Assembly: GCA_964016885.1 (NCBI GenBank)
Contig: OZ024740.1
Span: 347,386,001 to 347,450,000, forward strand
Source: Eledone cirrhosa
Taxonomy: Eukaryota
Direction: 5' to 3'
DNA: 64,000 nt
The first letter of the stretch is position 1; the number at the start of each line of letters is the position of its first letter. The notes under the pieces were generated by a model that saw only the letters and a list, made by a program, of their open reading frames with translations, searched no databases and was not told the origin of the DNA. Below are positions 1-64,000 of this stretch, piece by piece. Position numbers and translations under genes: made by a program.

Positions 1-156
1 CATCATCTTTATTATTATTATTATTAAAAATATTATTATCGGTTTTCGAGATATTTGTTTTGCTGATATCTTACTTGTTGGAGAGGTTGATTTTAATATT
101 ATCATTCCTGCCGCTAGTTATATAGTTGTCAGTGTTGTCTTACTTACATATATATA

Positions 157-237
<81 letters not shown>

Positions 238-268
238 AAAGAATAGAGGTGTAACACACGAGTTGTGA

Positions 269-627
269 TATATTAGTAGAAGGAAAAGAAAATGCTGACA
301 AATTTTTCCCAGTGAAAAATAGTTTAGTTAGGAATAAATAAAAATTAGTAATAAGTATTGGTTAGTATTCAGTTTTAGTTTTAAGCTTCTACAGGTTGCG
401 CATTTCTAATGCTTTTCAAAAATAATTTTGAGATAGAGCGCTCGTGATGTTTGCCACGGGCGCTCTATCTCAAAATTATTTTTGAAAAGCATTAGAAATG
501 CGCAACCTGTAGAAGCTTAAAACTAAAACTGAATACTAACCAATACTTATTACTAATTTTTATTTATTCCTAACTAAACTATTTTTCACTGGGAGAAATG
601 TGTCACCATTTTCTTTTCCTTTTACTA

Positions 628-632
<5 letters not shown>
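269..632. mobile_element. Foldback PLE terminal-repeat (pLTR-like) insertion between (TA)n tracts
   Basis: Arms about 269-441 and 460-632 are near-perfect reverse complements. A solo copy of the same sequence lies at about 51657-51885. Confidence 0.75.
479..514 (+). ncRNA. Variant minimal type I hammerhead (UUGAAAA...GCAA core)
   Basis: ttt TTGAAAA gcatt-aga-aatgc GCAA cctg TA gaa. Mirror copy at 387-422(-). Third copy at 51817-51852(-) has palindromic ACCGGT stem III. Stem I is only 3 bp. Confidence 0.45.
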
Positions 633-660
<28 letters not shown>

Positions 661-670
661 CGCATGTATG

Positions 671-744
<74 letters not shown>

Positions 745-938
745 CATATATTATATGTAAATATGTATATATAAAAAATATAGATAGATAGAGAGGGGGG
801 GGGAATAGAGAAGGGGAGAGAGACACGTATGTATATATAAATATATGTGTCCAATATTCACAGTAGCCTTTGTAGCACAACAGAATTTAATTTATTTTGA
901 ACTAATTACTGCGAGGTTTTGTGACAAATGCCTTATTT

Positions 939-1007
<69 letters not shown>

Positions 1008-1082
1008 TGTGTGTGGGGTGAGGGTGATTGATAGATAGATTGACAGATTGATAGATAGATAGACAGATAGATATATATATAT

Positions 1083-1173
<91 letters not shown>

Positions 1174-1563
1174 TTATATGGCTACAAAATGAATCGAATA
1201 TTATTATTATTCGATATAAACTCGATATAAATCTTACATTTATATAATACACTATGAGAGCGAGAAACCAAATTCTAATTTTGTTTTTGATTTTCGACAA
1301 AGCCAAACGTAAATTCGCTCGGTATGCAAATTAGGCCTATCACCCAATGTATACATTAAGAAATACTGTATATTTTCAAAAGTTAAAACGAGTGGCAGAG
1401 AGGTACTTAGTGTTGACAGAGGCCATCGATCCAGAAATATGTTGAATGTTCCTAGATGCCACTGCTAGAACGAACTGATGACGATGTTCATCAATTTAAT
1501 ATATATAGTGTAATGAGGATGTTTCCTTGCATACAAACCGAATGGTATTATTATTATTCGAGA

Positions 1564-1757
1564 GGGTGATGGATTGGCCGTATCGGTAGTGAGTCGGACG
1601 CTATGCTTTTCAGTATAGAGTTACGTCCCTTTATGAACTGAGTTCAAATCCCACCGAGGCTAACTTTGCCTTTCATCATTATGGGGTCGATAAAATAAAG
1701 TACCTTAATTTACTTGGAAATTGCTGACCTTGTGCCAAAAGTAGAAACAATATTATT
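1564..1757 (+). mobile_element. tRNA-derived SINE
   Basis: Pol III A-box-like head, B-box GAGTTCAAATCC, core GCCTTTCATC..GGGGTCGATAAAATAAAGTACC, tail GTAGAAACAAT(TAT). More than 10 copies in the window. Confidence 0.85.
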
Positions 1758-1829
1758 CGATATGAAACTCATATACATGTATGCTTATATATATATATAT
1801 ATATATGAGTGTGTATGTGTATATATGTA

Positions 1830-1874
<45 letters not shown>

Positions 1875-1876
<2 letters not shown>

Positions 1877-2990
1877 CGAAGGAAATGTGGTAAGGAACCA
1901 GGTGGACCATAACGCACCAAAGTACTCAATACTTGAGGTAGTAGAGTGGGTAATAGGAACCAGTAAGACCCCGACAGCTGAGCTCAAGCCGTTTCGACGG
2001 CTAATTCTGGACTAAATGAAAATTTATCCTGGTATTTAAATAGCCGATCTTCTCAAGGGGTAATTCCATATATGGTCAAAGTGATTGTCAAAAATCAGTA
2101 GTAATTCTGTGGTTGCAAATTAGTAGGGGAGATGGTGGCTAAACCTGCCAGTAGGAGAAAGAGGGGAGGGGGTGGAGTAGACCCAATCAAGCGTTGGTAG
2201 TGCCAGCTACAGCTGGGCATGAGGTCAAAGAAGATACAGGGGAGGGGGAGGGGGAGGAAGTCGGAACGGTAGGTAGAACAATGGGGGGTAGAAATATATA
2301 GGAAAGAAAAAATACTGAGAGTGAAGAAAAGCAAATAAGTGTAAAGAAAAAAGTAAAGTAAATTAAATTCTACGACCTAGGTCTCTAGCTATTGTTAGGC
2401 TAGAATAAATAAATAAAGAAAGAAAGAAAGAAGTAAAGAAAGAAATAAAGAAATAACGAAATAAGTAAAAGAACTAGGTGGGACGGAATTGGCAAGGACC
2501 CTTTTAAGAGGTATAAGTACGTAAATGATACGGTGACGGGTCAACAAAAGGGGCCAAAACACTAAAGAGACTACCACGAAATAAACAATAAAGGTTTCCA
2601 TCCCGGGCACAATGCCAGCAACCACCCAGTGCAGCAAAGTGAACTTGTACGAGATAATAATTCTGAGTCCCGAGAAAAATATATACTAATGCTAACTCTA
2701 AAAGATCTAAAACAAGCTACATGAAAGTTCGTACGAAGTAAAGGTAGAATACGGAAAAATAAATTCAGAATCCACCCCGCCCAAAAGAAAATCGAAGAAA
2801 GAAATACTGAAACGAAAAAATAAGGCATAAGTGCCACTAAGAAATATAGAGGGCACAGAGAATAGTGGGAGCGGTCGGAAAAAGGGGACAAGTATCCGGG
2901 GTCTAAACCAACTGCTATAAAGGGCGGAGTCCGCCAAATCTATCATAGACTAGGGGAGGGGGTGGGGGTACTGTCGGGGTCTTACTGGTT

Positions 2991-2995
<5 letters not shown>
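1875..2995 (-). mobile_element. Non-coding PLE terminal fragment with short inverted 5' copy, flanked by (TA)n
   Basis: The same end (aacgaagg..tggtaaggaacc) abuts (TA)n at 1875, 11649, 33777 and 57657. 2971-2995 is an inverted copy of the region around 1953-1977. Carries an HHR. Confidence 0.7.
1968..2061 (-). ncRNA. Type I hammerhead ribozyme with U3:A8 core
   Basis: Minus strand: acccc TTGAGAA gatcggcta...tagccgtc GAAA cggcttgagctcagctg TC ggggt. Stems I, II and III all pair. GUC cleavage triplet. Confidence 0.8.
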
Positions 2996-3029
<34 letters not shown>

Positions 3030-3114
3030 TGCTCAGTCAAGGTGATCAAGGTGATATATATATGTATATACATATATGTGTGTATGTGTGTATATATATA
3101 TGTATGTGTGTGTG

Positions 3115-3145
<31 letters not shown>

Positions 3146-3174
3146 ATATAGACTGCTCGGTCAAGGTGATCAAG

Positions 3175-3272
<98 letters not shown>

Positions 3273-3294
3273 TATGTATATATATATATATAAA

Positions 3295-3820
3295 TTTTGC
3301 TTGTTCCGCTCATTTCAATTTTATACTTCTGTTATCTCAAATTAATACCATTGAACAAGAACTGTATTATAGACACCCTATATATTTCCGTGGGTACTTG
3401 GTACCTGTGGGGATATTGATCTCATTTTATGTATATTCTCCCATCTGTGTAGAGAAACATTTCGTTGTATACCTAGCTGCTATTTTTTTAGTAGTGTGCC
3501 AAACAACACGTCTATAATATTCCCTCTTCTACTAACGACCAGTTCACGTGTAGGTCATGTTTACGACCCCACTCCATCTTTCACTAGCTGGCTGAAGGCA
3601 ATGCATTTGCCTGCTATATGGGACTATATGTCCTATGTAAGGGAAAACGCTTTCTGAAAAGCCGATTTTTCCATTGGAACTCCCTTGGATTTCCAATCTT
3701 TTGTGAGGCGAAACCGTCGGTAAAAGCATTATGAATGGGTAAATATTTAAATTGTATTTTGAATTTATTTTGAAAGATTGTTTAAATGTTGCTTGTTCCG
3801 CTCATTTCAATTTTATATAT
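3295..3820 (-). mobile_element. Degenerate retroelement fragment (possible PLE RT remnant) bounded by direct repeats
   Basis: Direct repeat ttgcttgttccgctcatttcaattttata at about 3297 and 3789. Minus-strand remnant FLYTDGRIYIK*DQYP weakly resembles the region before RT motif B. Confidence 0.35.
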
Positions 3821-3887
3821 ATATAGTGGTAGAACACTGGCAAGTAATATCCGTAGTGGTAGAGCACTCAGTCCATGGGACGAGTTA

Positions 3888-4662
3888 CGTAGAAGTGGTT
3901 ACACAACAATTAGTTCACCATAGCGAGAACAAGTGTTTCATCTTAGCGGATCCTCAGCTCGTAATGAACATGGTTATACAGAACAGGAAGGACAACCGTA
4001 CGAACCCGCATGCGCAGAAACGGTCACTTCACTCAGGCAATACTAAATTGCGTGCGAGAGGTGTAAGGGAGATAACTGCGAAAGTCCGAAAGTTTCTAGC
4101 TGATAAGAAAATTAGGATGTTATTGTAATTCAATCTGGAGCTTTGTAGTTATGCAAGAGGTGTTTCCAGCCGTGTGGACAACGTGTGAAGAATTCATTTC
4201 TTGAGTTTAGGCAATCGTGATAGTCCACACGACGGATTGCCCTTTGCGTATGGCTTAGACTTAGTAATGGCTTTTCATTGAATGGAGTAGACTATGTATT
4301 GATGAACGAATAAATATTCTAAGGAGATTACGCAATAGCGATTGCCTAAACTCAAGAAATGAATTCTTCACACGTTGTCTACACGTCTGGAAACACCTCT
4401 TACATAACTACAAAGCTCCGGATTGAATTACAACATCCTAATTTTCTTATCAACTAGAAACTTTCAGACTTTCGCAGTTATCTCCCTTACACCTCTCGCA
4501 CGCAATTTAGTATTGCATGAGTGTAGTGACCGTTTCTGCGCATGGGCGTTCGTACGGTTGTCCTTCTTGTTCCGTATAACCATGTCCATTACGAGCTGAG
4601 GATCCGCTAAGGTGAAACAATTGTTCTCGGTAAGGTGAACTAACTGTTGTGTAACCACTTCT
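3888..4662. mobile_element. Foldback PLE-like terminal repeat pair
   Basis: 3888-4216 and 4339-4662 are inverted copies with scattered substitutions. The right end abuts (TA)n. Confidence 0.75.
4592..4629 (+). ncRNA. Minimal type I hammerhead
   Basis: cgag CTGAGGA t-cc-gctaa-gg-t GAAA caattg TT ctcg, with palindromic ACAATTGT stem III. Mirror copy at 3924-3961(-). Confidence 0.7.
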
Positions 4663-4797
4663 ATATATATATATATATATATATATCCATATGTGGTTGA
4701 TGACTGAGTGAAAGGAGTACTCAATTCGATTTGTTTGCAAAAGCAAACGGCCCGATAAAGCTCTGCCGTGCCGATGACCAATCGTCATCCGTTTGTT

Positions 4798-4926
<129 letters not shown>

Positions 4927-5914
4927 ATGCATACTTACATTTATGTTTAGATGTGCGAGAGTGAGAAATAAAATTCTAATTATATATATATATATATAGT
5001 TTATTTGATATTGATATGGATAATTACTAAACTAAGACTTTAGAATGCCCTTCGCTATGTTCGTACTAGAAAGTTTGGCTAAATCTAATAAGTAAGCATT
5101 CCTCTGTTGACCATCTATATTATTTGATATTAGTAGAAATAGCATGTAAGTGAACTACAGTTACACCAAAAATATCGCTGCTTCTTTTATATATAAAACG
5201 ATGAATTATTTCTAATTTGACGTTGAAAAAATCTTTTGTTCGATGTAATCGTAGTACTCTTTCAACAGAGTGTACCCTTCAAATGTTGACTTTCCTGCAA
5301 ATAACTGTGAAACAACTGTTGTATTGGGCTTACTGAGAATACTTTATGATACACTCAAATTACTCAACAAAAACGTCGCAAGTTTCATCAGATTATATAT
5401 GGAGTCAAGAATTTGAAATGAATATAATTGATTGGTCCAATAAATTGTATATCCCTTCATTAAAAGCTCCAGAAGTTGTATTCATTGCCTCTCGTTAAAC
5501 TTATATCTGATTTCAGCTTTTTTCAAAGTTTAAATGATCAGAATTGGTAAAGTCCTTCAGTCACTTCCAAAAATATTGTTTAATCATTTTCATCTACCAA
5601 ATTAAACTTGCTAAAAGAGTTTATTTGCTTCATAATACATTTACCATAATATCAATGAAAACAAATATTTAGAGTTATTCATCAACAAGGAAATTTCATT
5701 AACACTAGCTATCTATTGTACTTTTGCGTTCTACATACATGAAATTATCGCTTGTGAATATATGAAGATGCTACATATTCTGCGTACGAAGATTACCTAA
5801 ACGAATGCTTGACGCATTCTCTGACCTGACAACTGGTTAAATCGAGATGAATAATTATGTTTCAATAATTGCTTTTGTATTGCGGGGCTTCTTTCCAACT
5901 CCATTCAATTGTTT

Positions 5915-6105
5915 GGGCGGTGGATTGGCAGCATTGGTAGAGGGTCTGACGCCATGATTTGCAGCATAGAGTTGCGGCCCATTATGTTCTGAGTTCAAAT
6001 CCCACTGAGGTTAACTTTGCCTTTCATCCTTACGAGGTCGATAAAATAAAGCACCAGTAATTCACTGGAATAATTGCTGGCCTTGTACCAAATGTAGAAA
6101 CAATT
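5915..6105 (+). mobile_element. tRNA-derived SINE
   Basis: Full head-core-tail match to the other copies. Confidence 0.85.
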
Positions 6106-6159
6106 TATATGTTGAGTTCTTTTTTCTTTGCAAACGCAAACATTCTGCCAAACATGTAT

Positions 6160-6740
6160 GTATGTAGATTATCCAAACAATTCCTTTAAGTTGAGGTTCA
6201 AGGACTGTGTATAAATATTCCCGATGAAACCTGGTATCTTCGCTGGAAACTGGGGACAATCTGTGAATGATCGAACACTGTGTAAGAAAACTGTATATGA
6301 AGGGAAAGTACAAATTGAAACAGCCCGAAGAAATTACGAAATGTTAAATAAGGACTTGAAAGCGTAAATGCCAGGAAGCGTCGGAGACCAAGGAGGGTTA
6401 GCATGCAATAAGTGTGGGAGCCTCAGCAAAGAGTCACGAAAAGAGGTCATGTAAAAAAGGCTGATGCAGATTACGTTGGTGCATCAATGTGGTATGAAAT
6501 CAGCCAATCAGCAGGAGGTCAGAGGCGGCACATGAAAGTACATGGCAACCAGCCATCGATTATTGTTGCCAAAGACAATATCTATAACATCTGTGACAGA
6601 GAGTGTATGACTCTTGCTAGCCTAAAAAGTCACATCCGTGCTACAAACATGCAGAAGACTATCTAAAATGTTCAGACGATGGCTATTCTCGAGCGCCAGG
6701 TAGCTGCCATCATGTAGTATGTTGTATGTATGTATGTACC
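6160..6740 (+). mobile_element. 3' end of a degenerate RTE-like LINE
   Basis: C-terminal zinc-finger-like remnant CDRECMTLASLKSHIRA, followed by a (TATG)n tail. Confidence 0.5.
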
Positions 6741-7396
6741 CAGTACAACTTGTCACATGTTCAGAACGTCGGCGACTAAACCGGAAACCCCACCAAGTTT
6801 ACTTGGTGAGGAGGGTGATTTTGGACACCCTGCAGGACAAAAGAAAGTTCTGACAAAGGGCAGAAGAACTCATAAGAGTCAACGGCCATCCAAAAATGTG
6901 TAAATATGTGTAAATATGTGTATACATATGTACATATATATGTATATGTACATATATGTGTATATGCGCGGGGACATCGAAATAATCGGACTGGATACCT
7001 GATCGCGCGGTTAAACCACTGGGAGTGAAGGACACTTAGCCTTTGTCAGGGCATTCTTCTAGAAGGCAACTAAGTAAACTGGGATAACTCCTACATAAAA
7101 CCTGCGGCTCAGTAGTAACCGATGATGTTGATCTTTTCTTCTTTTCGTGTTATAGTTACTGTCGCTCAGAGAGTGGGATTGTCTCAGTGTACATTCTTTC
7201 CTCACTTTAAAAATTATCTTCACGCTCAGGCATTGCATGATAGAATAAATTAATAATTATTAATAATGGTATATCGTGCAATGGCCATACTCGATAACGA
7301 GGGGGCAGCCATCATGTATATATGTATGTATGTATTATGTATGGATATCTGTATATATGTATGCATGTATGCATGTATGTATGTATTACGTATGTA

Positions 7397-7431
<35 letters not shown>

Positions 7432-7719
7432 TGTATGTATGTATGTATGTATGTATATATGTATGTATATATGTATATATGGAAATATGTATATATGTAT
7501 GTATATATTTATGTATATATATATATGTATATATATATATATGTATGTATTTCTAGTTTGGAAGAAACAAAGGTAGATGACAAACAAATCTGTTCACAAA
7601 CAATGAGACATGGGAAATGAAAAGCAATACCAAACAAACAATAAAAAACAACACAAAAGAACAATAATAAACGTTGGACAGATAAAACGACTGAGACTTA
7701 TTTTTTTATGATAATGTTA

Positions 7720-8288
7720 GTGTTGTTCGTGGTGGTAGTGGTAGTGGTGGTGGTGATAGTGGTGGTGGTGATAGTGGTAGTGGTGGTGGTGATAGTGGTG
7801 GTAGTGTTGGTGATAGTGGTAGTTGTGGTGGTGATAGTGCTGGTAGTGGTGGGGATAATGGTGGTGGTGATAGTGGTAGTGGTGGTGGTGATTGTGCTAG
7901 TGGTGGTGGTGGTGGTGGTGATAATGGCAGTGGTGGTAGTGATTGTGATAGGGGTGGTGGTGGTGGTGATAGTGGTAGTGGTGATGGTAGTTGTTGGTGG
8001 TGGTGATCGTGGTAGTGGTGGTGGCGATAGTGGTAGTGGTAATGAGAGGGGTGTTAATGGTGATAGTGGTTGTGATGATGGTTGTGGGGGTGGTTATTGT
8101 TGTTGTTGAGGTTGTGGTGGTAGTGGTGCTGGTGGTGCTGGTGATAATAGTAGTGGTAATAGTAGTGGGAGTTATCAAGAGGATCGTAATGGTGATAGTG
8201 GTTGTGATGATGATTGTGCGGGTGGTTGTAGTTGTGGTGGTAAGAGTGTTTGCGATAGTGGTTGTTGTTGTTGATGACGATCGTTGGT

Positions 8289-8349
<61 letters not shown>

Positions 8350-8645
8350 GGTGGTGGTGGTGGTGGTGGTGGTGGTGATGGTGGTAGTAGTAGTAGTAGT
8401 AGTAGTGCTGGTGGTGGTGCTGCTGCTGTAGTAATAGTAGTAGTAGTAGTGGTGGTGGTGGTAATAGTAGTAGCAGTCGTAGTAGTAGTAGTCGTAGTAT
8501 TCTAGTCGTAGTAGTAGTAGTCGTAGTAGTAGTAGTACTAGTAGTAGTGGTGGTAGTGGTGGTGGTGATGGTGGTGATGGTGGTGGTGGTGGTGGTGGTG
8601 GTGGTGGTGGTGATTGTTGTTGTCGTAGTAATAGCAGTAGCGATG
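7720..8645. repeat. (GTG/GTA)n degenerate trinucleotide tract
   Basis: Directly visible; it is the source of the poly-V/T/S ORFs. Confidence 0.9.
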
Positions 8646-8691
8646 TCTGCGGAGGTGGGGTGATTCGAAATATTCAGTCTGTGGAGAGAAC

Positions 8692-8734
8692 GAACATCAC
8701 ATCCAAACATAGAAATACAGATATGGAGGAAAAG

Positions 8735-8795
<61 letters not shown>

Positions 8796-8843
8796 TTTCT
8801 TTTCCTCCATATCTGTATTTCTATGTTTGGATGTGATGTTCTC
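8692..8843. repeat. About 48 bp inverted repeat flanking a (TA)n tract
   Basis: acatcacatccaaacatagaaatacagatatggaggaaaagaaaa and its reverse complement lie on either side of (TA)n. Confidence 0.85.
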
Positions 8844-8846
8844 TCA

Positions 8847-8964
<118 letters not shown>

Positions 8965-9484
8965 GGGGGGGGGGAACAAATGGACATAGAGAGAAACAGA
9001 GAGACAGAGACAATGACATAGAGAAGCCTGGAAGATGAATGTTTGCCGTAGGAGCGTTTAAATTAATCTACAATATCACATGTTGGTTTTGGCCAAGGAA
9101 GACTTGTTTACCTCCCTTAGTCCCACGGGATTACCAATGTTTTGAAACTGGCTCAGGAACAATTGACGCAAGTTGCGCTTGCTTAGCTCTGATCTGATGT
9201 TTAATACCACAATTTTCTGTACACTGTAATCTAGATAAAAGCCAAGGCTCTGGACTCGTGGGCCCACTGATTTCGGTAATCTCTCCCTTTCCATAAAACG
9301 AAAACAGCGCATCGAGTGACGTCATGTTTGTGTTTCTATTGGTGTATGGTGTGTGAGCTCTATACATTTTTTAATCTGTGGGTTCGTATGCATATACTTG
9401 TGTGCGCGCTCGCATACGTGGGTACGTGCATGTGTTTCTGTTTGTGTTTATTTGTTACGTGTGCGTATTCAGCAGTACACACAC

Positions 9485-9680
<196 letters not shown>

Positions 9681-9730
9681 TTATATATATGGGTGTGTAT
9701 TTATATATATATATATATATACATAATATC

Positions 9731-9768
<38 letters not shown>

Positions 9769-10049
9769 TATGTATATACATGTATATATATACACATACA
9801 TGTATATATATATATATATACAATATATATATATATAATGTACACATATCACTGCGTGTGCCAGCGTTTGCATTTGTGTGTGCATAAAGTACAAAACGTA
9901 AAAAGATAAAACTGAGAAATCATACATAAGGAGAAAAAACAAGTACTTGTATTGTGGTCGTCATTGTTTTTTGTGGTCGTTGATTTTCTTTTGTAGTCGT
10001 TGGTGAATGAATGGTAGTGGTGGTGGATGTAGTGGTAGATGTGGTTATG

Positions 10050-10340
10050 TTGTTTGGATGCTGGAAGAGGTTATGAAAACGATTTTCAATCTTTTATATA
10101 TCTATTTATTTACTTCCTTACCTTCACTATTGCTTCGTTCAGTGAATATCACGAGGCGCTTCACAATATAAAACCGGAACAGAATAGACAGAAAGCTATG
10201 TATGTCTATTGTATACATGTATAAACACAAATACAGATAGAAATACGTACACAGACATACATACTTGTATATATATATATATATAATTGATATTTTGTTA
10301 TATATATACATATATATATATATATACGATATTTTGTTAT

Positions 10341-10431
<91 letters not shown>

Positions 10432-10640
10432 CTTACATACCTACATTCATATATACATACATGTATACAAACATGCTTACATGCATACATGTATAGAGAG
10501 AAAGATAGATGTGTGTGTGCTTTATATTGTGTAGCGCCTTGTGATATTTACTTAACGAAGAAACAGTGATGGTAAGGAAGGAAATATATACATATATAAA
10601 AGTTTTTAAATTGTTTCTTAACCTCTGCCAGCATCCGAAT
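10050..10640. repeat. Diverged inverted repeat around (TA)n
   Basis: About 10050-10172 and 10520-10640 are reverse-complement similar. Confidence 0.65.
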
Positions 10641-10667
10641 AATTGTGTGTGCATATATGTCTTTGTG

Positions 10668-12006
<1,339 letters not shown>

Positions 12007-12788
12007 CATATATAGAGAGATATAGATATATCAAATTATTTCCACTGTCAGTAGAGTACAAATCGTCCTTGGTCACTGTATTGCGTTTTACCTATAATTA
12101 AAATTGAGATCATATTTGTTGTTTGTCTTTCCATCTACAATTAGGACATCTTTTTTCCGAGAACACATCTTCTGACCATATTTTAGAGAGGCCATAGTTT
12201 AAATATTTTATATGGATAATCAGTCTGAGATAATTACTTTAAATTTTATGAAAATCTGGTTGTTTTGATTCTAAATAATATTTTAACACTCTTAATTATG
12301 TATGTACCACTAATAAAACTCCTGATATTGTTTCAAAGTACTTCAGATGTTTGATGATACATTGGCAAAATAGGTGGCACAAGATAATCCACTCGTAAAT
12401 AGAGGGACAGTGTAAATTTGATAATCCTATATTTCACTTTAATTTATATTTGAATAGGTCTCCAAAGGTTTTCAATTTGACAGAAAGCTACTCATCCCAC
12501 TGCAATTATATGGTGGACGACATAGATTATGTCCTAGATATACTTGTGATATAGGTCTGCCAGTGCTTTCCTTCTGCTTAGGCTGCCTACCAGCCTGGAA
12601 AATATGTAATAGAAAAAAAATATTTTCCCTGGAGCAAATAAGGAAAAACCAATTGAATTCAAGAACACAATTCACTTGTTTTCATTGATTTTTCTTAAGG
12701 CTTTTGACAGCCTACATCTTTCCTCTCTTAGGAATCCCCTAGAAAGCAACACTGTCCAAAAGGAGTACATCACCTCCATAAATGTATA

Positions 12789-13677
12789 CACGATGGTCGG
12801 CTGAAAAGTTCTTGCATGCAGTAATCTTAACACACTCTCGTTAATAACTGACGCTTGACATCTCAAAGAAGACTTCAATTTAATTAGTAACGACTTCCTT
12901 TGAAAATGGACAAAATTTGGAACCTGGTTGCGACATTACGGCATGATGCTCCAGCTTTATCAACGCTGCAAAGGTGGGAAGCTGAATTTAGGAGAGGACG
13001 GGAGAGTTCTGAAGATGAGCCAAGATCTGGACGTCCTGACACTGCCACCACCGAGGAAACCAATGATCGTGTTCACCAGATGGTGATAGATGACAGGCGA
13101 TTAACTATAAATGAAATAGCCAGTGCTCTTAGTATATCCCGTGAGGGAGTTGAGAATATTCTACTCAATGAACTTTGCATGACAAAGGTTTTTCTCGGTG
13201 GGTGCCATGTCTTCTAAAAACTGTTCAAAAGTGTACGAAGCTGATGGTATCGCAGGGAAATCTGACATTGTTTGAGGCAGATCCAGCAGGTTTCTCTGAG
13301 CATTTCCTAACCTAGGCTAGGAAAGAGACAATCCGTGCCGTGGAAACACTCTCATCATCGGGACAATGCTCCCGCACACAAGTCTTTGGTGTCAATAGCT
13401 GCTGTGAATGATTGCTTTGAACCGGTTGATCACCCTCCCTATTCTCCTGTTGCCGAACATGAAAAAACATTTGGATGGGAATCAGTATTACAGTGATGTC
13501 ATATCTGCTATTGATGACTTGTTTACCAACTGGATGAATGCTTGTTCACGAACGGAATACAAACACTGCAACACCGATAGAAGAAGTATGTGAGCCGCAA
13601 GGGGAACAATATTAAAACATATACCTCATTTGTTCACATTTTATGAGATTACCTTGCTCAGACTATGAACTTTTCTG
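12789..13677 (+). mobile_element. Degenerate mariner DNA transposon
   Basis: ORF 12900-13217 has mariner N-terminal motifs (STLQRW..EFRRGRES.EDEPRSGRP, DRRLTINEIA). Remnant HRDNAPAHKS lies downstream. TIR-like ctgaaaagttc / gaacttttc. Internal deletions. Confidence 0.85.
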
Positions 13678-13712
13678 TTGCATTCAAGGTTGGCACAAAT
13701 AGATTTTATACA

Positions 13713-14290
13713 TAACGCATTCTGTTTTAGGCACAAGGTCACTAAATTGGGGCAGGGAAAAGCCGACTAGATCGAACCCAGTGAGTTACTGGTATTTTAT
13801 TTTGTCGGCCCGTAACAATGACATCAAAGTTAAGGTTGGAATTTAACTGAGACCACCAAGAGAAATACCTCTATGGTGCCCGTCACTGTCAATCCACCGC
13901 TCTCTTAGATATTTATATATAATTGTTTCTACGTTTGGCACAAGGCCAGCAATTATCCCAGTGTATTACTGGTACTTTATTTTATCGAACACGTATGGAT
14001 GAAAGGCAAAGTTGACCTCGGCGTGATTTGAACTCAGATCATAAAGGGCCGTAACTTTTTGCTGCAAAGTATGGCGTCCGACCCTCTACCGATACTGCCA
14101 ATTCACTTATGTTTATATATAATTGTTTCTACTTTTGGCACAAGGCCAGCAATTATCCCAGTGCATTACTGGTACTTTATTTTATCCACCCCGTAAGGAT
14201 GAAAGGCAAAGTTAACCTTGGCGGGATTTGAACTCAGAAGGGTAAGAGCCGTAACTCTAAGCGTCAAAGCATGGCGTCCGACCCTAAGCA
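13713..14290 (-). mobile_element. Three adjacent SINE copies (about 13713-13905 degenerate, 13920-14105, 14120-14290)
   Basis: Repeated reverse complement of the SINE core and tail (aattgtttctac..ggcacaaggccagc..ggtactttattttatc). Confidence 0.85.
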
Positions 14291-14431
14291 GAGAGACATT
14301 CCGTCCGTTATTCTTTTTTATCGTCAAAAACCTATCTTTTAGCCAATAACTTGAAGCTAACATATATTACGACGTTTTTTTTTCCAATTCCAACCCACCC
14401 GTCCCCCCATTCTATCTTATTTCTCATTCTT

Positions 14432-14467
14432 TCTTCTGATGAAGGACTAGCGTCCGAAACGTTAAGA
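14432..14467 (+). ncRNA. Minimal type I hammerhead in a pLTR fragment (about 14293-14560)
   Basis: tctt CTGATGA a-ggac-tagc-gtcc GAAA cg TT aaga, with palindromic AACGTT. A paralog at about 46420-46565 has lost stem II 3' half and GAAA. Confidence 0.75.
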
Positions 14468-14571
14468 CTCTCTTCCTGCTATATCAAGCGTTAACCTAAT
14501 ATATCCCTTCCATATACTGTACCGATTGTGTTGTTATTTCTGTTTACGTTTTACATATATGTATGTGTGTG

Positions 14572-14614
<43 letters not shown>

Positions 14615-14619
14615 GTAGT

Positions 14620-15000
14620 GTGGCCAAATTTATTATTTGGATTTATTATTTGTGATTATTAATTGTATCTTGAATTAACTGAGTTTCCTTTTAATCCAGT
14701 GACTGGATATTCAGCTTAACTACTCAGATTTGATCGATTATGTAGCATGCTGGAATTGGTGATTTGACCCATCATTAAAGCAACAAAATATTCTCCTAAC
14801 CACATACAAAATAAACAGATATATGATATTTGGTTTTAACATCACAATTACACAATTAGCATAACGCCGCAGCCATTGCATGCTAGAAACTGTTTGGTAG
14901 TTTTTTTTTCTGACATTGTTACTGCACTTCCACAATTTGAGCAGAAATTTTCCATTCACCATATGCTTGAAACAAGCGGATTGCTCATTGGAAATAAATC
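14620..15000. mobile_element. Possible Tc1/mariner remnant
   Basis: Weak resemblance to the WPPxSPDLNPxDY region near 14695-14760; heavily decayed. Confidence 0.3.
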
Positions 15001-16409
15001 CTTATTATTTCTTTCAACATATCCATATCCTCACGTTCGCAGCAGCTTCATGGTATTCTTGCCTAAAGTGCAAGATAGGCGCTGACCATCAGTTTGTGTA
15101 AGATCAATAGCTTGAATTGCTTTTGTATTTTTTTCGTTTCGCTTTTTTACACTCACAGTATCGTGCTTCGTTTTTCGATGAACACAGACATATAGTTTAC
15201 TTTAAGTAAATGAGGTCCATCCAAAGCTTAGCCGTTCTCATACATCTGGCAGATGTGCCCGATCTGCACCAATATCCATAACCTTAACAAAAACATGCTC
15301 GAGAATATGCATGTGAGCGGAACGTGGATGCCTCCAAATTGTCTTTTATATATCTTTTTATCTAAACCTAGTTAGTATTAGCTATCATTAGCTCGCATGT
15401 TTTTTTCGGGGGGGGGGGGGGGGGTGTAAGGGGTTGTTTTTCAATTTCCAATTTCATGGCGGCCCACACAGATTCCTATTTAAGAATGGATCTACCATTT
15501 AAAGCTTTTAATTTACATCCATATTTCATAAAATATCTGCATAGAATTTTTCATATTCACCATTTCCCGAAGTAGAGTAAGACAAGGAAACGAAAAGGAA
15601 TAAAAAGAAATGTGTTAGAATGATACCTAGTATATATATATATACATGTGTGTATATATATATATATTTTTTTTTTTTCCTTTAGGTCGTTTTGGAAGCC
15701 TTAACAATGCAGATGGGTAATTATCCGGGTAACAAGATCCGGTGGTGAAGAGAGAGATGTAAGTGAATGTAGAATTAGATGTATAGTGTGTAGAAGAACG
15801 TAGGAAAGAGCGTAAAAAATAAAAATAATAACACGAGATAGAGTTACCTTGGATGAGATTTAATTGTCTTATCGGTTTTGCCAGATCTTTGTTGTGGGAG
15901 AATGTTGGAATAATTTCTTTATTATAAGAACAAGCTTTAAATCATATTGTTTGCGATTAATGAAATGAACATTAAAGACTGGTCAGTTTGTTATATTGGA
16001 ACGAACGGATTTTTTTTATCTTTGTTATTACTCGTAAATGAATGTGAGGTTGGTGCCATGGAGGAAATGAGTTTAAGAGAACTTTTGTTATAGCAATACT
16101 AGGTAGCCAAGAAGCAAATGCTGGCAAGAGCAATAAATGATTTATATTTCTACAGGCTCCATTTGTAAAGGTTCCGAAGACAGCTTGCTGAGCATGCAAT
16201 ATAGAAAAGGCATTATTCAATTACCCAATAGTCATTTTGATCATATTGGGGTGCGTTGTGACTTCAAGTAAATATATGTTCCTCTGCGCTGCTGCATCAC
16301 AATTGTACTTGAACTCTTTAAAGGGTGTGATATTTTGCCGTTTCAAGAATGTAGAACGATAAACCTAAAAGGAAGGATTCAGTAACTTGCTGGAGTATTA
16401 TAGTTTTAA

Positions 16410-16743
16410 ATAATTGTTTCTACTTTAGGCACAAGGCCAGCAATTAGCCAGTGCATTACTGGTACTTTATTTTATCGACCCCGTAAGGATGAAAAGCAAA
16501 GTCATCCTCGGCGAGATTTTAGTTTAAAATAATTGTTTCTACTTTAGGCACAAGGCCAGCAATTACCCAGTACATTACTGGTACTTTATTTTATCGACCC
16601 CGTAAGGATGAAAGGCAAAGTTAACCTCGACGGGATTTGAACTCAGACCGTAAAGGGACGTAACTATGCTGGAAAGCATGGCGTCCGACTCTCTATCGAT
16701 ACTGCCAATCCACCGCCCTGGTGGATTGGCAGTATCGGTAGAG
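16410..16743 (-). mobile_element. Partial plus full SINE copies, with a short inverted head duplication
   Basis: 16410-16520 partial copy, 16530-16718 full copy. 16719-16743 is an inverted copy of the head. Confidence 0.85.
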
Positions 16744-19366
16744 TTTAAAATAATAAGTTCTCAACATATTCGGGTGTTGTACAGTTAATAAAATAGAAGG
16801 AAAATCTTAAAACCAAATGGTTTGCTAACCAGCAAAGTAAATGTCTTCCAGAATATTCAAGCTATAAATAGTCGTTTTAGGAGCACATAAGATGTCATGA
16901 CCATATATAAGAGAAGTTAAAAGTTAATGAAATGGAAAGGAAGAATAAAATCGACAAATGAAAATTTGTATTAATCCCCCATCATTCGTCTAAAGTTTTG
17001 TCTCATTTAATTATATTGTACTGTAGGACTTTCTATCTAATTTTTGGAATGGAGATTTTTTTATTTTTATCTCATGAATATTGTGGTCATACCTTTCGGA
17101 AGGGTGTTAACGTCCTCAATATATATGCCTGCATTACATATGAACACATCTTTTGACAAAGTTGATATGTTTGTTGTGGTTCTTGTAAATGTTGTTCCTA
17201 TAGATGTTCTTGATTTCGGTTACTGCAATATTGGTACTGTAGTTTCAGTTGCTTTGATCATGATCACGATGATGAGGTGGCTCACAATAATGCTGTTGCT
17301 GATGATTATGATGATGATCATGATGTCACTGTTCCTGTATAAATATTTCTTGCAGCCTTCATATTTTTTTCTTCGTGTTGGCTTTTGTAGTCATATGGCC
17401 GTTGTCATAATCTCCATTGTTTTGCTGCTGTTTTTGTTGTTGTGTTGTTGATACTGTCATTGCCACTGTTGCCAATATTTTTTACTATTGCTTCTGTTGT
17501 TCTTGTTGGTGTTGTTACCGTTGTTTTCTACTGTTTTCGATTTCATGTTGGTATCATTTTTTTCCCATCGCTGGTGGCAATGTTTGTGTTCATGCCACTG
17601 CTATTGCATAACTGTCATCTTGCTCTTTTTATTGCTGTTGTTGTTGTTTGTTGTTGTTATTTTCACTGTTGTTTTAATCTCTTTGATGTTTGTTTATTTA
17701 TTTATTGTTCTTGTTTTTTTCCCGTTGCTGTATGCAATGATATTTTGTTGTGAATATTGAAGTGGTTCTTGTGGGGTATAGTGTGGATTATTTTGTTTTC
17801 CCCTCGCTGCTCTTTGTTTATGATGGGGTTGATGTTGTTGCCATTGTTGATGTTGTTGCCATTGTTGATGCTGTTGCCGTTGTTGCCGTTGTTGATGTTA
17901 TTGTTGTCGAGTTACTATTATTTTCTATATTTATTTTGGATTTTTCTATGCTTCGATATGGGATTTTTTTCTTCTTTAAAGTATCACAATCGTCTTGTTG
18001 ATCTTGTTTTGTTTTACTGGATATTGATGCAGTTATAATATTTTTATATTACTATTTTTATATTGCGTTTTTCGTGTCGAGGGCCATGGGGTTGGTGATG
18101 GTGATCTTGTGTTGGTGACGTATTTCTTAGATGTTGATGTTGTTTTTTTCCATCAGATTTTTCTACCGTTGTGATTCTTCGGCATATCATACGATTTTTA
18201 TATGCTCTTTTTATCAAAACATCCACATCAAAGTTTAGTGCATGTATATATTTATATACCTGTGTGTTTATGTGTACCTTTGCTACATTTGTTTATTCAA
18301 TATCTTTGCTTTGTTTAGAAGGTTATATAGAGCTGGATTAAATACCTTTCTATATTTACACAGGTCCGTTTACTTTAGTTTCTGAGTTCGAATCCTAATA
18401 GGGTTGTTTTGATGTTTTGTTTTTTCATTACCGATAAATGTAATACCAGCGAAATACTGAATTTGAATAAATTGAATATATTGGTGTTTATTTTATTCAT
18501 TTTGTTTGTTTTTGTTTTTTGTTTTTTTGTTGTTATTTTGGCCCCTATAACTTTCGCTTAACTAGGTTGAGCACAAAAAACATAGTTTGGTTTCGAGTCC
18601 ATGTTGAAGTTAGTTCACGTCCATTAAATGACTTATGAGGGAAATTACTTTACAATCACAATTTTCGTATAAGAGATGTGTGCCAAGACAAAGAATCAGA
18701 TTTACTTATTTTGTTTTGTTTTTCTACAAGCACCATAGAACATGTGGCTATCTCACTATGAGTGCAGATTTCATTGTAGTTATTGTGTTCCCTCAATAAT
18801 GAAATCGTATTTGCTTTACCTCTGACGTGAATATACAAAAGTAGAGTGTTTAGTTCCTATACCCAATCGAACCCTTGTAAGTTAATTTATTAAATACTTA
18901 AGGGATATTTATTTCATTCTGAGAAAATCCTGAACACTACAACAGCTGATTTCTTAATATATAGCAGTCTATGGAGTCGTTTGACCTGCTGGATATAACA
19001 GCTCTATTTGCCACGTATCACACATATTAACTACAAAAGATATAAGCTCTCACTGTATAATGTAGTCTTATATAAAGTTTAGAACAATGTTGAGATTATC
19101 ATGGTTGAAATATTAAAAACAACAAACAAACATTTTAAAATAATCTTGAGATTATTTTTAATGATATGACAAGCTTAGAGAGTCATATTTAGTTCAGTGA
19201 TTCTAGTTTGACAATTGTGCCCCTGCTGAGATTGACGTGGCTGTTCATCAATAAATTGTTGATTCAAACATGCTTTAGTAAAATAGAGGTATTAATTATG
19301 CTAAGTATCACCAAGAAGAGTTTATTTGCTTGAAAATCGTTTTTGATTTAATTGACCCTTTTCCAT

Positions 19367-19697
19367 ACTTTGCCTTTCATCCTTACGGGATCGATAAAAT
19401 AAAGTACCAGTAACTCACTGGGATAATTGCTGGCCTTGTGCCAAAATAGAAACAATTATTTATTATATATATGTAGGGCGGTGGATTGGCAGTATCGGTA
19501 GAGCATCGGACATCATGCTTCGTAACATAGAGTTACGACTCTTTACATTCTGAGTTCAAATTCCGCCGAGGTTAGCTTTGCCACTCATCTTTACAGGGTC
19601 GATAGAATAAAGTACCTGTAAACACTGGGGTCGATTTAATCGACCTCCCCATACCCATTAAATTGCTGTCCTGGTGCCTAATGTAGAAACAATTATT
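19367..19697 (+). mobile_element. Partial plus full SINE copies
   Basis: Core and tail at 19367-19460; full copy at 19475-19697. Confidence 0.85.
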
Positions 19698-19709
19698 TAT
19701 TATAACTAA

Positions 19710-21678
19710 CTAGCAGAAAAACCACCCTTCGTGTGGTTTTCTGCTAGCATGTGTAGTGTGTATATTGATATTATACGCAAGTATATATACATGTAGATAT
19801 GATACATCAAATAAAATCGTAATTGACAATATACACAGAAATTGAACGAAGAGTGTGTTACACTGTCTTATGTAATCAGTAACGTAATCCATGATACATT
19901 AAAAAAAGACGATATTATATATAAACTGCACCAGATAGAAAAATGCGTACAGAAAAAAAAAGTAATATTGTTGGAATATAAACCTTTAAAAATACAGGAA
20001 GAAACTAAAATAAAACTTTAAAAGAATAGGACAAGAAACTAAGATAAAACTTTAAAGAATTGGACAAGAAATAAAAAATTTTACAATAATATTAGTGGCA
20101 AAATTTTTATTGGTAAAAAATCGAGTTCCACATTCATAGGCTCTGGGTTCCACATTCAGAGGTCGTCGTCAGACCGGGGGGATCATTTGATCCTGGTTTG
20201 AACACCAATTGCGCCATAACCATACCCCTATTTCATCATTCGGCGACACGCCTCATGTGTCATGCATAAAGTGAATGGACCCATGGGCCCATGAGCACAG
20301 ATCTTGAGCAGCAGCGGACGGTCTTGTCGTCCCGCTCATCCTTGATCTTGACCAACCCGTCCATCTTCTCCTTGCATCTTGTCCTTGAGTTCAAGTCCGG
20401 CAGTCCAGATGAATGCGTGCCACAGCTTTCTGGTACAGGAAGGGGGAGCAGGAGGACTGGAGGTATGACAGGATAGAGGGAGGGAGGACCGGTGGTTGAG
20501 GGAGGTGCCGTAGTCGGTGGTCAGAGTCGACATCTTGTCCCGGTCGTCTTCTCCATCTTCGTCTGGTGTTGCGGGACCAGAAGTGCATTCTTGGAGGAGA
20601 CCTGCAGCTGCATCGGCCAATTCTTCTTGCAATGGTCATTCTGACGGAGCAGAACTGCTCAGCCAACCAACCCCAACCAGAACCAACCGCTCAGGGGCAA
20701 CGCACAATGAGAGCATGACAATTGTTATGCACTAATCAAGAAGATACTGGGGCATAGCACAGGAAACGAATAAAAAAATGTTGCCACTAATATTATTGTA
20801 AAATTTTTTTATTTCTTGTCCAATTCTTTAAAGTTTTATCTTAGTTTCTTGTCCTATTCTTTTAAAGTTTTATCTTAGTTTCTTGTCCTATTCTTTTAAA
20901 GTTTTATTTTAGTTTCTTGTCCTGTATTTTTAAAGGTTTATATTCCAACAATGTTACTTTTTTTTTATGTACGCATTTTTCTATCTGGTCTACTATTTTT
21001 TAAGGCAATGCAAGCAACAACTATCTAATAATTAAATGATCATAGTGAATTACTGACAAGTGATTGACATGTTAAAGTTCTTTTGAGTATAATTGCAATC
21101 TAGTTGAGGCAACTGGATTAATGACAAAGCTACGTCATAATGACAAAGCTACGTCATTTCTGGATTACCTCCCCTAGCGTCACGCTTACTACTCACTCAC
21201 TTGAACACAAGATTTATCAGCAAACTTTGATTATAAACTTTTTCCCGCTGGACCAAATTTCTAGATTTTTAAGCCAAAAGATGCGTAATGATCTACTGTT
21301 CATGCTCATATAAGTTTTATCTCAGTTAAATAAAGTAGAGCCGCGCTGTACTGTCGTAAACAGACGATTGCCAACGAAAACACGACCACAACAATATTAC
21401 TAAACAGACTACCGTCCGTTTAGGATTAGGAGAAAATTAGTGACAGAAAATTAATATGTTTATTTAAGCGATCGCCACCGGAAGTGTTGACATTTGAAAA
21501 TTTTAAAGAAGTGAATCTTTAAATAAATAATAAAATATATTTAATGAACAGCCACGAAATTTAGTAGATAAAGTATGTAATATTCATTCATTATTTATTC
21601 AAAGTAATCTTATTTTACTAATGGGATAAATTAAAAACCGTACACACTCCCGCGCTTCTTACTTTATTATAGTTTAGA
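19710..21678 (-). mobile_element. Non-autonomous Helitron
   Basis: Minus strand starts A|TCTAAACTATAATAAAG and ends with a hairpin (agcagaaaaccac..gtggtttttctgct) plus CTAG|T: TC...CTAG termini in an AT target, no TSD. Confidence 0.7.
19931..20989. repeat. Internal foldback with about 180-220 bp arms containing about 30 bp subrepeats, around a GC-rich core
   Basis: 19931-20108 is the reverse complement of about 20772-20989, which has one extra subrepeat. Confidence 0.85.
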
Positions 21679-22783
21679 TTCAGAAACAATACTCTGCAAC
21701 ACGAATTGGAATACGGAGAACTCAAAACGTACATAGGCGAATCATACAGTCTTTAGGTTTTACCTTCTAAACCACCTTTCTTTTGTATTTCCTGTTTCCT
21801 TCTTCCCTCCTATATGTTCTAATACCGTGTTTAGATAAAATTACATAACCCTCAAAAGATTACATGTTTCTCAAACCAGTCTACAGTTGGATATTACTTC
21901 TGCAGTTTATGCATGACTAACTCACGTAACTCTTCAATTAGTTGAAAATTGGTACCATATGTAGCAGCTGTAGTACAAGACAATTGACATGCGCATTGTA
22001 TAACTATGTTAGGCAATAATAACTTTCAATCTCCACTAATGTATAGCATGCAGATAAACGAACTTCGCTATTTGAATGGTACACATTCCACATGAAGACA
22101 ACATATTCACATGGGGTCCCAGTCTTAATTTTTAAAGGAAATGAGAATAGGAAGATTCTGTACGATTTCTGGTAGGATAATACTTTTACATAAGATATTT
22201 CTTGCGAAAATGTATTGAAAAATATTAAATAGTTATATCCCCGGTATTTGGATATGCTTCCAATAAATGTTATTCTTTTATAGTTTAAAATGTTTCAATC
22301 ATTGAAGTAACTCCTTCAGTGGTGCGGTATAGTTAATTATATAAATCTAATTACTTCGCAGGTAATTTTTATCGTTTAGTCAGAAGGGAGAGTAGCACGC
22401 ATTACTGTTTTCAGAGTGTCCAAAACTGGTGGTAGTGATAGCTATCTTCAAACTGTAGAGTTCATTTAGCAGAGAGGACTCAGCTACAGGTGTTTTTGTT
22501 AAACCTGATAACAAATGAAATCTGCTACTTAAGCGGGTTACGGCAAGATAGTAACTCAGAAGAGCCGAAAACCTAACAATTTCGCCGATTCTCTACTCTT
22601 AGGCCAATACTTATTTATCGAACGCGGAAAGATGAAAAGAGATGTTTACTTTCGCGAGATTTGGATGCAGAACACGGTGAGCTGGAATAAAGATGAAAGA
22701 CATTGCCGGCCTGGTTTCGAGAAACAAGATGCCGTAGGACAGAACAAAGGAGAGGCAAAAAAAAACAAAGAAAAGAACCCCCA

Positions 22784-22826
22784 GTCACTGAAGAGGTCAC
22801 AGAATGTGTGACGAAAGAACTTTGAC
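22784..22826 (+). ncRNA. Type I hammerhead in a Naiad-like pLTR fragment (about 22715-22958)
   Basis: gtca CTGAAGA g-gtcaca-gaatg-tgtgac GAAA gaac TT tgac. Identical to 55372-55414. Confidence 0.75.
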
Positions 22827-22953
22827 AATATATAAACAACCATCTGGTTGTGGAACCAACCAACCTGAAATTTATAAATTTATTATAATAAATTGAAGTG
22901 AACGCGTCTGGTGCGTGTGTTTCTTATTGGCAACATGACCCTCCCAAAGTATA

Positions 22954-24989
<2,036 letters not shown>

Positions 24990-24994
<5 letters not shown>

Positions 24995-25688
24995 GGATTT
25001 AAATGGATACAGTTTAGTTAAAAGGAATATATTGACACGCGTTTCAATAACAGTTACATAACCTGAAAACAGCTGCTATCTACAAAGTATTAGTTATGCA
25101 GACATTCAATATTTCAATGTTATTATCAAATGTCATTTCATCAGAATAATTTTTACTGAGGACCTGTTTGGTTTTTATAGAGAATATTAGGAGGGAGGGG
25201 TGAGGTTGTTAGAAGAATAGTTGAGGGAGTGGTTTTTTGATAGCAGTGAGAATTTTTGGTGGCAGTGAGTAATTAGATTCCCATCTGTTGTTTTGACATT
25301 TTTATAGAATATATTATTGGTTATTTTTTTAAATCTATAGAAGGATTAGGGATAGTATAGATATGCATGGTTGGTTTTGTGTTTGTACTTAATTAACATT
25401 CAGACTTAAATTTTTCTTTCAAGTGTACGTATCCTTTCGCCCACGCATTCACACGCAAACATATATGCACACCTCTACAAAATACATATACTCACATACA
25501 ATACTTACATGCTCATACTTACATACATATACACATGCACATATATATATATATACATATATATACATATATACATGTACAAACATACGCATTCATGTGT
25601 ATACATTTTCATACTCAACTTATCTTTATATACACACGTATAGACACATACATATATACATACATACTCCAGTCTATGTGTGTATATA

Positions 25689-25759
<71 letters not shown>

Positions 25760-26480
25760 ACTTTAATACATGAATACACTTACATCTAACTATACACATC
25801 AAACATATATATATATTTACTTATTTATATACATTTTCACATATATATACATACATATGGTCGCTTTTAGACACACTCATTATAGCATATTCGCACCTAT
25901 TCTCATCAGCATATCTTTCCATTATTAGTGTGGTAATTTAAGGTTATTAATATACATATATATGTTGAGAAGAGATTGTTTTTATATTTTTCTAACTAGA
26001 TTGAGGTTTATATAGTTGGGGGGATGTCCCTCTTTTGTGTAATATTCAGCTTGTAGTGAAAAAAAGGGTTTTAGTTCGGTGACGGCAGAATAATGTTCGT
26101 TCAATTCTGTTATTAAGCAATTTCTTCTTGTGTGTGATTATGTAATAAATCTCAAAATTACACAATTTGCAAAAATTTTGGCTACTGGAAAAGCTTTGGG
26201 TTTTAGCTAATTTCTCCCATTTTAGGGTAAACTTTTGATCTCTATCCCTGAGCGTCCAAGCTTTTTCTGCTAAAGTTGTTACATTTCTTTGGCTCTGGTG
26301 TTTTATTGAGTAAGAATGCCTATATAATCGAGATTTAAACGATGTTGCCGTTGATCCCACGTAATACCACTCGTTGCCTCCGGATTTAATGGTACACTTA
26401 TAAATGATATTTTTTTCCAGGCAGTTATTACCGACCGAGGGGGCAGTTGTCAGGATAGGTGCAGTTACAGTGGTGTACGT
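24990..26480 (-). mobile_element. 5'-truncated PLE (GIY-YIG plus 3' UTR)
   Basis: CLEKNIIYKC...YVGSTATSFKSRLYRH...CKLC..E...LLNNRIE. 3' end abuts (TA)n. Decayed HHR-like motif at 25103-25148(-). Confidence 0.85.
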
Positions 26481-26604
26481 TGGGTTTTCTCTGGAGTAGT
26501 ATTGCGGACGAACTTAGGAACTACAACTGGAACCGTCGAGCAAACTCTACGTGAGCTGTTCATCTACTGTGTGTAATATTTAAATTAAAACACTACGGAA
26601 AATA

Positions 26605-26799
<195 letters not shown>

Positions 26800-26827
26800 T
26801 TGGAAAATGTGTGAGATCCTTGGTACA

Positions 26828-26960
26828 GTGAGGAAAAAGGAAAAGAATGACTTCACTTGTATTTCTAAACAATTTGATTTAATGTTATAATATTATAATA
26901 TAAAATTAAATCAAATTGTTTAGAACTACCAGTGTAGTCATTCTTTTCCTTTTTTTCACA
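26828..26960. repeat. Inverted repeat between microsatellites
   Basis: aaaaggaaaagaatgact...ctaaacaatttgatttaat versus attaaatcaaattgtttag...agtcattcttttcctttt. Confidence 0.7.
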
Positions 26961-26967
26961 TATATAG

Positions 26968-27002
<35 letters not shown>

Positions 27003-27018
27003 TATATATATATATACT

Positions 27019-27090
<72 letters not shown>

Positions 27091-27479
27091 AATGTAATCT
27101 GAGTTTTTCGAATATTAATAATAATATTTGATTCGTTTGCAATTATGTAAACAAGCCTTATATTTAAAGCCATGTCAATAGAATGAGCCCCTCATTGGCA
27201 TGAAAATAGAACTGTAGAAGTTAATGTTTCTGGGTATTACCCTTCAACAGTACAGTTCGCTGTTCACCTGCCAACTGTCAGAGCTAGTGAAAATATATGA
27301 TATATTCTAAAATATATATTGACTGATCGGCCTAATTTGCATATTAGCAGACTGGCTGATCAGACAGATCTGCATATCAGCAGATCCACTGACCAGCCAG
27401 ATTTGCAAATCAGCAGACTGGCCAGTCTGTTTCCTGTATACGAGCGATCAATGACCGGCTTTGCCATATTCAAATAAAA

Positions 27480-27527
<48 letters not shown>

Positions 27528-27570
27528 AATTCAAAATATTAACAAACATAGACATTCGTGTGATCTAGTA

Positions 27571-27637
27571 TATTTTCTTATACATATTTCAGAGGTACTG
27601 GGCTATCTTCAGCAGTACGTCCTCATCAGATAAAATA
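27571..27637 (-). ncRNA. Type I hammerhead (pLTR family also at 30898, 33941 and 39397)
   Basis: tattttat CTGATGA ggacgtactg..cagtacctct GAAA tatgta TA agaaaata. Confidence 0.7.
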
Positions 27638-28724
27638 AGATAATGCATGACATGCCCTGACTTAGTAGATGGTAAAGATTCAGTCATGGTAGTGAATAAG
27701 ATATGAAAAAACTCAATATTTATATACCTTAAGATTGAGACATAAAAACATTACATATAATACAGATGTTTCGTGTGAGAAAGCTTTAAAAAATACATAA
27801 TAACAATTTACATAACTGTTAGAGATTCAAATAATTTAAATTATTGAAGAAAGAAGAAAGATAGAGAGAGAAACAGATGAGGAAAAAGATAGTTACTAGA
27901 AGTATAGAAATATCTTATGCACGAAATCGAAAGAGAATTGATTAAGAACAGAGAGACAAGGAAGAATAATGTTTATAGTATAAAGCATAGGGAGGGAGAT
28001 TTGTATTGCCGTGGATAAATAGCGCATAATTAGATGATGCAAATATATATATATATAAATACATAAATATACATTTGGGCATAGCTTTGTGAAAAATAAA
28101 TTCGAATCTTTGAATTATCTAGAAATAATCAATCAATCTAAATATTAAATATATCTGGGTGTAATTATATGAGGGTTTAATTTCGAGTCCTTAAGTTAAT
28201 TAGAAATATACTATTAATCAATTATATATATATATCCAAACGTATCCGGATGACCGTTAAATTTCGAATCATTTATGTTCGTTCAGAATAGTGAATTAAT
28301 CTAAAGGTATAATATTTCGGTCTATAAAAATTTATAAGTATTTATATTAAAGTATACTATCATATTTAATTTATAATATCATATTTAAAGTATTTGCAAA
28401 CATGAGAAAGAAGAGACTTAATATTTTCTTCATCTCGAAGGTAATCCATATTAAATTATATTAAAAAAAAATTTTTTTTTTATATGGAAGAGATTTTATA
28501 TTAAAAAATAATAATCATTATATAATTTAGAAATTGATTACAATTATAACTTTAAAAATTTTAAATTAACAATTAGAATTCCATAAAGTATCCAAAGGCC
28601 TTATAATGATACTTAAAAAGGGTATTATTAAACTAGATATACGCATTTGTCTAAATTTATACAAAGAGTATATTGTTTAAAGTTTAAGACGATATTAGTC
28701 AGTTATATATAATATAATATAATA

Positions 28725-28913
28725 TAATTGTTTCTACTTTAGGCACAAGGCCAGCAAACACCCAGTGCATTACTGGTACTTTATTTTATCGACCCCGTAA
28801 GGATGAATGGCAGAGTCGACCTCGGCGGGATTTGAACTCAGATCGTAAAGGGACGTAACTATCCTGGAAAGCATGGCGTCCGACCCTCTACCGATACTGC
28901 CAATCCACTGCCC
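28725..28913 (-). mobile_element. tRNA-derived SINE inserted in the PLE 3' UTR
   Basis: Full-length copy close to the family consensus. Confidence 0.9.
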
Positions 28914-31244
28914 TTATATATAATATAATATAATAAATAAGTTATTGTTAATATTGTTAACATTAACGTTTTACATCAGTTATTATATTAGGATCATGTA
29001 ATACATATATACTATAAATATACAAATCAAACTTCATGAATCATAAAAGATAAGAACCAGATTCAAAATAAATAAATAAATGGTTTGCGATCCTATAAGT
29101 GCCAAATATCTAAGCAATATAATTTAAAAATACAAGAACATTTTTAAGGATCTATATTATAGTATAATATCATATTTAAAGTGTCTGCAAACATGAGAAA
29201 GAGAAGACTTAAGATTTTCATCAACCCGAAGGTAAACCTAATTTAATTATATTAAAAAATAATAATCATTATATAATTTAGAAAATATTTAACAAATATA
29301 ACACTAGAAAGTCCTTAAGTATCTAAGGCACTTATAAATGTAGCTTATTAAACTAGATATATATATTTGTCTAAATACATACAGAGTATTCTGTTCAAAA
29401 CTCATTATATTAGTGATCTATATACAAATAATAAATAATAAATACAATTATTGTTAATAATGTTATAATTGAAGTTTTACATCAAGTTAAGTGGAAAAGG
29501 TTTGTCGACTAGGATCGTGTGCGACACATATACCATAAATATATAAATCACACATCTTGAATCTTAAAACCAACATACTCCAAATGAATAAATAAATGAA
29601 TGGTTTACAGTTCCTTGTTAACCATATAAGCTATATATTTAAAAAAATACAAAAATCCAGACCAAATAAAATGTACTTACACAATAAAATGATATGCATA
29701 TTCATCAAGAGATCATGTTAACAGTCTATATGTTTATATATTTATATAGAACCCTTAATCTAACATTAATCATATCGTAAATGAATAAAAATTATTATAA
29801 GGTTTTATAATCTGTTATAACATTTTCCGCACTCAGTTGATAAGATACGTCAAAAATTATAACTTATTTATTCAGTGTTTTTTCCTGACTTTTTGCGAGG
29901 CTTGGAATGTAGAAGAAGGTTTATGTAGGCAATTTGAGAATAATTCACTTTTTTAGTTAATTAAATTTTCATAATTAGTAATTAATAATAGGGTATCCAT
30001 GGTACATAGATTGCAGTTAGGTGATATTGAAGAATTCAAGTAGATTCGACTATTACACAGCTTCGACCAAGAAATCGAGTATTTTAAATTTTTGTCTTTT
30101 AATGACCATATAAGTTGTGATAAAGAAGTCGAAGATTTCCCATTAGGATTCGAGAAAGAACATTTGTGATTCGAAAATCTTAATTTAAATGTCGATGAAG
30201 TTGCACCAATATAGTTGTATGTGATGTTATTTGCTTTTACGGTGCATTTATAGACCAGATTGCTATCCAGACAATTATTTTGCAGAGGGCAATTTGATCT
30301 ATTTCTATAATTACATTTTGATTTATTGTTATTACTATAAATTGGACAATTGACATTAAGATTGCTAGTACTTTGAAGTGTTCTATTGATTGTGCTTAGA
30401 TTAATGTTATTGTTATTCCTAGTATTAATATTGCTAGTGTTATTATATTCATTATCGCTAATTGTTTGTTGGTTATGATTTAGAATTCTACTATTTATTT
30501 TTGCGATGTTCTGGGCCATATTCATAGTTGTAGAATAAGAAAGTTAATTGTGTGTCTGTTAAATATGGAACGGTATTTATGTTGAATGGGGAAGCATTTA
30601 TCTAAAGCTTTAAAGAATAGATTTGCGAGTGGTGTTTTTATTGCTACAGAAGCTGGGGGAGCAAACCATATAATTGATTTAGTTCTGATTTTTTCCCCGA
30701 TTTAATCACGGTATTGGTGTTTGTATTATAATTTTTAAAATCTCGTTTATATATGTTAGTATGCACCCTCTGTATTATATGTAATGTTTTCATGTCTCAA
30801 TCTTAAGGTATATAAATATTGAGTTTTGTCATATATTATTCACTACCATGACTGAATCTTAACCATCTACTAAGTCAGGGTATGTCATGCATCATCTTAT
30901 TTTATCTGCTGAGGGCGTACTGTTGAAGATAGCTCATTACCTCTGAAATATGTATAATAAAATATACTTGATCACACGAATGTCTATGTTTGTTAATATT
31001 TTGAATTAATATTAATAACTCCGGAAAACCATATCTGTGGAGTGCTTCTAATCTATTGTAAAACTCATTCTTTGTTTTATTCATTGAACCGTGCTTAACC
31101 TTTAAATATATATATATAATTGGTGTTGGATGCTTAAAGCGTCCGTATGCGGTAGGGCGTTTGAGCACTCGATGCTCTCACAGAGCAGAGTGTGATATCA
31201 CAAAAAAAAGAGAAGCAGTGTTGCGACGAATGGAATTTATTGAA

Positions 31245-31335
31245 CATATTACAATCGTTTCTCTGGCGACCAGCTCGAGGCACCATCGATGTGATGATCG
31301 AACCTGACTCTGAAATCGCAAGGTCCTCAGATACG
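31245..31335 (-). ncRNA. Type I hammerhead in foldback 31195-31427
   Basis: cgtat CTGAGGA c-cttgcgatt...ggtcgccag-a GAAA cgattg TA atatg. Confidence 0.65.
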
Positions 31336-32090
31336 TCTTGATTCTACGGACTGGTCGCCAGAGAAACGATTGTAATATGTCCAATAAATTCCATTCGTCG
31401 CAACACTGCTTCTCTTTTTTTTGTGATATATATATATATATATATACACAGACACATATATATATATTTACGATGAGTGGAAGAACATTCGAAATGAACG
31501 TGTTAACTTTTAGTGCATAATGTGATGAAGTAAATACCAAACATGTGGGTGATACTTAAGCTTCAGTTTTACCTTACAACAAAACGAAATATGCCTATTA
31601 TCTATTGATTGTTGGATTCCACATATTGTCATCGTTGTGGATGGAATTATAATACTGGTAGATATTTCATCCTCTACGAAATGGGTGAGATTTGAAAGTA
31701 AATAGTGAGGCAATATATTCTTCTGGCGTTCTATGTATTGTGCTAAGTTGGAGGACAGCATTTCGGAAAGGTGTATGGGGTAGCAGTAAAACATGGAAAG
31801 CATAATATCTACTAATCAAGCATGAGTGTGTGTCTGTTTATGTGTCTATTTGTCTTTCAGTGCGATGGTAGATTCGCTTAAATGCATCTGACATCCCTGA
31901 ATACCCTAGCGAAAGTGTTAACGTTATATCTCATGTTCTGAGAGTCATATAATCAATGTCGATATAAAGTAACTTTACACACACACAGACACACACACAC
32001 ATTCTTTCTTTCTCAATCTTTCTCCCCCTCTCTCTCGCTCACGCGCACACAGCCACATACACACACACACACACATACACACACACACAT

Positions 32091-32151
<61 letters not shown>

Positions 32152-32920
32152 TATTTCCACAAACATGCATACGTTCGAAATACTAACTGACGGAATATCC
32201 GACATTTTACTGAATGAGAAAGTTAGAGAGATACTTTTATTGATGAATGAAAATTGGATTTGTATTCGTATATATGTGTGTGGCAACATTTGCGTATGTG
32301 TGTATTTTGCACATGTGAACATTGAAGACAATTCCGATATCTACACTCCCTTAACAGCGGAAAGCGACACGAAATAGCAGGAATTTGGTACTGGGAGTTA
32401 GTGATAAGATAGCTAAGAGAGATCGATTTCAATTTTTTTTCAAAACTATAACACAATCAGCCAAGTTCGTGTACTGTCTAAAATTCATTGAACAATTGTA
32501 TTTTAGAATTTCAAAGCCATTTAAAATGTTAAAGCAATTAGTAATTGGCAGTGTACCACAATTGAAAATTTGCGCTTTGGCAAAATATTCTTTATATGGA
32601 GCGCATCTCCTATTTAATACCCGATATCAAAAGAAAAAAAGTTTTCCTATTACCACATTCTCAAAGACAACTAAGATTATTACTAGATCTGCTCAAGGGT
32701 ACAGTGATAAATTGCATGTTTGCACTAACAAAGCGTATCCTTAATCTGAACGCACGAACCTTCTAGGTATGAAATTTGATATAATCACGAACATATAAAC
32801 GTAGGAAAATGTCCATATATATGCATTTGCTCATATAACTGTGTAACTATATAGGCATGCACGCATGTCCGAATAAATGTATACACACGCATACAAACAT
32901 CCACACACAGACACTCACAC

Positions 32921-32988
<68 letters not shown>

Positions 32989-33132
32989 CACATTTATACT
33001 CTCTGGCATACCTACTCACACTCAAACACATTCACACATTAATATGTATAGTGACACTAACTCTGACTCATACATGGTAAGCAAAGGGGTAAATTTCTAT
33101 TTTGTTACTGAAATATATATAATGCAATACAT

Positions 33133-33268
33133 TAACAAATGGAAACTATACTTATAAAACTATATTTATAAAACTATATTTATAAAACCATATTTATTTC
33201 ATTGTACATATTTCAAGGGCCGTAAAATGAAATAAATATGGTTTTATAAATATAGTTCCCATTTGTTA
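33133..33268. repeat. Inverted repeat
   Basis: aacaaatggaaactata..ttataaaaccatatttatttcatt versus aatgaaataaatatggttttataaatatagttcccatttgtt. Confidence 0.7.
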
Positions 33269-33361
33269 ATATATGGTATATTTACTCCAATAATTTGTTG
33301 AGTGATTTATATCAGTTTTAAAAATGTTTTGCTTGTTGTAGCCCAACAAATTAAATAAAAC

Positions 33362-33441
<80 letters not shown>

Positions 33442-33744
33442 CCGATTTCATTCCCACTTTTGTCTTCGCTTCTCCTCTCCTCTTCTCTCATTCTATACCA
33501 CTCTCATTTCTCATATCATACTTTAGACTCTCTTTCTTCATTTCAACCCGCTCTCCGTTCAATATGTGCTTATATCTTGACCCCACCTTTTACTATACAT
33601 ATAGTATTCAGTTGTTTACAGCTACCTTATACGCTAAGAATCCTATAATTTTATGAAAATGCATATATGCTATGTGTGCTTGCATTCTTTACAAATTATT
33701 CCCTGTGATTGTTTCATATGTTTATTCTATATATATATACAAAG

Positions 33745-33777
<33 letters not shown>

Positions 33778-33821
33778 ACGAAGGAATTGTGGTAAGGAAC
33801 CAGATGGACCATAACATCTAG

Positions 33822-33892
<71 letters not shown>

Positions 33893-33900
<8 letters not shown>

Positions 33901-34130
33901 TTCAAAATATTAACAAAATAGATATTCTTGTGATCAATTATATTTTATTTTACATATTTCAGAGGTACTGAGTTAAGTTCAACAGTACGTCCTCAACAGA
34001 TAAAATAAAATGATACATGACATACCCTAACATAGTAGATGGTTAAGAGTCAGTCATGGTAGTGATTAACTTATGGCAAAACTCAATATTTATACCCTAA
34101 TATTGAGAACATGAGATAATATAATACAAA
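33893..34130 (-). mobile_element. pLTR fragment of the 27.5-31.1 kb PLE family (mutated HHR)
   Basis: Colinear with 27522-27765. HHR core reads CTGTTGA and the cleavage-site U is lost. Confidence 0.8.
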
Positions 34131-34137
34131 CAATATA

Positions 34138-36141
<2,004 letters not shown>

Positions 36142-36899
36142 AAGATATATGTATACATGCATGTATATTCAGTATATTGCAGATGTGTCGTGTGCGTGTA
36201 TATGTATGTTTTGTTTGGACGTGTGTGTGTTTGTAACTTTTGAACCGCGGATTAGAGCATTGCTGCTGAAAATCACAATGTGTTATAAATGACTGTTGCT
36301 TTTTTTGCAGGGTGCACAATATTCTACGTGACGCTTTAAACAATTTTGATAACAGAAAGAGAGAAAGCAACGCGAAATAAAACGCAAACAACATATTATG
36401 TATTTATACAAGTATTTATGTTTTTTTTTTATGACTCATTCCGGGCCATACTTCTTAATTGCATCGACCAAAATGAAGCTTTTTCAGTGGCGCCCCATTT
36501 TCTGATTTCTTTCCTCTATAACGATAAAAAAACACATTATGTATATACATACATATACCCTAAGAGTCATAGAGGAAGGGTCGATATACTCCACATTTTA
36601 CAGGGAGAATACCTGCAGAGACATTTTTGGGTACCACTAAACTACCCTTCCCTACAGGGCCAGAATGGCTTATATACAAAATGAGATCTTACGGATACTC
36701 AACAGATTCAGCAGATGTAACGACAAAAATTACCAGCTCGGTAGAACTCCAAAGAGATCTCACCAAACTCAGAAATGCCAGGGCAGCAACACGTAAATGA
36801 ACAAGGTGAACACGTGCCCCTAAGGATATTTGCTATGTAAAGCTGCCGCATTTCAATGAGAAGACGAAAGCTGCCATCAGACAAACCATCCATAAGAAG

Positions 36900-37480
36900 A
36901 GTTCCTCTGACAAGGGCAAGTTTCATCACTGTCAATTCAGTACCTGTCCTGTCCGGATAGTAACCAGGGATCAATTATGGATATTTAACAAGATTTAAGG
37001 GAAGGAAGGGGGGGGGCAATAACATCGATTCCACATTCGAACTAGATCTTGCTGCTTCTTGGAGATTTCAATTCATGTGTGGGAAAGGACGACCACATCT
37101 GGAGTGTTTTAGGACATCACGGCATGAACAAGATGAATGCCAATGGTCTTCTCCTTTTGCAATTAATTATGCACTGAGTTTGAGCTGGTCGTGTCCAATA
37201 ATTCTTTTCGGTAAAAAGAGATCCACTTGCCAACATGGATACACCCGAGATCCAAACATCGACTCATCTTGGAATATATCGCCACCAGGAAGAGAAACCT
37301 CCATGATATCTGCTCTTTAAGAGTAATGCGTGGTGTAGAATGTGATACGGTCCATAAAATCGTACGTATCAAGATAAAAGTGCAGATCAGAGGAAACATG
37401 AGGGCAGCCGAGGTATAACTGCCAAAACGTATAGATGTGTCCAAACTGCAAAGTTTAAAGTTAAGAGATGCTCTTGATAG
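36900..37480 (+). mobile_element. Degenerate RTE-clade LINE endonuclease fragment
   Basis: TWIHPRSKHRLILEYIATRKRNLHDICSLRVMRGVECDTVHKIV matches the RTE APE C-terminal motif (TWxHPRSKHWHLIDY...DH). Confidence 0.75.
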
Positions 37481-39238
37481 AACTTGGGTATAATCGTTTG
37501 CAGATATTTGTCACGGGATGGTTAAATGAAAAGCGCGTAGATAATTTTAAAATGTCTCAAAGTAAAGTTTTATCAAGTTTTCTAAATTTTTGGTGAGATC
37601 TTTTAATCATAAAATATTGTTCTATGCATTCTAGAAATGTGTGCTTGAATGCTGCAATATTATGATTTATCTTGGTATTTTTTTCTTGCATGCCAAATTT
37701 TGGAGCGTATCAATGTGGAGACTATATTCACTGAGTTCGCAATACGAGGTCTGAAACATAAGTTATATTTTTGGGGAATAAATCTGAGTAATTTAGAAAA
37801 CTTAATTATCTTATTATTACTTCGTTACAGAAAATATTTATTATTGTTAGCATTATGATGTTATTCAGGAATGGTCTTTAGATTCACTATTAAAACTTTG
37901 AACTAAACGTATTGCCACTCTCAAATTTATTATTAGACATATTTTCCCCAAATCCATACATGCGTATCTGAGTCATGGCATTCTTCTCTTAGTGATGTAT
38001 TAATGTTCAAATGTAAGCCCAACAGGGTTTTACATCTACCTAAAAGAACGTTAGAATTTATCTTTCGTAACTTCTTAACAGAAGCATCATTCGTCAGGAA
38101 AGCTGTTCCTAGCTGTGTCTAACATTTTCTCATGAGTCAGTCAACTGGCAAATATATTTATTGTTTCGAGAAGCGAATTGTTATATTTAAACCTTTGGGG
38201 GTTCGTGAAATCCTATATGGAAAGAGACTTAATGTAAGAAGTCGTGGTTGTCGCTTTTATTGTTTCTACTGCGTTTGAGGTAATTTAACCAAACAATATT
38301 GCTGGTATTTGTAGTATGAGCCTTGGACGTATATATCGCAATTTAGTCCTGATATCTCCTGAAATAACACCTAAAACTGAATTAATAAAACAAGTTCCTG
38401 TTAAAGTTTAATTCCACAATAATCTGATAGAATATCTAGATATTGCTGTTGATTTTGGTGTTGTTGTTGTTGGTGATATTGTTGTTGTTGGTGGTGGTGC
38501 TGGTGGTCGTGGTGGTCGTGTGTGGGTGGTTGTCGTCGTCGTTGTCGTGTTGTTGTGGTTGACAAAGTCATTTCAGTCGGTACCTTATCTTTTATTTCGA
38601 TATAATATATCTAAGATTACATTCTGTACTGTATCATTTCTTTGTATTTCTTTAAAACAGTGATATTTCTAAAATAACAATTTCAGAAGGATTTCACTTG
38701 TTGAGTGACTCCCTCGAAGCCCCATCATTGGTTTGAGCTTGGGGAGTATATCATTATGTGTAAGTAAAGTATATGTACACGTTTGTGTCAACTAAATTAA
38801 AAGAGTCAACAGAATCAACATCAATATAAATACTTACAGACATATTGCCCTCTCTAATTCACAGAAGTTTAAATAAGTGACTCCATCAGTTCCACATATT
38901 TCAAATAGGATAAGTATCATGCAGTATCGACAATTTGGTTCCGTAGTCGGTGCCGCGCTATTGAGAACGACTCCTGGTTAGAGAAAGTAAAAAAAAAAAT
39001 TTATTTTATTTTTTCTTAAAAAAGAAAAAAATATACACATATCTCTTTCAGTTTCTATCGACATAGATAGAGCGTTTACACGTTTCGATACTTTCCAAGG
39101 TATCTTATTGGAAACATACTTCCCAGGGAGAGGAGTCAGGCTGCTAGTCTTATTTTTCTCAAAGGCATAAGAGTAACGTCACTTTCGATTCGATCCCCCT
39201 GATATGACAGTCTGGCGTAATCGACAGATTTGGTAGTA

Positions 39239-39337
<99 letters not shown>

Positions 39338-39396
39338 TATACTACCATGACTGAATCTTAGCTATCTACTATGTCAGGGTATGTCATGCATCATCT

Positions 39397-39463
39397 TATT
39401 TTATCTGATGAGGATGTACTGTTGAAATTAACTCAGTACCTCTGAAATATGTATAATAAAATA
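39397..39463 (+). ncRNA. Intact type I hammerhead in a solo pLTR (39340-39605) between (TA)n tracts
   Basis: tattttat CTGATGA ggatgtactg..cagtacctct GAAA tatgta TA ataaaata (8 bp stem I). Confidence 0.8.
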
Positions 39464-39600
39464 TACTTGATCACAAGAATATCTATTTTGTTAATATTTT
39501 GAATTAATATTAATAACTCCGGAAAACCATTTCTTTTGAGCGCTTCCAATCTATTGTAAAATTTATTCTTTGAGTTATTCATTGAACCTTGTTTAAGATT

Positions 39601-39671
<71 letters not shown>

Positions 39672-39674
<3 letters not shown>

Positions 39675-39945
39675 CATTTAACTCCTATTTCCCTGCTAGC
39701 ATGGTTTGAACGTGTCTTCACAGAACAAGTCAGTACCGAAGCTGGGCTACCGACGTCCCAGACAGGCAGAGGGGTCTGTATCCCGATTACGTCTGATCAT
39801 ATCAAGTGCAGAGGAGATTTTGTCTTTTCTTTTGACACAACACAAACTGAATTATCCACCTAACCCCTAGTTTGACAACCTGTTTATGGCTGGATGCCCT
39901 TCCTAACACCAAACACTTTACAGCGTGTACTCGGTGCGGGTATTG
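39672..39945 (-). mobile_element. Second SINE-like repeat family (degenerate)
   Basis: Contains ggctggatgcccttcctaac (AGGAAGGGCATCCAGCC on minus), a motif common in invertebrate SINEs. Confidence 0.5.
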
Positions 39946-40299
39946 TGTAGATCTTCAACACTAGAAGTTGTTATACTTTGGGAGTGTCATACTGACAATA
40001 GAAACACATAACAGTTAAATTTCATTTCTGTCTATTAGAAGATGAGTAACTAATCCAATCATCGGTTAGTTTATTAACCAGCTAGCTGCTTAATGGTTAA
40101 TTGGCGAGACTTCAGGCATGCATCCAGTGACATTTACAATGTCAATTGTTGCTTCTCTTTGTCTTCTCTTTGTTCTCATCTTGTTCTATTTACTTCAAAC
40201 AAGATGAAAGAAATAGAACAATATCAAAACAAAGAGGAACAGGAATAGTCATTGATGCCCGTCGAAAAAGATTTGACAATTTGTTTCAGATTTAATAAT

Positions 40300-40510
40300 A
40301 GCTTCTACATTTGGCACAAGGTCAGCAACTTTGGGGGAGTGTAAAATCGATTAATTCGACCCCAGTGCGTTAATGGTGCATTAGTTATCGACCCCGCAGG
40401 GATGAAAGGCAAAGCTAACCTTGGCGGGATTTGAAATCAGAAGGCAAAGGGCCGTAATTCTATGCCATAAAGCATGTTGTCCGACGCTCTACCAATACTG
40501 CCAATCCAAC
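40300..40510 (-). mobile_element. tRNA-derived SINE
   Basis: Reverse-complement match to the family. Confidence 0.85.
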
Positions 40511-41844
40511 CCCCTGTAATCGTCAATGGCTCCAATGACCAATTTTCAGAATATGACATGGAGCATCAAACTTATCACTCTAATTTAATTGACTGTTATT
40601 AAAAAAAAATTATTAATAAGGAAAATATGCATTTTATATCTCAAAACTGTTTTTTTTTTGTTTTGTTTTTTGATAAAACATGATCACAGGAAAAAGACAT
40701 GTTCTTTCCCTGGGTGTTGAATTTCGTATTCGATAAAATGATAACCTGATAAGTATTGAGGTCAAGTCACTGTTGCCTTTCTAAATAATCAAGTATTTGA
40801 GTTCACGTGTTATTTTTGGCAATAACATTTGTTCATTTCTCAGTATATACTCTGTTATCGGTAATTATTTTTCATTGGTTAAAAACATTTTTGTCCGAAT
40901 TACTTTTGGTACGACATCATGAAGAAGGTGATATAAATGGGAGATATCTTTGTATCAACCGATCAAAACAAGGTGCTTGTTCTATAATGTGTTGATGTGC
41001 CTCATGTACCGTATTCAGACTGTCTCAATAAGCCGATATAGATATGTGCAACGTACGTGCTAGGTATACTGAAAGATTTATAATATCAAACAAACAGATG
41101 AGTGTACGATAAAAAAAAGTGGCAAAATAACATAAAATAACCACGAAACCTTTGACTGAAAATGTTGTTGCTGTTATAAGATGTAATGCTCATATTGCTA
41201 GTGCTTTGGAGTCCACACATCTATACCAGAACTGTGCACACATCCATACACTGGCAGTCGGAAATACAGAAATACGTAATATTACTTTTCAGACTTGTTT
41301 CTACAGCTCAAGTCATGGTTCTCTTACTTAATAATTTTTTCTGTGTTCTGGGCGTTAACAAGATCTGTGTTTATATGTCATGTTTATTCTGATGTATAAC
41401 CACCATTTCATCGATCCGAAATAATTAATAAACAACATTGATTTTTAAAGAAATAGGTCGATTATTGACTTGTGATTCGTTCTGTGGTTTTGGATGGACC
41501 GTCGACAAGCAACAGGTTTCTTGTGTGTTGCTTTACTAGCTAGAAAAAGAGTACTGCCCTAGAGTATAACCATAACTTGTCATTCTTGAAAGGGATGTCA
41601 GACCTGCATAGACGGTATCAATAATCCATGTTTCTAGTTTTATAGCTGTGAGTCAGTCAGTTAGGCAGTCAATCCCTCGTAGCCAGGGGCAGTTCCCAGT
41701 CTTTTCGATCGTTTGTGTATTCTTTTATATTTTCTGCCTCCCTTTCCCGAAAGGTTCTATACCATGTTGCTAATATGTTCCTGTCATCTCCTTGTCTTTT
41801 CACTGTTGCATCTCAACACACAATTTGTATATTGCTTCGGATTT

Positions 41845-42345
41845 GTATGTCGCTGCGGATCCACCATGAATTGTTTCAGCCTCCACCCGCTTTCCTGTTG
41901 CTACAGTGCCGGCCGCCTTCCACGCCATGTCGCCATCAACGAGGTCATAAAACATGGTCTGGATGCTGCAGGCTTCCCCTCCCAGCTCGAGCCGGTGGGG
42001 CTGGACCGAAGGGACGGGAAAAGGCCAGACGGTATGACCATCTGCCCGTTCCACGGTGGCAAACCCCTCGTCTGGGATGCCACTTGCAGCGACACTTTCT
42101 CCAGCCGCAACTTGGTGCAGTTTGCAACTAACCCATGTTCTTCTGCACTTCAGGCTAAGGAGGGCAAACTATCCAAGTATCGGTCGCTCTCCGACATGTT
42201 TGCGGTCGTGTCCTTAGCAATGGAGACTTCTGGTGTCCTTGGGCTTAGGGCTACCTCCTTACTACCATCGGCGCTGAGCTGGCCAGCCGCAGATGTGAGC
42301 CGGAGCTGTGGGGCGGCCAGCACGTGGAACCCCATTTTCTCATAA
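41845..42345 (+). mobile_element. CRE-clade non-LTR retrotransposon C-terminal fragment (CCHC plus restriction-like endonuclease)
   Basis: CRCG..H.LSC....RH..IN...EP.GLDR.DGKRPDG.T..P..GG..LVWDATC.DT...K..KY..L......A.ET.G.LG. Confidence 0.8.
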
Positions 42346-43399
42346 TACAGAGAGATGGGGAGGGCGAGAGAGGTGGAGGCGATAAGAGTGGGAGTTCAGT
42401 TCTTCCGTGTTTGGACACATTTGTCAAACTGTAGGTTTTATGAAACAATTGTACCATAAATTAATTTGTATGTCGATGAGCTAGTTACCACAGTACGTGA
42501 CCAACCAGTCACTAATTTGTCACCGTCGCTTGACGTTTTCACGACGCTGTTCTTCTCAAGACTACCTTGTTTTATACATAATCATAGTATAAAATACTTA
42601 GGATTTTACATGAGAGTCGCTGATGAAAGGCATCGAAATTTGTGTAGCAGGTGTAGCAGGTGTAGCAGGTTGTCGTGAAATCGGTTTCCTTGGTTCTTTT
42701 TCTCTTGCTCCCTTTTTCTGTCGTTATTCTCTTCGCTGGTGCCAATACCTGAGAATTTTTGTATTCGTATTCCTACTATCTATTTCACAAACCGTGGTCT
42801 ATGGCATCTACCGGATAGCTTCTCTCAGATATTTTTTCTCCGTACGAAGGCTGGTTATGCAGCCTTATCGTGGCTTGCCATGCGATGAGTTCGTTCGTTG
42901 CTTTGCAGTATTTATGATTTCGAGTATATTTGGAATCTGGATGGTAAAAATACTCCTTTGCTTCGTCTCGTAAAACTAGATTTACTTTCACTTTTAAGGG
43001 AAAGGCGGTGGAATCGAGGAGCCATCTGAGGTTCAATATTCGATGTAAAACATCTTGTGATGCATTGTATTGAAGGCCCTGTTAATTTTACTGCTTGGTG
43101 CTTGGAATGTGTCTGCTCAAATATCAATCTTCTTTCAAATATATGCTTCGTATATAGTGGGACCTCTAGATAATATTACAATTCTCAACAATCTTGTCCT
43201 GTATAATGAAGAATATATAAACACAGACCACATAAATATTGAATCTTCCGTCAGTTAGAAACAGTAAAACAAATTGCTATAGAAAATTACATACCTGAAA
43301 GGAGCAGTAGCACCACAATGACAGGAGACATATTTCTGGTGAAATGAGAACAAAATAACGTAATATGATTTTATAGATGTATATATATATATATATATG

Positions 43400-43467
<68 letters not shown>

Positions 43468-43474
43468 TGTGTGT

Positions 43475-43512
<38 letters not shown>

Positions 43513-43640
43513 TGTTGTGTGAGGTGTGAGTGTGTGTGCGTTGTGTGAGGTGTGAGTGTGTGTGTGTGTGTGTCTGTGTTGTGAGTATTTATAAAATATG
43601 CCGACGCTATATGGTATATATACATATATATATATATATG

Positions 43641-43690
<50 letters not shown>

Positions 43691-45180
43691 TATATATATA
43701 GATATATATATATATATAAGCATGTGAAATAGCCCATATGTTGTGCTGAATTGTTGGGTGTTATGGCGGAAGTAGTTGTAGTGATAGTGGTGGTCATGGT
43801 GGTATGTGTGAGAGAGGAAGGTGGTGATGGCTATCGGTGTTGCTAACTATAGATTAGCATTGGTGTGCCAGAACTATATATAAAGGCATACTAACCGAAA
43901 CTATCATATCTATGAAGGAGTTGTTTCAAAGGTAACCTTTTAATTGTGTACATAGTTGTTCCTGGTATGTAACATTTCTTGCAATTGTTAATTTGAATAA
44001 AGCTGCAAAGAATGATGTTTCCTTCGTCTTTGATCAGCCTACTTTTATAAACCACGAATAAAATATAACTACAGAATTGTATGTTCCTTAAGAACTACTC
44101 CTGTGAAGCAACTGTCCTCTTACTTTAGAAGTGAATAAAGAATATCTTTCAAAGATGATATTCGCTGCAAACGATGCCATTTGAAATGTTCATTTCTAGG
44201 CACGGATGTGACGGCAAATACTAATCCCTATTATTGGCTCTTAAATCGCTGGCAGCATTCTCAAGTGGACTTTGCTACTACATGATCAGATCATGCCAGT
44301 TGTCACCATTTGCTAATTTTCGCTTTTCCTTTCCTACATTCTTCTGACATGAAATCTATAAGGACAGGTCACTCGGGTAAACAGCCATTAGTTAGGGCAT
44401 AAAGAAAAATCCCTTGTTTCACTGTTTTGAGACGAATTGTGTTTTACTTTATTTAGTGAGTATGATTTGTTGTTACAGCTGTAGCTGAGATCCTTAATGG
44501 TTGTTCAGTGCCCACATTCGAATCTGTTGAAGTCTTTCTCTTGTGCCTCACTGACAGTGGTTCGCTTCACGTCATGTTTTTTGTCAGGATTTAATGTTGC
44601 TGCTTCGTGTTATCTAGTTTGGAGACTGATTAAAGTACAAATAATCCTTGACACGTTGAGATAATTCGGTTTTCGAAAAAAGTGGAGTATATTTAGAAAG
44701 CTCATATTGCTATTCTGGTGAAGGTAATATGGTATTTCTAACAAACATTATATGCGTGGGAGGTTTTTGAATTAAAAACAAATATATATGAATATATTTG
44801 TATAAAGAAAGAAAGAGTGGGAAAGTAAATGAAAATGTTGAGTGTATAAATGAATAAATATGAGCTGGTAAATGTTGAGACACACACAAACACACACACA
44901 CACAGACACGAGTGTCATATTACAACATGAGCATTTCATACATTGAAAATAAACCTCTTATTTCAATTAAATATCTTAACTACTTCACATAAGTTGTTTT
45001 GAAAACATACATATGCACATGCAGATGGCACACTCACACTCACACACATACACACGCACTCACATAACACCCACGCACAAATACTCACTGATTCACATAC
45101 ACACACACAATATACACATATATATAGAGAGAGAGATAACGAAACAAACTGCAACAGTTAAATCTGTATTTCATAGCAAT

Positions 45181-45217
45181 ATGTCACCAATCATCGTCTT
45201 CTTACTTCTTCTTTCTG
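45181..45217 (+). CDS. Kazal-type protease inhibitor, first coding exon (signal peptide)
   Basis: ATG...MSPIIVFLLLLS-G|gtatgt phase-1 donor. Upstream acceptor tatttcatag at 45176. Phase matches the Kazal exon. Confidence 0.65.
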
Positions 45218-45524
45218 GTATGTATTTTGTATTATTTCTTTTACGTTACTGGCAACATTGTTGTATCTCAATTTTTGACAATACACTTCGTTGATTCTGT
45301 CTGAGCCCTAGCGCCCAGTGTGTCCTGGCTTGATGTCACTAAACTAAAACCTGACACAATATATTGTTGGCGTTTTCATCATCTCAATTATGCATCCAAA
45401 TCAAAGAATTGATCGTCTTCATTCCAAATGTCCGAATAATTTCAACAGGTGGGCCAAGGCCTTAATCAGAACCAAATGATCTACACTCTGCCAGATTGAC
45501 TATATATCCAATTTTCTCTCTCTT

Positions 45525-45579
<55 letters not shown>

Positions 45580-45597
45580 CTCTGTATACACACACAT

Positions 45598-45690
<93 letters not shown>

Positions 45691-45959
45691 TTTGTATATA
45701 TGTAATATAATGGAATATAAAAAAGATATAAACAGAGATATATACATATATGTGTTCAAATCGTAAGGGACCAGATTCGCTAGGGTGAAGAAAATACTAA
45801 CTATGAACAATAGGGTTTGCCAGACTCAATTTAAAAGAAATATGCCATGCGCGTTATTTTATATACGCATACAATTCAGTCTTCTGAGACACTTAGAAGA
45901 GCAAAAGAATTGGTAATTCCCTATCACTGAATTTGCGAAACTATATATATATATCTATC

Positions 45960-46021
<62 letters not shown>

Positions 46022-46229
46022 AATCTTAGACAGGAACAAAATCAGAGAGGCAGTACAAATATGAGTTTATTAGGTTCACGCTTTTGTGAGTGGGGGGGGG
46101 GGACATATAAATATATATATATAGTAATAATAATAATAATAAATGTGAAGTGAAGACTAAAATCCAAGGAGGGCTCGATATGGATAAATATATAGATATC
46201 AAATATATAAGAAACATAGACCAAATATT

Positions 46230-46355
46230 TATTAAAATAACAGATTAAAGTTTAAGCAACGAATCGCTGCTTGCACCCTTAACGGGATCTTCAGAAGATC
46301 CCGTTAAGGCTGAAAGCAGCGATTCTTTGCTTAAACTTCAATCTGTCATTTTATT
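46230..46355. repeat. Foldback whose axis lies at a hammerhead core
   Basis: Arms meet at tcttc-a-gaaga. Consensus of the arms: CTGAAGA t-ccc-gttaa-ggg-t GAAA gcagcg-att-cgttgc TT. The flank 46120-46220 recurs at 46860-46945. Confidence 0.65.
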
Positions 46356-46561
46356 ATATATATATGCAAGAGATGTCAACATGAATGGACCTGTTATTTT
46401 TATCTCAAGACATTTTTCAAATTCCATCCCGCCCGTCCCCTCAATCTATTTTATTTCTCATTCTTTCTTCTGATGAAGGACAAACTATATCAAGCGTTAA
46501 TAACCTAATATATACCTTCCAGATATTGTACCGATTGTGTTGTTAAATTCTGTTTACCTGT

Positions 46562-46683
<122 letters not shown>

Positions 46684-46947
46684 TATATATATATACATAA
46701 TCGGAGAAAGCTAATAGCGATACTCCGGCGAAATTCCAACTCACTCAACAAACAGGAAATATCTGAGTATATACCTAATTAAACGTTCGGGGTGCTAACT
46801 AATTGTAATGTGTGGAAAATTGGCTGTATCACTTTCATATGAGATATATCAATATATATATATATAGTAATAATAATAAATTTGAAGACTAAAATCCAAA
46901 GACCGCTCGATAAGGATAAATATATATCAAATATATAAGAACCGTAG

Positions 46948-48672
46948 GGCTAATTACCGCGACGTTACCCTCAATTTATCGAATGGCTTGTATTACCCGT
47001 ATAGAAATCCGAATGATACGCTTAATTACATAAGTAAGCATTCTAACCATCCTGCCAGCATAACCAAGAACCTGGTAAGAAACGTTTCTTTGAGGCTTTC
47101 CCGTCTATCTACTAACGAGCATATTTTCAACGACCATTCCACATATTACAACGAAGCTCTTGCTCGGAGTGGATTTGTCGATAAGGTAGCATATACAGAG
47201 TACGAGAATACACCTAGAAGAAATAGATCCCGACGCATTGTATGGTATAACCCACCATATGATATGGAGGTGGCCACACCATTAGCTAAGATCTTTCTAT
47301 CCCTTATTACGAAGCATTTCCCCCCTACACATAAAGATAGTACATTTTTTTAATAGAAATACTATTAAAATTTCTTACTCTACGACTCCTAACCTTGCAC
47401 ATTACATCACAGCTTCAAATTTAGCTAAACTACCTAACCGTAGGAACACGTGCAACCCTGTAGTTAGTTAGTACTAACTGTAATTGTAGGAATCGGGTTG
47501 ATTGCCCCCTATCCGGTAAATGCCTCTCTAGTAACATTGTCTACAAATGTAAGGTTGAAACACCCACGTCCCGTAGGGCCTATATAGGGTTAACCGCCAA
47601 TAGATTCAAGCAGCGTCTTTACATGCATACCCATTCTTTTCGTTACCCTCTAAGAAGAAATATGACGTCACTTTCAGCTTATATCTGGAGTCTAAAAGAC
47701 ACCACACCCAATATAAGTTACAGTGGGAGATCCTAGCTTGGACTAGATCGTTAAACGGAAATAAAAGATCTTGTGACCTCTGCGCCGCCGAGGCCCTGGA
47801 AATACTCTACGCCAAAGACAACATCTTAAACAAAAGAAATCTGAGGCAATTTCGGCTTGTAAACATAAATTTCACAGAACTTTCCTATATTACAGCCCCA
47901 CATTATACCCTAACGGATAGTACGATCTATACGCGGATATTTTATGTCTTGATGTGGTAGCTAAGTATATGTTATGTTTATACCATTACTTATTTGCATA
48001 GGTAAGTATATATTAGCTGTATGTTTTGTGAAGGTACGTATACTTTCTCGTACGTATATTTGATAGTATATGTTATGGCGTATATTTTATATATTCTGGT
48101 ACATATGCTTTTGGTTATGTGTATACGTGAGTTTTGCGTCTGTGTGAGTTTGCGGGTTCGTACGTATGTAGGATGTGTGTATATGTGTACTTCGTGTATA
48201 TGTGTACTTTGTGTTTGTGTATTTACATGTAGGTATGTGTGTGCCCTTGTTATATACGTATTTATTTATTTATATACGTTTATTTAATTATTTGTATACA
48301 CGCACGCACACACACACACACATTTATATGTGCGTATATTTGTATACCTATTGCGAGTGTTTTCGCGTATGCTTGTGTATGTACGTATATGGTTGCGTGT
48401 ATGTATTTATTTAATTTGTTACCTCTGTATTTTATTTACTTTATTCTTAACTCTGAAGCCGAGAATCATTCGGTTTCCTAGTTAGAATTTTAGTCTACGA
48501 CTTCAGTTATACCATTTACGTGGTTTTGTGTTTGCGTGCAATTGTTCTCCACGCTCGACATATGACGTATTATATTCGTTTGTTCCGTTCATTGCCAGAT
48601 AACGTGTCTATAAACCACCTAAGAGAATATTAGTCTACGACTTCTTTTATACCATAAACGTGGTTTTGTCTT
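46948..48672 (+). mobile_element. 5'-truncated PLE (RT thumb, linker, GIY-YIG, 3' UTR), frameshifted
   Basis: YISKHSNHPASITKNL..RLS.LS; IVWYNPPY; CNCRNRVDCPLSGKCLSSNIVYKC; YIGLTANRFKQRLYMH; CDLC..E. Direct repeat at about 48490 and 48630. Confidence 0.9.
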
Positions 48673-48674
48673 TT

Positions 48675-51253
48675 TCACCAACACGAGCGAAGTTGCACAA
48701 CAAACACACGATGGGAGAGAAAAAATCCTCAACGCTCACATGATGATGTGGACTGACATCCTAAAGCCAAGCAGACGCACTGCCAACAACTTCCAGGCGT
48801 CTAACAATGGCATACCACCCTTGTATGGGCTCCGCAAAGACCACAAGACAGTCGACGACCCGACAACAGGACCACCAACAAGACCCGTATGCGGAGCTAA
48901 TATAGCTAGCAACTACAGGATCTCCTACTTCCTCTCAATGGTTATACGCCCCATAATCAAGATGTCCCCAGATGTATGTGACAGTACAGAGGACCTCCTC
49001 AGCAGAATCAGTGAGTGCAACAAAAACAGGAGCCTATCCAACTGCATAATAGGCAGCATGGATGTGGTGTCACTGTACCCATCCATTAACATTGATTTTG
49101 CTGTGAAAAGATGTGTGGAGATGATCATTGAGGGTGAGGTGGAGTTCTGCGACGTACACACAGACGAACTGGGCCTCCTACTTAGATTTACCTACGACAC
49201 TGACTACCTAGACAGCCATGACCTTAGATGTTTCTGCCCTAGTAGACCTATAAGAGGTAGACCCCCACCATAATCTCAATGGCAAAAAAGACTCCCATGG
49301 GAAGGTGGATTGGGTGGACCAAAGCTATACGGACCCCCCAAAACAATGATCAGGTAAGAAAAATGGTCGCACATGCAATAGGGGCTAGTATCAAAACTAC
49401 CCTAAAGGGCCACATATTTAAGTTCAATGAGAAAATCTACACCCAAAATGAGGGAGCAGCCATCGGCGTCAGCATAGCTGGTGATGTTGCCAACCTTTTC
49501 ATGGTATGGTGGGAAAGGAGACTTAAAGATCTCCTTAATGAAAGCTCTATAGACCTCATCATGTACTCTCGTTATGTAGACGATATCAATATAGTTATAA
49601 GAACACCCCCACTAGAGAGCACTAACAAGTTTGATTTAGAACGTAGCACGATGGAAAGCATCCAGCAGATAGCTAATTCCATACATCAGAGTATAACTGT
49701 AACTATCGACTTCCCTTCCAAACACCCTAACAATAGACTACCTGTATTAGAAACAGAACTCTGAATTAACACTATAGACGAGAGAGCCCAAATTCTCCAC
49801 TCACACTATGCTAAACCCATGGCCTCCAAATACCTGATACTCAAAAACTCAGCAATGTCCAGTAGTGCTAAGTTTAATATTCTGATCGCAGATTTGGTAC
49901 GAGTGATGAAGAATGTATCCCGCATGTGCGACCCAACAGAAATGGAAAGACACATCCAACACTTCATCAACCGCATGCAGTTTTCTGGCTACAACCAAAG
50001 AGACAGAGTCAGAGTATACGAAGGAGCCATGGAAAAGTATAAGACCCTCATAGAACTGGACATGAAAGGAATTTGCCCATTATACAGGAGCAAATCATGG
50101 AATAGCTTAGATAGGGCTAGACATAAGATAGGGAAATCCACATCATAGTACGACAACCAGAGATACCAGAGTGTCATGTTTGTGGACGCCACCCCTGGAG
50201 GGAAATTAGCTAACCAGTGTAGAAAGGCCCTGAGAAAGACCCACTTAAAAATAAAGGTGGTAGAAAAGCCAGGAACCACCATAAAATCCCTGATCAGCAA
50301 AACCTACCCTTTTAAGAAAACCCACTGTACCAATAGGAAATATATCATATGTAAGGTGAACCCCCGGATAAACTGTAAAACTAGAAACGTAGTCTATAGC
50401 ATAAGATGTACAGAGGGTACTTGCAGAAACATGACAACAACATACATAGGTGACACAGCTCGTAGCATAGGTGAAAGGATAGACCAACACTGGGGGGAAC
50501 TAAGAGGACGAAAAAACGGGTCATTACTATACGAACATGAGAGACAACAACATGACGGTAACATAGACAACATAGAAATGAGAATAATATCTAAAAATAG
50601 AAATGACCCAGCAGATAGGCAAATCAGAGAGGCCAGTGAAATAGAAATTAGAAGACCAAAGCTAAACAGAAAGAATGAATGGAATAACAACAACACCCAA
50701 ACAAACAACACTGACCTAAGAGAAGTATAAATAAGTAAATAAAATAAGGTAAATAAATACATACACAAGCACAATAAAAACAAGCACTAGTCACCCATCA
50801 CACAGCAAACATAACACTATACACACACGCAAACGCATGCGCAAAGAAGACAAAATAAAATAAACAAACAAGCAAATAAATAAATATATAGACAGGTTGA
50901 ATAAAAAATGGCGTAGACATACAACACAACAGGAGGAAAATATAACACCACTGACGATGTTGCAGATGTGCAACGAAAGATTTATGATAAACTATATATA
51001 TGTGTTTGTGTCTATATTGTATCTGTATTATTTTTGACCGTCGGTCAGTCAATGGCAACATTGAGGACCGAGTAAGTTAGATTACCGATATAAAAGCGAG
51101 AAGCGAGAAGCGAAAACCAACCAAACAGTGAGTGTGTTCTGTTATCAATTCTGGCAATATTACACAAATATGACCCTCCCCAAGTATAACAATATTTGTT
51201 TCGACACACGATTTCATATAAAAAACCTCGCAAAACTAATTCATCGCCGCTAT
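48675..51253 (+). mobile_element. 5'-truncated Naiad-like PLE (RT plus GIY-YIG), pseudogenised
   Basis: LYGLRKDHK, PTRPVCGA, GSMDVVSLYPSI, QNEGAAIG, RYVDD, HYAKPMAS, MFVDATPGG, NVVYSIRC, YIGDTARSIGERIDQH. One frameshift near 49275 and stops at 49762 and 50146. pLTR with HHR, then (TA)n. The clade call is from recalled motifs only. Confidence 0.9.
50947..50988 (+). ncRNA. Minimal type I hammerhead in the Naiad-like pLTR
   Basis: acca CTGACGA t-gttgca-gatg-tgcaac GAAA gatt TA tgat. Stem I has one mismatch. Confidence 0.65.
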
Positions 51254-51590
51254 ATATATATATATATATAAGAAGGTTAGTCCATGTGGATGTGGATCGC
51301 GGATAAAATACCTATCATTTATTTATCTATTGTTTCTTCATACGTACATTTTAAACTTATAGCCTCGTTTAATTGATTTTTTGTGTGGTTGATTATGCTG
51401 ATTGGGAGAAGAAATAGTGTATATATTTTATCAAATTATTCTATGGACTAACTTTCTTATATATTGCTATGATTGTAAATTATTTATTTTATTAATTTGG
51501 CATTGAGCCATACCGTGAATGGTTGCCAAACATATATATATCTATATATCTATGGCTCTGTCTAGTTTATGTATATGTAAACCTCTATAT

Positions 51591-51660
<70 letters not shown>

Positions 51661-52054
51661 AAAGATAGAGGTGTGACACATGAGTGGTGATATATTAGTA
51701 AAAAGGAAAAGAAAGTGCTGACAAATTTTTCCAAGCGAAAAATAGTTTAATTAGGAATAAATATAAATTAGTAATGAATATTCAGTTTTAGTTAGTATTC
51801 AGGTTTAGTTTTAAGTTTTTACCGGTTGCGCATTTTAAATGCTTTTCAAAAATAATTTTGAGATAGAGCGCTCGTGATTTTTGCGCATATATACATATAT
51901 ATGTGTGTGTGTGGCCGTGTGTGTTTCCTTGGACAGACCTATCTGTAGGGCTTGTTATTTAAATGTAATATATAGTGGATGTTATCGTTCGTATGTTCGT
52001 ATCCAAAGCATCCAGGTGTGATACCAACATGTTGCGTACATATTTATAATGTAT

Positions 52055-52127
<73 letters not shown>

Positions 52128-52508
52128 GTACACTCACCCCTACTTCCTCAACTTCAAAGGTAGGTAAGGTCAATGACTGGACTGCCACGGCAATATTAAG
52201 GGAACATTCACACACTCGTTATATTTACCTTGTTGATGTATAAATTAAAAAAAAATGTCTTGTTTCAATGTAAGAAACCGGCACTCTATTGGTAAATATT
52301 TATGAACCAGAACATACATACATATATATATGTGTATGTGTGTGTGTGTATGTGTATGTGTGTGGGGGGGGGGCGTGTGTTGGTGTACTAGTATAGTTCC
52401 CGTCCAAAATGAGAGTATAATGATAAAGACTATTTCATTTGATGATTACAAAGAATTATAGAGGAGAAACATCAGCTTCAGCAGCAGGAGCAACAATGAT
52501 AATAATAA

Positions 52509-52592
<84 letters not shown>

Positions 52593-53384
52593 CAGCAGCA
52601 GTAGTAGTAGAAAGTAACCACTTTCTAGACACGCAAATTTATTGTGTATTATTACATGCATGTATATATATATGTGTGTGTGTGTGCGCGCGTTTGTGTG
52701 TTTGTGTGTGTGTGTATGTGTATGTGTGTCTGTGTATGTATGATATGTATGATATGTATGATATATATTGCAGCCGTGATCGCCCCATCATTTTGTCCCA
52801 CACGTAGACTAATGCCACTATTAATTGTGATGCCACTGTTCATTCTGATACCACTGTTGATTGTAACTGAGTCTCGTTTGGGTACTTTTTTAAGCTGTCT
52901 CCGGCTGATACTGATCCACATAGCTTTTATGTTGTGGGTCACAGGTGTTGCACGGGTGTGGCTCAAACATGTTGTAGATTCATGTGGGAATTCTCTAACT
53001 TTATCACATGCTAGTCTTTGCAAAATCTTATTTTGACTGCTTTCAAATATTCTGTCTGACTTGAGACAATCTTTGTTTATTTTGTTGGAATTTACACTAT
53101 GTAATTATTTATATGTATTTTAGAGATTTTCACTTTTCGCACTAATCATCATCACTATCATCATCATCATCATCATCATCATCATTATCACGTGCAACAC
53201 AACCATCATCATCACCACCACCATCATCATCATCACCATCACTACCATCATCATCATCATCACCACCACTACCACTATAATCATCATCACCGCCATCATC
53301 ACCATCATCATCACCATCATTATCACCATCATCATCACCATCATCATGATATTCATTATTCCATAATCATCATTATTATTATTT

Positions 53385-53570
53385 TGGCAGTATCGATAGA
53401 GGGTCGGACGCCATGCTTTGACGCATAGAGTTACGGCCCTTGCCATTCTGAGTTCAAATCCCGCCAAGGTTAACTTTGCCTTTCATCCTTACGGGGTCGA
53501 TAAAATAAAGTACCAGTAATGCACTGGGTTATTGCTGGCCTTGTGCCAAATGTAGAAACAATTATTATTA
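53385..53570 (+). mobile_element. tRNA-derived SINE just upstream of the Kazal exon
   Basis: Match to the family consensus. Confidence 0.9.
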
Positions 53571-53662
53571 TTGCAATACAAATTATAAGAATGAGAAAGC
53601 GGACGATTTTATTTTCAAATTAAAAAAGGTTACTTATAATGTATGGTTTCGTCCATGAACAG

Positions 53663-53795
53663 GAGCTGTCTTGAACACTGCTACAACACAAGACACTCGT
53701 GATTGTGGAGCGTGTACAGCTGTATATGAACCGGTATGTGGCACTGACGGCAACACTTATTCAAACTACTGCATGTTGAAAATGAGTATTTGCAG
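53663..53795 (+). CDS. Kazal-type serine protease inhibitor domain exon
   Basis: aacag|GAVLNTATTQDTRDCGACTAVYEPVCGTDGNTYSNYCMLKMSIC(R/S)|gtaagt. Kazal signature PVCGxDGxTYxNxC with 5 of 6 Cys. Not in the ORF track. Confidence 0.9.
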
Positions 53796-53892
53796 GTAAG
53801 TACAGGATCTTCATATGTAGACGCATACACATTTATGTGGGAGGTGTAGAGGGAAAGTGCCTTTCGATTCACATAAGTAGACAGAAGTTGCA

Positions 53893-53928
<36 letters not shown>

Positions 53929-53983
53929 TTTAGACAGGAACAAAAACAGAGAGGCAGTACAAATATGAGCTTGTGAGAGTGGA

Positions 53984-54014
<31 letters not shown>

Positions 54015-54061
54015 AATGGAAAAGAATGAAACGAAATTTCATTTCTAACTCTTAGTACGGG

Positions 54062-54142
54062 TGATACTTAAATATAGGTATGTATACGTACATACATACA
54101 TGTATACAGATGTACAGTAGTATGTGTATATATACATACATG

Positions 54143-54223
<81 letters not shown>

Positions 54224-54716
54224 GTATGGGTTTACCGAACATTTATTATAATGTTCGGTTTGTTTGTAAACAAACAGCCCGAATTAAGCCGTACAGTGTT
54301 CGGCAACCATCGTTCAACACTGACAACGGAACGATGAACTAGTTTCAAGCTTATTAGCTATCGACAGCATCGTATACCTTCCTGTCAGCTGATTGAACGT
54401 TTGAAAGTATATACTTTCCTTATGCATATTAACGGCTGAGCAGCCTAATTTGCATATCGAGTGAGTTAGTCAGCCGGGCGTACAATAGCTAATAAGCTTG
54501 AAACTAGTTCATCGTTCCTTTGTCAGTGTTGAACAAAAGGGCAACGATGGTTGCCGAACACTCTCCGGCTTAATTCGGGTTGTTTGTTTACAAACAAACC
54601 GAACATTATAATAAATGTTCAGTAAACCCATACGTACATATATATATGTGTGCATGTATGTATATATACACATACTACTGTACGTCTGCATACATATATG
54701 TATGTACGTGTAAATA

Positions 54717-54720
<4 letters not shown>
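54062..54720. mobile_element. Foldback PLE-like element with HHR at 54331-54373(-)
   Basis: Arms about 54062-54360 and 54488-54720. Minus strand: acgatg CTGTCGA t-agct-aata-agct-t GAAA ctag TT catcgt (A6U core). Confidence 0.7.
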
Positions 54721-54774
<54 letters not shown>

Positions 54775-54820
54775 TAGTAGATTTTAATTTTAATTTCATA
54801 TCTTATATCCATAATAAAGA

Positions 54821-54892
54821 TATTTCATCTGACGAACGAAACACGCATCTGTTACAATCGTCTAACTTCGTGAAACCTTGGGTAATGGAATA
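54821..54892 (+). ncRNA. Canonical type I hammerhead in an island of about 150 bp between (TA)n tracts
   Basis: tatttcat CTGACGA acgaa...ttcgt GAAA ccttggg TA atggaata. 8 bp stem I, GUA triplet. Confidence 0.85.
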
Positions 54893-54951
54893 ATTATATG
54901 GTGTTGTTTATTACATAATTAAATATGTATATATATATATATATATATATT

Positions 54952-55011
<60 letters not shown>

Positions 55012-55094
55012 GTTAGGTAGACAGAGAGATCGATAAGTAGATAAATAGATAGATAGATAGAAAAATAGGTATCTATATATATATATATATATAT

Positions 55095-55776
<682 letters not shown>

Positions 55777-56404
55777 CTCCGAACATGCAAACCACCATAG
55801 CACTGGCAAAAAGGGTCTGGCTGCTAAGAAAAAGACATCACATTGAAGGTGTTTCAAAATTCAATGTCATATAAAACTGGAAGTAAGAAAATCATCACTC
55901 TTCCTAAGTGAGCAATTTAGGATTTTACTGTGTCTCTACTCACCGGATATATATCTAACACCATGTCAGACACGATCTCATAAAGCTCCTGAACTCTCTA
56001 TGACGGATTAACAACTTGTTGAAAGAGACATTAAGTTTACAAAATCATACTGCAACAAACAATCACACAAATATACAACATTTTACGTCACAGAATTTAA
56101 ATTTGGTGAATCACAAATTAAGATTCAGATTTTTAGTGAAAATGCATATTTCCGCATATATTTAAGTGTTTTACAGTTTGGTCTGACACTCGTCGCTCCA
56201 ATCCTTTTCATTTAATGTTTACATATGTGTGTGTATATATATATATTAAATACTTAAGCATGAGCATCACGAAAGTGGCTTATTAGTCCTGCTAATATAT
56301 ATATATATAAGTTTATCCCGGGTTCAATCGGGGGGAAACACAGTAAGGTGCTCAATACAAAGCGGAGAATAAATATTTAATATAGAAATAGCTTCTACAG
56401 GAAA

Positions 56405-56494
56405 AGAACTATTTCATTCGGGAGAAATCATCATGATTTCTGATGATCTTCTGAAGATTTCTCCCGAATGAAACAGTTCTAGTCCTTTAGAATC
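56405..56494. repeat. Short foldback with HHR-like arms
   Basis: gaactatttcattcgggagaaatc / gatttctcccgaatgaaacagttc. Right arm reads CTGAAGA t-ttc-tccc-gaa-t GAAA cag..TA gaatc. Confidence 0.5.
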
Positions 56495-56521
56495 CACTCC
56501 CCCCCCATCTCTCTCTCTCTC

Positions 56522-56570
<49 letters not shown>

Positions 56571-56596
56571 GTTATTCCGGGTTGAATCGGAGGTAA

Positions 56597-56681
<85 letters not shown>

Positions 56682-57530
56682 CCATTTATGTTAGGCTGTT
56701 TACCAATGGTAGAACTGATGGTTCCGGTTAGTAAACGATGATACAATGAATTAGCTAAAGCACTCAACGTTATGCGAATCATCTATCGTAGATGTCGTAT
56801 CCCGCGGCTGGGCCAGGAACGGAGTTAAGTTTTCATGAAGAACAACAACTGAAGGCCTCCTTGATAATTTACTTCAGAAATATAATCCTGCGAAAACGCC
56901 ATACATTCAAACAGTCCAGCCTTATCATCCAATCATGGTGCTTGACATCAACGATTTCATCAGGTGTTAATTGCAGAATTAGTACCATGGAAGGCGGGAG
57001 GCTGAATTAGGTGCAAGAATAGCAGGTGTAGGTGCAGTAATTTCTGGAAAGAATAATAATAATAATAAGAAGAAGAAGAAGAAGAAGAAGCAGATGTTGC
57101 TGTAATTAAGACATTGGACTCAACGTTCAATAGAAATCGTTTAAAGAGAGAAGGTAAAATAGAATCATATAAACAGCAATATAGAAAGTCAGTGTGGGAG
57201 TAGGTCGCTGTGGACGATAGGGTCCATGTTTTGAGGAAAACTCAGTTTTAGCAGGTCCGTAATGGTAGTTCCTCTTATAGTGGGATCCTGGGCTATATTA
57301 TTCTTTACATCACAAAGCGCTCGACTGTAACAGGAGCAGTATTACATTTGTGTTAAGCGTTTCCTTATGGGTAAAACTGCTTGTTCCGGTTAGTAAACAA
57401 TGATTCAATAAACTAATTAAAGCACTCAATATTATGTAGAGAAATTACAGAAATTACAACAGGACTAGTAAAGTTTCATTTGTATTAAATCGGAAATGAT
57501 TTCATACGAACAAAACAGTTATCACACACA

Positions 57531-57652
<122 letters not shown>

Positions 57653-57889
57653 TATATAACGAAGGTGGTGTAGTAAGGAACCAGATGGACCATAACGCAC
57701 CAGAGCACTCAATACTTAGGGTAGTAGACTCGGTAATAGTCCAGAAATAGGTGTCGAAGCGACTTTAGCCCAGCCATCGGGGTCATACATTTTCCTATAT
57801 ATATATAATACCAGTTACAGCATTTTATTCATTATCAATTGTGGATATGCAGAATATTGTTAAGTTGCATATTTGTACAAATAGTGATG

Positions 57890-57959
<70 letters not shown>

Positions 57960-58219
57960 TTTCTTTATTAACCACAAGGGTTTACATAAAGTAGACATTA
58001 AGGACAGTGCAGGACAATGCAGGACGGTACAAATGGGCATTTCTGCGTGTAAAAAAACAAAAACAGAGGATGTAACAAAAATAACAATGAAAATAACAAT
58101 GAAAAATTCCCCAATAGGGGGGAGACTTCGGAGGGACATTTGTGGAGAAAGCCCAGTAAAAAGCCACAATGACCCTGACCACCAAGGCAAGTGCCCTCTC
58201 CTAGTTTTCCACCTTTAGT

Positions 58220-61200
58220 TTACAGATATATACTCAGAGTCGGCCCATTCACTCGGGCCATTCTTGCTTCTCTCACCCATCTTTCAACAAAATGCTGGGA
58301 AGAGAGCACTTCCTTCTCTACTCTGATTTTCCTTTTCAAATGAAATTTGAAAAAGTCAATCAGAGCATCACCGAAGAGGTAAGTGCTCGTCTTCAGCCCT
58401 TTCAAACGTGTCCACCATACTATCTCTTTCGCCATGGCCACCAGACAGATAAAAACTGCCTGCCCTTCCCGGCTAAAGGAGGAGGGCGGGGCAATCCTCA
58501 CGATAGACTCAGATGATAGCTGGATCCGTCCTAAACGCGACAGCAGGTGTTCGACATGAACCCACAAGTCAGCAATTTTCGGACACTGGACGAGTGCGTG
58601 CAGGACGGTTTCGTCGCCCTGCGCGCATCTCGGACATGCCCGGCAGACGGCACCTCCATGCCTGTAGAGTTTATCCCGAACTGGCAAGGCTCCTCGGTAG
58701 CATTGCCAGGCCAGAGATTTCTGGAAGTTGTCCATAGGCCCCGGCCCGAAAGTTCTTCCGAAGAGATTGGCTAGTTGATTTTCGTCGACGCCTAGAGTTT
58801 CCCCAAGTACGTCGTCGCTCTTCCCCTCCACTAATCCTCTATAGAACGCCGAGGTGGAGTTTCCACCGATCACATTGCCCGATTGGTCGAGGGCTGTGAG
58901 CGCCTGAAGACATTCCAGTCTCCAGGCGCTCCCTCTCGGTCTTCGCTTGACCCATGACTGCAGCTCCGTCAAGGAAACGAGCTGGGGAAAAACGCGTCTA
59001 GCAAACGGCGACCACACCTGATCACCGTCGAGGAAGAGGTGGAGATGTCGTAGCCTGAGCGCGTGCCTGCGCATCATCAGCCACGGCATGCCCAGCCCTC
59101 CACGTAGCGGGTGTTGACAACAGATGGACCGCCTGACCATCGGAGCACGTCCCTTCCACAAAAAGCGAAAGAGCAAACGCTCCAGCGCAGTCAGGCGAGG
59201 CTTAGGACAAGGTACGACGGTTAGGCGGTAGCAGATGACAGACGCGATGTACGCGTTAGCCACCTCCGCTCGACCTTTCAGGGATAGCTTCCTCTCCGCC
59301 CATTTCTGGGTGAGAGAAGCCACCCTGCTCGTCACCTCGTCCCAGTTTTTGTCCGTCTGGAGGTCCGGACCGAACCAGACCCCTAGCAATTTAACCGGTC
59401 CGTCCGTCCAGCGCCCGACGACGCTGTTGGACGGCATGGACCTGCCTCTCCAGGTGCCGAGCTGCAGGCCCACTGACTTTTCCTGGTTGATCATTGCTCC
59501 TGTCACCGCTTCGTATTCTCTTAGTGTAGTGCCGATCGCCTCGATGTGTTTGGCGTTCGACACCACTACGGTGACATCGTCCGCATATGCTGACACGGAT
59601 CTTCCGCATCCTAGTTCGCGCGGGACTCCCCTCAACGTCTCCAGTTTGTGCAGTAATGGCTCGAGAGTCAATACGTACAAGAGGGACGAGAGGGGACATC
59701 CTTGGCGGACCGAGCGCATGATGTTGAACGGTTCCGACAGGTGACCGTTCACTCTCACCACAGAGCAGATGTCGCTGTGCATGGCAGCGATCCAGCCTCT
59801 GAAGACGGGCCCAAAGCCAGCCGCCCTCAGGACTGCCGCTAGGTAACGATGGTCGACCCTATCGAAAGCTTTCGACTGATCTAAATTGATCAAGGACCCA
59901 CCCGTGCCAGGTTCCCTAGCTACCCTCTCTACGATGTATCGCATGAGGTGGAGGTTGTCGTGGATGGATCTGTCGGGAATGGCGCATGTCTGCGCCTCTC
60001 CCACCAGACCACCAACGACAAGCGCCAACCTCTTTGCTAGCACCTTGGCCAAAATCTTAAACTCTGTGTTTAGCAGAGTTATGGGCCGGAAATTGTCTAT
60101 GTTATCCCCCTTGTTCGGATCCTTTCTCAGCAGTGCCACCGCTCCTCGGCTCACAGAACTGGGAATTCTCCCGTTCTGTTGCCAGTTGCAGTAGACGTCC
60201 GCCAAGAGGCCTCCGAACAAGTCTGGCATCTGTACGTAAAGTTCATAGGGCAGACCATCCAAACCAGGCGATTTACCCCTTGTGCAGCCAGTCATTGCCT
60301 CCCGTACTTCAGCGGCTGTTATCGGCTTTTCGCAACACTTCGCCTCAGTGGCCGAGAGCCGCGGCAGTCCGTCGAGGTAGACACTAAAGTCCATCCCTCT
60401 ACCCGGCCCCCCGCTGCCCCCGAACAGCTGAGCGAAGTGTCGCTGAAAAGCTTCACACATTTGCCCGGGATCGAGTAGCATGCGCCCGTCGTGGTCCACC
60501 AAAGACCGGATCGTGGCTTTGTTGCCACGACGCGCCTCCGCCACTCGGGCCCATTGAACGGCTTTCGTCCCCTCGTGTCTGAGAGCACGCACCCTAGCTC
60601 TGACAACGCAGCCTTCGTGATTTGCATTGAAGAATTGGTCAAGGGCCAATTTCGCCGCAAGCACGTCGGTCGCAATGCCTTTGCTAAGCGCCTCGTCTAA
60701 TTTTCTAACTAGTTCTCCCTCTGCTCTATTTTTCTCTATTGCTAAAGCCTTACTAAACCTAATCGATTCTATTCTAATCGCTCTTTTCAGAGCAAACCAC
60801 CACTTGTTGTTGACGATGGCCCCCGTCAACGCCCGCTTAACTAGTTCGCTAATCCGGTCTCTGTAGGCCTTGCGCGCTGGTAAGGACGCGTTTAGCTTCC
60901 AGTAGCCGGGTCCTCGTCTATGAAGCCTATCTAAGTCAAGCACACAGATCACGAATTTGTGGTCCGTGTAGCTGACTATCTTGAATTGTGGACAGCCTAT
61001 GCTAGACCTATCTATTTCCCTACAAAATACTCTATCTAGATACGATCTGGATGACCCTATGCGGTTTGTCCAAGTCCACATTGGCACATTCGGGAAATCC
61101 AATCGGTACCTGTCAGACAGTTCAAAACGCCTGAGCAGGTTGGTGAGGCTCTTGCACCCTCCACCCCTATCCGCTAATCCCACACAGTCCCAGCGTGCAT

Positions 61201-61639
61201 CTAAGATGCCGTTCCAGTCGCCCACTAACACTAAAGAGCGGGACGTTCCAAGAAAGGTCTCCAGACGCCGGAAGAAATCAGGCCGCCCTGCTCCTGTCGG
61301 GGCATAGACGGCCACTAGCCTGAAAGCTTGCCCGTCTCCGCTGGTCACGTCCAGCACCACCAGCTTACCCTCTGGGTCCAGGAAGATGGCCCGTATGGCG
61401 AGATCCACACCTCTCCGAAAAAGTACAGCAACTCCTCCACCGGATCCAGGACGGCTGGGAGATGCGTACACATCGTAGCCGCCGAAGATCGGTGCGAAGG
61501 CCCGTGCTTCGGAGATTCTGGTCTCGCTGATGGCCACTACATCTATGTTTAGTGACCTGAGGTCGTTGAGCAGGTGACCCTGCTTCCATGACGACCCCAA
61601 GCCACGCGCATTTATGCTGCCTATTCTGAGTGAGGTCAT
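58220..61639 (-). CDS. Tx1-type ORF2: APE endonuclease, reverse transcriptase and C-terminal zinc finger (1139 aa, intact)
   Basis: SINARGL, ISET, VYAP, GDWN, YLDR, TDH (APE); GYWKLN; KSPGLDGL, FRPITLLN, DQSKAFDRV, VRQGCPLS, AYADD (RT); CPRC..ETVLHALVQC. Confidence 0.97.
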   Translation of the reverse strand: MTSLRIGSINARGLGSSWKQGHLLNDLRSLNIDVVAISETRISEARAFAPIFGGYDVYASPSRPGSGGGVAVLFRRGVDLAIRAIFLDPEGKLVVLDVTSGDGQAFRLVAVYAPTGAGRPDFFRRLETFLGTSRSLVLVGDWNGILDARWDCVGLADRGGGCKSLTNLLRRFELSDRYRLDFPNVPMWTWTNRIGSSRSYLDRVFCREIDRSSIGCPQFKIVSYTDHKFVICVLDLDRLHRRGPGYWKLNASLPARKAYRDRISELVKRALTGAIVNNKWWFALKRAIRIESIRFSKALAIEKNRAEGELVRKLDEALSKGIATDVLAAKLALDQFFNANHEGCVVRARVRALRHEGTKAVQWARVAEARRGNKATIRSLVDHDGRMLLDPGQMCEAFQRHFAQLFGGSGGPGRGMDFSVYLDGLPRLSATEAKCCEKPITAAEVREAMTGCTRGKSPGLDGLPYELYVQMPDLFGGLLADVYCNWQQNGRIPSSVSRGAVALLRKDPNKGDNIDNFRPITLLNTEFKILAKVLAKRLALVVGGLVGEAQTCAIPDRSIHDNLHLMRYIVERVAREPGTGGSLINLDQSKAFDRVDHRYLAAVLRAAGFGPVFRGWIAAMHSDICSVVRVNGHLSEPFNIMRSVRQGCPLSSLLYVLTLEPLLHKLETLRGVPRELGCGRSVSAYADDVTVVVSNAKHIEAIGTTLREYEAVTGAMINQEKSVGLQLGTWRGRSMPSNSVVGRWTDGPVKLLGVWFGPDLQTDKNWDEVTSRVASLTQKWAERKLSLKGRAEVANAYIASVICYRLTVVPCPKPRLTALERLLFRFLWKGRAPMVRRSICCQHPLRGGLGMPWLMMRRHALRLRHLHLFLDGDQVWSPFARRVFPQLVSLTELQSWVKRRPRGSAWRLECLQALTALDQSGNVIGGNSTSAFYRGLVEGKSDDVLGETLGVDENQLANLFGRTFGPGPMDNFQKSLAWQCYRGALPVRDKLYRHGGAVCRACPRCAQGDETVLHALVQCPKIADLWVHVEHLLSRLGRIQLSSESIVRIAPPSSFSREGQAVFICLVAMAKEIVWWTRLKGLKTSTYLFGDALIDFFKFHLKRKIRVEKEVLSSQHFVERWVREARMARVNGPTLSIYL

Positions 61640-62047
61640 GTTTAAAATAGAGTGGAAAAGATGGGAAAGACCACTTACCGTACTTTTGGTAGAGGAGGGA
61701 TGGTTTTTACATCCCTTTTCACTTGATCGTCTGGTGAAGGGACCGTTGAATCGTCCCTTCGGCTGGTCGTCGGCTCTTCTAAGAGAATGTCTGAGTATAC
61801 TCTTCGATTGATGGTTCCTCCTAGGTCCCTGAAATCACCAACTGCGTTGGGGAATTTCGTTTTAATATTTGTGTATTGTTTCTGTGCTATTTTTAGCAGT
61901 CTTATGTTAGTTGGCGTTTTGATTGGTGCTTGTATTATGTAGTCCTGTTGTGAAATGTCTGTGTGTTCAATTATGTAAGTCATTAGTTTCTTGTTGTGTG
62001 TATTTATTGCCGTGCATTTGTTTTTCTGGGGGTGGGGTGTGGTTCTG

Positions 62048-63148
62048 CTATTTTCTTGTCGTTGTTGCTGGGTGTGTGTGTTTTGTTGTTGTGTTTGCGA
62101 TGTTGGTGCTTGTGGTGGTGGTGTTGAAGGTGTTGTTGTTGTTGGCGGTGGGGTTGTCTCTTACTTTTTTCTGTACTTGCAGTACAGTTGTTTTGTCCTC
62201 GATTCCGACGAGGACAGACGCGGCCAGCCAAGAAGGGGCCATTCCGGGGGGGACGTGGGTCAGTTTGACCCTCACAATTTTTTGCCCGCAGTAGGAGGGC
62301 ACCAACACCATTTCCTCGCTCCTTAGGGTCACTACGGATTGGGCCTTTGCCTCCTGGGGTGTGGCAAAAAGTACGTCTACGGTGGCATATTTTTCGCCTC
62401 GGGTGATGTGCGTTTTCCGCTGCCACACAGACCCCAAGGCTTTTTGTATTTGGTCCTCTGTGGCTCTTTCCACCCTACGGGATTTTGTACTTACTGTACG
62501 GTACGTGACCGTACAGTGCTGTTGGGTTTCGAAAAAATTTTCCGCTGCCTTGCAGATTGCTCGGTGTCCATTCTTTGTCACCATCTTCTTCGCTTCCTCT
62601 AATTCCTCATTTGTTATGAGGATTGTTTCCAAGTTTTTCGCAATACCTGCAAATGAGATTGGTTTTTCTTTGCTGCTGTTGTTGTTGTTGTCGTCAGAGC
62701 TGCTGTTACTTTTGTTGTTGCTGCAGGTACTACGACTACTGCCTTCGCCGCTGTTGCTGTGGTTGTTGTTGGTGTTGCTGCTGCTAATGCTGTTGTTGTT
62801 TATGCTGCTGGTGATGCTGTTGCGGCTGCTACTGTTGTTTTCATTGTCACTGTTGCTGTTGTTATTACGGCTGCTACTGCTATTATTCCTGACGTCAGAC
62901 GAATGAACTGGGTTTTCGTATTTCCCGCACACCTGTTTCGTCGCTGTCGTCGTCGTCGTGGAGAAACCTTGCACGCTTTGCACGAGACTTTTCTTTTCTT
63001 TCGTCGCTTGCGAAAGAGAAGGGAGGGAGAGAGACACATTTAAAGAAGGGAGGGAGAGAGACAATCTTCTCTCTGCTGTAGTGATGATTGAGGAAGAAGA
63101 AGACGGAATGAGTGGGAGTGACCTATGCAAATTCTTTTTCGTAGCCAT
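62048..63148 (-). CDS. LINE ORF1, probably disrupted; continues as 61675-61983
   Basis: Lies upstream of ORF2. N/S-rich tract, ISFAGIAK motif, VRVKLTHVPP (RRM-like). No zinc knuckle. A premature stop is followed by a second reading ending 35 nt before the ORF2 ATG. Confidence 0.65.
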   Translation of the reverse strand: MATKKNLHRSLPLIPSSSSSIITTAERRLSLSLPSLNVSLSLPSLSQATKEKKSLVQSVQGFSTTTTTATKQVCGKYENPVHSSDVRNNSSSSRNNNSNSDNENNSSSRNSITSSINNNSISSSNTNNNHSNSGEGSSRSTCSNNKSNSSSDDNNNNSSKEKPISFAGIAKNLETILITNEELEEAKKMVTKNGHRAICKAAENFFETQQHCTVTYRTVSTKSRRVERATEDQIQKALGSVWQRKTHITRGEKYATVDVLFATPQEAKAQSVVTLRSEEMVLVPSYCGQKIVRVKLTHVPPGMAPSWLAASVLVGIEDKTTVLQVQKKVRDNPTANNNNTFNTTTTSTNIANTTTKHTHPATTTRK

Positions 63149-63434
63149 GTTGATTTTTTTGTTTAAAATAAATATTGGGTACAAAACCCCAATAAGCAGT
63201 TATTTAACCCCGAAGAGCCGAATAACGGGCAGAAAGACCCCTCTCACGAGGAGGAGGGTGTTTTTGTCTACAAGTTCGTTAAAGTTTTAAACAATTTACA
63301 ATTGTTATAGTGTTCAAAATTTACAATACCTTACAGAGCCGAGCCTCCGTCAACCATAGCATTCAATAATAATAATAATAATAATAATAGTGATAATAAT
63401 AATAAAAAGAAAAAGGGGAAGAAAAATTAATTTT

Positions 63435-63870
63435 CATGTACTTGTTCATTCAGAGAAGAGAGTTCATTACTCTGTCCATCCTTCTCTGCTTATAACTTTG
63501 TCGTGACTGGTAGTAGTAGAGGGTAGAAGAAGGAGAGGAGACGAGAAGAAGGGGGAGGTGGAGGAGGCAAGGGTTAGTTGTGTTGGCAGACTGGTGTGAG
63601 AGACCTTTCAGGAGTTTCTGCTGAAGATAGAATGGGCATTCCAGTGGCAAAATTGTCTCCATTCCCCTAAATCTGAAATTTCTCCTAGGGATGGAATGAG
63701 TATTTCAATAACTCTGAATCTTCTTTATGGCAAATAAACAAGGTCAATGTTGATGAATTCTTCCAACTAAAAAGCCTTCTTTTACCCTCTCCTACTACCA
63801 GTCACAATTAAGCTATCAGCAGAAAAGAATGGAAAGAGAAATGAACTCTCTTCTCTGAATGAACATGTAT
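63435..63870. repeat. Diverged foldback bounded by (AAT)n and (ATT)n
   Basis: 63443-63533 is reverse-complement similar to 63775-63865. Confidence 0.7.
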
Positions 63871-63871
63871 G

Positions 63872-63915
<44 letters not shown>

Positions 63916-64000
63916 GGCGACCTATGTAGTAAATCGTATCATCGTGAGCTCCGCAAAGGTTTGTTATTTCCGTTCGTTAAAAATTGTCATTTATGGAAAA

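Follow-up and report, generated by a model that had tools for sequence, protein, structure and literature searches.

A type I hammerhead motif with a U3:A8 core near the 3' end of a high-copy, probably Penelope-like repeat

The core of the hammerhead ribozyme includes a tertiary pair between C3 and G8 (PMC3884650). A U3-A8 pair at these positions was first reported from nature in 2011, with several examples of a variant that earlier work had shown to be active in vitro (Perreault et al. 2011, PMC3088659), and about 1,300 U3-A8 motifs were later found via the Cercyon Penelope-like element of Schistosoma mansoni (Cervera and De la Pena 2014, PMC4209133). Penelope-like elements are described as showing 5' truncation, an adjacent inverted copy, microsatellite targets and a tail of usually 30-40 bp (PMC8557442). 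For the anole element PAc, the tail is described as bounded by two internal sites at which reverse transcription starts (PMC11167929). Published hammerheads of the Penelope type are reported to cut poorly or to need protein (PMC4209133, PMC11167929), and that of the Serpula element to cut as a monomer (PMC4209133).

We analyzed a 64-kb stretch of DNA (the window) in which a first-pass annotation had proposed a hammerhead with a U3:A8 core and a GUC site at 1968..2061. The sequence, the MFE fold and a descriptor scan set against shuffles confirmed this motif, and its coordinates were right; absent from the annotation were its minus-strand orientation and the high-copy Penelope-like repeat around it, the copies of which are mostly without the U3:A8 box. 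The motif could be accepted as a natural variant as claimed, but its novelty had been overrated in view of published natural U3-A8 cores, among them the Schistosoma motifs (PMC4209133, PMC3088659). A literature search found no paper on the motif of this family, and the main text of a 2026 Octopus vulgaris repeat paper contained neither 'hammerhead' nor 'ribozyme'; the supplements of PMC4209133 and PMC8557442 may list the family. The motif is a new example of a variant already published, including in Penelope-like elements, and as a further natural U3-A8 case in an element class known for it, the core variant itself adds little. The motif consists of the following parts:

1968..2061, minus strand: type I hammerhead motif with U3:A8 core (descriptor, shuffles, folding)
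2057..2061, minus strand: 5' strand of stem I, pairing with 1972-1968 through one A-U and four C-G pairs (folding)
2067-2062 with 1961-1956, minus strand: predicted extension of stem I across a 6-nt bulge (folding)
2050..2056, minus strand: core box UUGAGAA, that is U3 U4 G5 A6 G7 A8 A9, with U3 at 2056 and A8 at 2051
1996..2049, minus strand: stem II and loop II (2049-2041/2003-1996)
2040-2004, minus strand: loop II, 37 nt long, inside which a hairpin is nested at 2029-2009
1992..1995, minus strand: GAAA box, that is G12 A13 A14 A15.1 (sequence)
1974..1991, minus strand: stem III with palindromic loop (folding)
1968..1973, minus strand: C17 (1973) and 3' strand of stem I (1972-1968) (sequence)
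1987..2002, minus strand: competing 6-bp hairpin between the 3' strand of stem II and the 5' strand of stem III (prediction only)

The MFE fold, the pair probabilities, the descriptor and the shuffles agreed on three helices round the core with helix I open, as in type I hammerheads. The conserved core was present in the sequence (U4 G5 A6 N7/A9, G12 A13 A14, A15.1-U16.1, H17 and G10.1-C11.1), and positions 3 and 8 can form a Watson-Crick pair, here U3:A8. The stems were found to be complete, as had been stated. Stem I had 5 bp; stem II had G10.1-C11.1 and an A-U pair (2 bp), one bulged U and then 6 bp round the long loop; and stem III had 5 bp (one of them G-U) in addition to A15.1-U16.1 and closed a 7-nt loop inside the palindrome UGAGCUCA. 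By hammerhead numbering, the GUC triplet places the predicted scissile bond at 1973/1972.

The MFE fold of the isolated 1968-2061 segment was the hammerhead (-22.7 kcal/mol), with pair probabilities of 0.70-0.97 for stem I, 0.61-0.75 for stem II and 0.47-0.75 for stem III. The fully constrained hammerhead fold made up about 0.21 of the ensemble, and the stability of the segment was ordinary (z = 0.17). Since stems II and III share strand sequences, the 6-bp hairpin at 2002-1987 is possible, and it is predicted to bury the GAAA box. When about 90-200 nt of upstream sequence were included and long-range pairs allowed, the stem I probability fell from 0.98 to below 0.2 in equilibrium folding; with RNA ending at 1950 and pairs limited to 150 nt it stayed at 0.8-0.98. 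In the longer folds, stem I was out-competed by upstream C-rich tracts or by downstream 1948-1950. The helix III segment folded with -26.3 kcal/mol as a dimer versus -4.9 kcal/mol per monomer. Helix III has 6 bp, more than the minimal dimer-type motif, in which it is absent or 1-2 bp long; the palindromic loop permits a dimer too. A possible contact between helices I and II was seen by eye (loop II 2033-2029 with 1963-1959), the downstream side of which is altered in another copy in the window (copy B, below) and in a sister branch.

According to PMC4209133, the Cercyon motifs of S. mansoni are, like ours, of type I with U3-A8, a helix I of 4-5 bp, a helix II of 7-8 bp, G10.1-C11.1 and a palindromic helix III region, and occur mostly as single motifs in truncated copies. 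The Cercyon motifs are minimal and expected to work as dimers, whereas the 6-bp helix III of the present motif can close as a monomer; our motif also differs from them in its 37-nt loop II with a nested hairpin and in having no extra base between A9 and G10.1. The bacterial, phage and other hammerheads described in PMC3088659 have the same compensatory U3-A8 pair in a different context, many of them with pseudoknots, none of which is established in the present motif. Fungal and protist Penelope-like hammerheads, as presented in PMC4209133, share with ours a stable helix III and helices I and II without recognisable tertiary contact. Those elements are telomere-associated and endonuclease-less, whereas copies of the present family are scattered through (TA)n tracts of an animal-type genome. 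A possible monomer fold would make U3:A8 versus C3:G8 measurable in a natural setting, unlike in the minimal Penelope hammerheads, and canonical-core motifs of other repeats in the same window are available for comparison.

The descriptor scan identified 1968..2061 as the only full U3:A8 hammerhead match in the window. We stripped the window of microsatellites, which left 57,989 nt, dinucleotide-shuffled it 2,893 times and applied the UUGANAA descriptor to both strands of every shuffle. With stems I/II/III of at least 5/6/5 bp, thresholds chosen after the match was known, there were two matches in the 2,893 shuffles, as compared to 22 with stems of at least 4/5/4 bp and 1,017 when stem III was not required. 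The three-stem motif is well above chance, while a two-stem version would not be. Strict CUGANGA searches miss the motif, as had been anticipated. The Rfam hammerhead models also gave no match at the gathering score or at E<=10, though a canonical-core control site was missed by them as well. Pattern scans of metagenomes and prokaryote genomes gave no match. A single match in a viral contig was rejected as a chance 20-mer with only 31 bases aligned.

Hammerhead-like motifs with other cores were also seen in the window. Canonical CUGAAGA minimal hammerheads at 22788-22822 (+) and 55376-55410 (+) lie in two copies of another repeat; they have a 4-bp stem I, a 6-bp stem II and almost no helix III, with a (TA)n end about 170-250 nt downstream. 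At 34138-36008 (+), units of about 522 bp that are 98% alike follow one another in tandem. Every unit has a CUGACGA core, a long loop II and a palindromic helix III region (34190, 34713, 35235 and 35757), and the stretch is a candidate retrozyme-like or partial-tandem Penelope array. A single hammerhead-like motif at 54829-54884 (+), between (TA)n tracts, has a CUGACGA core and an 8-bp stem I; it was found with a loose descriptor for which about 0.13 such matches are expected per shuffled window.

A 1.1-kb repeat (1875-2995), flanked on either side by (TA)n, contains the U3:A8 hammerhead at a distance of about 95 nt from its 3' end. The window contains four loci of this element, all in (TA)n, the first of which is given here in its parts:

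1875..1952, minus strand: 3' tail of the element, 78 nt long and directly next to (TA)n (repeat comparison)
2062..2970, minus strand: multi-copy non-coding body upstream of the hammerhead, 5'-truncated here, with no recognisable ORF
2971..2995, plus strand: inverted arm, then (TA)n; exact reverse complement of 1953-1977
11649..11842, no strand assigned: short, palindromic copy B, made up of the 3' end as far as the 2012 equivalent and an inverted arm, without the U3:A8 box
33777..33815, minus strand: short copy D, tail only
57658..57798, no strand assigned: short, older copy C, tail plus inverted arm to the 2014 equivalent, without the U3:A8 box

The forward arms begin at the 1875 equivalent in all four loci and the inverted arms at 1953 in all three loci that have one. 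Three of the four loci combine 5' truncation with an adjoining inverted copy. Apart from the first, the loci all stop short of the U3:A8 box. The inverted arm 2971-2995 passes the predicted cut site by 5 nt and carries the same minority base at 1976. A tail extension is present at one end (1875-1952), with 78 nt versus the usual 30-40. A hammerhead in the terminal repeat and a preference for microsatellites, the latter known from some clades, are further Penelope-like traits seen here. We therefore regard the repeat as a high-copy Penelope-like element on its anatomy, since no linked ORF of the EN+ Penelope-like type, with telomerase-like RT and GIY-YIG endonuclease, was found in 2062-2970 of this 5'-truncated copy. 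A search for relatives of a 45-residue frame open across the 3' end of the element found none.

The closest described arrangement is that of Poseidon PAc from Anolis carolinensis (Frangieh et al. 2024, PMC11167929), in which the hammerhead likewise lies upstream of two fixed start sites bounding the tail, the targets are AT-rich and uncut RNA is the dominant template. PAc differs in its C3-G8 core and in an ORF that starts in stem II, whereas the present element has no recognised ORF, a 78-nt tail and copy ends massed inside loop II. Just inside both fixed ends of the present element we noted a 16-nt imperfect direct repeat (1893-1908 and 1955-1970, +), spaced 18 nt from 1875 and 2 nt from 1953, which is possibly a recognition signal for two start sites. 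Within the element, about 45 nt (2590-2640, minus) are similar to the 3' end of a 190-bp short repeat that is abundant in the window (compared at 28726-28776 (-) and 1700-1760 (+)), as an old insertion or a shared 3' signal.

The 25-bp perfect inverted repeats with TA flanks, and the palindromic copy B, could also suggest a MITE, a DNA element that targets TA and is bounded by terminal inverted repeats, in which the hammerhead would be a passenger. This reading is disfavoured and we consider it highly improbable, since only one of the inverted repeats has the tail outside it, the arms differ in length between copies, and depth declines one-sidedly from the 3' end, as for reverse transcription.

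To compare the core across the family we used public runs, in place of the genomic copies that the annotation had suggested. Four of the 21 runs listed were chosen and aligned to 1876-2990 at 80% likeness, with differences counted from 5%: contigs X1, X3 and X6, which carry three species labels from two studies (X1 may be the source of the window), and the RAD reads X19. The family was abundant, with 16,787 contigs aligned in one run. The core bin 2028-2065 was covered in all four runs (summed depth 160,966 in X1, 50.9 in X3 and 29.1 in X6; about 386 reads in X19). A G8 would appear as T>C at 2051 on the plus strand. Neither 2051 nor 2056 was among the 40 of 180 variant rows listed, and the T>C tallies were taken to include the other rows because those of X19 add up to 174 of the 180. 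T>C places at 5% or more numbered one in X1 (row 2601), none in X3, none in X6 and two in X19 (2601 and one unplaced). As these tallies leave none for 2051, G8 lies below 5% in X1, X3 and X6. Record 9 of X3 (1991-2236) had no differences, and record 19 of X6 (1967-2111) had one, by inference the 1976 change carried by all X6 depth, so that U3 and A8 were both present in contigs under two further species labels. In these alignments A8 is the family state, with G8 below 5% in three of the four runs. They also indicate that U3:A8 is the family state, fixed at least in the alignable subfamilies, with a minority C3 at 2056 possible.

Two diverging branches were seen in the same runs. A sister variant with a loose end behind 2025 was represented by 46 contigs in X1 (agreement 0.72) and one each in X3 and X6. 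When aligned by eye after a 2-nt insertion, it retained G10.1, A9, A8 and A6, its letters ending before position 3; its loop II was altered, its pair 10.2-11.2 was broken, and in its X3 form the free position 7 was changed. Another branch, diverging behind 1959, had 156 contigs in X1 and 2,420 reads in X19, with the core outside the letters shown. At 1976, A>G on the plus strand made up 2.04M of the 2.85M depth in X1, so that the majority stem III pair is G-C where this copy has G-U.

The annotation had named a CUGAGGA family consensus, from which this copy would depart by two chance transitions, as the case against it. Some room for a canonical C3:G8 consensus with two private transitions comes from the listing of 40 rows, from the unplaced T>C place in X19 and from diverged subfamilies, which at less than 80% likeness over the core fall outside the alignment. 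We nevertheless found no T>C at 2051 at 5% or more in X1, X3 or X6, the core was identical in the contigs of the two further labels, the sister variant keeps A8, and the listed rows and tallies of the aligned runs gave no sign of copies in which the core is intermediate or canonical. A canonical consensus is thus hardly credible. The double compensatory change, which the annotation took to speak for selection on catalysis, may reflect such selection or not, since a fixed pair is also obtainable from one founder amplified many times.

We also determined where the copies end, using summed contig depths, which are not copy numbers. These were 2.85M at 1976, 2.01M at 2004, 0.25M at 2022 and 0.06M at 2137 in X1, and 558, 245, 72 and 35 at the same positions in X3. 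The end of most copies falls inside loop II, at about 2004-2022, which leaves them with one half of the ribozyme. Among the ten joints reaching past 2000, seven ended at 2010-2017 and one each at 2003, 2007 and 2025; of the seven arms within the window, three ended at the 2012-2014 equivalents. Loose ends before 1953 were (TA)n in all four runs. We rejected 7,138 X19 read ends at 2006 as biological ends, the site being an AATT word and X19 a RAD library; X19 reads through 2006 were enriched for a 2004 variant that destroys AATT (2,717 of 3,415, versus 36% in X1). The 824 X19 ends at 2017 may share this cause and were not relied on.

All 11 joints tabulated from the public runs were strand inversions and none returned on the same strand. 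This bears on metazoan non-LTR retrozymes (Cervera and De la Pena 2020, PMC7229834), in which, as here, a type I hammerhead lies in a non-coding repeat and which are described in a mollusc. A retrozyme, with tandem hammerhead repeats processed into circular RNA, would suit the non-coding animal repeat and the stable stem III. It is nonetheless very unlikely, because there is one hammerhead in at least 1.1 kb, no short tandem unit of 150-450 bp, no same-strand joint, and a predominance of 5'-truncated and inverted copies instead.

At the predicted cut site, the tabulated joints gave no pile-up of ends (one arm end at 1972, from one contig, and one at 1975). Depth in X1 was steady across the site, 3.04M in 1914-1951 and 3.07M in 1952-1989, with inverted arms adding depth from 1953. 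Since there was neither a drop nor a pile-up and the arm 2971-2995 crosses the site, we infer that uncut RNA was copied.

Our best explanation, which we hold with good though not full confidence, is that a high-copy family of Penelope-like elements, transcribed from the minus strand, carries this motif as the hammerhead of its pseudo-LTR (3' end), with U3:A8 fixed at least in the alignable subfamilies, and that the ribozyme probably serves to trim read-through or tandem RNA. The U3-A8 pair would substitute for the tertiary C3-G8 pair, and RNA holding both halves might, either as a monomer or in dimers formed via the palindromic loop, cut at 1973/1972. We consider the isolated family motif rather likely to cleave. 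Cleavage is probably slow or conditional because there is one hydrogen bond fewer, no evident contact between loops I and II, and competing folds. Transposition would rely on the uncut share: at nicks in (TA)n, reverse transcription would begin from the fixed positions 1875 and 1953 and would copy mostly uncut RNA, which would yield forward and inverted arms.

The steady X1 depth at the cut site and the arm across it would also fit a vestigial ribozyme in the same element, with U3:A8 fixed by one founder lineage, cleavage negligible or irrelevant, and transposition using uncut RNA. Competing folds are predicted, and in the account of PMC11167929 hammerhead mutants of the anole element left insertion in vitro unaffected. 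Against this, the diverged sister variant keeps the core positions and G10.1 while position 7, loop II and pair 10.2 vary, and stem III is intact in the family majority. We consider a vestige unlikely, although it is the alternative to be taken most seriously.

In addition to trimming as the preferred function, the boundary inside loop II was of interest. Candidate causes are the start of a transcript, a splice acceptor (AG at 2013-2012), an RT stall and a short non-autonomous derivative; in part, subfamilies whose loop II differs may also have produced it as an artefact of alignment. A start or an acceptor is plausible because D. virilis Penelope is described as having an internal promoter and an intron in the corresponding region (PMC2377424, PMC4209133). 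An initiator-like hexamer occurs at 2019; it is weak support for a start, since such words are common in the element (11 non-overlapping places in about 980 nt). No GTRAG donor was found in 2014-2970 of this copy. A doubtful but specific proposal is that the main template RNA's 5' end, whether start site or splice acceptor, lies at about 2010-2017 and splits the ribozyme inside loop II. Ordinary transcripts would then carry the 3' half only, locked in the hairpin that buries GAAA; copied from internal starts, they would give rise to 140-nt half-ribozyme insertions in roughly 10- to 20-fold excess. Assembly of the whole, deliberately slowed U3:A8 hammerhead would be limited to read-through RNA at the downstream repeat, and this hammerhead would set the amount of uncut RNA for full-length transposition. 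If true, this split would give Penelope-type hammerheads a concrete role. Ends clustered in loop II, away from the cut site, bear on the role of hammerheads in Penelope-like elements in any case, and the abundance of the family (four loci in 64 kb) permits statistical counting of ends.

The window was microsatellite-rich and eukaryotic in character, and contained further retroelement sequences. Its microsatellite load and abundant short repeat family suggest an octopus-like genome. A nearly whole reading frame at 48623-50730 (+), broken by stops and a frameshift and with one weak Pfam RT match, is one that we take, from its motifs, to be a Penelope-type RT and GIY-YIG frame. Four other stretches are presumably GIY-YIG-like remnants on the same grounds (23709-24071, 26046-26513, 29953-30543 and 46886-47837); they match one another, and 23709-24071 sits between 610-bp inverted repeats. 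At 58220-61639 (-) we found an intact 1,139-aa LINE ORF2 with endonuclease, RT and zf-RVT domains (Pfam) and, upstream of it, an ORF1-like frame at 62048-63199 (-). Together these form a young LINE element.
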